A DNA stretch of 64,000 bases from Pseudomonadota bacterium (GTDB lineage Bacteria; Myxococcota_A; UBA9042; GCA-2863065): the NCBI GenBank assembly GCA_002863065.1, contig PKDL01000514.1, positions 65 through 64,064 on the forward strand, given 5' to 3'. The notes under the pieces were generated by a model that saw only the letters and a list, made by a program, of their open reading frames with translations, was not told the origin of the DNA and searched no databases. A program made the translations under genes and the position numbers. Shown here one piece after another: positions 1 to 64,000 of this stretch; positions within the stretch are counted from its first letter, which is position 1, and each line of letters begins with the position of its first letter.

Positions 1-2092
1 AACAAAACGCGTCGCACGGTGGCTTCTCATCCGGTCTTTGGAATCGCAGCAGAGCGGTCGAAAATCCACAGAATGGCTACAACACGTGCAAGCACTCGCC
101 AACGATCCCGAGCTCGCTGGGCCTGTCCACTACCGGCTCGCTGACTATTGGAAAAATCGGGGCGAACACGCCAAAGCAATAACGCATTACGATCAAGTGC
201 CAGCAAACTATATCCGCGCATTACAGGCGCGCATTTCATCCGTCAGGCTCTTGCTACGCTTAGGGAAAGCGAGCGATGCGTTGGCGGTGATCCGTCGAGC
301 CAATCCGATGCAATATAACTTGTATTCCAGACAGCAGCTCATATTGCTCGAAGCCGAATCTTTACGTGTACTTGGAAAAAAAAGCAAAGCCATCGAACTG
401 CTCTATGTCATTTGGTCAAACAATCCGAATAGCCCTCAAGGAAAGCGAGCAGAAAAAGCACTCCGAACGCTGCGAGCTCGTCCAACCTCAGCCGAGCGCT
501 TAGTTCAAGCATTTGCCTCCGTAAACAAGGCCACTCAGGACTCGCTACGAGGCCGTCTAAGAAAAATGCGCCGCAAGTACCGGCAAAGCGGCAAACATGC
601 ATTCAGTTTTGCAAAAGGCGTTATCGAGTCTGTGTCATCGAAAACGAGACGGTCATCTCTTCGTCATCTAAAACATGCGGCAACGTCGCCTCGGATGTTC
701 GTAGCGGGATACGCACTCTTGCGCCTAGCCGCGGCCCTCGATGAACTTGAACGTCCCTCTGAAGCACTCACTACTTTGGAAACACTCACGCGAAAATATC
801 CAGCACATCCCGCCGCAGCCGAAGCAATCACCAGAGCATCGGCGTTGGCCCGACGATTGCGGCAACGAAAACGCGCGGATCAGCTACTCGAAATGGGAGA
901 TAAACGGTACTCCGAACACCCTGGCCAGTTGACGTATCGCTGGAAAGCTGCTTGGCAGGCGTGGCGAACAAAGCGATTTAAATCGGCAGTACAACAATTC
1001 AGTGCCATCGCTCAGGACTTTGGCCCCCGAAGACATCTGGGCCAAGCCACCTGGTTCGAACGCGCGACCTACTGGCAGGCAAATAGTGAACTAGAGCTTG
1101 GTCATTTGCCACGCGCAGTAGAACTATGGAGCACTATAGTCCGTAACTTCCCGCTCTCCTACTACTCACATCAGGCATTCAACCGTCTAATGGAGCACAA
1201 ACCGGCTATCGCTAAACAAACCCGCCCATTCCCGCGCCTGGATCGTTACGATATACGGAGTCCCTCCGATCTAAGCGAACTAGAGATCGATATTACTGAT
1301 CCTGGAGTGCGACACGCCGCGTTCTTGACTCGCTGTGGGCTATTTCAAGACGCATTAGATGACCTGACATACCGCACTCGGACCGGCCGCCTCTCTCCAG
1401 ACGGCGTGTCGCTCCTAATCAGCCTGGCCATTCGCCTCGGACAGGTAGAGACCCGTCGCGCGCTATCCTGGTCTCGTGGGGGGGTTCCTCAATATCCGAA
1501 CAACGTGAACCTGAAACTTTGGCAGAATGCATATCCTTTGCCATTTTGGGATGACATTCAGAAAGCGGCGAAACGCTTTAGTCTATCCCCTTGGCTGATT
1601 ATCGCGCTGATACGTCACGAATCGCGATACAAAATAAAGGCATACTCGCGGTCCAAAGCGATCGGTCTCATGCAACTGCTGGTGAGTACTGCGCGGACGA
1701 TGGCCGACCGAATGGCGCCAGAGGTCGGGAGAATCACGCGTAAAACGCTCCAGCTACCTGAGGTGAACATCACCCTGGGAAGCGCATTCTTGTCTGGCCT
1801 GAAACGTGTCTTCAAGAACAACCCGGCGCTCATGCTTGCCGCGTATAACGCGGGTCCTGGGCGCGTCAAAGGGTGGTGGCGACAATCGATCCAAGACGAG
1901 CAACTTCGCACCGACGTTCTGGTCGAAGAGATTCCTTACCGAGAGACTCAAAGCTACGTGAAGTCTGTGATCGCCAGCTATGGAGTCTACCGATTCCTGT
2001 ACGGGGACCGGCAGACTGACAAACACCGCACAGTGCCTATCGATATGGAACTGCCGTCTGAATTGGGCTTGTTCTACTCCAAGGTCCCATAG
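1..2092 (+). CDS. Soluble lytic murein transglycosylase (TPR-like superhelical N-domain + SLT catalytic domain); 5' end probably outside the window (frame open to position 2, no signal peptide visible)
   Basis: C-terminal SLT signature ESRYKIKAYSRSKAIGLMQLL ... AAYNAGPGRV (catalytic Glu-Ser, GLMQ and AYNAG motifs); long alpha-helical repeat N-terminus typical of Slt70. Confidence 0.8.
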   Translation, partial: TKRVARWLLIRSLESQQSGRKSTEWLQHVQALANDPELAGPVHYRLADYWKNRGEHAKAITHYDQVPANYIRALQARISSVRLLLRLGKASDALAVIRRANPMQYNLYSRQQLILLEAESLRVLGKKSKAIELLYVIWSNNPNSPQGKRAEKALRTLRARPTSAERLVQAFASVNKATQDSLRGRLRKMRRKYRQSGKHAFSFAKGVIESVSSKTRRSSLRHLKHAATSPRMFVAGYALLRLAAALDELERPSEALTTLETLTRKYPAHPAAAEAITRASALARRLRQRKRADQLLEMGDKRYSEHPGQLTYRWKAAWQAWRTKRFKSAVQQFSAIAQDFGPRRHLGQATWFERATYWQANSELELGHLPRAVELWSTIVRNFPLSYYSHQAFNRLMEHKPAIAKQTRPFPRLDRYDIRSPSDLSELEIDITDPGVRHAAFLTRCGLFQDALDDLTYRTRTGRLSPDGVSLLISLAIRLGQVETRRALSWSRGGVPQYPNNVNLKLWQNAYPLPFWDDIQKAAKRFSLSPWLIIALIRHESRYKIKAYSRSKAIGLMQLLVSTARTMADRMAPEVGRITRKTLQLPEVNITLGSAFLSGLKRVFKNNPALMLAAYNAGPGRVKGWWRQSIQDEQLRTDVLVEEIPYRETQSYVKSVIASYGVYRFLYGDRQTDKHRTVPIDMELPSELGLFYSKVP

Positions 2093-2215
2093 CGACGCTA
2101 ACGCGATAGACCGCCAGGGGTAGCTTGGCTTGGCGCGATCCGGTACGTTGTGAATGCGTAAATGGCTTCGATACAGTGCAAGCTCAGCACACGACGATAA
2201 ATCCAAGGAGAATGT

Positions 2216-3400
2216 ATGCGCAAGACCCGAACCCTGTTGATGACGTTACTGTCGCTCACATGCGTCATGAGTGCATGCGGCTCAGACGACGCAGCCGATT
2301 CTGGTCCAGCCTGTGTCGAAACCATTTGTACGCCTGGCGAATCAGTCTGCCTCGACAATGTCGCCGCTACATGCTCCGACGACGGTAAACAGTGGCTTGC
2401 AACAGATTGTGGTGCTGAACAGGGATGCATAGCTGGTTCGTGCACCAACCGAGACGCCCGCTGCGTTGGTGCCACCAACCAATCCTTCTGCGTAGAAGGC
2501 AATGTGCGAGCGCGTATCACATGTACCGACAACGGCACTGCAGTCACATCAACCAACTGTGACCTCAGCTGTGCCGGGGGCGCATGCCGAGAAGCACCAT
2601 GCGAAGCAGGTACCACCGTTTGCGGTTTCCGTTCCATCGCGATTTGCCAAGAAAATGGAGTCAGCTGGACCCATGTGGAGTGCGAAGCAAATGAGGTTTG
2701 CTCGTCGGGGGAATGCGTCACCGAAACCTGTGTACCGCTGTCTCGTGGCTGTAAAGACGACACGACGGTACAAAATTGCAATGCAGATGGAACGGGATTC
2801 GTAGAGACCGTCTGTGCGGAAGACGAGTCCTGTATCGAGAGCACTGGCCAGTGCGAGAAAAACCTATGCAGTCCGCCGACAGATACCGATGGGAACGATA
2901 ATACAGACGGCGCGGACGCTGATGCTACCGGTGGAGCAGACGGCGAAGATGGCCCCCCGAGAGAAGAGGATACCTATGAGCCCCCCGAGCTAGAGCCTCT
3001 CGACACGGCGTTCGTGAACGTGAATGGAGAGAAAATCGACTTCACATCGAATAAGGGCGCGAATTACGTGGTCGCAGACCAAGACCTCCGTATCACCATG
3101 GACAAAGGCCAAACGAAAATCGAAATATCCATCTCCCCGATTGAAGAGTTTGACGTGGGCGTATTTGCGAGCAGTGAGGCGAGCGATGTCAGTGTACGGA
3201 TCTTCTACCACGACGGGTCACCACTGGTTGGTATGGCGCAATTCCGATATCAATCCGTTGACTACCTCATGGACTTGGAAAGCTTCCAAGCCAAGGGCGG
3301 TAGGGTGAAGGGAACGTTCAGTGGAACGTTCACGGAGGACGGAGGAGCTACGACAATTCCGTTCGAGGGCGGCCAATTCGATGTGAAGCGCAACCTGTAA
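2216..3400 (+). CDS. Secreted lipoprotein with four tandem ~45-aa cysteine-rich repeats plus C-terminal beta-rich domain
   Basis: Lipobox signal MRKTRTLLMTLLSLTCVMSAC; repeated pattern C..G..C....C..DG..W....C....C..GxC four times; RBS-like AAGGAG upstream. Confidence 0.6.
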   Translation: MRKTRTLLMTLLSLTCVMSACGSDDAADSGPACVETICTPGESVCLDNVAATCSDDGKQWLATDCGAEQGCIAGSCTNRDARCVGATNQSFCVEGNVRARITCTDNGTAVTSTNCDLSCAGGACREAPCEAGTTVCGFRSIAICQENGVSWTHVECEANEVCSSGECVTETCVPLSRGCKDDTTVQNCNADGTGFVETVCAEDESCIESTGQCEKNLCSPPTDTDGNDNTDGADADATGGADGEDGPPREEDTYEPPELEPLDTAFVNVNGEKIDFTSNKGANYVVADQDLRITMDKGQTKIEISISPIEEFDVGVFASSEASDVSVRIFYHDGSPLVGMAQFRYQSVDYLMDLESFQAKGGRVKGTFSGTFTEDGGATTIPFEGGQFDVKRNL

Positions 3401-3404
3401 CCCA

Positions 3405-4916
3405 ATGAGTGTGAGTACCAGCACCGGATCTATTCTCTTGAGTTCGGTCTCTGGACCGGAGCGGCGAGTGGCGCTGCTAGAAAATGGTGTTACCACCGAT
3501 GTCCTAATAGCGCCCGTGTCTGGCACGCGTATCGTAGGGAACATCTACAAGGGACGCGTGGTCCGCGTTCTTCCTGGCATGCAGTCCGCATTTGTTGAAA
3601 TTGGTCTCGAGCGCACTGCCTTTCTTTTCGCCGGTGATCTCGCCGCCGGGCAGAATGACGAATCGAGCGAGGAACCCGGACACGCGGAACCAGCGATACG
3701 ACCTATCACACCGATCGCAGACCAACTGTCTGAAGGGCAAGACCTCATTGTACAAATCGCAAAAGAGCCCATGGGAACAAAGGGCGCACGCGTCACAAGT
3801 CAGATTACGCTTCCCGGCCGACATGTGGTTTTCATGCCGACGGTTCGGCACGTCGGTGTGTCTCGGCGGATTCAAGATGAAACCGAAAGAGAACGACTGC
3901 GAACGATCGCTGAGTCGATGTGCCCCGAGGACGGAGGACTAATCGTACGCACAGCAGGTGAAGGGTTTGATGAAACCGCGCTACGGGAAGATCTAGCCCT
4001 CCTGCTCGAGCTATGGCGGGATATTTGTGAACGCGCTCAGCACGCGAAACCACCGACACTTTTACACTCCGATTTAGACCTTGCCCTGCAGTCCGCTCGA
4101 GATCTTCTACGGCCGGATTTTGAGGCGTTTTATGTCGACGACGTCCACGAATTTGACCGTATCGCTAAATTCCTCGAGCGATTTATGCCGCGCTGCAGAC
4201 ATTTGCTGCGCTTAGATGAAGAAGACCCGCCACTCTTCACCCGGTACGGCGTCGAGCACGACATCAGCCGCGCTATGGATCGCAAAGTCTGGTTGAAAAG
4301 CGGTGGCAGCATTGTGATCGATCAAACGGAGGCGTTGACGGCGATCGATGTAAACACTGGCCGATACGTCGGAAAAAGTAACTTTGAAGACACGGTTCTC
4401 AAGGCGAATCTGGAGGCCGTTCGAGAAATCGCCTACCAGCTACGATTACGGAATATCGGTGGTATCATCGTGATCGATTTCATCGACATGGCAAAGCCAG
4501 AATCGCGAGATGCCGTCTACCAAGCGCTGCTTGAGGCGCTGAGTCAGGATAAAGTCAGGACGAGGGTACTCCCGATGAGTCAACTCGGACTGATCGAGAT
4601 GACACGTAAACGAGTGAGACAGAGCCTGAACCGTATGATGGCTCAAACATGCCGCCGCTGTGAGGGTCGAGGTTGGATCCTTTCGCCAAATGAAATAGCG
4701 CGACAGGTATTGGTTCGGGTGCGAGACTTAATCGGTACACGACGGGACTTGAAACGTATTGAAATCCAGGCGCATAGCAAAGTCGTAGAGGTTGTATATG
4801 ATGACTATCGCGACCAGATTGAAGCCATCGAGCAAAGCCGTTGCGTAGAAATAGAAGTGACACGTGCCCAAGGCGGTTACATCGAGCACTTTGAAGTCAA
4901 ACCACGCCAAACCTAG
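3405..4916 (+). CDS. rng: Ribonuclease G/E family endoribonuclease (Rng/CafA-like)
   Basis: S1 domain GNIYKGRVVRVLPGMQSAFVEIG; RNase E/G catalytic block IVIDQTEALTAIDVNTGRYVGK; ~500 aa, no RNase E C-terminal scaffold. Confidence 0.85.
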   Translation: MSVSTSTGSILLSSVSGPERRVALLENGVTTDVLIAPVSGTRIVGNIYKGRVVRVLPGMQSAFVEIGLERTAFLFAGDLAAGQNDESSEEPGHAEPAIRPITPIADQLSEGQDLIVQIAKEPMGTKGARVTSQITLPGRHVVFMPTVRHVGVSRRIQDETERERLRTIAESMCPEDGGLIVRTAGEGFDETALREDLALLLELWRDICERAQHAKPPTLLHSDLDLALQSARDLLRPDFEAFYVDDVHEFDRIAKFLERFMPRCRHLLRLDEEDPPLFTRYGVEHDISRAMDRKVWLKSGGSIVIDQTEALTAIDVNTGRYVGKSNFEDTVLKANLEAVREIAYQLRLRNIGGIIVIDFIDMAKPESRDAVYQALLEALSQDKVRTRVLPMSQLGLIEMTRKRVRQSLNRMMAQTCRRCEGRGWILSPNEIARQVLVRVRDLIGTRRDLKRIEIQAHSKVVEVVYDDYRDQIEAIEQSRCVEIEVTRAQGGYIEHFEVKPRQT

Positions 4917-4927
4917 TTTTTCGCCTT

Positions 4928-5230
4928 ATGGATGAACGCAGACGGGCACCTCGGATAACGGTAAATGATGAGTTTGCACTGCTTGGCAGCGACATCACCG
5001 AATATGCGAGTAATCTCTCCAGTGGCGGTCTGTTTCTTCGCTGCGAATCGACTGTTCCGCTGGGAACGGAACTAGAACTCAATTTCTCGATACTTCTCGA
5101 CGATATCGAAGAGATTAAGGGACGTGGCGTAGTCGTGCACTTGGGGACATCAGATGAGCCAGGACTGGGTATCCGGTTTATCGCCCTAACGGAAAAAAGC
5201 CTGGCCTTACTGACCGCGTTAGAAGACTAA
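4928..5230 (+). CDS. PilZ domain c-di-GMP-binding protein
   Basis: RxxxR motif (RRRAPRITV) and D/NxSxxG motif (NLSSGGLFL) with correct spacing; 100 aa. Confidence 0.7.
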   Translation: MDERRRAPRITVNDEFALLGSDITEYASNLSSGGLFLRCESTVPLGTELELNFSILLDDIEEIKGRGVVVHLGTSDEPGLGIRFIALTEKSLALLTALED

Positions 5231-5245
5231 CACCGGCCCATTTCA

Positions 5246-5998
5246 TCAGCCTTCCGACTTAAGACGAGTGCGGAAACCGTAGATTTCACGAGCGATACGC
5301 TTGATACGCTGAGTGCTTGCTACTTTAGACACGCCATGCGCTCGAGGCCTCACGATCATCGGTCTAACCGTAACAGTGTACCCACGTCGTAGTGCACGGG
5401 CGATAAGCTCAAAAGAAAAAAAGAATGTGTCGCCGGGAATGGTGTCTAAGCCGATCTCTTCCACCGCTACTCGCCGCGGAAAAAGATAAATCCCCTCCAT
5501 CGTGAAGTTGATCCCGCAAGCCCATTGCATGGCTCTCCGGAAGCCAAAGCTCAATACTCGACGTTGTAATTCTCGCTGGTTTGAATGAAAGGTAGTGACG
5601 ATATCAGCTTCCTTCAACCCTGGAAGCAAGACCTCCAGCTCAGGCGTTGGATGCTGACCGTCACCCGCGATAATCGTAAAGTAGTCGGCTGTAGCTGCCG
5701 CAATACCGGTTTTCATGCCGGCACCCATGCCTCGGTTCGTACCATGCGTCAGCACTCGGACCCGATGGTCTGCTTCTGCAAAGCGTTGTGCAACTCTCAA
5801 TGTGCCGTCGCTCGATCCGTCATCAACCACCAAGAGCTCCCACTCTCGGACCCTGGCTGTTAGGAAATCGACAGATTCCTGCAACATCGCTGGGAGGTTT
5901 TCCTCCTCGTTGTAAGCCAAGACGATGACAGCCACAGAGGGACAATCGAGTATTTTCGACGGCCGCGACTTCCGATGCTTTGCGCTCAGGTCAACCAC
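5246..5998 (-). CDS. GT2 family glycosyltransferase (polyprenol-phosphate sugar transferase, ArnC/DPM1-like)
   Basis: VAVIVLAYNEEENL ... VVDDGSSDGT ... GMGAGM... motifs of GT-A fold family 2. Confidence 0.8.
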   Translation of the reverse strand: MVDLSAKHRKSRPSKILDCPSVAVIVLAYNEEENLPAMLQESVDFLTARVREWELLVVDDGSSDGTLRVAQRFAEADHRVRVLTHGTNRGMGAGMKTGIAAATADYFTIIAGDGQHPTPELEVLLPGLKEADIVTTFHSNQRELQRRVLSFGFRRAMQWACGINFTMEGIYLFPRRVAVEEIGLDTIPGDTFFFSFELIARALRRGYTVTVRPMIVRPRAHGVSKVASTQRIKRIAREIYGFRTRLKSEG

Positions 5999-6041
5999 CC
6001 TGCCTCCCTTCTGCTATCAATATCGGTGCACGCGCTCATCG

Positions 6042-7532
6042 CTAGGGCAGCACTAGCCGCCCCAATCCAGCATCGTTTACCAGCACAAGACTGGACGCTT
6101 CTACCACTGAAACCGCACGGGCGGTATTACCGCGCTGAAACCGTGACACAACATCCTCAAGATCCGTCTGCCGAGTCACCACATATCGATGTTTGCCCTC
6201 AGGATGAGTGATTGGACCGTCACCAATGGGGTGAACCTGGCCTACCATCTGATTCATAAGAATGGACTGTTGTATCGCAAGAAACCGTGGATCTGCCGCA
6301 AACATTTCGACGCGCTTACCTCCAGAGTAAAAAGTGAGTGCTGCGGTGGTGGTATTGAATGTCGCAGTCACATCCCCTTCCTTCGCATGCCGTGCCATTA
6401 GCTCGCCCAGTGCCTTCTGATCCGGCGCCAAATCAGCATCGATCCAAAGCGCCATACGCCCAGGCGACGCGGCAAAAATCACCACGACAAGCGAGCCGAT
6501 ACACCAGGACGCATATCGACGGCGCCACCAATCGCTCGGGACTGCTGCAGGAGCCATCAAAGCAAGTCCGATAATTAATGGGAATGCGTAGTGGGGGAGG
6601 CGTGTCGAGCTTATCACCATTGGCAAAAACGCAAAGACGGACCAAAGCCCCCCAACCCAGACCGCACGCGTGATTTTGCCAGTGCGATTCCGCACCCAAG
6701 CACTTCTAATCAATGCGACACATGCCCCAAACACCAACACTGCGTCTTGAAGTACGAGAACGAGCAGGTCGCGAAGAGATATCCCAGGAACTACTGGCCG
6801 TGTTGCTCGGTCGCCAACATGGTGACCAATATAGGCGGCCCAGAATGCAGTACCATGCCTGAGTGTCGCCAGGAGATGCCAAGGTGCCGCAACAAGTATT
6901 GCGACTGCCGCAGCTGTACCAACACCTCTGAGTGCGGTTCGCCAGTCCAATCCGTTTGCCAGAAATGCGACCAGCATGATGGAGAATATCAGTGGACCAG
7001 CTGCCACTCCCTTTGCCAGGATCGCCAGGCCAGCACCGACACCGGCGTGCTTCCAATGGCCCGATAATGTCATCTGCAAAGAGTAGAGACTACACGCGAC
7101 CAGTGGTAGATCAGTCATTAGTCGACGGGACATCATCACAAAATAAAAACTCGTCAGTAACAGCAAACAGCCTGCAACAGATGCGAGCGATGAGAGACCT
7201 AGTCGGCCGTAGATGCCGAAAAGACTCCAAATTGCCAGGGCAGCGAAACACGTAAGAGGCAGCCTCAATGCGGCTTCAGACCAACCCCCAATGCCTCCGG
7301 ATAGCGCCATCGACCAAATGAGCAACGGTGGCTTTTCGAACAGAACAGTTCCAGACCAACGATTATCTACCCAATCCCCGCTTACCCACATGCTACGCGC
7401 CATTTCAGCGTACAACGCGTCGTCTGAGTCGTAATGACTTCCGCTATCCATGCCGATAGCAAAAAAAACGAACGTGACCGCAGTCAGCAGAATGCCAATT
7501 CGTCGTTCATCTGAGTTGATAGGTGCATGCAC
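6042..7532 (-). CDS. GT-C fold membrane glycosyltransferase (ArnT/PMT family 39-like); start uncertain (ORF open to 7901, likely GTG near 7532 before first TM helix)
   Basis: Multi-pass membrane protein; conserved DDALYAEMARSMWVSGDWV loop-1 motif (DE-x-x-YAEIAREM in ArnT/PMT); adjacent to GT2 gene. Confidence 0.65.
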   Translation of the reverse strand: MHAPINSDERRIGILLTAVTFVFFAIGMDSGSHYDSDDALYAEMARSMWVSGDWVDNRWSGTVLFEKPPLLIWSMALSGGIGGWSEAALRLPLTCFAALAIWSLFGIYGRLGLSSLASVAGCLLLLTSFYFVMMSRRLMTDLPLVACSLYSLQMTLSGHWKHAGVGAGLAILAKGVAAGPLIFSIMLVAFLANGLDWRTALRGVGTAAAVAILVAAPWHLLATLRHGTAFWAAYIGHHVGDRATRPVVPGISLRDLLVLVLQDAVLVFGACVALIRSAWVRNRTGKITRAVWVGGLWSVFAFLPMVISSTRLPHYAFPLIIGLALMAPAAVPSDWWRRRYASWCIGSLVVVIFAASPGRMALWIDADLAPDQKALGELMARHAKEGDVTATFNTTTAALTFYSGGKRVEMFAADPRFLAIQQSILMNQMVGQVHPIGDGPITHPEGKHRYVVTRQTDLEDVVSRFQRGNTARAVSVVEASSLVLVNDAGLGRLVLP

Positions 7533-7831
7533 GGGCTGAAGTGTGAACGGCAGAGACCATTCCGGCAACTCCACACCGAAAACGCCGTGCGAAGCACTCA
7601 ACGAAACCGAAGCGGGGTGCACTCGTAGAACCGCTCGATGTGATACGCTGCACCTCGTTTTCAGAATAATATGGCCTCTGATTACGAACAAACGCTCGAT
7701 TTGGACATTGCGCCAATAGACCGTTCGGCGGCAAAATGCGGAGGTATCCGCGCGAGAACGTACCCATCGGGTAGTCACGGAGAAGGTGAGGTCTCCATGG
7801 TTGTGAACACCGATCAAGCACCGGAGAGTAG

Positions 7832-9367
7832 ATGCGACGCCGAGACTTTCTAAAACATGCAAGCGCGATGGGGCTAGCCGCTGGGTTGACCGGCAGACCA
7901 CAGACCGCGCGGGCAGCTACCTCAATCTGGGGCCAGTACCCTGACTTCGCACTTCCCGCCCTGCTGCCGGCAGAAAAACGAGCAAAAAATGTTCTCGATA
8001 TCTTTCTATATGGTGGGCTGTCTCCGTGGGAGACATTTTACGTCGTGCCCGAATACGGGACTCCCGATAATCCGACGAATCCAAACCAGCAGTGGTGGAC
8101 CTTCCAATCAGGCGTAGATAGCGTCGAAAATGTCTATAACGGATGCTTTGGGGACGCCAAGCCACCCATGCTTCAACCATTTGGGGTGGACTACAACGGA
8201 AAAGAGGTCAACCTCGGACCATTCAGTGAGCCGTTGCGATCACGCGCCGACATCATTTCCAGGCTACGGATGCACGTGGTTACCCACTCCCTGGAGCCGC
8301 ATGAAGCAGCCATACCGTATGCAATGAGTGGTTTCCGGTTGGGTCAGCCAAAACTCGCGGGACTTGGTGCGGCTATCCAGCATTATTATCAAGCGCAGGC
8401 TCCAGTAATTACCGCAGAGCCATATGCGTATGTGCTCTATTCGCCCGGCGACTTTCCGACCGACAACCTGCGAGCCGCAAGCTCCATCGGCCTTCATCCT
8501 GGTTCCGCTCGCCCACTGGCCATTCGGGTAGAGGCAAATACATCCTTTATTGACGCACTCCAGCGACAGACGGTGTCTAGCGTCCGCCCGCAGTACGACG
8601 CCCTAATAAATCACTACCGACAAAAATATAAAGAACGCCTGCTTTACCCAGGTGCGGTGGAACCAACCCGCTCGCAAACCATGGCGGACTACAATTTCTC
8701 GATAGATACGCTTCAGCAAACAGATGCGCTCGTGGACATCCTCGAACCAAGCTACTTCAGCAGTGTGGCAGGCAGTCAATGTGGTCAAAATAGCAACAAC
8801 AACTTCCCGCGTATGGGGCTACAGCTTGCGGCCCACCTCCTTACACGAGAAAACTCAAAAGCAAGATACGTAAATGTCGTGGACGGGGGACTCATCCCAG
8901 CCTCTGGTGGTGGCGGATACGATACGCATAGCAAGCATGTCCAAGACTCCGCTCGTAATCTGAAGAACCTGTGGACTGAGCTCATTGCAATCATCAACGA
9001 GCCCGGCGAAAACGATCCAAACAAACTCAACTTGGATGAGACGCTCATCTGTATCAACACCGAGTTCGGTCGGACTCCCTGGCCCCAAGGCAACGACGGA
9101 CGGAATCATCATCCGTACGCTTATGTCACCTGCATGTTCGGTGGCCCGGTGTCCAATGATTCACAAGGCATCGTCGGAGCCATCGGACCTGATGGATATG
9201 CCTCCGGTGCATTGCATCCAGCTGAAAGCCGCGCTGCCATTCTGTCGGCGCTGGGGATCTACCCATTCGCCCCAGAGTGCTATGCCGTAAGCGATGTCTA
9301 TGGAGCCGGTTCAGAGACAGACGCGGGAATCTGGCTCAATGAAATGGTACTTGGGGTGCAATCATGA
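7832..9367 (+). CDS. DUF1501 family protein (sulfatase-like fold), Tat-secreted
   Basis: Twin-arginine signal MRRRDFLKHASAMGLAAGL...ARA; GGGYDTHSKH (WDTH-type) motif; 4-nt overlap with downstream PSCyt/DUF1553 gene. Confidence 0.65.
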   Translation: MRRRDFLKHASAMGLAAGLTGRPQTARAATSIWGQYPDFALPALLPAEKRAKNVLDIFLYGGLSPWETFYVVPEYGTPDNPTNPNQQWWTFQSGVDSVENVYNGCFGDAKPPMLQPFGVDYNGKEVNLGPFSEPLRSRADIISRLRMHVVTHSLEPHEAAIPYAMSGFRLGQPKLAGLGAAIQHYYQAQAPVITAEPYAYVLYSPGDFPTDNLRAASSIGLHPGSARPLAIRVEANTSFIDALQRQTVSSVRPQYDALINHYRQKYKERLLYPGAVEPTRSQTMADYNFSIDTLQQTDALVDILEPSYFSSVAGSQCGQNSNNNFPRMGLQLAAHLLTRENSKARYVNVVDGGLIPASGGGGYDTHSKHVQDSARNLKNLWTELIAIINEPGENDPNKLNLDETLICINTEFGRTPWPQGNDGRNHHPYAYVTCMFGGPVSNDSQGIVGAIGPDGYASGALHPAESRAAILSALGIYPFAPECYAVSDVYGAGSETDAGIWLNEMVLGVQS

Positions 9368-11826
9368 CTCGGACGCCCTCCCACGCATTACTAACTTTGG
9401 CGGCGCTGTTTCTGGCCCTATCTGCATGTGATAGTGGCTCATCTACTACGGACCAGACAACCGATCCTACGGACCAAACAGACGCAACGGATGCCATTGA
9501 GGGACCAGATACTGCGGATGGTACGACGACCGATGACAGCACTGACGGCACCGATAGCGGCGACCAAGTAGATGCCACGGATGGAACCGACCAGACAGAC
9601 ACGAATGATACGGGGGATGCCGCAGACAGCCGCGATGCGAGCGACGCAACGGATGATGCATCGAATACCGACGCGACGGACGGTATCGACGCGGTTGATG
9701 CCATCGATGCAGTAGACGCAACCGACAGCGCCACCGGGTCCGATGCGGCGGACGCGGCGGACTACATCGTCTGTGATGCTGGTGATGAGGCGTGGGCAAA
9801 ACGTACCATTGAAGTCCTACTCGGACGAAAGCCGCGCGGCGTGCGAGAGATTAGAGCACTGGCTGATTTGGTATCGCAATCATCTCGCACCGACGTGGCC
9901 AAGGGAATGATGACAACCCCCGAATTCCGCCGACGCTGGGCCATTTGGCTCATGGATGAGGTCCGGGTGAATCGAGTGGGAGATAAAGCGCATGATGTCT
10001 GTTACGGGAGCTTCTATCTGGGTACCCAAGAAACCGGATTTCCAAATACTGAAATCGCCAAGTACATCCGTGACAATGCGCCAGCAGAGTCTAATTTTGG
10101 ATCAACATTCTCAATGCTCGATGTGCTTTTGTCGTCTATCGAATTAGACGATTTATCCCCGTTTTACATGAGCCACCTCTTTGCGATGATGATGAAACCC
10201 ATCACAGGCGCAAATGTAGATGCTGAAGCCATGGACATCACACGCCGACAAGACTTTGGTGAAAATTTCGAGGCGATATATCTGAATCGAAATGTCGTAT
10301 GTGCCGGCTGCCACAACAGCGAGTGGGGAACTACAGATAACGAGGATCCGGAAAAAGATCGGCATCATCCGACCCCGGGCTTGGTAGAAAAGGCGGTATA
10401 TGGCTTCTCGACGGGTCGACCTGAAATGGAAGTGTACAGCGCGTTCCGCAGGCTAGGTATCGTGAGCGACAGCGGTACCCGCCCGTGGGGCATCGTTGGA
10501 GACTGTGGTCGTGTATTAGACCAGCAGAACATCAGCGAAGACTTCGCAGACTACAGCACATACTTCGGCAGCGACCTCGGAAAGACCGCAAGTATTTGGG
10601 ATGTGGAATCATTACTACACAGTGGATTTGACTCTTTACGATCCAGCGGCATGCTGGCCATTGATCCCGACACGGGTGAGGTGCCGGCGGATGAAGCGTT
10701 CGCCTACATGGTGAGTATGCGGATCACGAATCAGGTGTGGCGCGAAGTCATGGGCTTCGGGTTAACACTCGTGCATTACTTCCCACGCAACGTCGAACAG
10801 AAAGACCTGCTGCTCGAACTCACGAATCATTTCGTGATGGAGCAGTGGTCCCTACGGACCTTGCTACTCGATATCGTCACGCACCCATCATACAACGAGC
10901 CGGCACCGATGTCGGGGTGCGGAGACGCGGGCCATGCATACATACTCCCGCCGATCTTCAATCCATGGACGACCGATTACGACAATGAACTCCAAGAGAA
11001 TAACTCCGGAGATGCAATGCATCGTCATGATGCGCGCGTCATGCTGAATATGCTGACTCAGGCGTTAAGCTGGGATGCAGCGCCACTCTTTCCCAATGGC
11101 AGCGAAGAAAACTTTCAAAAAGCAATCGGCGTCTTCGTGAAGGATGCCGAGCCGGGTTTCCGTGGCGTAGATTTCCAAGGTCTGCTCACCTGGGAAGCAC
11201 GCTACGGAGCATGTACTTCTGAAAATGCTGGAGATACCGGGGGCGGATTGACGAACAGCTGCGTGGGGAAATGCGGCGGAGAAGGCGACGAATGCTACTG
11301 CGATGATGGATGCCTGCAGTTTGGTGACTGCTGTCCAGACTTCGAAGCCGTGTGCCAACAAGGTAATCTGCCCGACCTTCCAGAAGGTGCGGATTGGATA
11401 GCCCAGCTACAAGTTGTAGCAAATGCACTGAATACATCGGATGAGCCTACAACCATCCGTGATTTGGTGGTCGCCATGAAAGACCGGTTGATCAATGAAC
11501 CGGACCTGGAGCCTGGAGAAGACCTCCTTTGCGCTAGCCTCTTTGGAGTCGAGTCACTGGACGCGACGATCAGCGACGTCCCCAATTGGCAAGAGCGTAT
11601 GCGATTCTATTGCGGTGTTTTGTTATCTACACCACAGTTCATGCTGACGGGCGTGGTGGGCGACGCGCAAAACACCTCACCTAAACTCACGGTTGGACCG
11701 GCGAACTACAGTAACTACTGCGAGACATGGTCCAAAATCATCTTCGATCCGACCGTATGGACTGTGTCGTGCTATGACGACAATGTGGTGGTTACCCCGT
11801 TTGCACCGCCACTGGGCGCACTGTAA
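9364..11826 (+). CDS. PSCyt/DUF1549-DUF1553-like lipoprotein with CxxCH motif, Asp/Thr-rich linker and C-terminal somatomedin-B-like Cys knot
   Basis: Lipobox LALSAC; D/T-rich low-complexity region (aa 25-125); heme-type motif VVCAGCHNSEW; canonical partner of DUF1501; C-x3-C-x6-C-x-C-x3-C-x5-CC-x-DF-x3-C at nt 11260-11355. Confidence 0.6.
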   Translation: MTRTPSHALLTLAALFLALSACDSGSSTTDQTTDPTDQTDATDAIEGPDTADGTTTDDSTDGTDSGDQVDATDGTDQTDTNDTGDAADSRDASDATDDASNTDATDGIDAVDAIDAVDATDSATGSDAADAADYIVCDAGDEAWAKRTIEVLLGRKPRGVREIRALADLVSQSSRTDVAKGMMTTPEFRRRWAIWLMDEVRVNRVGDKAHDVCYGSFYLGTQETGFPNTEIAKYIRDNAPAESNFGSTFSMLDVLLSSIELDDLSPFYMSHLFAMMMKPITGANVDAEAMDITRRQDFGENFEAIYLNRNVVCAGCHNSEWGTTDNEDPEKDRHHPTPGLVEKAVYGFSTGRPEMEVYSAFRRLGIVSDSGTRPWGIVGDCGRVLDQQNISEDFADYSTYFGSDLGKTASIWDVESLLHSGFDSLRSSGMLAIDPDTGEVPADEAFAYMVSMRITNQVWREVMGFGLTLVHYFPRNVEQKDLLLELTNHFVMEQWSLRTLLLDIVTHPSYNEPAPMSGCGDAGHAYILPPIFNPWTTDYDNELQENNSGDAMHRHDARVMLNMLTQALSWDAAPLFPNGSEENFQKAIGVFVKDAEPGFRGVDFQGLLTWEARYGACTSENAGDTGGGLTNSCVGKCGGEGDECYCDDGCLQFGDCCPDFEAVCQQGNLPDLPEGADWIAQLQVVANALNTSDEPTTIRDLVVAMKDRLINEPDLEPGEDLLCASLFGVESLDATISDVPNWQERMRFYCGVLLSTPQFMLTGVVGDAQNTSPKLTVGPANYSNYCETWSKIIFDPTVWTVSCYDDNVVVTPFAPPLGAL
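9430..9760 (+). repeat. In-frame degenerate codon repeats encoding Asp/Thr/Ala-rich (TDxTD, DA[IV]DA) linker in PSCyt/DUF1553 gene
   Basis: Repeated GACGC/GATGC/ACGGA units visible in sequence. Confidence 0.6.
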
Positions 11827-11865
11827 GACTACCGCTACAAACCAGACAGGACGCGAAGCACTCGC

Positions 11866-13446
11866 ATGCGAATAATCCGACATGTGTCTTTCCGAAGTAT
11901 GTTCCAGGCAGAACTTTCGATCGGAGTCGTAAAATACCTCGCCAACCTCGGACAGCGCGTTGCGCTAGTCCAGGCCGAACGCCAAATGTCCATGCTGGAT
12001 GCACATCTGGGTAAAGCTCCACATACCGTAGCGATATTTTCGGCTGCGCATGATGGATTACAACAGACAGACTACGAAGCCGCCCCGACAGATGCTGAGA
12101 CCTGGTCGCAATGGGCCACATCACACGATATCGATATTCTCTGGCTCAATACTGCACCTGGTGCGGCACTCAGTATACCGGATACTGACGTTAGTTTGGC
12201 GTTGGTAGGACCTTCAATTCAGGAAGCTGAGACTATCGCTGAATGCACTAAGCGCGGTACCGATATCTTAGCGATTTACCTGCCGGCCGACGACATTCCT
12301 CAGACAGAGTTGCAGCACATCACAGCCCTTCTGAGTCACCCCTTTCGGACCTCGCCAAAAACCATAACCGTCCGTTCCAAAGCAATGCCTGTGCTCACGG
12401 ATAACCTACGCTCAAATGAAAAAACGCTCAGCATTGATGAGACCTCGATACAAAAGCTCGCACTCTCTCTCATTGACTCCGACACGCTGACAGAGTCGGT
12501 ACGACCAGCGATAAAAGCGGCGCTGGCGGGTCTCCTAGACAACCCCGACGGCACGTACGCGAAGTTGGCCAGCCTGGCGGAGCTTTACCCCCATCCAGAA
12601 ACACTACTTGCAGTGATGAAATTCTATCGGCTCCAACCTCGGATAGAGCGTCTGCCGCTCGCAGATGCAATCCGTTACTGGCGCATGACTGGAGATGCAG
12701 CACACCCGGTCCTATCGGACATCCTGCAACATGCGCTAGACCATGCGCCACAATCGGTCCCTACGGATTTCGCTATGAGTGTTGCATCCGCTCAGTCGAC
12801 TTTAAATGACACCATCGCGTTAGCGGTCGCTAAACGACTCAACCCACAAAATCAAGTCGAAGCGGTAGCAGTGCTTGAACTGCTAGATCCCGTGGTCCTG
12901 CAGGGCCGAGCCACTGCCAATGACTTAGCCAGTTACCTTCCTTCTCTGGCCACAGTACGAGGGGCAGCAGCAGCTCATGAAACGGCGCGGGAGCAGGCAT
13001 CTCGCTTTCGCACCGTTCCAACCTTCCACATTGCCTGGGCGACAGCACTTCACAATACGGCTGATGACGACATCCTTCGAAACATGCTCGTAGATCCCCG
13101 ATACAACGGTGGGGTAGTGACTCAGAATGCACCGGAACTTGCTAAAGCGATAGCCAACCGATTGGCTCCAGCGGACAGGATGAAAGCAAACGCACTTGTG
13201 GATTATGAAGCGTTTCTGCAATGCATCCGAGACGGGCATACCTCAATACAGTCAGCCGACATCGTTGCGAATGCCGTGAACGAGCTACACCGTCTGAAAC
13301 GTCTCGATGCTGATCAGCAACTGGCATTCTCGCGCGCTTTAGAAGAAGCATCGAAACGCTGGGCAAAACGAAGCTACATGCAGCGTCTCTGGCAAAAGTT
13401 ACCCATAGAACTAGACCCGCTCGTTCCGCTACGACTTCGCAGCTAG
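11866..13446 (+). CDS. Hypothetical protein: degenerate ParA/MinD-like N-domain (no P-loop) fused to long alpha-helical domain; start uncertain
   Basis: N-terminal AELSIGVVKYLANLGQRVALVQAERQMSMLDAHLG resembles MinD/ParA segment after Walker A but GxxGxGK[ST] is absent; rest helical, no other recognisable motif. Confidence 0.4.
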   Translation: MRIIRHVSFRSMFQAELSIGVVKYLANLGQRVALVQAERQMSMLDAHLGKAPHTVAIFSAAHDGLQQTDYEAAPTDAETWSQWATSHDIDILWLNTAPGAALSIPDTDVSLALVGPSIQEAETIAECTKRGTDILAIYLPADDIPQTELQHITALLSHPFRTSPKTITVRSKAMPVLTDNLRSNEKTLSIDETSIQKLALSLIDSDTLTESVRPAIKAALAGLLDNPDGTYAKLASLAELYPHPETLLAVMKFYRLQPRIERLPLADAIRYWRMTGDAAHPVLSDILQHALDHAPQSVPTDFAMSVASAQSTLNDTIALAVAKRLNPQNQVEAVAVLELLDPVVLQGRATANDLASYLPSLATVRGAAAAHETAREQASRFRTVPTFHIAWATALHNTADDDILRNMLVDPRYNGGVVTQNAPELAKAIANRLAPADRMKANALVDYEAFLQCIRDGHTSIQSADIVANAVNELHRLKRLDADQQLAFSRALEEASKRWAKRSYMQRLWQKLPIELDPLVPLRLRS

Positions 13447-13449
13447 CTG

Positions 13450-14226
13450 CTACAGAACTCCACTTCCTTCAATTTCACTATTTTCGGCCATGGAATGGCC
13501 CCGATGAGAAGCATAAAGACTCCGTACCCAGACGAGAATGGGTCGTTCTGCCACCCGGTTCTGTAACATTCGAGCTGGTTCAGGTAAGCGGTCCTGCAGA
13601 CGAAATGGTGACCAGCCAGGCTGAATCAAGGGTGATATCAACGCGGATAGGAGAATATCCGCGGCACTCAGTGTATCTCCGACCAGGAATAACCCGGGCT
13701 CCGGCAGTTCACGTTCAATGGTTGTAAGCGCATCCAAAACCTCCGCCTGAGCATCGCGTGCACGAGTCGGGGACAAGCCCCAGGCCATGTTAATCGCCCG
13801 GCGTATTACGGGAAACATCGTTCGATAAGCAGCGCGTTCGGTTGGGCTTCGTCCAATGCTAAACGCCGCTGCACAAAAAGATGTGTCCTCAAGAATCAAA
13901 GGGAACCAGGCGTCGCGTAGTGGTCTGGCAAGGAGATCGTAAAACCACCGGATCCGCTTTGACACCTCGCTCGTATTTGCCCTCAGTGGACGCTCACTCC
14001 ACGTCGCATCGATATACGATAAAATGGCGGGGCATCCGGCGACCCGCTCGCCAGAATGCTCGAGAACAGGAATACGCCGTTGACCAGTCATTGCGACCAG
14101 CTTTGCCATGTGAGGGCCGGGCAGCATATTCGTGCGATTCCACGGGATTGCCTTATGGTCAAGACTCCAACGGACGGCTTCGGCCACATGTGAGTAGCTG
14201 AACTGATAGAGGGTGGGTGGTGTCAT
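13450..14226 (-). CDS. Glutathione S-transferase family protein
   Basis: N-terminal thioredoxin-like GST fold: LYQFSYSHVAEAVRWSL ... RRIPVLEH ... ILSYID; C-terminal helical domain. Confidence 0.5.
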   Translation of the reverse strand: MTPPTLYQFSYSHVAEAVRWSLDHKAIPWNRTNMLPGPHMAKLVAMTGQRRIPVLEHSGERVAGCPAILSYIDATWSERPLRANTSEVSKRIRWFYDLLARPLRDAWFPLILEDTSFCAAAFSIGRSPTERAAYRTMFPVIRRAINMAWGLSPTRARDAQAEVLDALTTIERELPEPGLFLVGDTLSAADILLSALISPLIQPGWSPFRLQDRLPEPARMLQNRVAERPILVWVRSLYASHRGHSMAENSEIEGSGVL

Positions 14227-14265
14227 GCCGTCTACATTCTCGCGTTTACAGTCTATAAAGATGGA

Positions 14266-15201
14266 TTACACCATGGGTTGTCCTGGGATAACACCCGAAG
14301 AGTTAGCATAAGCCACGATAGCATCGCGCCACACCACAAGTGGACGACCACTTTCCGATAGAAACCAGTGCGCATCTTGCGGCCATAGCGATACCCGACT
14401 CAGCCACGCAGCGCGAGTCAATCCGTTCCGGGTGGCGATAACGTACCGCCCTTCCTCAATAGGAGCGTGTCCCAAACCATACCAGCCCGCTAAGGGCTTT
14501 GACGGTGCTTGGCGAAGACGATCAATAAACTGATATTCGGTACCCGAGAGCACTGCATCATCAAGGCTCATCGGTTTCGTAGCACGAATAAGCACATCGG
14601 ATACTGCGCCAATGGCACGCCCACCAAGGATGGGCGCCTGCTTTAGCCAGCTCGGATTTCGGCGTAGCCAAGGCATCCACATTGGTCCTACCAGTGGCTC
14701 CGGTGCAAGACCGCAGCGATGCAGCCGTTTCCACTCCTGCTTGGGAGAACCGAGTGCTTTCCCATGAGCCAAAAGTCGTAATATGTCGGGATTCCTACCA
14801 ATCTTTATCCGCCCCTGAATCGCCTCAAGAATGCGGACTGTGGGATTGACCAGCGTGTATGCAAGCCGTCCTCCAGGTCGCAGGACTCGTGCGCTTTCTT
14901 GAAGAAATACGTCGCGGTTCATGAGGTTGGCCGCGAAATACAGGCTCACAACTGATCCAAAGTAGTTCTCAGGAAACGGAAGTGCCTCACCATTTCCTTG
15001 TACCCAGCCGAGGTTCCCGTAACGCCTTCGCGCTTGGTCGAGTACTGCTTTATCTATATCCAAGCCGATGCAATCATGCCCAGCCGCAGTAAATCGGGCG
15101 ACTATCCGCCCGTCGCCACAACCTACATCGAGAATAGGCCCGTCGACGACATACTTTTCAACCAACTGATCAACACGGAAAAATCGGGGAGGTGAACTCA
15201 C
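14266..15201 (-). CDS. Class I SAM-dependent methyltransferase with ~150-aa C-terminal extension
   Basis: Motif I ILDVGCGDGRIV, motif post-I GLDID, LRPGGRLAY. Confidence 0.75.
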   Translation of the reverse strand: MSSPPRFFRVDQLVEKYVVDGPILDVGCGDGRIVARFTAAGHDCIGLDIDKAVLDQARRRYGNLGWVQGNGEALPFPENYFGSVVSLYFAANLMNRDVFLQESARVLRPGGRLAYTLVNPTVRILEAIQGRIKIGRNPDILRLLAHGKALGSPKQEWKRLHRCGLAPEPLVGPMWMPWLRRNPSWLKQAPILGGRAIGAVSDVLIRATKPMSLDDAVLSGTEYQFIDRLRQAPSKPLAGWYGLGHAPIEEGRYVIATRNGLTRAAWLSRVSLWPQDAHWFLSESGRPLVVWRDAIVAYANSSGVIPGQPMV

Positions 15202-15358
15202 ACTGGAACAATACCGTTATGCTGGAATGCTTGTCATGTAGCCACCATCGAATGCAGCTTGTGTTTACATTCTCTAAGGTGCATGTCCCATGATTGAGAA
15301 TAATATTCCTCAGGGAATGACTATCAACACCACCCGAATACAACGGTATAGTTGAGCG

Positions 15359-18300
15359 GTGGGTAGGAAATTCAATATCTATCGGCAGCTTGGATTCATT
15401 TGGCTTGCAGTGAGCTGCATTGCCTGTGAACCCAAGAGCACAGCGTTTGTCGCGCCGGAAAGTGTCGCTAACGACGTCGTATTATCGGAGGATATCAAGG
15501 CACCCAACGTGCGCATTCTCCCTGAGCGACCCACCAGCCGCGATGCACTCACTGCTCAGTTACTCTCTCCTGAAGCGGGAGCACAATATCACTTTCGTTG
15601 GATCGTTAATGGAGAGCTACTAGACGATCAAATCGACGAGACACTGCCAGGCGGAACCGTATCGCGGGGGCAATCCGTTGTACTTGAGGTGTCCGCTTCC
15701 AGAGACGGCAGGACCTCTCCCTGGGGAGGAGCCTCAGTGGTTATTGGTAATGCTGCCCCTGTGTGTTTACGCGCGTCGATACTTCCGAATCCCCCGACCA
15801 TTTTTGATTCGATTGAATGCCGTTGCGACGACCTGGATGACCCCGATGATGACCTGGTGGATACATTATGTTTATGGAGTGACCTTGAGCCTACTTTGAA
15901 TTCATGTAGCCGTCCGGCCCCCCATAATTGGCTGACAAATACCCTCCTTACCTGCGAACTCACAGCTATCGACTCTCGGCAAGATGCCGGAACGGTGATT
16001 GCTTCCTCGATGGTAGTAAATACACCACCGACCGGAGGACAGGTGGGGCTACAGCCGGCCCAAGTATTCGAGGATTCTCAAGTCCGTTGCCTGGCGAGCG
16101 GAGCCACTGACCCTGACGGAGTATCTTGGAATTACGATATATTGGTCGACGGGCTGTTGGCCGCCACGGGTCCTGAGGCCGAAATCAACGGTAATAGCTT
16201 CGATAAAGGACAGAGCATCCAATGTATTGCCACCGCGACCGACGGAATAGCCAAAGGACAACCCATTGCATCTGAGACTGTAGTAGTCGGTGACTCGCCA
16301 GCAAGTGTTGTCGCCATACAAGCCACGCCACCCGTCGTAACTCGCCTTCAGACCCCAAGTTGCGACATCACGATGACCGATCCAGACCTGAGTGATATCC
16401 CAGAATCCGTTACGACATGGTGGCGTAATGGTGTGGTTCTCGACTGGGAGCCGGCCAGTCCACTCGGTAATACCGTAGTTCCCGGCGATACGATCTTTTG
16501 CAGTGCAACCCCACTGGACTATCCCGGTGAAAGTACGCCGAAATTATCGAATAACCTTTTAGTCAAGAATCTCGGACCTGACCTGGCCGGGGTCGATATT
16601 CTCCCTGAAGCGCCCACCATCTCAGATGTACTCACGTGTGTACCGTATGCGCACGATCCCGAAGGGGACCCCATGGTATTTAGCTATAGCTGGTCGGTTG
16701 ACGGCGCCCAAATTACGGATGCCGGCGCGACGCTCAGCGGTATCACCGCGGGGTCCTTAGTGCAATGCGAAGTGCAAGTCAGCGATGCGTATGGTGATAC
16801 CGCGTCAATGGCATCGTCCACCGTCGCCGTAGTGCACTCTCCTCCATACATCGAGGGGATTGCTATGCTGCCAACAACTCCAGGACCGTGCGACTCTGTG
16901 AGCTGCATTGTCAACGATGTCAGCGACCCCGATGGAACGAGTAATCTCACTATAGCGACCACCCTTCTTCTCAACGGCGTACCCACTTCAGAGACGACCT
17001 TTGCGGTAGGTGCAGAGCTACAATGTATTGCGACAATCACCGACGAGACGGGACTCAATGTCACGGCTTCATCCACCATCAGCCAGGTTACAAACACCCC
17101 ACCAACACTGTCGGCAGTCACGATTTCACCCGCGCAACCGACGGCAGGTGATACCCTGACTTGTGCACCGGTCGATGCAATCGATCCCGATTGCAACACT
17201 CCACCCGCAGCTATCATCGAATGGGTGAGTGAAGCAGGGGTGACTTCTGGTGGCGCATTAGAAACCACAGCCGAACAAGCAGGCCAACAAGTCACGTGTT
17301 CCTTGACGGTATCAGACGGCTACGACTCGTCGACTGCGGTGCAGTCTACGGTCACGCTGGCGCCCCCACCAAGCCTTCCCACGGTGACCATAACCACCGA
17401 TATCAACGGGTCGGTTATATGCTCGCCGGAATCACCGCTAAATTCCCCGTCGTGGTTTTGGCGCGTAGGAAACAATGACGAATTCCAAGGGCCCTGGTTT
17501 TTGCCACCATCGACGTATCAGGACTGCGATCGTGTCACTTGTCGTGCAGAAAGTAATGGCCTGGCGACCAATATCGCTGAAGCCCTAATACCACTGGGGC
17601 CTGACTGCGATGACGGCTCACTCTGTACCCTAGATACCTGCTCACCTGCGGGCGGCTGTAGCCATACGGCATTGTCCGGCGCCTGTGATGATGGCGATAA
17701 CTGTACCGAGAATGATGCATGCCAGGACGCGATATGCAGCGGGTCCCCAACCGACTGTGATGATGACAACCCGTGCACCACGGAGCTTTGCGTGTCTGGC
17801 TTCGGATGCAATTACGGATATGCCAATGGGCCTTGTGATGATGGCGATGCCTGCACTCTCGATGATTATTGCATCGAGGGCAGCTGCGGCTTCGCCTCAA
17901 CCGCCATATGCGATGATGGAGATGTATGTACTGATGACGCCTGCGACTCCGAATTAGGCTGCATCGGTTGGCCCAATGTGTCTGTGTGCGATGATGGGAA
18001 TTCCTGCACACATATGGACGTATGTGCTGATGGTGACTGTCAAGGTAAACCGCTCACCGAATCAATCACTTGCCCCGATCCCGCGAGTCCCCTCGGGTAC
18101 TGCAGCAATGGGGTGTGCGTGAGCAATATCCCCCCACAGATCCCAATCCTCACGATATCACCCAGCATAGCGCAGGCAGGCAGCCCATTGATCTGCTCCG
18201 CAGTCGCTACTGATCCGGACAGCTGGCCAGCGCCAATGCAGTACACATTCCGTTGGACGCGAGAGCCAGCGGGGATTCAAATTGCTGATGGTCCAGAACT

Positions 18301-19489
18301 GCCAGGCGATCTACTGTCGAAAGGTGATGTGCTTGCGTGCCGAGCCACGGCATCAGACGGATTATTATCGTCGTTAGAAGCAATTATATTGGCCAAGGTC
18401 GTCAATGCCCCACCAGTTGTCGAATCGGTGTCCTTGACGGCAAATGATACGACGGTCACGTGCAATAGTGAGACCTATGATCCTGATACCGAAGACAGCC
18501 TAAATCTTAGTTATGCATGGTTTGCCGATGGGCTTTCTCTACCGCTGGATAGCCACACGGTCTCATCACATTCATTACCTGCCTGTAGCAATGTTACCTG
18601 CGAAGTTACCGTCGATGATGGACATGCGAGCAATGTGAAAACGGCATCACCTCTTGACGTCGATAACCCGAAAGCCTGTGGTCCAGAACCATGCTTAGTG
18701 TGGTCGTGCTCTGCCAACGGATGTACTTCCGTGCCTGGCGTCGGACCGTGCGATGACGGTAACCCATGCACTGGTTCGGGTATCTGCATCAATTCTGTCT
18801 GCGTTGCTGAGCCACTACCCGACGACGCGTGCAATGACAGCAATGTATGCACAACAGACAGTTGTAATGCAGACGTCGGCTGCGTTCATACCCCCGTATC
18901 GTTCGGAGTCGACTGCAATGCAGATGATTCCGTTTGTACAGAGGCGGACTTCTGCAATGCGATGGGCACATGCATTCCAGGCCCCCCGATCAGCTGTGAT
19001 GATGGCATCGCGTGCACATCCGACGCATGTGACCCCAACGATGGGTGCATCGCTACTTTGCCGGGGGAGTCTATCGGCTTCGCCATCGATTTTGGAATGA
19101 CCGAAGAATTTCTTCCATTCGCAGATGAGGCCACCACCGAGCTGGTTCAAGGTCCCCAGGGTGGAGAACACATCGAGTTTTCTTTGCAATACCTCTTGCC
19201 ATCGTCCTTCAATTGGCAGCCGCTGCGATCTAGAGTCATTGTCACCCTGGAGGGACCATGTTGCGGCGGTCTTCCTATCGGGGGGATGTACTTACCAAAC
19301 GTCCTGAGCGACTTAGAAGGCCCCAATGTATACGTGAGTGGCATGGTGATAGGTATCTTTGATCAGGAAATAACGACGGGCTCGACCGTATGCGCAACGG
19401 TCGAAGTGACAGTTTATGACGAACCAGGAACCACCGCAGTCAACACCAGCACTGCGAGGCATATGTTTACTATTATCGACACCGAGTAA
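15359..19489 (+). CDS. Giant secreted lipoprotein/adhesin-like protein: multiple Ig/cadherin-like beta domains plus two blocks of slime-mold-type (Dicty_CTDC-like) Cys repeats
   Basis: Lipobox WLAVSCIAC; repeated ~90-aa beta-rich units (ATxPxxxT..CxxxxDPD); CDDGNxCTxDxCxxxxGC repeated >12 times at nt ~17600-18120 and ~18670-19060. Confidence 0.7.
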   Translation: MGRKFNIYRQLGFIWLAVSCIACEPKSTAFVAPESVANDVVLSEDIKAPNVRILPERPTSRDALTAQLLSPEAGAQYHFRWIVNGELLDDQIDETLPGGTVSRGQSVVLEVSASRDGRTSPWGGASVVIGNAAPVCLRASILPNPPTIFDSIECRCDDLDDPDDDLVDTLCLWSDLEPTLNSCSRPAPHNWLTNTLLTCELTAIDSRQDAGTVIASSMVVNTPPTGGQVGLQPAQVFEDSQVRCLASGATDPDGVSWNYDILVDGLLAATGPEAEINGNSFDKGQSIQCIATATDGIAKGQPIASETVVVGDSPASVVAIQATPPVVTRLQTPSCDITMTDPDLSDIPESVTTWWRNGVVLDWEPASPLGNTVVPGDTIFCSATPLDYPGESTPKLSNNLLVKNLGPDLAGVDILPEAPTISDVLTCVPYAHDPEGDPMVFSYSWSVDGAQITDAGATLSGITAGSLVQCEVQVSDAYGDTASMASSTVAVVHSPPYIEGIAMLPTTPGPCDSVSCIVNDVSDPDGTSNLTIATTLLLNGVPTSETTFAVGAELQCIATITDETGLNVTASSTISQVTNTPPTLSAVTISPAQPTAGDTLTCAPVDAIDPDCNTPPAAIIEWVSEAGVTSGGALETTAEQAGQQVTCSLTVSDGYDSSTAVQSTVTLAPPPSLPTVTITTDINGSVICSPESPLNSPSWFWRVGNNDEFQGPWFLPPSTYQDCDRVTCRAESNGLATNIAEALIPLGPDCDDGSLCTLDTCSPAGGCSHTALSGACDDGDNCTENDACQDAICSGSPTDCDDDNPCTTELCVSGFGCNYGYANGPCDDGDACTLDDYCIEGSCGFASTAICDDGDVCTDDACDSELGCIGWPNVSVCDDGNSCTHMDVCADGDCQGKPLTESITCPDPASPLGYCSNGVCVSNIPPQIPILTISPSIAQAGSPLICSAVATDPDSWPAPMQYTFRWTREPAGIQIADGPELPGDLLSKGDVLACRATASDGLLSSLEAIILAKVVNAPPVVESVSLTANDTTVTCNSETYDPDTEDSLNLSYAWFADGLSLPLDSHTVSSHSLPACSNVTCEVTVDDGHASNVKTASPLDVDNPKACGPEPCLVWSCSANGCTSVPGVGPCDDGNPCTGSGICINSVCVAEPLPDDACNDSNVCTTDSCNADVGCVHTPVSFGVDCNADDSVCTEADFCNAMGTCIPGPPISCDDGIACTSDACDPNDGCIATLPGESIGFAIDFGMTEEFLPFADEATTELVQGPQGGEHIEFSLQYLLPSSFNWQPLRSRVIVTLEGPCCGGLPIGGMYLPNVLSDLEGPNVYVSGMVIGIFDQEITTGSTVCATVEVTVYDEPGTTAVNTSTARHMFTIIDTE

Positions 19490-19524
19490 GGCCGAAAACG
19501 AATCGGAGCCATGCCTTCGGCTGG

Positions 19525-20172
19525 TCAATGATTGGACGATAGACCAAAACCACGCAAAATCGTGTTGAACATTACCTTGAATAATTGCTCTGTCTGTAAT
19601 GCTTCAGGCTGTATACGGTCCCGCTTACGAAAGTGGTCCAGCCCATGGAATGAGGCCCAGATTAGGTATGTTCTCTGCCGCGCATTGCCGGGAATAAGCG
19701 CCCCTGTCGCCACTGCAGCCTCCAGCGCTGAATCGAGCAAGGATAAGACCGGCTCAAGATGGTGGTCCACTTCCAAAGCCTGCGCCTCTGTAAGTACGGG
19801 CCGAGGAGCGGAGAGAAATGCATCGATCAAACCATGCTCAGCCGGTATTTCGGCTGCAGCATCGATCCAAGCCCGCCACCCACGCGTAAGCCGCTCAATG
19901 GCTTGGTCGCTTTCGGATATGCTGCTGCATTCCCCTACCTCTAAGGCATCGCGCACACGCGCTTCATACACGCGAATGGCCCGCATTTGCAGCGCCACCA
20001 CCAGATCACCTTTCGAATGGAAGTAGCGATACAAACCCGATGGCGACATCCCCAGGCTGCGTGATAAGCCACCGATAGTCAGGGCCTCCAGGCCATCCTG
20101 AGATACCAGCTGCAACGCAGTGGTTAGCACGAGCTCTTCATCGAATTTTCTTTTTGGTCCTCGGCGTCCCAT
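19525..20172 (-). CDS. TetR/AcrR family transcriptional regulator (start likely Met at 20172; ORF open to 20238)
   Basis: N-terminal HTH LVLTTALQLVSQDGLEALTIGGLSRSLGMSPSGLYRYFHSKGDLV; divergent from amidohydrolase gene. Confidence 0.8.
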   Translation of the reverse strand: MGRRGPKRKFDEELVLTTALQLVSQDGLEALTIGGLSRSLGMSPSGLYRYFHSKGDLVVALQMRAIRVYEARVRDALEVGECSSISESDQAIERLTRGWRAWIDAAAEIPAEHGLIDAFLSAPRPVLTEAQALEVDHHLEPVLSLLDSALEAAVATGALIPGNARQRTYLIWASFHGLDHFRKRDRIQPEALQTEQLFKVMFNTILRGFGLSSNH

Positions 20173-20205
20173 GAGCGGTGGATAGCACATGTGGAATAAA
20201 TTGAG

Positions 20206-20258
20206 AACGCCATTCTCTATTTTGGTTGACTCCCTCATCTAAAACTGAGAATGGTGTT
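20206..20258. promoter_or_regulatory. Candidate TetR operator: 12-bp inverted repeat AACGCCATTCTC-N29-GAGAATGGTGTT in TetR/amidohydrolase divergent intergenic region
   Basis: Arms 11/12 complementary; first arm is itself a local palindrome GAGAA-N5-TTCTC. Confidence 0.45.
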
Positions 20259-20286
20259 CGCAGTTCTTGTGCGTGAGGAGAAATAA

Positions 20287-22008
20287 ATGTTCGATATTGT
20301 AATTCGAGGAGGCACCGTAATCGATGGTACGGGTGCAACCCGACGGACCGCAGACATCGGAATCAACGGTAGCCAGATTACGGATGTCGGACACCGGCTC
20401 GGCCGCGGGCATCGCGAAATCGATGCCCACGGCCTTTTAGTGACGCCGGGTTTCGTCGACATGCATACCCACTATGACGCCCAAGTGACATGGGATCCTT
20501 ACCTGACTCCATCATCCTGGCACGGTGTCACCACGGTGGTCATGGGCAATTGCGGCGTTGGATTCGCCCCGGTCGCACCAGACAAGCATGCATGGCTCAT
20601 CGGTCTCATGGAGGGTGTCGAAGACATTCCCGGTGCTGCAATGCACGAAGGGATCCAGTGGGGCTGGGAATCGTTCCCAGAGTACCTAGACGCTATCGGA
20701 GCCACGCCACACGCAATCGATTTCGGTACACAAATTCCACACGGCGCGCTGCGCGGCTACGTCATGGGAGAGCGAGGCGCAGCGAATGAAGCGGCAACGG
20801 CCGAAGACATTCAAGAGATGTATCGGTTAGTAAAGGACGCCCTCAATGCGGGAGCCCTCGGCTTTTCCACTTCGAGAACCATGCTGCATAAAGCAATCGA
20901 CGGGAGGCACGTGCCAGGTACCTTTGCTGAAAAGGAGGAATTGTTCGGTATCGGACGCGCCCTACGAGACGCGGGAAAAGGCATCTTTCAGCTAGCAGCC
21001 GATCACCTCAGCGTACCGGAAGAAATCGATTGGATGAGCGAACTATCGAGGAACATGCGGCGCCCGGTGATGTTCAATCTATCGCAAACAGACCAAGCCC
21101 CAGACCTCTGGCGCACTCTCATTCGCAAGTTAGAAGAGGTACACGAAAATGGTGCCCAGGTGTTCGGACAGGTTGCAGGCCGGTCAATAGGTATTGTGAT
21201 GAATTGGCAACTCACTGCACATCCTTTTGCCACGCATCCGAGCTTCCTGAAAATGATGCAGTGCAGCTCAGAAGAAAAGCTGGCTGCGGTCCGGGACCCT
21301 GAATTTCGAGCACGAGTGCTACGAGAGTCTCCTATGCACATCGGAGATTTTGAGACATTCGTAACGACCACGTACTCAAAAATGTTTGAACTAGGAGACA
21401 GTGGAGTCGATTACGAACCTTCGGTAAATACCTCCGTACAAGCCATAGCGACAGCGCAAGGCCGAGACCCGAAAGCGGTTGCATGGGATTTGATGGCCGC
21501 AAAAGATGGCAATGCAATGTTGTATTTCCCGCTTTTCAACTACGCAGATGGCGACTTAGACCTTCTATACGAGCTACATCAACACCCACTGACTCGTATG
21601 GGACTTTCCGATGCTGGCGCACACTGCGGTGCAATCTGTGATGGTGGAATGCCCACCTTCATGCTGACGCATTGGGCTCGAGATCGCACCCGCGGGCCAA
21701 GGCTTCCTTTGGAACACGTGATTCAGCGTCAGACCCGCGATACGGCGCAAACCTTCGGATTACACGATCGCGGGGTAATCGCTAAGGGAATGAAGGCAGA
21801 TCTCAACCTAATCGACTATGACCGTCTAGGCTTTGGTCAGCCCGAAATCACCTGGGACCTGCCCGCTGGTGGTCGGCGCTTGATACAACACGCCGACGGT
21901 TACGAAATGACCATTTGCAGTGGCCAGGTGATCAGCGAGCATGGCCAACAGACAGGAGTGCTCCCCGGACAACTCATTCGAGGCGCAAAAAAGGTCCCGA
22001 CACCATGA
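20287..22008 (+). CDS. Amidohydrolase family, N-acyl-D-amino-acid deacylase (D-aminoacylase)-like
   Basis: N-terminus MFDIVIRGGTVIDGTG...ADIGINGSQI..VG ... PGFVDMHTHYD typical of D-aminoacylase/metal-dependent hydrolases. Confidence 0.75.
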   Translation: MFDIVIRGGTVIDGTGATRRTADIGINGSQITDVGHRLGRGHREIDAHGLLVTPGFVDMHTHYDAQVTWDPYLTPSSWHGVTTVVMGNCGVGFAPVAPDKHAWLIGLMEGVEDIPGAAMHEGIQWGWESFPEYLDAIGATPHAIDFGTQIPHGALRGYVMGERGAANEAATAEDIQEMYRLVKDALNAGALGFSTSRTMLHKAIDGRHVPGTFAEKEELFGIGRALRDAGKGIFQLAADHLSVPEEIDWMSELSRNMRRPVMFNLSQTDQAPDLWRTLIRKLEEVHENGAQVFGQVAGRSIGIVMNWQLTAHPFATHPSFLKMMQCSSEEKLAAVRDPEFRARVLRESPMHIGDFETFVTTTYSKMFELGDSGVDYEPSVNTSVQAIATAQGRDPKAVAWDLMAAKDGNAMLYFPLFNYADGDLDLLYELHQHPLTRMGLSDAGAHCGAICDGGMPTFMLTHWARDRTRGPRLPLEHVIQRQTRDTAQTFGLHDRGVIAKGMKADLNLIDYDRLGFGQPEITWDLPAGGRRLIQHADGYEMTICSGQVISEHGQQTGVLPGQLIRGAKKVPTP

Positions 22009-22691
22009 TTCCGCAGGCCATAGTAACCGGCGGGAACAAAGGAATTGGCTTGCATGTCGCGATGCGATTGTTGCGACGTGGTTATCATGTGCATGTGCTA
22101 TCGCGGACAGCACCTCTTGATCCACCTGCCGGTCTACAGCACCATGCGCTCGATATCTCAAACGATCAGGCGCTATATGAAGTAATCGAGTCCCTCCCAA
22201 CACCAGACATACTCATCAACAACGCTGGAGTAATGTGCGCCTCGCCGTGGGATACATACTCCGTAGCAGACGAGACTAGAACGCTGGCCGTCAACCTCAT
22301 AGCTCCAATGCATCTGATGCAATGGATTGGCAGACGCATGGCCGATGCTGGTACCGGTCGTATTGTAAATGTGGGTTCGATAGCCGGTGATATAGGTCAT
22401 CCGGATATCTGGTACGGAGCAACAAAAGCAGCGTTGCTGAACGCTACCAAAAGCTTCGCAATGATGCTGGGGCGATCCGGCGTATGCGTCAATATCGTCG
22501 CGCCAGGACCCGTAGAAACGGATATGCTCAAGGCAATACCTTCTGAGCGACTTCAGCGGATCCAGCAGCGCATGCTGAGTGGCCGAGTACTTCAAGCCGA
22601 TGAGGTTGCGTCCGCAATTGAATGGTTGGCCATCGATAGTCCAATAACCTTGAATGGAGCGTGTCTACCTCTATACGACGGCCCCCGATAA
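22005..22691 (+). CDS. SDR family short-chain dehydrogenase/reductase
   Basis: TGGNKGIG Rossmann motif, NNAG, catalytic Y-x3-K (YGATKAAL); ATGA overlap with upstream gene. Confidence 0.8.
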   Translation: MIPQAIVTGGNKGIGLHVAMRLLRRGYHVHVLSRTAPLDPPAGLQHHALDISNDQALYEVIESLPTPDILINNAGVMCASPWDTYSVADETRTLAVNLIAPMHLMQWIGRRMADAGTGRIVNVGSIAGDIGHPDIWYGATKAALLNATKSFAMMLGRSGVCVNIVAPGPVETDMLKAIPSERLQRIQQRMLSGRVLQADEVASAIEWLAIDSPITLNGACLPLYDGPR

Positions 22692-22699
22692 CCGCACAA

Positions 22700-23290
22700 T
22701 CAACCGAAATATTCAGGGGCATTCCCCGGTAACCACTTAATATTGCAACCCAAACTCGGGCGCTGCTCTTCTGGCGACTCAATACCCGAAAATACGGCGT
22801 GGACTGCAGCTCGTAAATCGGCTCCAGTCACTGGAATATCAGAACCCGGGCGGCTGTCATCCAATTGACCGCGGTAAAACAATCTGCCGGCTGAATCATA
22901 CAGAAAAAAGTCTGGAGTACATGCCGCTCCGAATGCTTTCGCGACGCTTTGGGTCTCATCCAAACAGAACGGAAAGTTCATCCCAGCCGATGTACCCAAG
23001 GATTTCATCGCCTCCGGTCCGTCCTGAGGATACCGCTCTACGTCATTTGAATTAATGGCAATGACTCGCCCACCTCGATCAACAATGTCATTCGCGAGCC
23101 GGATCATCTCGTCCATAACGTGCACGACGAACGGGCAATGGTTGCAGATGAACATGAACAGAGTGTGTTGCCCAGCAACCATATCTGAATCAACCGACTT
23201 CCCGGTGATTTGGTCGATCATACGAAATGACGGCATAACAGAGCCTAGCGGTGCCATTGTCGAGGGGGTACGTGCCATGTGGTTCTCCAA
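22700..23290 (-). CDS. Thioredoxin-fold redoxin family protein (CxxC = CNHC)
   Basis: FMFICNHCPFVVHV redox motif in thioredoxin-like context; downstream of SGNH/MBOAT genes. Confidence 0.55.
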   Translation of the reverse strand: MENHMARTPSTMAPLGSVMPSFRMIDQITGKSVDSDMVAGQHTLFMFICNHCPFVVHVMDEMIRLANDIVDRGGRVIAINSNDVERYPQDGPEAMKSLGTSAGMNFPFCLDETQSVAKAFGAACTPDFFLYDSAGRLFYRGQLDDSRPGSDIPVTGADLRAAVHAVFSGIESPEEQRPSLGCNIKWLPGNAPEYFG

Positions 23291-23336
23291 TGAGAGATAA
23301 TTTCACTCGTGATAATGAACAGCGGAAGGCCGAAAC

Positions 23337-25052
23337 CTATGCGTCGGGATGGTCGCTGAGCCAGTGTGCAAAGTCCTTCAGCAGCGCTTGATAGAACATC
23401 ACTCCCAGTACTTTATTTCCCTTGCTCGTCATGTGAGCAAAATCTCCAGACATGAGACCGCTTTTATACCAACGGCCGGACGCACCATCGCCACCCATTG
23501 CCTCGAACGTATTGTAAAATGCGCAACCGACTGACGCGGCGATAGAACGCTGAATAGGAACCATCTCTAGCATCCTACGGTTCGTACGAATTCTACCTCG
23601 GTACTTTTCACCATGGGCCACCGGCGTCATCACTAGACAACTCGCCTCGGGACGCCCCGCTCGCATGCGCCGTATGGCCGCTGTGTACTTTTCTGCGTAG
23701 GTATCGAGACTTCCGCTATCTCCTACTTCATTTCCCCCGTACATGAATACCTGAAGGTCGGGTGACCGATGCTCTACTTGCGCTTTGATGTGTTCCGAAT
23801 TGAAATTCAACAGACGACTTGAACGCGTCCCCACCATTTGCACTGCATCGTAGACGATGCCCGGCCCAGCTGTTTCGAGAGTGACGCCATACGTGTGCAC
23901 ATTACCACCGCCGGACGCGCGTACTTCGAATGTGTGCTTACCAGGTCCACTCGCTGAAAATACGCGATAACGATCCGCTGGAAGGTCCTCACGAGTCTCA
24001 AATTCGCTCCAGTCTCCACCATCGATTCGCACAGAAATTCTGCCGCCACGAGGAAACGCCAGGTAATACAATTCCAGACGGTCAGCATACGCTTCGTACG
24101 TCGACTTGGCCCCCCAGCCAATTCCAGCGACACCGCCGTATCCATATCGACCTGGAGCCCAGCGTGACTTTGATAATTTATTGCTTGTTACGGTCTTAGA
24201 CTTCCAGCCGCGGGCCTTGTAAATCACGTCCTTCTGTCGATACCACTGCCACCCCGGTGCAACGTTCACCCATCCTTTACCCGCGCTTCCAAATCTCGTC
24301 TGCAGCTTCCGACGTATCGAGGACGTCAATCCGTCCGCCCCGATAACAGAGTCGCCGTAGTGAGACACACGCACCACGGCACCAGCCTCGCGGCGCCCCG
24401 TACGAACCAACTGCCGGTAAAAGTGATCAAGGGTTCCATTGGTCAACTCAAAATCCATCGGTACGTTTTCGTAATCCGACGTAGTGATATGCAATGCTGG
24501 ATGTTTGGGCGGTTTGGGCGGCTCAGGCGCCACCACAGCCGATGCCATGCGTACATCAGAGGCTGAAGCTCCCATATCTGCGGTCGAACCTCCTGATAGA
24601 TCCACCGACTTTTCCGCACCATCCGACGTCCGTATCGAGTTTGAGACCGCCGATGGTGCCATGGGTGAAAGCGATGTCCCGACAGGTGGAGGCGCGAGTA
24701 GCTCAGCCTCGTCGGTTGTATCCTCAACTACAGCCGCTGCAATGAGTGACGTATCGATTCCCGAGGCATCGGCACCTTCTGTGTTCGAATCGAATGTAAC
24801 TAGTCCGTTAGCAAGGTGCGTGGGCGCTTCACTACCCGATGCTCTCTGGCCGCCCATCCAGTGAGCAAATGGTACCGCCTCTCCATCGATCCAAGGCCGA
24901 TAGTCCTCAAGGGCAGGAACCACATACGTGAGCGCTACGCAGCAGAGCACCATTACCCCGGTCCCAAGCCCTTGTAATAACGCGCGTCGTGTCTCTTCCT
25001 CAGACACACGTTCCGGTACATCAGGGGCTAGGTCACTAATGCTCAATATCAT
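23337..25052 (-). CDS. Membrane-anchored SGNH/GDSL hydrolase-fold protein (AlgX/AlgJ/PatB-like O-acyltransferase partner)
   Basis: N-terminal TM anchor; block I HYGDSVIG (GDS), block III YGGNEV, block V DFAH (DxxH); immediately downstream of MBOAT gene. Confidence 0.65.
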   Translation of the reverse strand: MILSISDLAPDVPERVSEEETRRALLQGLGTGVMVLCCVALTYVVPALEDYRPWIDGEAVPFAHWMGGQRASGSEAPTHLANGLVTFDSNTEGADASGIDTSLIAAAVVEDTTDEAELLAPPPVGTSLSPMAPSAVSNSIRTSDGAEKSVDLSGGSTADMGASASDVRMASAVVAPEPPKPPKHPALHITTSDYENVPMDFELTNGTLDHFYRQLVRTGRREAGAVVRVSHYGDSVIGADGLTSSIRRKLQTRFGSAGKGWVNVAPGWQWYRQKDVIYKARGWKSKTVTSNKLSKSRWAPGRYGYGGVAGIGWGAKSTYEAYADRLELYYLAFPRGGRISVRIDGGDWSEFETREDLPADRYRVFSASGPGKHTFEVRASGGGNVHTYGVTLETAGPGIVYDAVQMVGTRSSRLLNFNSEHIKAQVEHRSPDLQVFMYGGNEVGDSGSLDTYAEKYTAAIRRMRAGRPEASCLVMTPVAHGEKYRGRIRTNRRMLEMVPIQRSIAASVGCAFYNTFEAMGGDGASGRWYKSGLMSGDFAHMTSKGNKVLGVMFYQALLKDFAHWLSDHPDA

Positions 25053-25097
25053 CTCCTGCGATAAGCTTATGCGAACCGGAGCCCGCGGTTATACGTC

Positions 25098-26531
25098 CTA
25101 AAACGCAAAATAAATGAATGGCACGGGCTGTGTATTCGATAAGTAGACCATCCACCAAGTCATAATCCCAAGTGCTATTCCCTGGAGTGGCCAGGGAGCG
25201 GCCACAAATACATACCCAGCCTGGTCCACCCACCGCTTCGGTGACCAGTGCACAGCAAAGCTAACGGCCAGGACAAGCCAAATCTTCCAATGAATATGAT
25301 CGAGGCCCCAGTCCGGCCCAAACAGAGCGATAAAAACGCGCCAGGCTTCATCGAGGTTCTGTCCTCGAAACAAGACCCTTGCCACCGATACAAATAAAAA
25401 AGCGAACGCAACACGCCAGATAAGGTTCCAGCCCGTGAGATCGTAGGCGAGCTTCAAGCGAACACGACGCTGATTGTGATATCGATTTACGCAGACGACA
25501 AAGCCATGAAACACCCCGTACCAAAAGAACGTCCAATTGGCTCCGTGCCACAGTCCCATAACGATGAGAACCACCATGATATTCATGTATGCTCGGGTAT
25601 CGCCTTTTCTGGTGCCTCCAAGGGGGAAGTAGATGTAGTGGCGGACCCAGAGCGACAGCGTCATATGCCAACGGCGCCAGAACTTAGCCACGGATTCAGC
25701 CTGATATGGCCGCTGAAAGTTGATGGGCAACTCATAGCCAAAAAACTTGCCGCTACCACGGGCAAGATCGGTATAGCCCGAAAAGTCGCAGTATATCTGC
25801 ATCGAGTAGGCGAATAGCCCCAAGAGAACCTCTGCAGATGTAAAATCACCAGTGCGTGCATAAATGCGGTCGACCAGATTAATCCCGAGGAAATCCGCAA
25901 TTGCTACCTTCTTTATGAGCCCCTTGATCGTCAGAAATATTCCCTCTGATAGCTGTCTTCGAGTCAGTTGAGGTGGCCGTTCAAACTGCGGAATCAAGTG
26001 AGATGCCAGTACAATTGGACCGGCCACGAGCTGGGGAAAGAACGATACAAAAAGCGCAAATTTCACAAAGTTTCGAATCGGCTGTTGGTCACCCCGGAAA
26101 ATATCGATGCTGTAGGCCATCGTTTGAAACGTATAGAAGGAAATGCCCACGGGGAGCGCAGCCCGGAGAAAGGGAAACGCCACTGATTCATCGAACCAAC
26201 CCATCGATATGAGTACTGTGCGGATACTGTCGAGAAAGAAGTCGTAATACTTAAAGGTCCCCAATAGCCCAAGATTTGTCACCAGGCTGATAGTTAGAAA
26301 CAGCTTCTTTCGTGCTTTTGACTTCGCTTCCGCAATCTGGATGCCGCAGGTGTAGTCTACGACCGTCGACCCCAGGATCAGGAGAATGTAGACCGCCTTG
26401 GCATTCATGTAGAAAAACCACGATGCCAAAAGGAGCATCGTCAGACGCAACATACGGAATCGAGCGAGGCCCCAAGATAAAATGAAGGCCACGACTAGGA
26501 AGATTGCGTAGCTTAGTGAGTTAAACGCCAA
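25098..26531 (-). CDS. MBOAT family membrane-bound O-acyltransferase (AlgI/DltB/PatA-like)
   Basis: Multi-TM; conserved FWRRWHMTLSLWVRHYIYFPLGG histidine motif. Confidence 0.85.
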   Translation of the reverse strand: MAFNSLSYAIFLVVAFILSWGLARFRMLRLTMLLLASWFFYMNAKAVYILLILGSTVVDYTCGIQIAEAKSKARKKLFLTISLVTNLGLLGTFKYYDFFLDSIRTVLISMGWFDESVAFPFLRAALPVGISFYTFQTMAYSIDIFRGDQQPIRNFVKFALFVSFFPQLVAGPIVLASHLIPQFERPPQLTRRQLSEGIFLTIKGLIKKVAIADFLGINLVDRIYARTGDFTSAEVLLGLFAYSMQIYCDFSGYTDLARGSGKFFGYELPINFQRPYQAESVAKFWRRWHMTLSLWVRHYIYFPLGGTRKGDTRAYMNIMVVLIVMGLWHGANWTFFWYGVFHGFVVCVNRYHNQRRVRLKLAYDLTGWNLIWRVAFAFLFVSVARVLFRGQNLDEAWRVFIALFGPDWGLDHIHWKIWLVLAVSFAVHWSPKRWVDQAGYVFVAAPWPLQGIALGIMTWWMVYLSNTQPVPFIYFAF

Positions 26532-26944
26532 GTCGTCGCTCGCCTAATCATCCTGCTGCGGAAGCGCTCTTACCACGTTAGCGGAATGAAGCGCCTCCCC
26601 ACCGTCTCCGAAGTACCCATAGCCTGACATGCCCTGCATGCCAGCTGTTATTGTGCGCCGCTGCTTACAGCGATGTGGTTCCCGAGGTTCGAGAATAGTC
26701 ACCGAACCTGGATTCCCGCACGCTGCCATAATCAGCCACACTTGCTAACACTTTGGTGAAAATGCGTCCAGCAGATGCGACGGTAAGAGCATTACTTCTC
26801 CGGGCTGATATCCGCAGTATGAAAGTTCAAGTGCCATCATATTCCGCGCGTTCGTGCGACAATGCAGCACCACCTGCTAAAACTTTTCTCAGGTGGGAAT
26901 CACTGTCATAAGACTACGGATGCATAATCAACAGGGACAGCAAG

Positions 26945-28108
26945 ATGAAGACGAAGTGTCTGGTGTGCGGAGAATTATCTGAAGCAACGGCGCTGTTGTG
27001 CTCTCATTGTGGTGCGCCGTTACCCGAATCCGCGCCGGCGTCCGTAGTTCCGCACCACCCCAGACACAGGCAGGCATTCAGCCGGCTCGCGCGGGTCGCC
27101 GCAGCGGGAATCGCCGCTGTCATTATAGTAGTGGTTGCAGTCACCCTCACTTCGAAGAACAGCTTGACCCCAAATTCGACGCTGGAGACGATGCCAAACG
27201 GAATGAACTCGATAAGCGCTTGGAACCTATCTCAACTCTGGAAGTACGAAAAACTGCAGCCGCTATGGGGTAACCCCATCGTGAAGCAGTACTTCGGGAC
27301 GGCGAAGTCCATGGCGGGGATCGACGTCGAGGCTCTCGATTCATTTGTCGCTGGCTCTCGCCTCACAGATCAGCAATTCGAAGTCTTGTACGTTGTGAAA
27401 GGAGCGTTCGACGCCACCACTCTCAACGGAATAATCGGTACGTTTTGCACGAGCGAAATCGTTGTCGCTCAGCGGCGGCTCAAGTCATGCGACCTCAATA
27501 GCTTGGTCACGCAGTCCACATTGCCAACGTCGGATGACGAGAATGGAGGTAAAGCTGGCGACGAAAAGGTGCCAGAAGCATCCATTACAGCAATTCCCGA
27601 GATTACGGCGCCGATTTCCCTAGGAATAGTGGCTGTTGGAGTATGGGACGCAACTACATTCGTCGCGGGGACACCAGACATGCTAGAGGCGTATTTCACC
27701 GGCGGCGACGCTGTCGGTGGCAACGAAACCCTGGAATTACTAATGAAAGATGCTGACCCCACTGCATTTGGATGGGGCGGTCTGCAACTCAACACCGTGT
27801 ATACGCAATTATGCGACGCCTTCCCCATGTTGGTATCGTTCCCCAAACTAGAGGATGGAACGCTGCAATTTGAGATGCAGCTTCGGGAAGTCCTGGGACT
27901 GCGCCTAATCCTGGAGGTCGCAGACGTACAAACAATCAAGATGATGGAGCCCGTCATAAGAATAGGGCTTGCTAGCGCTATCAAGACCGCAAACGAAAGT
28001 CTCGCATTGACGGGTCAAACCGACTTGCTCGCTGCAGAGATTGAAGTGAACGAAACACGGTTCGAGGTTCAATTCACGCTGAAAATCCCCGCGCTGCCCG
28101 CCATCTAG
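26945..28108 (+). CDS. Hypothetical membrane protein: N-terminal zinc-ribbon (CxxC...CxxC), one TM helix, periplasmic domain
   Basis: CLVCGELSEATALLCSHCGAPL; TM AAGIAAVIIVVVAV; no recognisable catalytic motif. Confidence 0.45.
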   Translation: MKTKCLVCGELSEATALLCSHCGAPLPESAPASVVPHHPRHRQAFSRLARVAAAGIAAVIIVVVAVTLTSKNSLTPNSTLETMPNGMNSISAWNLSQLWKYEKLQPLWGNPIVKQYFGTAKSMAGIDVEALDSFVAGSRLTDQQFEVLYVVKGAFDATTLNGIIGTFCTSEIVVAQRRLKSCDLNSLVTQSTLPTSDDENGGKAGDEKVPEASITAIPEITAPISLGIVAVGVWDATTFVAGTPDMLEAYFTGGDAVGGNETLELLMKDADPTAFGWGGLQLNTVYTQLCDAFPMLVSFPKLEDGTLQFEMQLREVLGLRLILEVADVQTIKMMEPVIRIGLASAIKTANESLALTGQTDLLAAEIEVNETRFEVQFTLKIPALPAI

Positions 28109-28308
28109 CCATTCAATCTGCATAAAGGAGCTGGCGGTGTTCAAGACGGCCAGCCAGAAATAATAGACACCTAATACGAGGTTTCATCGAAATCGATGCA
28201 TCGGATCCAAACTGTTGATTTCACTCTAAGCCGTTTGACAGATTCCGTACACACCCCCTATTCTCCGTAAGTCCTTAGGTCAGTTCTATCCGCTATACGG
28301 GAAGCCAT

Positions 28309-29121
28309 TTGATGCCAGACAAATCCCCAGTAGCCCCCGAAACCGAAGGGGACCAGCCCTCTGCCACCAACTCGGCGTCGGCAAGTCGCCCAACCGGCGG
28401 GAACTCACTACTCGCCGATCTACTAAGCGAAACGAGTAACGAAGCGCAGCGCGAACTCGACCAAATAAAGGCCGAACTCGAGTCCCGAAAGCACGCTGAA
28501 CTGGAAGCTCGCCGAACGGCTGAACGCCAACGGCGCGCTGAACTGGATCGGCTGCGTGAAGCAGAGCTGAAACGCCGAGAAGCTGCACTCCGTACTCCGG
28601 AAGAATCAAAGGCGACGCCAGCTGCGACTGCGCTCTCCACAAGTGCACGGACAGAAGAATCCGTTGTTTTCGAAGTAAAAAGTAAGAATAACGGCGTCGT
28701 GTACGCAATCGCTGCCGTGCTTATTGCTGCCATTGGGACTGCAGGCTGGTACTTCACCACCAAAGAAAAGGTTAACGCCGGTACGAAAGCTACTGCAACA
28801 CAAACGGTAGAGAACGCACCAACATCAAAAACTACGGGAGCGGAGCTGGCCTCGGAAGCCAACAAGGATTCAAGCGCCAACGACACGCTGAAAAATTCAG
28901 GGGCTGACCCGACCGCAACCGCGAAAAAAGAGCCAATAGCCCTGCCCGTAGTTGTCCGCTTTGCCGCTGCAGAATCGGAGTCATATGACCGCCGCGTTCC
29001 CGAATTCGCCGTGCCCAATTACGTGAAATCAAAGCGACGTACTCGTCGCAGTCGAAAAGCACGCGGACCCGGGAAAGGGAAGATTAAGATCCGCGGGTTA
29101 AACTTAGGGGCTGGGCGATAA
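28309..29121 (+). CDS. Hypothetical bitopic membrane protein with charged coiled-coil N-domain and Thr/Ala-rich periplasmic tail, basic C-terminus
   Basis: ELESRKHAELEARRTAERQRRAELDRLREAELKRREAALR coiled coil; TM VVYAIAAVLIAAIGTAGWYF; stop 1 nt before gpsA start. Confidence 0.4.
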   Translation: MMPDKSPVAPETEGDQPSATNSASASRPTGGNSLLADLLSETSNEAQRELDQIKAELESRKHAELEARRTAERQRRAELDRLREAELKRREAALRTPEESKATPAATALSTSARTEESVVFEVKSKNNGVVYAIAAVLIAAIGTAGWYFTTKEKVNAGTKATATQTVENAPTSKTTGAELASEANKDSSANDTLKNSGADPTATAKKEPIALPVVVRFAAAESESYDRRVPEFAVPNYVKSKRRTRRSRKARGPGKGKIKIRGLNLGAGR

Positions 29122-29122
29122 G

Positions 29123-30139
29123 TTGAAACCGGGCGCACTCCGCGCATGCGTGGTCGGGGCCGGCGCGTGGGGTACTGCGCTCGCAAGCGTCTTGTGTGAA
29201 GCCGGTCATCAAGTCACAATCTGGGCCTTCGAGCCCAAGGTTTCACACGACATCCAGGCCAACCGCCTCAACTCCACCTACCTGCCTGGCGTGGCGCTCC
29301 CAGACAGCCTTCAAAGCACATCCAAATTGAACGCTGCCATTGCAGGAGCTGACCTAATCATCAGTGTCGTACCGTCACAACATACCCGCCGCGTGACCGA
29401 ATTATGGTCAGAAACCGCCAAAAAGGATGCGGTTATCGTCTGTGCATCCAAAGGCATTGAGCTGGGAACAGGTAAATTACTCAGCGACGTTTTTGAAGAG
29501 ACACTTCCAGCCAGCATGCGCACACGTATGTGCTTTCTCAGCGGTCCGTCTTTTGCGAAAGAGGTTGCATGCCAGCAGCCTACAGTTGTCGTGTGCGCGA
29601 GCACGAATGAGGCAGCAGCTCAGCATGTGCAACATGCCTTTGCTCGACCATTCTTTCGAACGTACTGGACACATGACGTAGTCGGTGTGGAAGTCGGTGG
29701 TGCCCTAAAAAACGTGATGGCGATTGCGACAGGAATTTGCGATGGAATGGGTCTGGGACTGAACGCCCGAGCTGCGCTCATCACCCGTGGCCTGTTTGAA
29801 ATCACTCGTGTCGCAGTTGCACTCGGCGCCGAACCGACCACCATGATGGGGCTTGCAGGCCAAGGGGACCTGATCTTGACCTGTACTGGCGACTTATCTC
29901 GTAATCGAAGGGTTGGACTAGCACTGGGGAAAGGTGAGAACCTAGAGAAAGTCCTAGGTGCCATGCCGCAGGTAGTGGAAGGAGTTGCCACTGCCCAGGC
30001 GGCACATAGGCTGGCGCGAAGGCTGGGCGTATCCACGCCGATAATTGACGAAGTCTACGGTGTACTGCACCAAGGATTAGATGTGAGCGGAACCGTCGAA
30101 CGACTTATGACGCGGAGCTTAAAACGAGAAGCACTCTAG
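29123..30139 (+). CDS. gpsA: NAD(P)H-dependent glycerol-3-phosphate dehydrogenase
   Basis: ACVVGAGAWGTALASVL Rossmann N-terminus, ~335 aa, conserved GpsA C-terminal domain (TGDLSRNRRVG). Confidence 0.85.
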   Translation: MKPGALRACVVGAGAWGTALASVLCEAGHQVTIWAFEPKVSHDIQANRLNSTYLPGVALPDSLQSTSKLNAAIAGADLIISVVPSQHTRRVTELWSETAKKDAVIVCASKGIELGTGKLLSDVFEETLPASMRTRMCFLSGPSFAKEVACQQPTVVVCASTNEAAAQHVQHAFARPFFRTYWTHDVVGVEVGGALKNVMAIATGICDGMGLGLNARAALITRGLFEITRVAVALGAEPTTMMGLAGQGDLILTCTGDLSRNRRVGLALGKGENLEKVLGAMPQVVEGVATAQAAHRLARRLGVSTPIIDEVYGVLHQGLDVSGTVERLMTRSLKREAL

Positions 30140-30191
30140 AGCGTTCGACGACAAAAAAAGACTACTAAGCGCAGAATAAGGGGACTGTATT

Positions 30192-31298
30192 ATGGAAGCC
30201 TCTGAGAAAAAAACAGCGGAACAAGGCGAGACACGCCGAGACTTCCTCGAGCATGCCGCTATCGGTACGACTGCCGCTGCGGCCGCGATTGCGCTGCCAA
30301 AGGTGGCCTCAGCAAAAAATCCGACATCATTTCCCATGTCCAAGAGAGGACACGTCGTACGCGCGTACCATTCTGGGGCTACCATTAAGGTAACAAAACA
30401 AGATAAAGAGATAGTGGAGAGCATGCTCGAGGCAGCCCTGCTCCGCCTCACAGGAGAGTCTTCGATTGGCGATGCCATGAAGCATTTTGTGAAGCCCGAC
30501 GATATTGTGGGTGTCAAATTGAACACCCTCGGCTCACCGTACTCAACCGTCACTGCTGAGACGGCATTTGCGGTGGCTGACGCGGTCCATGCTGCTGGTG
30601 TAGCCAAAGAAAATATTATCATCTATGACCAGTACGGCTCTCGGATGCGAAAGGCGAAAATACGTCCGATGCCAACGTATAAGAAGCCACAGCCGGGACA
30701 GTACCAGGTTCACTTCCACAAGAACCTGGGATACGAAGACAAACCCACCGACTTCGGTGCCAAACGAAAAAATGGAAAGGCGACCACCAGCAAACTTGCG
30801 GCGGTCGCACGAAAATGCACGGCAGTCATCAACGTCTGTGTACCCAAAGATCATGACCTTTCAGGTGTAACTGGGGCCATCAAAAATGTGGCCTACGGAA
30901 ACATTGATTCCGTTCCCAAATACCACTGCTCAAAGGAGTGTGTACCGACGTGTAAACACGGGGTGTGCAACATCGCAAAAGTGTATTCACATGCACAAAT
31001 GGGGGGCAAAGTACGGCTTATCGTATGCGATGCATTGCGTGTCCTCTATCACGGCGGTCCGCAAGACAAGAAATGGCGAGAGGTTCATAATGAAATCGCC
31101 GTCACGACCGATCCGGTCGCGATGGATCGAATCATTTACGACTGGGTAGACGGCTATCGAAAGAAACACAAGCTCAAGCCGCTGGCCATTGACCGAGATG
31201 GACGCCGGCTACCGAGATTCATACAAGGGGCAGCTGACCTTGGACTCGGTGAAGGCGACTTGGCCAAAATTACTCAAGACCGCATCGAACTAGGCTAG
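30192..31298 (+). CDS. Tat-secreted DUF362-like protein (putative Fe-S/Cys-cluster protein)
   Basis: Twin-arginine signal TRRDFLEHAAIGTTAAAAAIALPKVASA; Cys cluster KYHCSKECVPTCKHGVCN; overall similarity to DUF362 family recalled, not verified. Confidence 0.4.
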   Translation: MEASEKKTAEQGETRRDFLEHAAIGTTAAAAAIALPKVASAKNPTSFPMSKRGHVVRAYHSGATIKVTKQDKEIVESMLEAALLRLTGESSIGDAMKHFVKPDDIVGVKLNTLGSPYSTVTAETAFAVADAVHAAGVAKENIIIYDQYGSRMRKAKIRPMPTYKKPQPGQYQVHFHKNLGYEDKPTDFGAKRKNGKATTSKLAAVARKCTAVINVCVPKDHDLSGVTGAIKNVAYGNIDSVPKYHCSKECVPTCKHGVCNIAKVYSHAQMGGKVRLIVCDALRVLYHGGPQDKKWREVHNEIAVTTDPVAMDRIIYDWVDGYRKKHKLKPLAIDRDGRRLPRFIQGAADLGLGEGDLAKITQDRIELG

Positions 31299-31321
31299 TC
31301 GGGCTTCCATCTTGGCGCTAC

Positions 31322-31345
31322 GCACTTCCCCACTCGTGGAAGTGC
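31322..31345 (+). terminator. Stem-loop gcacttcc-N8-ggaagtgc 24 nt after DUF362-like gene stop
   Basis: Perfect 8-bp stem. Confidence 0.3.
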
Positions 31346-31493
31346 TCCAAGCCGAGATACGTCCAACAATGCGCACCGACAAAATTCGGTCGTTGACCGC
31401 ACGGTCGACACCTCCTACTATTCGGCGCCCTGCGAGGTCCAGGATTAGAAATGGGCCCGAATGACGCAGATATGACAGTCGACTAGAGGACCC

Positions 31494-33071
31494 ATGCTCG
31501 AGACCGTATCGAAGGGATTCAAATCCGCACGCAACCGGCTCAAAGGCTATCGAGAGCTAAGCGAAGAAAATATCGACGAAGCAGTGCGAGACATTCGCAT
31601 TTCGCTGCTCGAGGCAGATGTTGAGTTCAACGTCGTCAAAGCCTTCCTAGGAAAGGTCAAAGACAAGGCGGTGGGTGAGCTCGTACAGGTCACGACGGAG
31701 AGTAAGAGCAAAGGTAAAGTCAAAGTTTCGCCTGGAGACCACTTCGTAAAGATATGTCTCGATGAACTGACAGACCTAATGGGACCCGTCGACCCGTCTC
31801 TAAGCTACGCGCAGAGCGGTGTATCGAAAATCATGATGGTGGGTCTGCAGGGTTCGGGTAAGACCACAACGGTAGGCAAGCTTGCGAAGCGATTAGAAAA
31901 AGAAGGTAAACGCCCCCTTCTCGTTGCCGCCGATGTGTATCGTCCAGCAGCGGTCCAGCAACTGAAAGTCCTGGGCCAAAAGCTTCGTATACCAGTATAT
32001 GACGAAGGGACTGGCGACCCGGTTGAGATCTGCCAAAATGCGGTGGCCAAAGCCAAGGCGATCGGACGCAACGTCGTCATCTTCGATACCGCAGGGCGCT
32101 TAGCCATCGACGAGCCGCTGATGGCGGAACTCGATCGGATAGTCGACAACACAAAACCCGACAACATCCTATACGTCTGCGACGCAATGACAGGTCAAGA
32201 TGCGGTGAAGACTGCGAGGACCTTCAATCAGCGCTTGGACATTGATGGGGTCATCCTCACCAAAATGGATGGTGATGCCCGGGGCGGTGCCGCCCTGTCG
32301 GTCAAGGCCGTTACCGGTAAACCCATCAAATTTGTCGGCATGGGTGAGGGGATGGACCGCCTCGAGCCATTCCGTCCCGAGGGGATTGCCACTCGGATAC
32401 TTGGACTCGGCGACGTCGTCGGGCTCATGCAAGACTTCGAGCAAGTCGTTGACGAGGAAAAAGCCGATGAAGATGCGAAGCGTATCCTCAGCGGAAAATT
32501 CAACTTGGTGCATTTCCTCGACCAGATCAAAACCATCCAGAAGCTCGGTCCGATCAAAGAGGTGTTCGAGAAACTTCCGTTCGGTGACATGCCAGACGGT
32601 ATGCAAGTCGATGACAAACAGCTGAAGCGCGTAGAATCGATGATTAACTCGATGACCAAACAAGAACGAGAAGACCCCGAGGTTTTCTCAGTGTCTGGGA
32701 GCGGTGAGAGTCGTATCGGACGTGTTGCAAAAGGTAGCGGAATGCAACGGAGTGATGTCCGCAATCTGCTGCAGCGTTTCTTCGGTATGCGCCAAATAAT
32801 GGGTAACGTGGGTAAACAACCCGGACTCCTCAGTAAGTTACCCGGATTCAACCAACTCAATCAGCTCAAAAATATCCAAGGCCTGGATATGGAAGAGATG
32901 CTTGGACGAGAAATGGCGCAGGCAATGAACCCCTCAGCACCTGCGAGTCGGGGACGGCAGCGAGGCGCGCCTGGTACTCGGCGAGGCCCAACAGCATCAC
33001 AGAAGCAGAAGGCAAAATCGCGCGCCAAAATGGCCAAGAAAAGTCGAAAGAAAGGCCGGAAGAAAAAGTAA
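31494..33071 (+). CDS. ffh: Signal recognition particle protein Ffh (with extended Lys/Arg-rich C-terminal tail)
   Basis: N-domain LETVSKGF...LKGYRELSEENIDEAVRDIRISLLEADV; G-domain GLQGSGKTTT, DTAGR, TKMDGDARGG; M-domain Met-rich. Confidence 0.95.
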   Translation: MLETVSKGFKSARNRLKGYRELSEENIDEAVRDIRISLLEADVEFNVVKAFLGKVKDKAVGELVQVTTESKSKGKVKVSPGDHFVKICLDELTDLMGPVDPSLSYAQSGVSKIMMVGLQGSGKTTTVGKLAKRLEKEGKRPLLVAADVYRPAAVQQLKVLGQKLRIPVYDEGTGDPVEICQNAVAKAKAIGRNVVIFDTAGRLAIDEPLMAELDRIVDNTKPDNILYVCDAMTGQDAVKTARTFNQRLDIDGVILTKMDGDARGGAALSVKAVTGKPIKFVGMGEGMDRLEPFRPEGIATRILGLGDVVGLMQDFEQVVDEEKADEDAKRILSGKFNLVHFLDQIKTIQKLGPIKEVFEKLPFGDMPDGMQVDDKQLKRVESMINSMTKQEREDPEVFSVSGSGESRIGRVAKGSGMQRSDVRNLLQRFFGMRQIMGNVGKQPGLLSKLPGFNQLNQLKNIQGLDMEEMLGREMAQAMNPSAPASRGRQRGAPGTRRGPTASQKQKAKSRAKMAKKSRKKGRKKK

Positions 33072-33103
33072 GGCGCGGGAAGATACCCCCGCGATAGCGC
33101 TCA

Positions 33104-33601
33104 CTACAGCTGAAACCGCTGTGCCTTCGGTACATCAGAACACAATTGACCACGTTCAAATCGCCCCCGCCCGACCGGCACATGGTAGATCTCACCATTA
33201 CTGGCCGTTATCGTACCAATTACTATCGAATAATGCCGAGGTGACTCATCTGACGGCCAAGAGATTCGGTTTCCAGCAGCGAACATGCGTGTCCCCTCAT
33301 GGTTTAGCGTGATTGTTGAGCGGCTCGCGAGGTGTCCGAATCGCTGGATAAAACTGGCCGATAGACGTGTTGGCTGTGCGATATTCTTACTAGCCATCAT
33401 CCCAAATGCACCCGTAGGAATGCCGGGGATTGGCCGCATCTCCGACCGAGCTATCCACACCGCATCGGATTCGCACCGATGCCAAAACGTCCAACCAGCA
33501 AAGGCGTCTGAAGGAAAGCCGTATTCCTCCATCAACGTAATCACGAACACATGGCGGTCATCGAGGGCTTGGAATGCATCTAACTTTGTCGGCAAGCTCA
33601 T
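33104..33601 (-). CDS. Hypothetical protein, possibly separately encoded RsmF-type C-terminal (PUA-like) domain; ATGA overlap with upstream methyltransferase
   Basis: Position and size (165 aa) match the C-terminal extension of RsmF; no catalytic motifs; assignment by context only. Confidence 0.35.
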   Translation of the reverse strand: MSLPTKLDAFQALDDRHVFVITLMEEYGFPSDAFAGWTFWHRCESDAVWIARSEMRPIPGIPTGAFGMMASKNIAQPTRLSASFIQRFGHLASRSTITLNHEGTRMFAAGNRISWPSDESPRHYSIVIGTITASNGEIYHVPVGRGRFERGQLCSDVPKAQRFQL

Positions 33602-34614
33602 GATATGCCTCCGCCTGCTGCGACTGAGTGACCGTCTGTGGCCGGTTCCATGTGACTTGGCTCCGGTAGCTTCCGCAATAACGCGATAAAGAAGCCCCCA
33701 CTATTGTTGTGGTGAGGCCAGATCCGCCATGCATTACGCACATCATCGCGATATGTTTGACCCTCCCAAGCCGCAAGTCCTGGAGAAATCCGAAGTCCGG
33801 CAGGAGGAGCCATAGCGACGACTTCCGCTACATGCGGCCAGATGCTGTTCAGGACACCCTCATTTTCTTCGGGGGCAAAGGTACATGTAGCATACGCGAC
33901 AAGTCCGCCAGGCCGAGTCAGTGCCAACGCACGCCTTAACATCCCTTTCTGGGTCTGTACGACACTTTTCCGATAAGCATCAACGGAATGCCGACGATGC
34001 ATATTGCGCTTTCGAGTGGTCCCTTCACAGGTACATGGCACATCCACCAATACTTTATCGAAACCGTGCCCACCCAAAGCAAATGGAGTCTTGGGCACCG
34101 TCCCGTCCAACCACGTAAATCGGGCGGCATCATGTCTGGTAATGAGCGCTGATGTCACCCCAAGTCTCTCAAGGTTATGCCGTAGCGAGACGAGTCGATC
34201 CCAGCGCCGTTCATTCGCGATAATCAGTCCCTCATCTTGCATTGCCACCGCAAGCTGAGCTGTTTTATTTCCTGGAGCCGCGCATAGATCGAGTACACGC
34301 TCTCCTGGCTGTGCGTTCAGTAACGGAACGGCCCACAAGGCAACCTCTTCTTGACCGTGAATCCAACCCAACCGGTACTCCGGCCATAATCCCGGCTTCA
34401 CCCCAGGCGGTAAACGCCAGGCCAAGGTCTGCCAAGGTATGATCTGAGCTTCAGGCACCCGCGCTGCCACCAGTCTCCGAACGTCATCGGCCGACGCTTT
34501 CAGCGGATTGTGCCAAATCGCTCGCGGCAAAGGCATCTGACAAGCGTGCATAAATGCATCCCAATCATCGACGATCGGTTTGTAGCGTTGGAGACACTTT
34601 TCTAACCAGCTCAC
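33598..34614 (-). CDS. RsmB/RsmF (NOP2/Sun) family rRNA cytosine-C5 methyltransferase
   Basis: SAM motif VLDLCAAPGNKTAQLA; motif IV DVPCTCEGT (catalytic Cys); motif VI YATCTF; GGFFIALLRK end of MTase domain. Confidence 0.85.
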   Translation of the reverse strand: MSWLEKCLQRYKPIVDDWDAFMHACQMPLPRAIWHNPLKASADDVRRLVAARVPEAQIIPWQTLAWRLPPGVKPGLWPEYRLGWIHGQEEVALWAVPLLNAQPGERVLDLCAAPGNKTAQLAVAMQDEGLIIANERRWDRLVSLRHNLERLGVTSALITRHDAARFTWLDGTVPKTPFALGGHGFDKVLVDVPCTCEGTTRKRNMHRRHSVDAYRKSVVQTQKGMLRRALALTRPGGLVAYATCTFAPEENEGVLNSIWPHVAEVVAMAPPAGLRISPGLAAWEGQTYRDDVRNAWRIWPHHNNSGGFFIALLRKLPEPSHMEPATDGHSVAAGGGIS

Positions 34615-34794
34615 GCTGTTCTCCTCTCATGGACAGATTGCTTATTGCCATATCGTCGAGCGAAGCAAAACCGAAGGATAGGTACGACTGCTCGTACAAT
34701 ACTCACAAACGTTATCGTCCCCGGCACCGTACTTTCGCTGTATGGAGTTACACACTGTACATAACAAAACGCCCATCTCCTGCATCATACACGT

Positions 34795-35340
34795 GTGAAT
34801 CGGCGTCGAGTTATCCGAGGAATTGCGGTTTGTGCCACGACTCTCCTAGTCGTATACGCGGGCTATAGAGCCTGGTGGACGCCGGCCATTGGCGGAGAGC
34901 CAACGTCTGGTGAGACTGCTCCCGATTTCACACTGCTCGACCAAAGCGGCACTGCACATACACTCTCTCGGCTCCTGAACCAGGGCCCTGTTGTGGTGAG
35001 CTTTTATCGCGGATACTGGTGACCCAATTGCAGAACTCAGCTCGGAGAGCTGAAACAGCTACAAGAGGCAGTGCAAATTGTCGCCATCAGTGCCGACTCC
35101 GCGAAAGACTCAGCCACATATGCGAAAAATCACGGAATCCGTTTTCCCCTACTCAATGATGGAGCATCGACGGTCATGAGTGCCTATGGCGTCCGTATGG
35201 TCGATACCCCGATTGCAGTACCAGCCACATTTCTAGTCAATACGGAGAGAGTCGTCGTTTGGAGCCACATCGGAGCAACCCAAAGAGACTTTGCAGATAT
35301 TGATGCCTTGCAGGCTGCAATTGCAGGCCTACCGCCGTAG
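34795..35340 (+). CDS. Candidate selenoprotein: membrane-anchored peroxiredoxin-like/TlpA-like thioredoxin-fold protein (AhpC/TSA family) with in-frame TGA (35020-35022) at first redox Cys: FYRGYW-U-PNCR
   Basis: Two same-frame ORFs (34795-35022 and 35071-35340) joined only by one TGA; readthrough gives APDFTLLDQSG...VVSFYRGYW[TGA]PNCRTQLGEL...AISAD...HGIRFPLLND (redoxin fold with UxxC); hairpin tcagctc-gga-gagctga 15 nt downstream of TGA. Confidence 0.6.
35037..35053 (+). ncRNA. Candidate SECIS-like hairpin downstream of in-frame UGA
   Basis: 7-bp stem tcagctc/gagctga with GGA loop beginning 15 nt 3' of the TGA at 35020. Confidence 0.35.
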
Positions 35341-36732
35341 CTATCCTGGCGGTAGGCTCTCCTCATCACACCACCTCACCAAATCGGCGAGACAAAGTCG
35401 GCCATCATGCGCCCAAACCATAGACGGCGTACCCATCGCTCCTGGAGGGCAAATCCTAGTCACACCCAAGCGTGCTAATTGAAGTCGGTCCTCCTCAGAT
35501 ATTCCCGCAACAGCCGCACATTGGAGGTACTGGCGCACCGGATTGATCTGCGCAAATACATCCTCGGCTTTATCTACGGGTACCACTGTCACAAAGCGGT
35601 CTAACGGACCTGGCTTTAGGGTATCGAGCTGCCGAATAACGACAGACGACTGCAAGGTATCGCTCACGAGTCGAGCATCTCCCATGGCGGCCTCTACTCG
35701 GCTAAGTTCGAGCGCACTTCGGAGGGCTGGAGCCTCTTCAGGCAACAAGGCGCGAGCAGGTAGCCTTTTCCGCACCTTGGTCATGGCATTGGATAGCTGC
35801 TCCGCAAACGTTTCCGGCGAGACCTCACCACCGGATTCGACATACACAGCTTGCGGCGCAAGACATGCGTGCTGGTCGAACACGCTAAAATCATATGCCA
35901 ATTTTTCGGCCAGTCCGAGGCTGTCTGACGTGGTCATCACCGATGAGGTAAGCCATGCAAAGCCCATACGATGTCCATGCCAAGTAGCACGAGATCCGTG
36001 CGGAAGCCGTTTTTCGATCTCAGCGAGTGCTGCGTCTCCTCCATACGCAATGAGGTGATCGCTACACTCGAGAAATGCATCACTAAGCTCATGCTTATCC
36101 CGGTCGTAATACACTACTGCCAAGCACTCGCTCAGCTCTGGGTCGATGGCTGCGAGCGATTGTGCGTATAAAGGTAAATATAATGGTTCGCCACGACTCA
36201 CACGCCCCATACAGGCTGCTTTCACAAGAAAGGAGCGCATAACGGTCAGATGTGGCAAGGCGGGAATATTCGCGCTAAAAATGCCGCCGATCAGCTCTGG
36301 ACCGACCGCCGTTGAGCGGCCCTTTGGAGTCTTAATAAAACCATCAAGAGCGAGTCGATTACCCAGTTCCCGGTCAAGTGCTCTACGCATATCTGGACCG
36401 CGAGAACTAATCTGCTCGAGATGAATCGCATGCGACACCATCTCCTCAGAAAATCCCGATAAGACCGAAATCGCCGTCACTGCGTGACTGCGGAGTGGCG
36501 TATCTTCCAACCAGAACCGCGCTACTGAGTCGAGAGCCTCAATAATCTCGTCGATAGACCGACGCGCAAGCACTTCACGACGGCGTGCTTTCAATCGAGC
36601 AGCACATTGCCGTATTTGGGAGACTGTCAGGACGGGAAACCGTACCTCAATCGACCGTCCATCACGTACCGCGGTCATTGCCGTAGTCTCAACCTGAATA
36701 CCTGGTAGCCAAAACGCATCGTAACTAGCCAC
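35341..36732 (-). CDS. LuxC-family acyl-CoA (acyl-protein) reductase
   Basis: ~460 aa; catalytic-Cys block VFDQHACLAPQAVYV as in LuxC; follows LuxE-like gene with overlap. Confidence 0.7.
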   Translation of the reverse strand: MASYDAFWLPGIQVETTAMTAVRDGRSIEVRFPVLTVSQIRQCAARLKARRREVLARRSIDEIIEALDSVARFWLEDTPLRSHAVTAISVLSGFSEEMVSHAIHLEQISSRGPDMRRALDRELGNRLALDGFIKTPKGRSTAVGPELIGGIFSANIPALPHLTVMRSFLVKAACMGRVSRGEPLYLPLYAQSLAAIDPELSECLAVVYYDRDKHELSDAFLECSDHLIAYGGDAALAEIEKRLPHGSRATWHGHRMGFAWLTSSVMTTSDSLGLAEKLAYDFSVFDQHACLAPQAVYVESGGEVSPETFAEQLSNAMTKVRKRLPARALLPEEAPALRSALELSRVEAAMGDARLVSDTLQSSVVIRQLDTLKPGPLDRFVTVVPVDKAEDVFAQINPVRQYLQCAAVAGISEEDRLQLARLGVTRICPPGAMGTPSMVWAHDGRLCLADLVRWCDEESLPPG

Positions 36733-37819
36733 CGGTTTGTCCTCCCAGCATGGCGTCTATCGTGAGCGAACAACCCTTCGACTCAACTCCCTTCGCCCGC
36801 CCCAATACCGTCCAGCCTAGCGCATCTCGTACCCCCAAATCGTCGGTAAGTACCGCACATGGCCGTTCTAAGTTGGCCAGGTCCCAATGACAGAGCAGAC
36901 CCGGAGTACCATGGGCAGCAAACTGCATCGAACGTGGGTCCAGCACCACAGTTCGAGTCCAGGGCGCATTAGACTTGCGGCGCCGCTGAGGATCGCGGTG
37001 TATCAATACATCATCGTAGAATTGACTAGCGAGCTCCGTCATTCCAAGTAAATTGACGCTGAGATGGGCAGGAATTGCCAGTGTCTCGGTAATCGCCCGA
37101 TCCATGTCATTTCGCCGCACCACACGGGACCTTCCCTTGAATCCACCGGCATCCATTAGTCGGCTGCCCTCCGGCAGCTGCAACGTCAGGGATTTAGCGG
37201 CAAGACCATCCAGAAGGTGAACGAACCCGAAGCTAGCACCGATCAATGTGACCGGGATGTTGGCACGGATGCAGTCCGTGAAAGTCTGCATCAAACCATT
37301 TTGGTCCAAACCCTCTGGACCGACGAGAAATCGAGAACCTGGTAAACCGAAATGTTGGATGAGCTGCTCCATTCCCCACGCCATAATCATATGCGGAGCT
37401 AAAGAAGGCGAAGGGGCAAGTACCAGAATGACCGTATTGCGCCCTTCGGGTAAAAAATATTTGCGTGCATTCTGCAGAATACTTTCCGCCATCAGAGTGA
37501 GGCCGGCTTCAGAAAAGTGGGCTTTTGACTTCGGTGCGCCGCTCGTACCGCTCGAAAAAAACGTATGCGCAAGCGCACCGTCATCGAACATGGAATATGA
37601 CTTAAAAGCACGAGCGGGTATCGCGGGGATATCATTCCAGCGCTGAACCCTATCAGGCGTGTTTCCAGTGTAGTCCGCTACCCGACGGACAACCTCAATG
37701 TGCTTATACTGGTACTCGAATACCGCAAGGGCAAGCGCATTGAAGTCTCCAACTTCGGGTGTCCGGATAAATGACACCAGGCGATCGTGCAGGGCATCGT
37801 GTGCGAGTTCCCGAGTCAC
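36725..37819 (-). CDS. LuxE-family acyl-protein synthetase (adenylate-forming)
   Basis: N-terminal FEYQYKHIEVVRRVADYTG...WNDIPAIPARAFK...FSSGTSG typical of LuxE/acyl-protein synthetase. Confidence 0.7.
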   Translation of the reverse strand: MTRELAHDALHDRLVSFIRTPEVGDFNALALAVFEYQYKHIEVVRRVADYTGNTPDRVQRWNDIPAIPARAFKSYSMFDDGALAHTFFSSGTSGAPKSKAHFSEAGLTLMAESILQNARKYFLPEGRNTVILVLAPSPSLAPHMIMAWGMEQLIQHFGLPGSRFLVGPEGLDQNGLMQTFTDCIRANIPVTLIGASFGFVHLLDGLAAKSLTLQLPEGSRLMDAGGFKGRSRVVRRNDMDRAITETLAIPAHLSVNLLGMTELASQFYDDVLIHRDPQRRRKSNAPWTRTVVLDPRSMQFAAHGTPGLLCHWDLANLERPCAVLTDDLGVRDALGWTVLGRAKGVESKGCSLTIDAMLGGQTGG

Positions 37820-38973
37820 TCTAACGGTCTCCTGTGCACCGTGATGGCCTTTGATGTGATGAAGGGCATGAGTTCTCCACGAATATCATCCAGGCTCCGC
37901 CCCGTATCCAATGCATGCGCTTCAAGCGTTGTGCATCCGTCGACCCACGATGGACCTTTGGTGAGTATCAGGGGGACGCAATCCGATGGAAGCACAGGCA
38001 AGTCAATCGGCTTGACCGGTAACACCTCATCGTCTGCCGCGTAGGCAAATAATCTTGGAGCATGGTTGAATTTTCGTTCAAAAGCATAAGCGTAGGCAGA
38101 CAGCCCTGCTGCCACTCCATCACCGAGAGCTACCAATGTCGATGCATAACGCCCAGTCACATCTCCTGCGGCAAACACTCCTGGCTCGCTTGTTCGCATT
38201 AGTCCGTCTGTCGTAAGGAACCCTCTCAAATCGCGGGCCGGCTCCACACCGGTGACGTGCAAGGCTGGTGTTAGTTCGAAGGCATTGTAATCCATCAGAA
38301 TGGCACCACAGTCTATTATTCGCTCACCATGCGCATCACGTACCTTAGCCGCTACCACATGCGTTTCGCCCATAACTTCGAGTAGCTCACCTCCATCCAG
38401 CACCGTGACTGGACCTGCTCCACTGGTATGCGCACGGAGCATAGCCTTCAGATGCGACGTTTTTTCATTACCGACGACGAGAAGACCACGACCAGAAGCG
38501 TCTTTCGCACAGGCCCGGAGTAAGCGTGGAAAATGCTCATATCCTTTGTACGTAATGCGCACCCCTCGCAGATAGTACTCCGACTCATTTGCCAGAGGCC
38601 GGAACCCCGTTGCCAGAATTACAGCCAAGCTCCGCAATGCAGCGCCCGATGCCAGACCTACCTCCAAAAGCGCACCTTTTCGGTGTATCGAAACCACTTG
38701 GTCATGCTGAATTGGTATGCGTAATCTCTCAATATCGGCCATCAATCGATCGGTAAGCTCTTGTCCTTTGTAGGCCCAACCGGGCCCAGAAAGCACACAG
38801 CTCCCCCAACGCAATAAACCGCCGACTGTACCCGATTCGATGATCCGTACTGAGCAAGCCATGGCATGGTAACCCTTCACCCAGCGTACCCGCGTCGCCG
38901 CTGCCAAGCCTGCCGGTCCGGCTCCAACAACGATCACATCGGCATCATAACCGCCTGGCGAGACATCAGCCAT
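37816..38973 (-). CDS. FAD-dependent pyridine-nucleotide oxidoreductase (thioredoxin-reductase-like fold, no CxxC) with C-terminal extension; start likely Met at 38973
   Basis: DADVIVVGAGPAGLAAA FAD-binding GxGxxG; FAAGDVTGR C-terminal FAD motif; second NAD(P) Rossmann LLVVGNEKTS. Confidence 0.7.
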   Translation of the reverse strand: MADVSPGGYDADVIVVGAGPAGLAAATRVRWVKGYHAMACSVRIIESGTVGGLLRWGSCVLSGPGWAYKGQELTDRLMADIERLRIPIQHDQVVSIHRKGALLEVGLASGAALRSLAVILATGFRPLANESEYYLRGVRITYKGYEHFPRLLRACAKDASGRGLLVVGNEKTSHLKAMLRAHTSGAGPVTVLDGGELLEVMGETHVVAAKVRDAHGERIIDCGAILMDYNAFELTPALHVTGVEPARDLRGFLTTDGLMRTSEPGVFAAGDVTGRYASTLVALGDGVAAGLSAYAYAFERKFNHAPRLFAYAADDEVLPVKPIDLPVLPSDCVPLILTKGPSWVDGCTTLEAHALDTGRSLDDIRGELMPFITSKAITVHRRPLE

Positions 38974-39487
38974 CCTGTGAAGCCTTATGCGTCGAAGTCG
39001 AAAGTCCCAACCACTGGGCGAGTCCACCTGCATCACACACACGCTGCCAATGCGGATCCCATGGTTCGATAGGAAATTGCCGACCGCTTACTGTCAATAG
39101 GCGCGATATCAGGTCGAGTCGTACCGCAACATCATCGGAAGGCCGATAACCAGCAAGTGCCGGACAAACCACTGCAGGTAAGCCCAAGTTCATCACGTTC
39201 CGATAGAAAATACGGGCGAAAGATGCGGCTACAATCGCCTGGACCCCGGCCAGTACGAACACGCGCGCCCCCGTTTCACGCGATGAGCCAATCCCGAAGT
39301 TCTCTCCCGCCAATACAATGGCACCGGTAAGGTCGCGCTGCCCATCTGACTCCCTGCCATCAACGGCGCCTAGAAACCCCGACCGAACCTTTTTATCGTC
39401 CAGGCTATAAAAGCGGCTGGGATGTAAAATGTCGGTATTGACGTTATCACCCAGCACGAGTGCTCGCCCCTCGACCAGCGGCTTCAT
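38966..39487 (-). CDS. leuD: 3-isopropylmalate/(homo)aconitate dehydratase small subunit, archaeal type
   Basis: LGDNVNTDILHPSRF swivel-domain motif; 173 aa; ATGA overlap with large subunit. Confidence 0.8.
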   Translation of the reverse strand: MKPLVEGRALVLGDNVNTDILHPSRFYSLDDKKVRSGFLGAVDGRESDGQRDLTGAIVLAGENFGIGSSRETGARVFVLAGVQAIVAASFARIFYRNVMNLGLPAVVCPALAGYRPSDDVAVRLDLISRLLTVSGRQFPIEPWDPHWQRVCDAGGLAQWLGLSTSTHKASQDG

Positions 39488-40761
39488 GAGGTAACCTCCC
39501 GAGGATCGATAATCTGACCCGATACGGCAGCGGCCGCTGCAGTGCGAGCTGATGCAAGCCAGATACGAGCATCATTGCTGCCCATACGACCACGAAAGTT
39601 TCGGTTTGATGTGGATACGCATACGTCTCCAGCTGACAAAATCCCTTTGTCGATACCGCCACATGCTCCGCACGCACTAGCGGTTACCATAGCGCCGGCC
39701 TCGATGAGTATGGAGACAATCCCTTCTTCAACCGCCGCACGATACACCGCGGTTGATGCGGGCGTAACCACCATCCGGATGCCAGACTTGATACGTCGGC
39801 CAGTTAAAATTTCGGCGGCCTGCCTTAAATCTTCTAAACGACCGCCACAGCAAGAGCCGATAAAGACTTGGTCAACATGCTCACCACCGACCATAGATGC
39901 AGGGGTGACGTCAGCGGGACTACCTGGACGAGCTACGGAAGGGACAACTACCGAGAGATCGATGTGCAACGTATCCACATACTCGGTTCCAGGCGTAGAC
40001 CAATCCGCCATATCCTCAGGAATCCCACCATCTCGTTCTATCAGGTATGCCCTCGTGACAGCATCTGGAATAACGAGCCCATTTTTCGCACCACAATCCA
40101 CTGCCATGTTGGTTACAGTACAGCGATCAGCCATCGACAAGCCTTGGTCATGGTCGACGAATTCAAGCGCTCGATAGCCGGCACCACCTTCTCCAAAGTG
40201 CTGCATCATTAGGAGCGCAACGTCTTTGCCTGTTGCCCCCTCGGACAATGTATTCACGCAATCCACGCGTACCGCTTCAGGCAGACGAACCCACACCTTC
40301 CCAGTGGCGAGCAGGCCCAAAATATCCGTCGAACCAAACCCAGCAGCAAACGCACCGACGGCACCTGCCATGGTCGTGTGGCTGTCTGCTCCAGCAATAA
40401 GCGAGCCTGGCAAACACCGAGAGTCTTCAATTAACAACTGGTGGCTAATTCCTCGATAAAAGAGGTCCGTCGAGATACCTTCATCCTCGACGAATTTTAG
40501 ATACTTCTTCAGAATCGCGGCGCGCTCCGCAGTCGCTGGCGGAACGAAATGGTCCGCGGCAAAAAAGCATCGTTCCGGTGCAAACACCCGTTTCCCAGCG
40601 GCGCGTAATCTGTCAATTAGCAACGCGATGGTCGCTTCATGCCCAAGTACAATGTCCGGGCTGACCGCAAAGTACGCACTACCGTCCAGTGTCTCCTCGC
40701 AGTGGGCGAGTAAAATACGATGCGTCAACGGTGCGTCTGACATGGTGGACAGTGTAACCAT
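39484..40761 (-). CDS. leuC: 3-isopropylmalate/(homo)aconitate dehydratase large subunit, archaeal type (aconitase family)
   Basis: Aconitase-family Fe-S ligand blocks (GSCCGGR, MVTASACGACGG), ~425 aa. Confidence 0.8.
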   Translation of the reverse strand: MVTLSTMSDAPLTHRILLAHCEETLDGSAYFAVSPDIVLGHEATIALLIDRLRAAGKRVFAPERCFFAADHFVPPATAERAAILKKYLKFVEDEGISTDLFYRGISHQLLIEDSRCLPGSLIAGADSHTTMAGAVGAFAAGFGSTDILGLLATGKVWVRLPEAVRVDCVNTLSEGATGKDVALLMMQHFGEGGAGYRALEFVDHDQGLSMADRCTVTNMAVDCGAKNGLVIPDAVTRAYLIERDGGIPEDMADWSTPGTEYVDTLHIDLSVVVPSVARPGSPADVTPASMVGGEHVDQVFIGSCCGGRLEDLRQAAEILTGRRIKSGIRMVVTPASTAVYRAAVEEGIVSILIEAGAMVTASACGACGGIDKGILSAGDVCVSTSNRNFRGRMGSNDARIWLASARTAAAAAVSGQIIDPREVTS

Positions 40762-40829
40762 CGTTAGTTCCTACCGTCGAGTGACGCGCTTTGTTTCATC
40801 CCACGGCAGATCACAGGTAGGGTGACGCC

Positions 40830-42932
40830 ATGGGGACACCATCTCGCATTACAATTGTCGCTGGCACCATCGCTATTTTTGCATTAGCGGGCATCGTGTT
40901 GATGCTCCTCGCACTTGTCGGCCGTCCACTCGCTACCGCCGACCTGTGGTTCCACCTCAAAATGGGCGAATGGTACCTGCAGGAAGGACTGTGGCCCCTC
41001 GCTGATCCCATGTTGCATACCAACGGACCGATTACCCCTGTGCAACATGAATGGCTGTTCGGAGTCGCCGTACATACCGTGGAACGCTTTTTCGGATTCC
41101 AGGGATTGAGAATCACCAATATCCTCTCTGTCATACTCATTATCGGGCTCGTGTTCGATGTGTGCCGTCGCCAGGCTGGCAGCATTGCAGAAGCATGCCT
41201 TGGAACTGGAGCATTTGTCATACTTAGTTGGCTACGGCTGATGCAGGACAGACCAGACCGATGGTCTATCGCAAGTCTGCTCATCCTCTATAAGCTGACC
41301 CTGGAACCAGGTAGACGACTGACTGCCCGCTCCACGGCGGCAGTACTGGTTCTTATGCTGTTGTGGGTAAACGCGCATTCACTGTTCGCCATCGGACTGG
41401 CGTTGATCGGAGTGACGATGGTAGCGCGTTTCTTTGAGTCTCAGCTCACAGCCCAACTTTCGAATGTATCGCAAGCAGATAACTCGCTGGTGAAACACAT
41501 GCTATGGCTTCTGATTTTATCCTTCGCCATCACCCTACTCAATCCGCGTGGAATATGGCAGCACCTCACATTTTTCACATCCAGTACCACCACGGCAGTG
41601 TGGGCAGTAACGGACGAATGGCTAGCCTTTTATCCCTGGTCTCCTGGAGCACCCAACAGTCCCGTTCTTCCATGGCTGACATGGCTAGTAGCCGATATTA
41701 CTCTGATAGGTTTCGTCGTTGCTCTAATCGCCGGATATCGACACCTTGTGACCTACCGAAAAACGCATGCGCTGGGGGCACTCAATCCCACACTCATGCT
41801 ACTTGGCATCGTTAGCATCGGAGCCATGTTGGTCAGTTTCCGCTTCTTATGGCTTGGGCTCTTCCCCATCCTCTTTATTTTGCGAGTACGGCGAGAGGTA
41901 TCGGGCGCATCCGCCGTACGCGGGGACCAATGGGTCGGTGTAAGTGCACTCACTGCTGCCGCCGCAATCACCAGTATTTTACTATTCTGGCCAACCGCTT
42001 CTGGTGCATGGTCATTACATATGTCCGATGTTCCTGAGGACACTAGCGAGTACATCAATACTGCGGTCAATCATGCAAGATATGCTGGAGAGGGGGCACA
42101 ATTTCTGAACGATGCCGGAATCGAAGGCAATCTCTTCAATAACTATACCCTTGGCGCATATTTGGGATTCCAATTAGCACCCCAGATACGCACCTTTATC
42201 GATGGTCGCGCCGAGCATTATCCGCCGGAAGTAATGATTGACTACGATGTCATCACTGCGGGCGGAGTACGAAATGATGGGCGACATTACCTGGACATTC
42301 TCGACGACCGAAAAGTCGACCTATTTTATGGCGTTGGCGGGGTCGGATACGGCTACCATGCTGATGACACATTGCACCATGTAGAAGCGGTACCGTGGTG
42401 GGTGCTGATATTTCGCTCCGCTGGGCACGGAATTTGGCTGCGAAAAGACGCAGCTTCAATCGCGACCCTACAACGCATAAAGGCATACTATGACGCCCGG
42501 GGCATTCCATTCTCGGTCGAAGCAGGGCTCGATGTCGGGCAACTCATCCGAGAACACCAGGCATACGCAATCGATATCCGCCTCATACCGCCCATCTATC
42601 CTGCCAGGCTAGCAGTATCACGCGAAGGCGACCCAGATACTCGCCTCAATGCATTGGCTTGGCTCGGGGACCGACACAAAATTGCTGGAGACTACGTAGG
42701 GGCATTAGGGGCATATGGCGAAGTGCTGAAAGTCAATCCAAACGTCGGGTATATCCTTGAGCAGTCTATAACCTGTCTAACAGCACTGGGTCACTTCGAC
42801 GCAGCCATGGATACATTTGCACGGGCGCAACGCGCCGGCGTACCGGATGAGACGTTGAAGCGGCTGGAGCATCACATCGCGAACCAATCCGAGTGGCGAA
42901 CCACCTTGTCGAAGTGGAAGGTCACTCCATGA
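40830..42932 (+). CDS. Large polytopic membrane protein with C-terminal TPR-like domain (GT-C/oligosaccharyl- or mannosyltransferase-like architecture)
   Basis: ~11 predicted TM helices in first 420 aa then soluble helical repeats; no definitive motif. Confidence 0.45.
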   Translation: MGTPSRITIVAGTIAIFALAGIVLMLLALVGRPLATADLWFHLKMGEWYLQEGLWPLADPMLHTNGPITPVQHEWLFGVAVHTVERFFGFQGLRITNILSVILIIGLVFDVCRRQAGSIAEACLGTGAFVILSWLRLMQDRPDRWSIASLLILYKLTLEPGRRLTARSTAAVLVLMLLWVNAHSLFAIGLALIGVTMVARFFESQLTAQLSNVSQADNSLVKHMLWLLILSFAITLLNPRGIWQHLTFFTSSTTTAVWAVTDEWLAFYPWSPGAPNSPVLPWLTWLVADITLIGFVVALIAGYRHLVTYRKTHALGALNPTLMLLGIVSIGAMLVSFRFLWLGLFPILFILRVRREVSGASAVRGDQWVGVSALTAAAAITSILLFWPTASGAWSLHMSDVPEDTSEYINTAVNHARYAGEGAQFLNDAGIEGNLFNNYTLGAYLGFQLAPQIRTFIDGRAEHYPPEVMIDYDVITAGGVRNDGRHYLDILDDRKVDLFYGVGGVGYGYHADDTLHHVEAVPWWVLIFRSAGHGIWLRKDAASIATLQRIKAYYDARGIPFSVEAGLDVGQLIREHQAYAIDIRLIPPIYPARLAVSREGDPDTRLNALAWLGDRHKIAGDYVGALGAYGEVLKVNPNVGYILEQSITCLTALGHFDAAMDTFARAQRAGVPDETLKRLEHHIANQSEWRTTLSKWKVTP

Positions 42933-44467
42933 CATCTTTGGCCGAGAGTCTCAGGCCCACCACCGTACGGCGCAGCCTGTTCTGCACTGTATTTTTACTA
43001 CTGAGCTATTGGGTGCATTTCTGGCCAACATTCCATGCCGCCAATGAGTCTATACGTCTGTACTTCGTTCAGGCTGTGGTTGACTACGGCTCCGCATCTG
43101 TAGATGAACCGCGTCAGCGGTACGGCATGACCAATGTAGACAAAGCTCACTACCAGGGTCATGACTACATGGACAAGGCACCTGGGCTATCACTGCTCGT
43201 AATCCCGGTCTACTGGATCGCAACGCGCATCTTTGGGATGTCGACGGAGTTTCCGGACCTTCCTAACCTGAGTTACCTTCTCTTGCTTTTTGGTGTCGTT
43301 ATTCCAGGTACTTTAGGAGCCTACGCCGTATATCGCGTAATCCAATCTCGAGCAGGGCCCAGCAAAGCGGTAGAAGAGGCAGCCCTATTTGGCGCCATCA
43401 TCGTTGGGCTCGCCTCGCCGTATGCCCTGTACTGCACCCTATTCTTCGGACACGGACCTGCCGCCGCATTAGGCGCAATGAGCATCGCCATGCTCAGCCG
43501 CCAACGATATGTTGCAGGAATGCTCGCGGGTGCCATGGTACTGGTCGATACCCCGGCGGCTGTACTTGCCTTTGGGCTCGGTATCTGGGTTCTCATCCGC
43601 ACGCGTAGCCTAAGAGCAATGATCGAGTTTGGTATTGGTGGAATCCCGCCGATTGCGATTCAACTCGCTTACAACACGTGGCTTTTCGATTCACCGTTCA
43701 CCTTCGCATATGCTCACAAAGCCAGTGGCGATCTCGCGACGATACATGCCCAAGGACTTTTTGGGTTTTCAATACCCACCATTGAAAGACTGTATGGCTT
43801 GTCTTTTGGCTCGGAACGTGGACTCTTTTTTCATGCACCGGTTCTACTCTTGGCCTTTTTTGGGGGGCCTCGGGCTAAACCGTTTCTCGTACTCAGTCTT
43901 CTGTATTTTCTGTGGATCGCAGCATTCGTCGACTGGCAAGCCGGGGCATCCTATGCGCCTCGGCATCTCACTCCGGTCGTACCACTGCTCGCAATAGCTG
44001 CAGCACTTAGCTTGCTCCAGCAGCCAAAGCTACGCGTAATCGCACCCGCATTGCTTGTGTACTCCGCCCTGGTGACATTTTCGATGATCAGTACCTTTCC
44101 GTACGCGATGATCCCTTTTGATGCACCCATCCTAGAACAGGCACTGCCCATGCTAGGGTCCGGTGCGATATCACCCAATATACTTGGCCTAACCAGCTAT
44201 ATGGCCTTATTACCGCCCATAGGACTAGCTGTGCTTTTATGCGGACTTCTCAGCGTACGTCGATCCTTGCTTGCGGGCTTTGTGGGTCTTGCATGCTTTC
44301 TCATGCTAGCCGCCGCTCCCGTTCCTCTCACCACGGCAGCCAAAATAGATAGCCTGACACGCGCCACTGCTTTCAACGGGTATGCGCCCGTCGCAAAGAA
44401 TATCTGTCACTCGCATAACGGCTATCGTTGGATTGAACGCGCATGGGCGTGTGTGCCCAAACGCTAA
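42929..44467 (+). CDS. GT-C fold membrane glycosyltransferase (PMT/ArnT family 39-like)
   Basis: Loop-1 motif YQGHDYMDKAPGLSLLVIPVYWIA; polytopic; ATGA overlap with upstream membrane protein. Confidence 0.5.
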   Translation: MTSLAESLRPTTVRRSLFCTVFLLLSYWVHFWPTFHAANESIRLYFVQAVVDYGSASVDEPRQRYGMTNVDKAHYQGHDYMDKAPGLSLLVIPVYWIATRIFGMSTEFPDLPNLSYLLLLFGVVIPGTLGAYAVYRVIQSRAGPSKAVEEAALFGAIIVGLASPYALYCTLFFGHGPAAALGAMSIAMLSRQRYVAGMLAGAMVLVDTPAAVLAFGLGIWVLIRTRSLRAMIEFGIGGIPPIAIQLAYNTWLFDSPFTFAYAHKASGDLATIHAQGLFGFSIPTIERLYGLSFGSERGLFFHAPVLLLAFFGGPRAKPFLVLSLLYFLWIAAFVDWQAGASYAPRHLTPVVPLLAIAAALSLLQQPKLRVIAPALLVYSALVTFSMISTFPYAMIPFDAPILEQALPMLGSGAISPNILGLTSYMALLPPIGLAVLLCGLLSVRRSLLAGFVGLACFLMLAAAPVPLTTAAKIDSLTRATAFNGYAPVAKNICHSHNGYRWIERAWACVPKR

Positions 44468-44498
44468 ATAAGGTTCTAGTGGACGACCTCGTACCCTC

Positions 44499-44518
44499 GA
44501 GATGAGACAACTCATCTC
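44499..44518 (+). terminator. Stem-loop gagatgag-acaa-ctcatctc 30 nt after stop of GT-C gene (possible intrinsic terminator, no U-tract)
   Basis: Perfect 8-bp stem, 4-nt loop. Confidence 0.3.
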
Positions 44519-44876
44519 CAGTCGTGCTCTCAACACCAACGAAAGCCGTGCCCATGGTCCATTCTCCTGCGAAAAAACAAGTGCCAAGTCATATCGGACT
44601 GAGAACCAAGCGGGAAGCCAGATTAACGGGGGCACTTTCCCGAATGCCACCTTCCGCGACTGCATAATTGGACAAGGGTTGAACTACCGTCAGCGTCGGG
44701 AAAAACTGGGGTCTTCCTAAACCACCTCCGTAAGAAACCCAGGCACGAATGCTCGATAAAAACAGGTGTGTGTACGATAACTGCATCGGCGCTTCACGTT
44801 GGTGAATACAAGATGCATCGTCTGCGATACGCAGTGCTGCTCGCATGACTTGGAGATAAAAAAGAGGAGTTCTCTA

Positions 44877-46163
44877 ATGTTTCTTGCAGACTTGACCGAA
44901 GACCTCTTTGGTATGGAACAGTCTCATATAACAAACATTGTCGTCGCCCTCTTCCTTGCGTCCTGTACGACGCCGCCTCCGGTCGATGTACAAGATGAGT
45001 CGCTCAATGATTCGTACACTGCGTATGCTACGCCTCCGAGCCCGCTGGTCCCGAGTACTCCGCTGCAGATTGGGAGTGTGCCGCATGATGCGACGAAGGT
45101 GCAGCGGACGGCACTGCATTGGTTAAATACGTTCCGTATCCGAGCCGGCGTTGCTCCAATCCACCAACTAAACACCTTAAACACTGCTGCCTCATCGCAT
45201 GCGGCCTACGTACTCGCCAATGCAGACCTCTATGCAACTGGCTTGTCTGTACACGAGCAAGACCCAGAGCAGCCGGGCTTCCTTGGAGAACGTTTCTGGG
45301 AGCGGCTCGCAGCCGTAGGTTATAATGGGACCGCATTCCGTGAGGTGGTCGCCTACCATGCTCAACCTGCGACCGCCATCGCACATTGGATGGAAACCAT
45401 CTACCACCGACTGCCTCTGATACATCCCAATGCCCAGCATGTCGGCTATGGTGAAGCACATCTGGTGAATGACCGGGTCAATGTAATGGACGTAGGCGCC
45501 GGCGATGGTTGGTCGCCCCGGATTCCCGGAGGTGTCGCCTGGCCACCGGATGGTGCGACCCAGGTGGCCTTGGCATGGGATGGATTAGAAAGTCCGCAGC
45601 CCTTGTCTCCGCCAAATGGGTTTCCATCTGGACCAGTCATCACGCTTACGTTTCCAAACGGTACGGACTTTGCGATTGCTGAACATCGACTCACAAATAT
45701 GAGTACGGGCGAGATCATCGCGCACGTCTTTGCGGATCAAAACAATGATCCAAACCTCGCAAAAGAAAGCTCAGTTGCCATGTATGCAAATGAACCACTG
45801 CAACCAGCCGCGACGTACTCAGTACAGATGAAGGGCGTAGTCGATGGCGCCGTTTTCGAACGTCAGTGGTCATTTAGTACACGAGCAGTCGCACAGTGCA
45901 GCGTCCAATGGCAGGATTGCGGGGTCGGAAAGGGCTGTTATGCCACTACCGACAATGGAGCCACATGCGCTTGGGCCGGTGCGAGGCGTATGGGGGAGCC
46001 CTGCGAATTCCAGAATGATTGTGCCGGGGGACTGACGTGTGTGTCGTCGGTCTGTCGTGTGTACTGCTTGGTCGATGGCGGAGATGGGGGCTGCGATACC
46101 AAATGTGATGCCGGGTGGTCAGCTCTGAATGTTCCGGGAGGCCATGGCGTCTGTAAGCTTTGA
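44877..46163 (+). CDS. Secreted lipoprotein with CAP/SCP (PR-1-like) domain and C-terminal Cys-rich module
   Basis: RBS AAGAGGAG 7 nt upstream; lipobox LFLASC; CAP motifs HTQVVW-like (HAAYVL...GENL..., HYTQ-like HWMETIYHRLPLIHPNAQHVGYG); C-terminal CxxC-rich. Confidence 0.6.
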   Translation: MFLADLTEDLFGMEQSHITNIVVALFLASCTTPPPVDVQDESLNDSYTAYATPPSPLVPSTPLQIGSVPHDATKVQRTALHWLNTFRIRAGVAPIHQLNTLNTAASSHAAYVLANADLYATGLSVHEQDPEQPGFLGERFWERLAAVGYNGTAFREVVAYHAQPATAIAHWMETIYHRLPLIHPNAQHVGYGEAHLVNDRVNVMDVGAGDGWSPRIPGGVAWPPDGATQVALAWDGLESPQPLSPPNGFPSGPVITLTFPNGTDFAIAEHRLTNMSTGEIIAHVFADQNNDPNLAKESSVAMYANEPLQPAATYSVQMKGVVDGAVFERQWSFSTRAVAQCSVQWQDCGVGKGCYATTDNGATCAWAGARRMGEPCEFQNDCAGGLTCVSSVCRVYCLVDGGDGGCDTKCDAGWSALNVPGGHGVCKL

Positions 46164-46169
46164 GCCATC

Positions 46170-46424
46170 TCACCCAGCGAACTCCCATGACCGCATAATA
46201 GATTTCTTAGCCCAATCCACCAGTGTCTTCTCGAGGCCCTTTACGCGACCAAACATGCGTGTGCCATTAATTCGCGTCTCCGTCAGCGATAGCAATCGAG
46301 CACGTGTCTTATCCGATAGCCGGCCGTAGAGAGCTCGCGGTCTCCGCTTCATATCTTCTGCAGAGCTCACAAATCCGTTTTGCCGTTTTGGGGACCAGTT
46401 CAATCGGCGAACATTCGAATGCAT
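46170..46424 (-). CDS. Small basic hypothetical protein (may be non-coding)
   Basis: ORF only; no motif; lies in the xerC upstream region. Confidence 0.2.
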   Translation of the reverse strand: MHSNVRRLNWSPKRQNGFVSSAEDMKRRPRALYGRLSDKTRARLLSLTETRINGTRMFGRVKGLEKTLVDWAKKSIMRSWEFAG

Positions 46425-46467
46425 ACGTTTTGATGCGTTCTCGGTCTCAGAGAGCTACAGTTAGTGC

Positions 46468-47415
46468 GTGGAGCGCTTTCCTCTAGATACTTTTTTGGTG
46501 CACCTAACGGACGTTCGAGATCTCTCGAAACATACGCGACGTGCCTACGCCGTCGATTTGCGCGATTTCCAAGGCTATCTCGAAGCGCAGGGCATCACGT
46601 GGAACGCGGTAACTAAGGACGAAGTCCGCCAGTATGTTCACTCCATGTACCGTGAGTTGAAACCGGCGAGTATGTCACGCCGGATGGCTACGCTACGAAC
46701 CTTCTACCGCTGGGCAGTCGCAACCGGGAGAATCGAGGCCAGTCCATGCGAAGGAGTCCGAACGCCCAAAATCGGGCATCGAAATCCGCAGGTCCTCATG
46801 CCAGAGGAAGTAGACCGACTTCTGACATCAATCGACGATGCAACCGATACATTCGCTCTTCGAGATGCGGCACTGTTAGAGGTCTGCTATGGCGGTGGAC
46901 TGCGGGTGTCAGAGCTGGTGGGCATCGACGTATCGCACTTAGATACCGAGCAGCGGCAAGTGTTAGTGCGCGGGAAAGGCAATAAGGAACGAATCGTGCC
47001 GTTAGGACGAAAAGCAGTCGATGCAGTAGAGTCCTGGATGCATACCCGAGCAGGACTGATTACCGAGTCCACGGAAACAGCATTATTCGTGAATCGGTTC
47101 GGGCGCCGCCTATCGGCGAGGTCGGTTCGAACAATTTTATCGAAGCGCCACTTTGACTCTGGGGGTTGGGGCGGCGTACACCCACATGCCTTGCGCCATT
47201 CTTGCGCTACCCATTTGTTGGAGGAGGGGGCGGAACTTCGCCACATCCAAGAATTTTTGGGGCACGAAAGTCTGGCGACAACTCAAAAGTACACGCAGGT
47301 AAGCCTGGAACAATTGATGCGTACATATGATGAGGCTCATCCGAGAGCACAAGCGGTTACATCCGCAGATAACGCCGCCCCGAACGCCGAGTACAATGAC
47401 CACCACGACGCGTAG
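46468..47415 (+). CDS. xerC: Tyrosine site-specific recombinase XerC/XerD family
   Basis: Catalytic HALRHSCATHLLEEGAELRHIQEFLGHESLATTQKYTQV (R-H-R-Y pentad region); conserved xerC-hslV-hslU gene order. Confidence 0.8.
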   Translation: MERFPLDTFLVHLTDVRDLSKHTRRAYAVDLRDFQGYLEAQGITWNAVTKDEVRQYVHSMYRELKPASMSRRMATLRTFYRWAVATGRIEASPCEGVRTPKIGHRNPQVLMPEEVDRLLTSIDDATDTFALRDAALLEVCYGGGLRVSELVGIDVSHLDTEQRQVLVRGKGNKERIVPLGRKAVDAVESWMHTRAGLITESTETALFVNRFGRRLSARSVRTILSKRHFDSGGWGGVHPHALRHSCATHLLEEGAELRHIQEFLGHESLATTQKYTQVSLEQLMRTYDEAHPRAQAVTSADNAAPNAEYNDHHDA

Positions 47416-47466
47416 CTATGTGAGAATGTAGGGCAACGCGCGACGATACGACGAAGGTGCTAAGCA

Positions 47467-48015
47467 ATGGCAGACTATGAGTTTCACGGAACGACAATAA
47501 TTGCAGTGCGACATGCGGGGCGAGTAGCGCTTGGCGGCGATGGCCAAGTGTCACGCGGGAGCTCCATCATGAAAGGCGGGGCCAACAAAATTCGCCGGCT
47601 TTGTGACGGGAAGGTCATTGTTGGCTTTGCGGGCTCAACGGCCGATGCCTTCACTCTGTTCGAGCGATTTGAAGGTAAGTTGAAGGATTACAATAATAAT
47701 CTCGTCCGGGCCGCGGTGGAACTTGCCAAAGATTGGCGGCTGGATAAGGCGCTCCGACGACTTGAGGCCATGATTCTCGCTGCGGACGCCAGTAAAACAC
47801 TGCTTCTGTCAGGCACCGGAGACGTGATTGAACCAGACACATCCGTTTGCGCAATTGGCTCCGGAGGCGATTTTGCCCTGTCGGCTGGGCTCGCGCTGAC
47901 AAAGCACGCGCCCCACCTGAGCGCCAAGGACATTGTAGAAGAGTCTCTTGGCATCGCCGCTGGGATCTGTATCTACACCAACGACAACTTCACCATCGAG
48001 GAATTAGAATCATGA
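47467..48015 (+). CDS. hslV: ATP-dependent protease subunit HslV
   Basis: N-terminal [21 protein letters not shown] (Thr1 nucleophile after Met removal), [10 protein letters not shown]. Confidence 0.95.
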
Positions 48016-49367
48016 GCGACCTTGAGGATATCCCGGTCGAACTTTCCTTCACCCCGCGAGAGCTCGTAGGCGAACTCGACCGGTATATCGTTGGCCAACG
48101 CGATGCAAAGAAAGCAGTTGCGGTCGCCTTACGAAACCGTTGGAGAAGGCGTCAAGTCAAGCCGCCCTTACGCGACGAAATCACCCCAAAGAACATCATC
48201 ATGATTGGACCCACGGGTGTCGGTAAAACGGAAATTGCTAGACGGCTCGCCCGACTGGCGCGTGCTCCATTTGTGAAAGTTGAAGCAAGTAAATTTACAG
48301 AAGTAGGATATGTCGGCCGAGACGTCGAATCCATGATCCGCGATCTCGTCGAGAATGCCGTCGCCCTGGTGAAAAAGGAAGAACGCCAGGCGGTGTCGGA
48401 CCGAGCACGTGCGAATGCGATCGAACGCGTCCTCGATGTCCTCGTTCCTGAGGAACCACAAGGTTTCGAGGTCGGCGAGAAACGCACGAGCACCCGCGAC
48501 AAGTTTAGAGACATGCTAGAATCCGGTGCACTCGACGAACGTCGCATTGAAGTCGAACGCCAAGAGAAAGCGTTCCCGAGCCTTGAAATCTTCTCAAGTC
48601 AAGGCGGTGTCGAAGAGATGGGAATGCAGTTTCAGGACATGTTCGGCAATCTCTTTCCCAAAAAAACGAAACGGAGAGAGGTCCTGATACCGGAAGCACT
48701 CGAACAATTCACCGAACAAGAGGCAGAAAAACTCATCGACCAGGAACGCGTTGTTCGACTGGCACGACTCAGAGCAGAACAGACCGGTGTAGTATTCATC
48801 GACGAGGTCGATAAGGTTGCTGGGCGCGAGTCTGGAAAAGGACCTGATGTCTCACGCGAAGGCGTTCAGCGCGATCTTTTGCCGATCATAGAAGGCTCAA
48901 CAGTGAGTACAAAGTATGGTTCCGTAGCGACAGACCACATGCTCTTCATCGCCGCTGGCGCATTTCACGTAGCAAACGTGAATGATCTTATTCCCGAACT
49001 CCAGGGACGTTTCCCCATTCGAGTGCAACTACAATCACTAGGTGAAGACGATCTGCTGCGTATTCTGACGGAACCAGAGAATAGTCTCCCTAAGCAATAT
49101 GCGGCACTTCTCGGTACCGAAGGGTTGAATGTTCAATTCGACAGCGATGCCTTGGAATCGATTGCTACCGTTGCGGCCTCTGTCAATCAACGTGCAGAGA
49201 ACATTGGAGCAAGACGCTTGCATACTGTGATGGAAAAGTTGTTGGAAGATGTGAGTTTCCGCGCGCCAGAGATGCCCAATGAACCGTTCGTGGTCACCAA
49301 AGCCTTTGTGGAGTCCCAGCTGTCCGACGTGGTCGAGGACCAAGACTTGGAGAAGTACATCCTGTGA
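48012..49367 (+). CDS. hslU: ATP-dependent protease ATPase subunit HslU
   Basis: [32 protein letters not shown]; Walker [16 protein letters not shown]; I-domain; ATGA overlap with hslV. Confidence 0.95.
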
Positions 49368-50632
49368 GCAGCTTCGATACATCACCTACTGGGAATTTCG
49401 TGATTGGGGAACACGACCAAGATGCGCTCGTCGCTATCGGTCGCCGCACGATGTCCAAGAATTTTCGCCAACAACCGCTCGTTGCGGTGAAAGGTGAGGG
49501 CATGTACATCTGGGACCGAGCAGGTAAACGGTACCTAGACTTCATCGGTGGCATCGCTGTCAACGGCCTTGGTCACAGCCACCCCCGACTTGTAGAGGCC
49601 GGTTCGCGTCAACTTGCACAGCTGTGGCACGTATCTAACCTATACTTTAACGAACCGCAGATTCTGTTATCCGAACGTCTCTCTGAGGCGTTTGTCGACG
49701 GACGAGTGTACTTGTGTAACAGCGGAGCGGAAGCAAACGAAGCAGCCCTGAAATTTGCACGACGCTATGGAAGTATCACGCGAAAGGAACCGAATAGAAC
49801 CAACTTCATTACCTTCAAGAAGTCTTTTCATGGCCGCACCATGTTCGCTTTGTCTGCGACAGCACAGCCAAAGTACCACAAAGGATTTGAACCGGTAGTT
49901 CCCGGCTTCCGATACGCCATGTTCAATGACATCGACTCGGTAGCAGCGCTGATGGATGACACCGTCTGTGGTGTATTAGTAGAGCCAATACAGGCAGAGG
50001 GCGGTATCATCATGCCCGAGACTGGCTTTCTGAAAGACCTCAGGCAATTGACTGAGGATAATGGCGCACTCCTGCTCTTGGATGAGGTCCAGTGCGGTGT
50101 CGGCCGCACAGGCTCATTCTTCGCGTTCGAACAGGAAGGCATTCGGCCAGATGTCGTCACCTTAGCTAAAGCATTGGGTGGTGGACTTCCGATCGGCGCA
50201 ATGATCACCACAGAAGAAGTAGCCGACGGGTTCCAGCCAGGGTCACATGGCTCGACATTCGCTGGTAATGCGGTAGCCGCACGAGTAGCGCTCGAAGTGC
50301 TGAATGTCCTCGAAGATGACCAACTCATCTCTCACGTGAGGACTGCCGGTGCTTATTTCATGCAACAGCTGGATCGGCTCGCGAAGAAATATGACTTCGT
50401 AGAGGGTGCCCGTGGTCGTGGGTTCATCGTTGGCCTTGGATTCAACAAGGAGTATGCGCCGGAAGCGATGTTGCGCAGCATGGAAAGAGGGTTGCTGATT
50501 AACAGGCTCAACCCCCACACGCTGCGCTTCCTTCCCCCGTTGATTGCACAGCACTCGCATATCGACGCAGCCCTTGACATACTCGCGGATGTATTTGAAG
50601 ACCTGAAGCGTAACCCGCCGAACTTGGAGTAA
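49364..50632 (+). CDS. argD: Class-III PLP aminotransferase, acetylornithine/succinyl-diaminopimelate aminotransferase-like (start possibly at Met 49454)
   Basis: [48 protein letters not shown] (PLP Lys). Confidence 0.75.
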
Positions 50633-50635
50633 GCA

Positions 50636-51484
50636 GTGTCTAAAGGTGATTCCTTCGACATGCGGCTCACAGAGCTTGTGGAGCGATTGTCCTCTGAGGA
50701 CTTGCCAGCATTACGCGACAGAAGACTCAGATCGTTAGGAGATGAGCAACGGGCACGCCTCGACGAGACCATGCTCGCCCTCGACGGGCTGCTCGATTTG
50801 CTGGACCAACGCGAGGCGGCAATTGCGTCCGGTTCCGTACATCCTGTGATTACGCCCGCAGCCGATACGACCGAAAGCCCAAAGACATTCCAAATGAGTG
50901 GTAGCGAGGAGGACGCGGATACTGAGGGACCCGACACAGTCGTACTCGAAGCGGTGTCTGATAGTGATATGGACACGCCGCACATCGAACCCGATGCACT
51001 GCCTCAGGTACAGACAAATGAAGAGCCCATTGAGGATTACGTCATCCCTCAGGTGGACGAGGAGGAGCCTCCCTCACCGGGATGGACTCGGCGCTCTGAA
51101 CTTCTATACGACGACATGCTTCGCCTGTTCCGGCTCGCGGACAGCGATGGAGCGCTCGTTTCACTCGAAAGGCTACTGACCTCGACTCCTCTGAATGCCG
51201 ACCTGACAGAGTTCATCCACGTGAACGAAGAGCGACTTTTGGAACTCTACCAATCGGTCATTGGACCATTGGATTCGGTGCCCACGACGCTAGATACCAC
51301 CGAAGGTCCTATTCCGACCGCCTTTCTCAAATTTTCCAAGATTAGTTCCATTCTGCCACTGATCGATGGGGTCAATTGCATACAAGACATTATGGAGGCG
51401 GCACCCCTGTCGCGATTGGAAACTATTACAGTGATCAACCAATTGCTACGTTCAGGGGTTATCACGGTGGAGGGCACGACATGA
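50636..51484 (+). CDS. Acidic hypothetical protein with DUF4388-like C-terminal segment
   Basis: C-terminal FSKISSILPLIDGVNCIQDIMEAAP...TITVINQLLRSGVI resembles DUF4388 (PatA-like) motif; weak. Confidence 0.3.
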   Translation: MSKGDSFDMRLTELVERLSSEDLPALRDRRLRSLGDEQRARLDETMLALDGLLDLLDQREAAIASGSVHPVITPAADTTESPKTFQMSGSEEDADTEGPDTVVLEAVSDSDMDTPHIEPDALPQVQTNEEPIEDYVIPQVDEEEPPSPGWTRRSELLYDDMLRLFRLADSDGALVSLERLLTSTPLNADLTEFIHVNEERLLELYQSVIGPLDSVPTTLDTTEGPIPTAFLKFSKISSILPLIDGVNCIQDIMEAAPLSRLETITVINQLLRSGVITVEGTT

Positions 51485-51942
51485 CGGCAATGACAGTGCG
51501 TTGGGAAGACTTCGAATCCGCCTTCATTATCGGCAGTCCAGATGCCCGGTATTTCCTGAACCTAGATACAGGAGAAACGGAATATACCAGTCATATGGAC
51601 GGTGACACGGTCAAAGCGCGCGTGCTCCAAAAGGTAGAGTCCGGTCATTTTTTGGAGATACCACGCCCGAGCTTTGACGATGCCATGGCGGAGGTTAACG
51701 CGTTCATTAGCTCGGAAAATGCGGAGACTCAGACTCGCCTTAAAGAGGGAATGATGGAGCATCGAAGCCCTTTTTTAGGCTTTAATCGGGCTATTGGATC
51801 AGATCGAGAGTTACGCGCACGCTGGAGCGCGCATCGTCAGGCAGGCATCGAGAGACGGCTGATATCTTTCTGCCGAGACCACGAACTTGCCATCGAAAAT
51901 GAGGTCTATAAACAGCTTCTCAAAAAGCACCTGACAAATTAG
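51481..51942 (+). CDS. UPF0158-like hypothetical protein
   Basis: ATGA overlap with upstream gene; sequence reminiscent of UPF0158 family (WEDFESAF...YFLNLDTGE); weak. Confidence 0.3.
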   Translation: MTAMTVRWEDFESAFIIGSPDARYFLNLDTGETEYTSHMDGDTVKARVLQKVESGHFLEIPRPSFDDAMAEVNAFISSENAETQTRLKEGMMEHRSPFLGFNRAIGSDRELRARWSAHRQAGIERRLISFCRDHELAIENEVYKQLLKKHLTN

Positions 51943-51969
51943 CGAGTTCGCCTAAATATCGAGGCGTAC

Positions 51970-53577
51970 TTAGACACCGCAAGAAGAGCGAATCTCACTC
52001 ACAGTCGTCTTACCCATGGCGGCCGCCAGCACTGCAAGCTCAAACAAAGTGTGGAATCCGTCTTCACGCGCTAATTCCATCAGCTCTTCTTCATCAGCAC
52101 CGTTGCGAATCGCATCTCGCATCGCAGTTGGCGCATATGCTATCTCCGACACGAGTACTCGGCCCGCATAGCCGGTGCCCCAACAATGTGTGCATCCTTT
52201 GCCTTGCCGAAAGTTTTCATTTGGCGACGGGATTTCGGGTAGGCCCAGTTCGGTTCGTACCGAGGCTTCCACATCCACACCCACGCCACACTCGGGACAA
52301 ACCCGCCTTAGTAATCGCACTGCAACTACTGCCTGCAATGTCGCCGCCAAAGACCATGAAGAAGAGAGAGATGAAAGTGTCTTTAGTGTCGTCATCGCTC
52401 GACTGCCCGCAACCGTCACCACCACAAGTCGCCCTTCGAGAGCGGCGTGCGTCATTCTGGAAATATCCTCCAGCGGTACATCGTCAAACAGCAAAACATC
52501 GGGGTCCTGACTCAGGGCCTCATCAAGCTGATGTGGCTGGAAACCCAGAGCCCCCGATACGCCCATCGAACCATGGCGAGACAACGTGACTATTTGGCGT
52601 TCACTTCGAGAGACCATCTCGACGAGTGCAGACGCGAGCGTAGTTCGACCTGAATCCTTCGGCCCGGCGATAACCACCAACCCATGTGGGCGGCCCAGTA
52701 TTTGCTCGAGCCGAGAACGCTGGTCATGTGTGAAGTCCAGATCGTCCAAAGTGTGGATGTCAACATCCAACGACAGCAGCGTGACTGCTTGTCCAAATAC
52801 GGTGTTGGCTATCTTGAGTCGAAACCGACCGCGCCCCTCTGACGTACTCGCCGTTAGAATGCCTCCATGGGCAAGTGAACTTAGTCGCGCGACGATAGCC
52901 CGATGCAATCTCCGCGGGACCGTAAGTAGTGTCTGCAACCCCCCATCGACTCGCATCCGAATGCGGGCGGTAGTTTCGAATGGTTCAATATGTAAACCAC
53001 TCGCCTTCCTGCGTACAGCCTCAGTCAGAAGGTGATCCACGACAGTCACAACTGGCCGAGCATCAATCGGCGGCTCATCTTCCTCAGCCGGCGGACTAGA
53101 TACGGCTACATGCGCTGGAGGCGTGTCTAATAAGGCAGAAAGCTCTGGCTTACCTGACAGTTGAGATAGCGACCATTCAGCAAACTCAGATGCCGCGATG
53201 ACACGAATAGATATGTTGCGAAAACCGGTAGCATTTCGCACCGCATCGAGAGCGACTGTATTCTGTGGATCCACCATACCCACGACTAAAGTATTACCCT
53301 CAACTTCCAGTGGGACGACTTCAAAGCGTCGCATAGAAGGTGATGGCATCATTGCTAAAACCTCTGACTTCGGCGTGACATCCCCCAGAGAAACAGCTGT
53401 CGTACCACTCTGCTGGGCCAGGGCCTCTCGAAGAGAATCCGCTTCCAACAACCCCTCAGAAACAAGGATTTCCCCCAGCCGTCGATGCTCAGCACGCTGC
53501 CGTTGGAGCATTTCATCCAGCTTCTCCTGCGATAATGCACCTTGCTGCACTAGCAGCTCTCCCAACCTAAGCGCCAT
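51970..53577 (-). CDS. GspE/PilB-like type II/IV secretion ATPase homologue with N-terminal MshEN (T2SSE_N) c-di-GMP-binding domain but degenerate ATPase motifs
   Basis: Tandem 24-aa MshEN motifs RLGELLVQQGALSQEKLDEMLQRQ / RLGEILVSEGLLEADSLREALAQQ; Walker A GPKDSGRTT (Lys->Arg); Asp/His boxes lost; C-terminal tetra-Cys CPEC...CTHC retained. Confidence 0.7.
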   Translation of the reverse strand: MALRLGELLVQQGALSQEKLDEMLQRQRAEHRRLGEILVSEGLLEADSLREALAQQSGTTAVSLGDVTPKSEVLAMMPSPSMRRFEVVPLEVEGNTLVVGMVDPQNTVALDAVRNATGFRNISIRVIAASEFAEWSLSQLSGKPELSALLDTPPAHVAVSSPPAEEDEPPIDARPVVTVVDHLLTEAVRRKASGLHIEPFETTARIRMRVDGGLQTLLTVPRRLHRAIVARLSSLAHGGILTASTSEGRGRFRLKIANTVFGQAVTLLSLDVDIHTLDDLDFTHDQRSRLEQILGRPHGLVVIAGPKDSGRTTLASALVEMVSRSERQIVTLSRHGSMGVSGALGFQPHQLDEALSQDPDVLLFDDVPLEDISRMTHAALEGRLVVVTVAGSRAMTTLKTLSSLSSSWSLAATLQAVVAVRLLRRVCPECGVGVDVEASVRTELGLPEIPSPNENFRQGKGCTHCWGTGYAGRVLVSEIAYAPTAMRDAIRNGADEEELMELAREDGFHTLFELAVLAAAMGKTTVSEIRSSCGV

Positions 53578-54634
53578 AAGGCTCTCCTCCCGTATCGAAC
53601 GTGACGCGCTGTAAGTGCGTCACGAGTTTTCCCACGTACGTGTGGAACGCCGGACAGCGAATATTCGTGCCGCTCAGCAGCTCGAACGTATTGATTGTGT
53701 TGTAGATGACCAATTGGTTGAAGTAGTCGACGATACTTTCAGGCGGACTAAATCGTTTCGCAATCGGTAGCCGAAACAGCCGACGCGCGACAGGCGCTGG
53801 AATATGGCCTCTAGGACGCTTTCTTTGCGCATGGTCGGCAAACAACTCCAGAACCCGACGCGCAGGTAGTGGATTGGGGTCAGTCACATGAAACGTTAGA
53901 CCGATGCCACGTGGGTCCCGAGCAATGTGTGAAATCACGTTCACTACATAATCCGCGGGAACTAAATTCAGCGGATGGTCGCCGCGCCCTGGAAGGAATC
54001 CGAAGCTGAATGGGGACGACAAGAATGCCATCATCATTCGATAGGGCTCATCTCGATGTTCGATCTCGCCTGTTTCACTATCACCAACGACAAGGCTCGG
54101 ACGATATATCGATATCGGAAGGTCCCGCGATGCACGACGAACTAGCCGCTCTGCTTCCAACTTCGTCCGCTCATACTCATTTCGTGGTTTTTGCCCTCGG
54201 TCGAGTTCTTCCTCCATCACAACGCCTTGTCTGCTTCCTGAAACGAATGCGGTGGACAGAAAATTGAATCGCTGCAGATGGTCTGCTCCCAGCGCAAGTT
54301 CAAGTATCGTGCGCGTCCCCTTTATGTTGATAGCGCGCACCGTCTCTGGCCGTGATCGAGCGCTGGAGGATGCCAGGTGATATATCACATCGACCTCGCG
54401 CAACAGACGGCGCACCTCTGGCCCACTTAGTCCGAGGTCCATCATAGTCACATCACCCACCAGGATCTCACCGGAACCGGTGTCCGTTCTTCGAAGAAAC
54501 TGCTCAGCTTCTTGTTGATAACGGTACGGAGTTAGCAAACGAACATGTTCGCCCTGTGACAAAAGGCGACTTGCAAGCTTCCGAGTCAATAGGCTCGGGT
54601 ATCCGGTCAATAGAACATCAGCCATGAGATGCAC
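53567..54634 (-). CDS. NAD-dependent epimerase/dehydratase (extended SDR, thioester-reductase-like)
   Basis: N-terminal VLLTGYPSLLTRKLASRLL NAD-binding; ~355 aa. Confidence 0.6.
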   Translation of the reverse strand: MHLMADVLLTGYPSLLTRKLASRLLSQGEHVRLLTPYRYQQEAEQFLRRTDTGSGEILVGDVTMMDLGLSGPEVRRLLREVDVIYHLASSSARSRPETVRAINIKGTRTILELALGADHLQRFNFLSTAFVSGSRQGVVMEEELDRGQKPRNEYERTKLEAERLVRRASRDLPISIYRPSLVVGDSETGEIEHRDEPYRMMMAFLSSPFSFGFLPGRGDHPLNLVPADYVVNVISHIARDPRGIGLTFHVTDPNPLPARRVLELFADHAQRKRPRGHIPAPVARRLFRLPIAKRFSPPESIVDYFNQLVIYNTINTFELLSGTNIRCPAFHTYVGKLVTHLQRVTFDTGGEPYGA

Positions 54635-55250
54635 CAGTATAGTTGAGACCGAGCAACTCGTGTATTCGAGCCAAGGCTTGGTCTACACGGCGCTCCAGGG
54701 TTGGAAGGTCGGCATCGTTATAAATCACAACATCGGCACGTTGGACTTTATCCTCCAGGGGCATTTGAGCAGCAATTCGAGCCCGGGCGTCTTCCTCAGA
54801 TAAATCGAGGTCACGAGAGGCAATTCGCATCATTTGGAGGTCCACTGGTGCAGCGACTACAAGAACCATAGGGAATTGGCGATAACTCCCCGTTTCGAAC
54901 AACAAGGCTGCGTCATAGAACCCAAGGGTTTCGCCGCTACTAATCCATGAAGCAAATACCTCTGCTGAACGTCGTGCAACGGCTGGATGAACTATCCCAT
55001 TGAGATCACGCCTAGCCCCGTCATCGCCGAACACTGTTTTTCCAAGCTCACGACGCCTTAACCGACCATGCTCATCCACAATAGCGTGACCAAATCTTTC
55101 GATAAGCGCAGCCAGTGCCGGTTCGCCAGGCATCAAGACATCCCGAGAGATTTGGTCCGCGTCGACGACAGGATATCCGCGTCGCTTCAACATCGCACTG
55201 ACGGTAGACTTACCGCTAGCGATTCCCCCTGTTAGACCTACGATTCGAAT
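54618..55250 (-). CDS. coaE: Dephospho-CoA kinase (start uncertain; ORF open to 55388)
   Basis: IVGLTGGIASGKSTVSAML...VVDADQISRDV P-loop and DxD. Confidence 0.8.
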   Translation of the reverse strand: MRIVGLTGGIASGKSTVSAMLKRRGYPVVDADQISRDVLMPGEPALAALIERFGHAIVDEHGRLRRRELGKTVFGDDGARRDLNGIVHPAVARRSAEVFASWISSGETLGFYDAALLFETGSYRQFPMVLVVAAPVDLQMMRIASRDLDLSEEDARARIAAQMPLEDKVQRADVVIYNDADLPTLERRVDQALARIHELLGLNYTGASHG

Positions 55251-55502
55251 GCTGCTACTCCGAAATCCGCTGATACAAACCGGCGCCTGCGCGCGAGTAC
55301 CTTGACACCCCGTGTGCTCACTGCTAACCCAAACGTCTCGCAGAGGCAACCGGTGGTACGGTCGCCAGCATAACCCCAATGAGCACACTGTGCTGCCATT
55401 GTATTACTATTTGCCGTGGCTGACACCACAGTGCGATGTGTCTTGCTCCTCTTACGATTCCAAATGCGACAGAACGCAACAAGATAGCGGCGAGGTAAGT
55501 GC

Positions 55503-56729
55503 ATGACTTGGGGAGAAACCGTCTTTCACCGCATATCGGACCGCAGGGCGACCATTGTTCTGTTGGCGCTACTGGCGTTCATGATGAGCTTTGGGCTTGT
55601 GGTGCCACAGCATGTATCCAGCGAAACGATCGGGCATTCGTATACCTCCTCAGTAACTCAGGTGGTTGTAGGTCTCGAACTCCATCGGATTGAGTCGTCT
55701 TGGCTGACTCAACTACTAGCCATTCTACTCGCACTCAACATCGTAGCTATCGGCCTAAAAAGGGCGTTCCGTCTACCCAACGGTGTAGAAAACGGTCCCG
55801 CGAGGAGCCCTTATGCCGTATCCGAAGTCGCGATTGAGTCGACAGACAACAGTCTGAATGACTGGTTACACACCAGACTCCCACGCTCCGGTGCACGACT
55901 ACACTCGCGACATCACGCAAGCGGCAGCCTCGGTTTCCGGGTGGAATCTGCTATTCTGTGCCTCTCGGGAGTTGCTGTCTTGCTCGCCGCCGCCGCAATT
56001 GGAGCTCGGACCGACCTAGGGTTCATCACCGTAGTGGAAGGAGCCGACGATGCAGCACGCGCACGCTTTGAGGCATCACAGATTCGCAACGATGCTGAGC
56101 TGCCCTGGAACCCCCCATTCGATATGGAGTGTGGTCGCAGCGAAGACAGTACAATGCGGGGTCCTCGCCGTTGTCTTATCGTTTGGGATGGGAAACGACA
56201 CGAAGCGACCGTAAAACCTGGGACAGATCTGGAATTTCTCGGTCGGCGCCTCACATTGGTTGGTCTTGAAAGGCTACCCCTATCGGGTAGCCTTGACCTT
56301 GATATCGCCTATGGCAAGAAGGAGCGCAGCCGGACCACTTCGGCAGTCGGTACTCCACTAGATATAACGCTTCCCGATGGGCGTATTACCGCGCTGCTTG
56401 GCGGGTCAACGGATGGCTCCCCCGTAGGCGTACTCATGGGCCAAGTCGGCGAGGAGGCAGTAGCCGGACAGCTAAGTATTTCCGCAAGACCGCGTACTGC
56501 CATGACGTTCCTTGTGTCCGGTACCGACCATATCCCCTTTGTCTGGATCGGTGCTGGACTGCTACTCATTGGTATACTTGGCATCACATTGCTGCCCGCT
56601 TACCGCATCGCTATTGTACGAACGAGTGACACCATCACACTGAACATCCGCGGCTACGGCGCACTGTCGCGACCAGAACGGCTAAAACACCAACTCCTTG
56701 CGTATGGACGTGCTGGAGGTGATGAATGA
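55503..56729 (+). CDS. Cytochrome c biogenesis protein ResB/Ccs1 (system II)
   Basis: N-terminal TM ...LLALLAFMMSFGLVVPQ; large periplasmic domain; C-terminal TM; precedes CcsA with overlap. Confidence 0.6.
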   Translation: MTWGETVFHRISDRRATIVLLALLAFMMSFGLVVPQHVSSETIGHSYTSSVTQVVVGLELHRIESSWLTQLLAILLALNIVAIGLKRAFRLPNGVENGPARSPYAVSEVAIESTDNSLNDWLHTRLPRSGARLHSRHHASGSLGFRVESAILCLSGVAVLLAAAAIGARTDLGFITVVEGADDAARARFEASQIRNDAELPWNPPFDMECGRSEDSTMRGPRRCLIVWDGKRHEATVKPGTDLEFLGRRLTLVGLERLPLSGSLDLDIAYGKKERSRTTSAVGTPLDITLPDGRITALLGGSTDGSPVGVLMGQVGEEAVAGQLSISARPRTAMTFLVSGTDHIPFVWIGAGLLLIGILGITLLPAYRIAIVRTSDTITLNIRGYGALSRPERLKHQLLAYGRAGGDE

Positions 56730-57991
56730 TTGCCGTGATATTTGGAGCACTGGCACTCGCATACGGATTCATACTCGTCCGCTCCTACCAGCATCCATCT
56801 TGGTTGCGTGGGGTGGCGCTGGTGCACCTCATACAGGTAGTTGCAGCTGCCGCATACCGAGGAGACCTCCCACCCGCTGGTTGGAGCTCAGCGCTCATGC
56901 TAGCCAGCGGGATTCCTGCATTGGTAGCTTTCGTGCGACCGCACATAGGTCAACGGCTGCTTGGTATGTTGTGCATCTGGTGCATTGCCAGCATCGGACT
57001 AGTGAGCGGCCCTCAAGGTCGTGGTGTTGTGCAGTGGATACCGTGGTCTATTCCCCATATTACGTTATCCATTGGGGCGCTAGGATGCTTATTCGTTGCT
57101 GCAAGTGGGGCAGCGATCCAGCTGCGCGGACATGTCGTTGGCTTACTTCTACTCACACTCTTCTTAGTGGCAATACCACTGCTCTCGCCTCGAGCCGATG
57201 CAGTATATGCTTTCTCTGATGGCGCCCCCGTCCAGGCCTCAGTGCTCGTTGGCAACCTACAAGGTGATAGCGGCCTAGTGCGTAAAGTATGGGCCATGAT
57301 CCCTGGACCTACGTGGCCACGACAGGTCGGCACAGGACTGCTCATTTTTGCTCTCATGAGTGGTATCGCTGCCTATCATGCTGGCCGCCGCATCCCGCGT
57401 TGGGTACGCCTGCTAGGTTTCGTAGGGGCAGTACTTCCTACGGTTTTCCTAGTCATTCGCTGGTGGCCTGGAGTAACAGTATCGACAGAGCAGATAATGC
57501 AAGCGGCGCGTGACACCATTGAGCTGGAGTTATCGCAGAGCGAGGTCATTCGGGGTGTACGCCTTCCGACAGGACCATTTGGTGGCGGTCTTGGTGCAAC
57601 TGCAGCCGCTCTAATCTTCCCACTCGCAGCCGTTGCGCTAGCAGCTCTCGCAATGCTACCTGCCGCAGATGAAGGCATGCGTGCCCTCGCGAACCGACTG
57701 GAGCAAATAGCAGGTCAGCTTGCGACTGCACTACTCGCAGGGGGAGTTCTAACTGGGATGGTTTGGGCAAACTTCAGCTGGGGAGGACCTACCTACCCCG
57801 ATCCGAAACTATACGCAGGGATAACGGCACTATTGATACTGGGTATGTGGCACATTGCCGACACCGAGCTCACGCGAAAGTCACCACTGCCGAGCTGGCT
57901 CATGATCGTCGCTTTGCTAGTGCTTCTATGGTCAGTGGTTGGCCCCTCAATAGGATGGATGGCTCCAACTCTGCATAATTTTGGTCCGTAA
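56726..57991 (+). CDS. ccsA: Cytochrome c-type biogenesis protein CcsA/ResC (system II heme lyase)
   Basis: Polytopic; WWD-type Trp-rich motif VWANFSWGGPTYPDPK. Confidence 0.65.
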   Translation: MIAVIFGALALAYGFILVRSYQHPSWLRGVALVHLIQVVAAAAYRGDLPPAGWSSALMLASGIPALVAFVRPHIGQRLLGMLCIWCIASIGLVSGPQGRGVVQWIPWSIPHITLSIGALGCLFVAASGAAIQLRGHVVGLLLLTLFLVAIPLLSPRADAVYAFSDGAPVQASVLVGNLQGDSGLVRKVWAMIPGPTWPRQVGTGLLIFALMSGIAAYHAGRRIPRWVRLLGFVGAVLPTVFLVIRWWPGVTVSTEQIMQAARDTIELELSQSEVIRGVRLPTGPFGGGLGATAAALIFPLAAVALAALAMLPAADEGMRALANRLEQIAGQLATALLAGGVLTGMVWANFSWGGPTYPDPKLYAGITALLILGMWHIADTELTRKSPLPSWLMIVALLVLLWSVVGPSIGWMAPTLHNFGP

Positions 57992-58117
57992 CCAGGCGTT
58001 TTGTACCCCGCAAAGAGCGATTAGTGCCCGTTTAACTGTCGCATTACGCTTCGCACAATTGAGTCCGCCCTAGACAATGATTTTGATCCCTATCAGCCCT
58101 ACCACTACCATCACGGG

Positions 58118-58372
58118 GTGAGCGCCGCGTCTAACCAGATCTCTCAGGACCACGAGGGAATGACTATTTGGGTCGTAGAGGTACTTAGTAACGGTGCGTG
58201 GGAGCTCCGAAATGGCCCCCTACCCAGCTACGATATGGCCCGTGCTTGCATTAACGAAAACATGGTCGAAAACAACCGCTGGCGTATACGTGGCGGGGTT
58301 GATGTCATGGACACAGTGGTCGAACCGACCTTGCCAAAAGCGAAGAAGAAAGCGTCGTCTAAAACCCCCTAA
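58118..58372 (+). CDS. Small hypothetical protein with basic C-terminal tail
   Basis: ORF only. Confidence 0.2.
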   Translation: MSAASNQISQDHEGMTIWVVEVLSNGAWELRNGPLPSYDMARACINENMVENNRWRIRGGVDVMDTVVEPTLPKAKKKASSKTP

Positions 58373-58393
58373 GTATCTCCGTAGAATTATGCG

Positions 58394-60769
58394 TTAGAGC
58401 AGGCCGACGCGCCTACGAAACCACCATTCAACCGTCAAAACTAAACAGGCCAAAATAAACACGGCCGGCACATTCCAGCGTTCATGGTAGCGACGGCTAG
58501 TGACATCGGACACGCGTGGTGGATTGAACTTCAAAGATGGATTTCGTGCACTCAAGGTATAAGACTGGCCACCGGTGATCTCGGAAAGCTCAGCCAGAAG
58601 CCCGCTATTGGCAATAACAGCTCGCATCTCGGGTCGCTCATCACTTACGACGAATACGGTTTTCGCCTCGATACGTCGGCCTGCGATCATCGCCTTCACT
58701 TGCACGTCATATACCCCTGCTTGAACCGGTTCATAGCGCACTGCGCTTCGACCTGACTCATCTGAGGTTAAATCAGTGCGCTTGAATACCAACTCAGAAG
58801 AGGGCCCTGCGGCGTCGTCTGAACGTCGATATACTGACAGGTCGAATCGTGTTCCTGATTGCGGCGTGTAGTCTGGAGCAAAGGCTCGTATGTCGAGATT
58901 CACGTCCTCTCCAAGTGCTCGGACACCTGCGCTGGGAGAAACGCGCACTAGATCTAGATCTGGATCCTTCACCAACCATCGGATGAGATTGGTCCAAAAC
59001 GTGTCGTAATGAGCTGCGTCGCCGCCCTCTCCCGTGACCGGCATTTTCATTCGCCAAGAGGAGTCTGATGCAAGCGCTGCAACGCGTCCATCGCCAGGTT
59101 CTCCAATCGCCAAGATAGGCATCGGTTTTCCCTGTCTTGTCTCTAACGTCGGGTGTTGAAGCAGTACGAGGGCGTTTTCCGCCACACCATCCAGTACATT
59201 CGCCCCTCGAAACTCAGGCATAGCGGCCCAAAGCGCATTATTCTTCCGCGTGTCATACACCAGCCGCGTAATACTATGAGATTCCCCAACGTCACTCAGC
59301 TCTGCATGGAATGGCTCCAGATTGAGTACCGAATCAGGATCCCCACTTGGGATGGCCATCTGCACTGGCAGGGCGTTCTCCAGCTCCGTGCCGTCCCACC
59401 CGCCTGCACCGAAACTAAGCCGTCCACCAATCATCGCTAGGGCGCCACCTTGCTCCAGGTAGTCTCGTATCCGAAAGAGGTGCTGATCGGTATTGAAGGG
59501 GCCATAATTAAAGTCCTGAAGCACAACGAGATCGAAACTCCCAAGCTCTTCTACGAATAATTGCTGTGCAGGGAATGGGATAAGGGACGTTTCGCCCGGC
59601 CGGAAACTTCGTCCTTGTCCCTGCCGTATCAGGATAAAAAAACTAATCAGCTGGATATTAGGCGTGCGGCGTAAATGGTTTCGCAGAAATCGCACATCCC
59701 AGCTGGGATGACCCGCAATCTGAAGTACTCGTATTTTATCGCGATTTATTCTAATTACCGCATGACGCTCGTTATTCTCGATGGTCACTTCATTTGGAAA
59801 GGGCTTCGCCCGTACGGAATACACTCGGTGCCCTAGCTCCACCGGGGTAAACTCGAATGACGCGGTGTACTGCGTCAAACCCGGTTCTATCTCGTAGGTA
59901 ACTGAGCGAACTAACCGGCCCTCCTCCAAAAGCTCTACTTCAATGCTGCCACTGTCGTAACCATGCACTTCGATGACGGCCTCGAGTGTTGTGAGGTTAC
60001 GTTTGAAGGCGAAGGGGCTGTACCGAAGCTCTTTTACGGAAACGTCCTGAATAGACGCTGAATCCAGACCAAAAGTGTAAATGGGGGCACGGAAAGACTG
60101 GAGTAGCCGACGACTCGATGAATCTAGACGATTGCCTCCTCCAGAAAGGCGCCCCAATCGGCCATTATCGATCCCATCAGACAGTAATAAGATTCCACCA
60201 ATATCCCGATTCCGATAGCGATCCCGTAACTCTTCCAACGTTTCAAGAATGTTCGTATGGGTACCACGACCTTGGAGCGCGGAACCCATGTCGCGCCATT
60301 TCGTAGCCTCAACCGAGTCCCCAAAGACGTAGCTCTCGATGATGTTGGATTGTTCCAGATCACGCCACAATGCTTCATTACCTGAGACAAAATCCACGAG
60401 CATCCGTGAACGGGTTGTATCGTCTTGAGGTAGCGCCATGCTTGCAGAATCATCCGCCAACAGAAGCACAACATTGGTAGACCGCGCCCGCCGCTCTTCC
60501 AGCAATGCTGGCTGAAAAAAAGCAAACAACAGAATGCCTACGATAACCAGACGGAGGAACAAGAGAATTCCGCGATCACGCCAGCTAGGAATACGCCGGG
60601 CATTCCACATGGATAAGCCGATGATAAAAAGTACCAATACGAATACGAGGGCCTGTTGTGCATCTGACCATGCGGCCAGCTGTACCCAACGGGTATCGAT
60701 TCCCTCCGCGGATTCTGGGAGCGGCTCGCCTACGAGAAACGTCGTAAACCGTTGCAGGAGTTCCCTCAC
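58394..60769 (-). CDS. Membrane-anchored BatA-like von Willebrand factor A domain protein with large C-terminal beta-rich region
   Basis: Two N-terminal TM helices then VWA with MIDAS LLADDSASM (DxSxS), ILLLSDGIDNG. Confidence 0.55.
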   Translation of the reverse strand: MRELLQRFTTFLVGEPLPESAEGIDTRWVQLAAWSDAQQALVFVLVLFIIGLSMWNARRIPSWRDRGILLFLRLVIVGILLFAFFQPALLEERRARSTNVVLLLADDSASMALPQDDTTRSRMLVDFVSGNEALWRDLEQSNIIESYVFGDSVEATKWRDMGSALQGRGTHTNILETLEELRDRYRNRDIGGILLLSDGIDNGRLGRLSGGGNRLDSSSRRLLQSFRAPIYTFGLDSASIQDVSVKELRYSPFAFKRNLTTLEAVIEVHGYDSGSIEVELLEEGRLVRSVTYEIEPGLTQYTASFEFTPVELGHRVYSVRAKPFPNEVTIENNERHAVIRINRDKIRVLQIAGHPSWDVRFLRNHLRRTPNIQLISFFILIRQGQGRSFRPGETSLIPFPAQQLFVEELGSFDLVVLQDFNYGPFNTDQHLFRIRDYLEQGGALAMIGGRLSFGAGGWDGTELENALPVQMAIPSGDPDSVLNLEPFHAELSDVGESHSITRLVYDTRKNNALWAAMPEFRGANVLDGVAENALVLLQHPTLETRQGKPMPILAIGEPGDGRVAALASDSSWRMKMPVTGEGGDAAHYDTFWTNLIRWLVKDPDLDLVRVSPSAGVRALGEDVNLDIRAFAPDYTPQSGTRFDLSVYRRSDDAAGPSSELVFKRTDLTSDESGRSAVRYEPVQAGVYDVQVKAMIAGRRIEAKTVFVVSDERPEMRAVIANSGLLAELSEITGGQSYTLSARNPSLKFNPPRVSDVTSRRYHERWNVPAVFILACLVLTVEWWFRRRVGLL

Positions 60770-61548
60770 GGTGTACGTATCTCTGGCGGGTTGATTTGCC
60801 AGCGACGTGCTTTAAGCAAGTACGACCGATGCACTTGGTCGTCTTTGTAGTCTAAGCACATAGCGTACATGACCAAGTTGACGGCCATGCGCTGTGCGAG
60901 CTCCCGCTGCTTTTCGCCGCCGGGCACCACATCGTGGGACCATGCGCCAATCTGGTCCCGGTCCAATGCGCCCGTCAAATCGTTCTGCATGTACACCACG
61001 GCCAGTCGCTCATCGATAAAGAGGCCCTCGACAAAGTTGTGATGAATGGCCCGACCTGGGGGATAATCTAACTTGTAGAGTGAGCGAAACAATACGTGAG
61101 ACGCTGGGACTTTGATAAGCGGTCGTCCCGGGAACATGGTCTGAAACTCGGCGCGAAGGGATTGGTCAAACGACTCTGATGGCCGCGTCAAACCCGTATT
61201 ATCAACAATCAGAAATCCGCCACTCTCAACCCACTTTTTTAGATTCATTCGCTCAACTTGACTAAGTCGGAAACGCATATCCCCCGAAAGTACCGCTATC
61301 GGTAGTTCGAATAGCCGCCGGTCGGTCAGGGCAATACCAGAGCGAAGTGTCCCATCTAGGCGTACATCAATCGATGTCCGAAAACGAACCTCTTGAGACC
61401 ATACGTGTGTGGCGTAAGGTCTCGAATTCCAGTTGCCTGTATATCGCAACGAAACGAGCTGAAGCTGGTCTTCGGGACCCATCGCCCCCACGGATGGCGC
61501 CAGCATCGTGGCGCCGAATCCGCATAATATGCTCCGTCTGGATAGCAT
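60766..61548 (-). CDS. Tat-signal DUF4159-like protein
   Basis: MLSRRSILCGFGATMLAPSVGA Tat/sec signal; overlapping stop/start with VWA gene; DUF4159 typically partners BatA/VWA genes. Confidence 0.4.
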   Translation of the reverse strand: MLSRRSILCGFGATMLAPSVGAMGPEDQLQLVSLRYTGNWNSRPYATHVWSQEVRFRTSIDVRLDGTLRSGIALTDRRLFELPIAVLSGDMRFRLSQVERMNLKKWVESGGFLIVDNTGLTRPSESFDQSLRAEFQTMFPGRPLIKVPASHVLFRSLYKLDYPPGRAIHHNFVEGLFIDERLAVVYMQNDLTGALDRDQIGAWSHDVVPGGEKQRELAQRMAVNLVMYAMCLDYKDDQVHRSYLLKARRWQINPPEIRTP

Positions 61549-61555
61549 TGGCCGG

Positions 61556-62458
61556 CTAATCAGACTCCGGAGTAGCGGGTATATACGGGGTTAGGCACAC
61601 ACTAAACTTAGAAGACACCGACTCATTGACGCCATCACAATCAAGGTCGAGATCTTCCTGCACTAAACCGCTGGCTGTTTCTCTAAATACTTCCGGTACT
61701 ACTGACATCAGTTCCGCTTTGATGACGATCCCCTCAAGCGTCCCAGTCGCCCAGTCATACTTGATTTGCCGCAAAATCGCAGGCCCATCTAGGATACCCT
61801 CGATCGGTACCGGCATATTAGAACCGTACTGCGTTGTGCAGTCGTCATTATATTCGGGCTTGCCGGTGGACCACACCGTATTGAACTCACAACCCTGAGA
61901 AAAAGACCCATCCACGCTCATGGTGATCACCAGACCATCGAGTATCGATTCCTCGATAATTGGGTTCGCCAAGGGCGCCATCGTCGTCAGCCCGCCATAT
62001 GCTTCCATAACCATTGAACGAATCATGTACACGCCCGTCACCGCTGGACACTCGTCTTGTGCCGTAAAAGCATCCGTCTGTGCACTGCATTCCGCGGGAA
62101 CGTCCAACCAGGGTTCATCCGCTCCACAGCGATGACTGGTTTGTACCTCAGTATCGTCCTTTCCAACCGGGTCATCAGAATCTGAACTCGGTATACGTCT
62201 ATCAGTGCAATCTGCAGTGAACCCAGCGTCGAACGCTACGGTGTTGTCGATCTCAACAGCGACATCGCCAATACCGAAATGCCGAGGGCCAAGCCCGCTC
62301 ACGACAGCATTTACGGAATCGCAACGCCCACTGGATGTACAAAGCATCCCGTCGCCACAATCAGAATCAATGCGACATGCATCGCCCACCTCACCTGCAC
62401 AACTCGCCGCCGTAATGACCATGACTAGCCTGCAGATATGTCGTGAAAAATTGCCCAT
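61556..62458 (-). CDS. Secreted Cys-rich lipoprotein
   Basis: Signal LVMVITAASCAG; CRIDSDCGDGMLCTSSGRCDS module. Confidence 0.45.
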   Translation of the reverse strand: MGNFSRHICRLVMVITAASCAGEVGDACRIDSDCGDGMLCTSSGRCDSVNAVVSGLGPRHFGIGDVAVEIDNTVAFDAGFTADCTDRRIPSSDSDDPVGKDDTEVQTSHRCGADEPWLDVPAECSAQTDAFTAQDECPAVTGVYMIRSMVMEAYGGLTTMAPLANPIIEESILDGLVITMSVDGSFSQGCEFNTVWSTGKPEYNDDCTTQYGSNMPVPIEGILDGPAILRQIKYDWATGTLEGIVIKAELMSVVPEVFRETASGLVQEDLDLDCDGVNESVSSKFSVCLTPYIPATPESD

Positions 62459-62476
62459 ACGATTAGGTAGTTCCCT

Positions 62477-63958
62477 TCACTCAAGTCCCATGACAAGGTC
62501 GTAGTGATGTATCTCACCCGGCTGACCAAGCACACGGATGTAGAATTCTATGTTCTCTTCCGGGAGGTACCGAAGTTCGACACCATCCGAGGCAGACAAC
62601 CCGTCCGCTAGCTTAACGAGGTCGGAACCTTCGTAGCGATACAGCTCCGCATTCAAAAGCGCCTCATTGCTAAATCCGAAAACGTATACGAATAACTCTT
62701 CAAATGCGCCGCCTTGAATGCGATACCAATCTTCTCCACCCGGACATATCTTCAACCGAGTAACAAATCCATCATCACTGTTGATATCGAGCGCGGAATT
62801 GGGTGAGTTTGTCGGACTAAATCGATCGTCCTGGCATGCCCCCGGCGGATCCTCCACTGAGAAGGCCATCGTATAGAATGTGGTAACTTCACCCTTGGTT
62901 GTTAGACGCCAACGCAATGCACCGGCCGCAGCCGCTGTTGCTTCCCAACCGACCACAAATGGATCATCGTCGAGCCCAAACGGAGATCCGATGACTTGAG
63001 TGCCCTGTGCATCGCTTACCATGACGAGTTCTAACTGAGAGTCGAGCGGTGATTCAGGATAAGCCACGACAGTGAGTGTTTCGCCCGCATTGACATCAAC
63101 ACGATACCAATCTTCTTTATCGGCGCAGATCAGTAGGTCGGAATATCCATTTTCCGGCAGCAAAATCGACTGTCCCGGGTTGTGGTTTGGTGAGAATCCG
63201 TCTTCGAAACAAACCGTTGCTGTAGGCACAATCTGAATGTCGAGTACGCCCGCATTACTGGCTCCCCGAAACCCAGAGACCTCAAGCAATAAGGTCGCTC
63301 CTTCGAGAAAGTGCACCGTAATTGTCTCACCATTGCTAGCGGTATCACTTCGGCCCAGTAAGTCTCCGTCGCTAGTGTAAAGCGCGAGGTCAAGATCACC
63401 GAATGCATGGTCGAAACTCAGATCCACCAAAACTGACTGCCCTGCTTGAGCCACGATGCTGAACATGTCGCGATCACCCGGACAAATCACCACATCTCGC
63501 TGGCCAGACGCCACTAATGTAGATTCGTCTGGCACATCGTTAGGCTCGAAACTGTCGTTGGGGCAAGCGCCATCAGTCGAGCTAAGTACGAGACCGTACG
63601 TTAGGTCTCCTCCTTTTTCTCCGTCCGGAGTCTTTACCCGAATGTAGACCGGAGAAGTGGTTGGTACAAAAGCCGCAACGTCCGATGGCTGGTCAGGTGG
63701 AAGCGGATAAATAATACGCCCTTCCTCATCATGGAAGCTCAAAGCGAGTGCACCATGCGAGGGTTCATGAATGAGCTCGGCAGAAAATACGGAGCCAGGT
63801 TCCACTTCAGACCGATACCAGTCAGCGCCTCCCTGCCCTAGGCACCAACGAAGGTCGAGGGTAACACCAAGCTCGAGCATATGTGCCGAAAATACCGTGT
63901 CATTCGGCTCCATGGCGTCATCCCGGCAGCCCCCCGTCCATCCGACGGGGTAGTTCAC
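62477..63958 (-). CDS. Protein with four tandem PPC (bacterial pre-peptidase C-terminal)-like domains
   Basis: Repeated EPND...DWYR / FEPNDVPDES...DRDMFSI / FSPNHNPGQS...EDWYRV / FSPTNSPNSA...EDWYRIQ modules. Confidence 0.55.
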   Translation of the reverse strand: MNYPVGWTGGCRDDAMEPNDTVFSAHMLELGVTLDLRWCLGQGGADWYRSEVEPGSVFSAELIHEPSHGALALSFHDEEGRIIYPLPPDQPSDVAAFVPTTSPVYIRVKTPDGEKGGDLTYGLVLSSTDGACPNDSFEPNDVPDESTLVASGQRDVVICPGDRDMFSIVAQAGQSVLVDLSFDHAFGDLDLALYTSDGDLLGRSDTASNGETITVHFLEGATLLLEVSGFRGASNAGVLDIQIVPTATVCFEDGFSPNHNPGQSILLPENGYSDLLICADKEDWYRVDVNAGETLTVVAYPESPLDSQLELVMVSDAQGTQVIGSPFGLDDDPFVVGWEATAAAAGALRWRLTTKGEVTTFYTMAFSVEDPPGACQDDRFSPTNSPNSALDINSDDGFVTRLKICPGGEDWYRIQGGAFEELFVYVFGFSNEALLNAELYRYEGSDLVKLADGLSASDGVELRYLPEENIEFYIRVLGQPGEIHHYDLVMGLE

Positions 63959-64000
63959 TAGCGTGTAGTGCCCTGCTTTGGGCAGTCGACCTGTGCGGTC

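Follow-up and report, generated by a model that had tools for sequence, protein, structure and literature searches.

To our knowledge, the ATPases of the PilB/GspE family, which serve secretion systems and pili, have been regarded as obligate motors. Several of them, namely MshE of Vibrio cholerae, PilB of Geobacter, Myxococcus and Chloracidobacterium, and PilF of Thermus, are type IV pilus (T4P) extension ATPases that contain an MshEN domain. The architectures in which MshEN occurs are diverse, and Myxococcus xanthus encodes 22 MshEN proteins (PMC5013675). In M. xanthus, an ATPase-dead Walker A variant of PilB supports signalling for EPS production independently of pilus assembly and is the strongest signaller (Black et al. 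2017, PMC5544727).

Here we describe a relative of these motors, encoded in a 64,000-nucleotide stretch of DNA (the window), in which the N-terminal c-di-GMP module is kept and the ATPase core has lost its usual catalytic motifs. It is a member of a conserved, previously undescribed and monophyletic family in uncultured Myxococcota.

A three-domain motor fold

An earlier note on this DNA, made from its letters, had placed the gene among GspE/PilB-like secretion ATPases. That placement is borne out by Pfam T2SSE (PF00437; 3.3e-43, 148 bits against a cutoff of 24.9) and by the closest solved structures by sequence, which are PilF (6f8l, 4.5e-82) and PilB (5tsg, 2.6e-60). Pfam MshEN (PF05157) also matches the 535-residue protein (8.6e-15, 54.9 bits against a cutoff of 23.1), as does MshE (5htl, 2.3e-12), and the domain order is N1D/MshEN, linker, N2D and a CTD with a Zn site. 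The PilB and GspE equivalogs are not reached, with scores of 242.9 against 675.65 for TIGR02538 and 195.3 against 630.25 for TIGR02533. An AF2 model (pLDDT 82) compared by Foldseek with the PilF/PilB cores gives a TMt of 0.86 and an rmsd of 2.4 Å, and the three-domain fold of the PilB/MshE/GspE motors is predicted to be retained.

51970..53577, minus strand: whole gene of the PilB/MshE/GspE-derived putative pseudo-ATPase (ATG start, 535 aa; ORF and translation)
53158..53409, minus strand: MshEN_C subdomain, residues 57-140 (Pfam MshEN over 59-134; aligns to MshE 5htl and to the PilF GSPII domains; predicted sheet-plus-helix)
53062..53157, minus strand: predicted disordered linker, residues 141-172 (pLDDT <50 at 142-172; the lowest conservation in the protein)
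52753..53061, minus strand: N2D domain, residues 173-275 (from alignments; RIRMRVDG arginines present, 'DIAEKRxPQDGR' loop deleted)

A well-kept MshEN module

Two consecutive MshEN motifs stand at the N-terminus, intact as the earlier note had described them.

53497..53568, minus strand: MshEN motif 1, RLGELLVQQGALSQEKLDEMLQRQ, residues 4-27 (regular-expression match to the relaxed motif; 11/11 key positions)
53482..53496, minus strand: spacer RAEHR, 5 residues between the MshEN motifs
53410..53481, minus strand: MshEN motif 2, RLGEILVSEGLLEADSLREALAQQ, residues 33-56 (strict consensus; 11/11 key positions)

The consensus tested was two copies of the 24-residue RLGxxhhxxGhhxxxxhxxxLxxQ with 5 residues between them. 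Motif 2 fits it strictly, motif 1 departs from it at position 11 alone (Ala, not Leu, Val or Ile), and both satisfy the relaxed motif (Wang et al. 2016). The two motifs of VcMshE are likewise 5 residues apart (PMC11731258). Its ten critical contact residues (R9, G11, I19, L29, Q32, R38, G40, L54, L58 and Q61; PMC5013675, PMC12943098) correspond in the window protein to R4, G6, A14, L24, Q27, R33, G35, L49, L53 and Q56, nine being identical and one conservatively replaced (I19 by Ala). With 55.2 bits, the window protein also exceeds the 38-bit cutoff of NF053729, the NCBIfam model for the c-di-GMP motif domain, and NfrB models match residues 5-125. Across the pseudo-ATPase family no part of the proteins is better kept than the MshEN motifs, and identity over MshEN_N is 0.44, compared with 0.41 among canonical proteins. 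On sequence grounds, the protein would bind c-di-GMP through this N-terminal module. A stand-alone PilZ protein is also encoded in the window, suggesting that the organism uses c-di-GMP.

An apparently remodelled ATPase core

The catalytic motifs were placed in register by aligning the protein, residue by residue, with the solved PilF and PilB structures and with canonical homologues. These alignments found no canonical motif offset elsewhere in the window protein, so the GKS/T, Asp and His boxes are not hidden at another position, a possibility that the earlier note had raised against its own reading.

52639..52668, minus strand: Walker A equivalent, AGPKDSGRTT (Arg311 for the invariant Lys, Lys307 for Thr)
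52561..52602, minus strand: Asp-box equivalent, ERQIVTLSRHGSMG (EDPxE acids gone; family-specific R-Q pair)
52474..52509, minus strand: Walker B equivalent, QDPDVLLFDDVP (hhhhD for hhhhGE; Asp365 near-invariant in the family)
52396..52437, minus strand: His-box equivalent, EGRLVVVTVAGSRA (both His gone; Arg393 family-invariant)
52183..52299, minus strand: Zn tetracysteine region, C427, C430, C462 and C465 (C427-x2-C430 and C462-x2-C465 in the translation)

In this register, each of the losses listed in the earlier note holds up. GPKDSGRTT aligns with GPTGSGKTT, keeping the P-loop glycines and the Ser/Thr and placing Arg311 opposite the Walker A Lys; TLSRHGS aligns with the Asp box T(V/L)EDPVE and contains zero acidic residues; and DPDVLLFDDVP aligns with the Walker B region DPDIIMVGEIR, the Glu being absent. 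The His-box stretch EGRLVVVTVAGSRA aligns with canonical TGHLVLSTLHTNDA, such that TGHLVxSTLHTN is replaced by EGRLVVVTVAGS and both His (2/2) are substituted. The Zn tetracysteine, a putative metal site, is present in the window protein, as had been said, and is lost from a subclade of the family (P0082, P0083, P0086 and P0089). Two deletions can be added to the earlier list. One removes the N2D loop 'DIAEKRxPQDGR', the other about 10 residues that follow the Asp box.

The description of these motifs as degenerate is correct for what has been lost but understates the site, which has gained conserved residues of its own. Near-invariant, family-specific residues at the former ATP site are R/K307, R311, R327-Q328, D365 and R393: residue 307 is basic in 15/17 family members, Arg311 is found in 13/17 (with Cys, Leu or Ala at this position in some members), D365 in at least 90% and R393 in all. 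By homology to the PilB nucleotide site, R307, R311, R327, D365 and R393 would cluster spatially. The active site thus looks remodelled, not merely decayed, and because it has acquired conserved residues of its own a ligand that carries phosphate may still bind there. Identity over the catalytic core is 0.39 within the family versus 0.56 in canonical motors. We infer that the window protein does not turn over ATP.

An operon with coaE and an atypical SDR

The earlier note had called the gene solitary. For secretion and pilus genes this stands: when 52 ORFs of the 64 kb were scanned with Pfam (the 45 largest that do not overlap one another, each 90 aa or longer, plus seven others), no T2SS, T4P or pilin family was found, and no pilus or secretion genes were found within about 10 kb in 10 related loci. 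Overall it does not: a conserved coaE-SDR-pseudo-ATPase operon has this gene as its third cistron.

53567..54625, minus strand: upstream cistron, atypical thioester-reductase-like SDR (NAD_binding_4; Pfam and NCBIfam)
54618..55388, minus strand: first cistron, dephospho-CoA kinase CoaE (Pfam CoaE, 3.1e-54)

The SDR stop overlaps the pseudo-ATPase start by 11 nt, with a GGAGGAGAG ribosome-binding site within the SDR 3' end. Upstream, the CoaE stop and the SDR start share 8 nt, an order and overlap seen likewise in L008, L009, L012, L013 and L014; the true SDR start is likely the ATG at 54625, as judged by orthologue comparison. The gene order coaE-SDR-pseudo-ATPase, with the pseudo-ATPase last and stop and start codons overlapping, occurs at 10/11 distinct loci, and the operon has overlaps of 1-23 nt in the window and in L001, L002, L003, L008, L009/L010, L011, L012, L013 and L014. 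One family member, P0081, has a different context without the SDR. The three genes are evidently translationally coupled. Promoter and terminator scans returned sites no commoner than in shuffled sequence. The surrounding neighbourhood in this lineage is syntenic as well, with cytochrome c assembly genes, hslUV, xerC and an aminotransferase, and because the whole neighbourhood is syntenic the operon link to the SDR may partly reflect shared descent, not function.

The SDR is itself unusual. Its nearest solved relatives are MxaA (4u7w, E-value 2.4e-22) and PKS terminal reductase domains, and it scores 168 bits against PRK07201 and falls below every equivalog cutoff. Across loci its Gly-rich loop has the form TG(F/Y)P(S/A)F, in which Gly is missing at the second and third Gly positions of TGxxGxxG, and the catalytic Tyr position is Phe at 6/8 loci. 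The window SDR has the loop TGYPSLLT, and Tyr153 and Lys157 of the S/T-Y-K triad are present.

A family with shared losses

The family was delimited by an exhaustive profile search against 1.84 billion representative proteins, which returned about 14-16 further divergent clusters (50% identity) with the same losses, down to 30% identity. The orthologue comparison proposed in the earlier note gave intact motifs in 0/16 other sequences and a Walker A Arg in 13/17 members; all 16 lack an Asp box, a Walker B Glu and a second His-box His. In a small NJ tree the pseudo-ATPase family forms a single clade. The closest protein outside this clade is P0111, itself partly degenerate, followed by P0093 and P0101, which are catalytically intact. 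A second, word-indexed search with a 17-member profile returned essentially the first candidate set and no added named members, so that family membership rests on the exhaustive representative search. When species-representative genome contigs were scanned with a four-sequence alignment, the sole match was a distant Lentisphaeria locus at 29% identity, meaning either that the lineage is absent from that set or that it was missed by two peptide patterns. Our literature search found no degenerate or pseudo-ATPase PilB/MshE-like protein, which is not proof of novelty.

Several motif losses at once, together with an orthologous locus (L001) split by frameshifts, might suggest a decaying pseudogene or an assembly artefact confined to the window genome, but this is extremely improbable. 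L001 is a long-read contig on which the adjoining SDR, CoaE and aminotransferase genes are fragmented too, so its frameshifts are best read as sequencing errors, and full-length ORFs with the same substitutions are found in at least 10 independent assemblies. Between the window gene and a 66%-identical orthologue, pN is 0.23 while pS is 0.77 (saturated), and there are no stops in 535 codons. Saturation of synonymous sites (pS 0.76-0.83) makes dN/dS not computable; the contrast between pS and pN, which we used instead, points to purifying selection on the window gene. We rejected the pseudogene or artefact reading on this contrast, the intact orthologues and the shared substitutions.

Competing explanations

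Our best reading, which we regard as probable, is that the protein serves, together with the atypical SDR, as a c-di-GMP receptor or scaffold that does not hydrolyse ATP. The earlier note had proposed a catalytically dead paralogue kept as such a receptor or scaffold, a proposal that gains support from the family-wide motif losses, the MshEN motifs as the best-kept part, the predicted retention of the fold and the signs of purifying selection. c-di-GMP would be bound at the MshEN four-helix bundle and ATP would not be turned over, the signal being passed by conformational or oligomeric change, not by mechanical work on a pilus platform. The co-translated atypical SDR would be the most likely direct partner, and we infer an interaction between the two proteins. 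The arginine-rich former ATP site (R/K307, R311, R327, R393 and D365) would probably hold a phosphate-bearing ligand, unhydrolysed.

Two alternatives keep a closer tie to motor function, and both appear unlikely to us. In one, the Walker A Arg, the hhhhD Asp and the invariant Arg393 could form a non-canonical yet active site, making the protein a working NTPase (Arg311 in the P-loop, Asp365 as Walker B, Arg393 as sensor or finger) that powers some process. The retention of Arg311 (13/17), D365 and R393, of the N2D arginines RxRxR and of the P-loop glycines and Ser/Thr is consistent with this idea. However, in P-loop NTPases a change of the Walker A Lys to Arg usually ends hydrolysis, the protein has no candidate water-activating Glu, the Asp box and the Walker B Glu are gone from every member, and the N2D 'EKRxPQDGR' loop is deleted. 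The Cys, Leu or Ala that some members carry at position 311 would be unexpected at a residue essential for catalysis, and constraint on the core is looser than in real motors (0.39 versus 0.56). The other alternative is a c-di-GMP-responsive paralogue with a regulatory role, which would poison or tune a canonical PilB or GspE through mixed hexamers or through competition for the PilC/PilM platform; a T4P or T2SS elsewhere in the genome might be modulated in this way. An intact MshEN module, a fold and probably oligomerization surfaces that are predicted to be retained, and the separable signalling role of M. xanthus PilB (PMC5544727) would all suit such a regulator, but no pilus or secretion gene was found among the 52 ORFs scanned in the 64 kb or within about 10 kb at 10 related loci, the conserved coupled neighbour is the SDR and not a pilus component, and the Zn site is lost in a subclade.

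A more far-reaching version of the receptor or scaffold reading, which we consider doubtful, joins two pseudoenzymes in one module. Here the former ATP site would be rebuilt as a Mg-independent, arginine-rich pocket for another phosphorylated ligand, and the protein, in stoichiometric association with a non-catalytic SDR, would combine the c-di-GMP input with a signal from a metabolic cofactor, with no link to pili or secretion. The presence of coaE and a thioester-reductase-like gene as neighbours suggests CoA or acyl-CoA species, NADP(H) or an alarmone as candidate ligands.

Implications

If the receptor or scaffold reading is true, a conserved and naturally ATPase-dead branch that retains the high-affinity c-di-GMP sensor would be a case of a motor fold recruited as a pure signalling device, a natural counterpart of signalling by the ATPase-dead laboratory PilB of M. 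xanthus, and MshEN receptors would gain an output class. If the two-pseudoenzyme module is true, the secretion-ATPase fold would be in use without any pilus or secretion machine. There is also a practical consequence for annotation: family members such as MFT5430819.1 are automatically named 'type IV pilus assembly protein PilB', and in Myxococcota genomes assembled from metagenomes such pseudo-ATPase genes should not be taken as evidence that pili or type II secretion are present.

Comparison with known systems

MshE, PilB and PilF share with the window protein the domain order, the Zn tetracysteine and the two 24-residue motifs with a 5-residue spacer, and they are its best sequence and structural matches. 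They differ in that the window protein lacks the Walker A Lys, the Asp-box acids, the Walker B Glu, the His-box His and the N2D arginine loop, and in that its gene lies in a coaE-SDR operon, not beside pilC, pilM or gsp. The partner SDR has the NAD_binding_4 fold of the MxaA R domain (4u7w) and the PRK07201 family but lacks the second and third loop Gly, and has Phe for the Tyr at 6/8 loci.

FimX-type degenerate GGDEF/EAL receptors are similar in keeping an enzyme fold without catalysis for c-di-GMP signalling (PMC11656802). In those receptors, however, the degenerate catalytic domain is what binds c-di-GMP, whereas the window protein appears to combine an intact MshEN receptor with a non-catalytic motor domain. 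NfrB, a c-di-GMP-activated glycosyltransferase, likewise uses MshEN as a portable input domain on an output that is not a pilus motor; the window protein differs in that its output domain still has the T2SSE fold, although it is probably inactive. Our literature search found no MshEN protein with an inactive T2SSE-fold output.

M. xanthus PilB is also a PilB-type protein of Myxococcota with MshEN motifs that transduces a signal without ATP hydrolysis (PMC5544727). It is, however, a genuine motor that also has a second role, and its dead form is a laboratory mutant, whereas in the window family the catalytic loss would be natural, ancient and family-wide, in a gene that lies apart from the pil genes.

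An intact MshEN module on a degenerate ATPase core

The pseudo-ATPase, a protein derived from PilB/MshE/GspE, is encoded at the end of three overlapping cistrons:

54618–55388 (−), coaE, first cistron, overlapping the SDR gene by 8 nt
53567–54625 (−), SDR, a thioester-reductase-like partner gene, second cistron, overlapping the pseudo-ATPase gene by 11 nt
51970–53577 (−), pseudo-ATPase, a single ORF with an ATG start, 535 aa

Pfam matches MshEN at residues 59–134 (E = 8.6e-15) and T2SSE at 172–529 (E = 3.3e-43), and NCBIfam NF053729 ('cyclic di-GMP-binding domain, MshE-related') scores 55.2 bits on residues 4–56 (cutoff 38); against the PilB and GspE equivalog models the protein stays below the cutoffs (243 versus 676 and 195 versus 630). 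The two consecutive intact MshEN motifs claimed in the earlier note read as it wrote them; they occupy residues 4–27 and 33–56, with the five residues RAEHR between. The strict consensus is matched throughout by motif 2, and by motif 1 everywhere except position 11 (Ala); both match the relaxed motif of Wang et al. 2016. The ten decisive binding residues of VcMshE (R9, G11, I19, L29, Q32, R38, G40, L54, L58 and Q61; PMC5013675; PMC12943098) correspond to R4, G6, A14, L24, Q27, R33, G35, L49, L53 and Q56. Most members of the pseudo-ATPase family (homologues with the same catalytic-motif losses) score 9–11 of 11, at least as high as canonical, catalytically intact MshE and PilB.

That note had also read Walker A, the Asp box, Walker B and the His box as degenerate, and end-to-end HMMER alignments to PilF (6f8l, E = 4.5e-82) and Geobacter PilB (6olj, 5tsg) put the altered motifs in register. 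MAFFT alignments with canonical homologues agree, which excludes misalignment as the cause of the missing motifs. Two losses go beyond those it listed: the N2D loop 'DIAEKRxPQDGR' and ~10 residues after the Asp box are deleted. The Zn tetracysteine is kept, as it had said (C427, C430, C462, C465).

Motifs in HMMER and MAFFT register (pseudo-ATPase versus canonical)
GPKDSGRTT versus GPTGSGKTT
TLSRHGS versus T(V/I)EDPVE
DPDVLLFDDVP versus DPDIIMVGEIR
EGRLVVVTVAGSRA versus TGHLVLSTLHTNDA

In an AlphaFold2 model (mean pLDDT 82, disorder limited to the 142–172 linker), the N-terminus forms a four-helix bundle followed by a sheet-plus-helix subdomain. The core superposes on the PilF and PilB crystal structures (target-normalised TM 0.86, rmsd 2.4 Å) despite the motif losses, indicating that the fold has been kept and the chemistry has not.

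A conserved family with an apparently remodelled active site

A word-indexed search returned three close relatives, P0002 (66% identity), P0003 (58%) and P0004 (37%), all with the same catalytic substitutions. When 1.84 billion representatives were searched exhaustively with a profile, a gradient of matches exceeded the generic PilB level of ~290 bits, and the pattern recurs in P0081–P0084, P0086–P0089, P0091, P0092, P0096, P0097, P0119 and P0126; these two sets supply the orthologues with matching substitutions for which the earlier note had called. The family Walker A reads GP(R/K)xSGR(S/T)T, with Arg in 13 of 17 members and Cys, Leu or Ala in single members. EDPxE, the Walker B Glu and HTN are absent from all aligned members, and the N2D loop deletion is common to the family. 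A neighbour-joining tree of the ATPase core groups the 16 full-length members as monophyletic, with the partly degenerate P0111 as nearest neighbour and P0093 and P0101 as nearest fully intact relatives.

The gene is under purifying selection and belongs to a conserved family rather than being a dying gene. Against the 66%-identical orthologue, pS is 0.77 (saturated) and pN 0.23, with no stop codons over 535 codons; together with the substitutions shared across the family, this refutes a pseudogene. Only L001 has a split copy; it comes from a long-read contig on which the genes next to it are fragmented too. The known range so far is uncultured Myxococcota, and both named members ('hypothetical protein' and 'type IV pilus assembly protein PilB') are from Myxococcota MAGs.

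A subclade (P0082, P0083, P0086, P0089) lacks all four Zn-binding cysteines and retains the MshEN motifs and SDR operon. P0111, encoded outside the window, is a second PilB-like protein, degenerate in a different manner: it retains the Walker A Lys (GPMESGKTT), yet has VEETIEY, HILMVDPIS and STINAND. Because these motifs differ, this part of the family may have lost catalysis on more than one occasion. The P0093 gene (L015 9001–10863) is an orphan too: neither pil nor gsp genes occur within 9 kb of it, and GAF-GGDEF and GGDEF-EAL genes are found nearby.

Mean pairwise identity by region (pseudo-ATPase family versus canonical sample)
MshEN four-helix bundle: 0.44 versus 0.41
N2D: 0.34 versus 0.43
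Catalytic core: 0.39 versus 0.56
C-terminal region: 0.44 versus 0.36

Residues at the former active site do not vary at random. Conserved positions specific to the family are a basic residue following GP (R/K307), R311, and an R-Q pair (327–328) replacing (K/x)N ahead of the Asp box; Asp365 is near-invariant, giving hhhhD rather than hhhhGE, and Arg393 is invariant, giving GSRA rather than HTNDA. By homology, these residues would line the PilB nucleotide pocket. The former active site thereby appears remodelled to an arginine-rich, acid-poor one, in which a phosphorylated ligand may still bind.

A conserved operon with an atypical SDR

The earlier description of the gene as solitary holds for T2SS and T4P genes (Pfam scans of 52 ORFs over 64 kb found no pilus or secretion components) and fails for the operon, which runs coaE, SDR, pseudo-ATPase. 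The SDR 3' end contains the ribosome-binding site GGAGGAGAG. SDR and pseudo-ATPase genes overlap, stop to start, by 1–23 nt in L001, L002, L003, L008, L009/L010, L011, L012, L013 and L014, making ten distinct loci with the window, at ATPase identities down to about 35–40%, and coaE lies upstream in every locus with sufficient contig. P0081 is the sole exception: it lacks the SDR and is followed by a FemAB-like gene. The genes of the window mark it as a housekeeping region (RNase G, ffh, gpsA, xerC, hslVU, an aminotransferase, ResB/CcsA-like cytochrome c assembly genes, coaE). Since the neighbourhood beyond the operon is syntenic as well, part of the SDR linkage may be inheritance, not function.

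The SDR belongs to the NAD_binding_4/thioester-reductase group; among solved structures it is closest to the MxaA reductase domain (2.4e-22), and it scores 168 bits with PRK07201, under that model's cutoff. A comparison taking in the window, L008, L009, L012, L013, L014 and L002 found the dinucleotide loop TG(F/Y)P(S/A)F in all loci, its second and third Gly missing, and the catalytic Tyr changed to Phe in 6 of 8, Tyr being restricted to the window (Tyr153) and its closest relative. The C-terminal 70 residues are best conserved. Judged by these residues, the SDR looks non-catalytic in most lineages, so the operon may encode two pseudoenzymes.

Other features of the window were as follows:

50636–51942 (+), two conserved proteins of no Pfam family (~150 aa and ~280–410 aa) converging on the pseudo-ATPase 3' end, found in nearly every related locus (orthologues in L001, L009, L012, L013, L014); for a 188-aa ORF here, an internal Met is the probable start, which would leave ~150 aa
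35341–39042 (−), LuxC-type acyl-CoA reductase, LuxE-type acyl-protein synthetase and pyridine nucleotide-disulphide oxidoreductase in a row, resembling a module for making fatty aldehydes; the lineage is non-luminous
9364–11826, 15359–19489 and 44799–46163 (all +), large proteins with eukaryote-like modules (Somatomedin B domain, Dictyostelium CTDC repeats, CAP domain); related loci also carry CTDC-repeat and CAP-domain proteins
4928–5230 (+), stand-alone PilZ protein, 100 aa (E = 1.6e-10), directly downstream of RNase G, a second candidate c-di-GMP receptor

Discussion

The pseudo-ATPase combines an intact c-di-GMP motif, lost hydrolytic residues, a retained fold and a conserved, coupled operon. 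We propose that its N-terminal bundle binds c-di-GMP, that ATP would not be hydrolysed, and that the protein could serve as a receptor or scaffold, controlling a partner (most likely the co-translated SDR) through its conformation or oligomeric state. The PilZ protein indicates that the organism uses c-di-GMP.

The family's own conserved residues speak for, and the family-wide motif losses against, the reading that the protein is an active NTPase with a non-canonical site, which we regard as quite improbable. It could also modulate a canonical PilB encoded elsewhere; with the SDR as its conserved operon partner, we consider this unlikely.

A receptor or scaffold has a precedent for ATPase-dead signalling in the same phylum: M. 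xanthus PilB, of which an ATPase-dead Walker A variant signals exopolysaccharide (EPS) production without pili (PMC5544727). M. xanthus has 22 MshEN genes (PMC5013675). In the literature searched, we came upon no account of a naturally degenerate MshEN–T2SSE protein. We consider the finding solidly real, and a mild surprise to pilus and c-di-GMP specialists. The pseudoenzyme concept is already familiar in c-di-GMP signalling; unlike the familiar cases, here a dead motor domain accompanies an intact receptor module, and the protein is further set apart by its conservation as a family and its tie to an atypical SDR.
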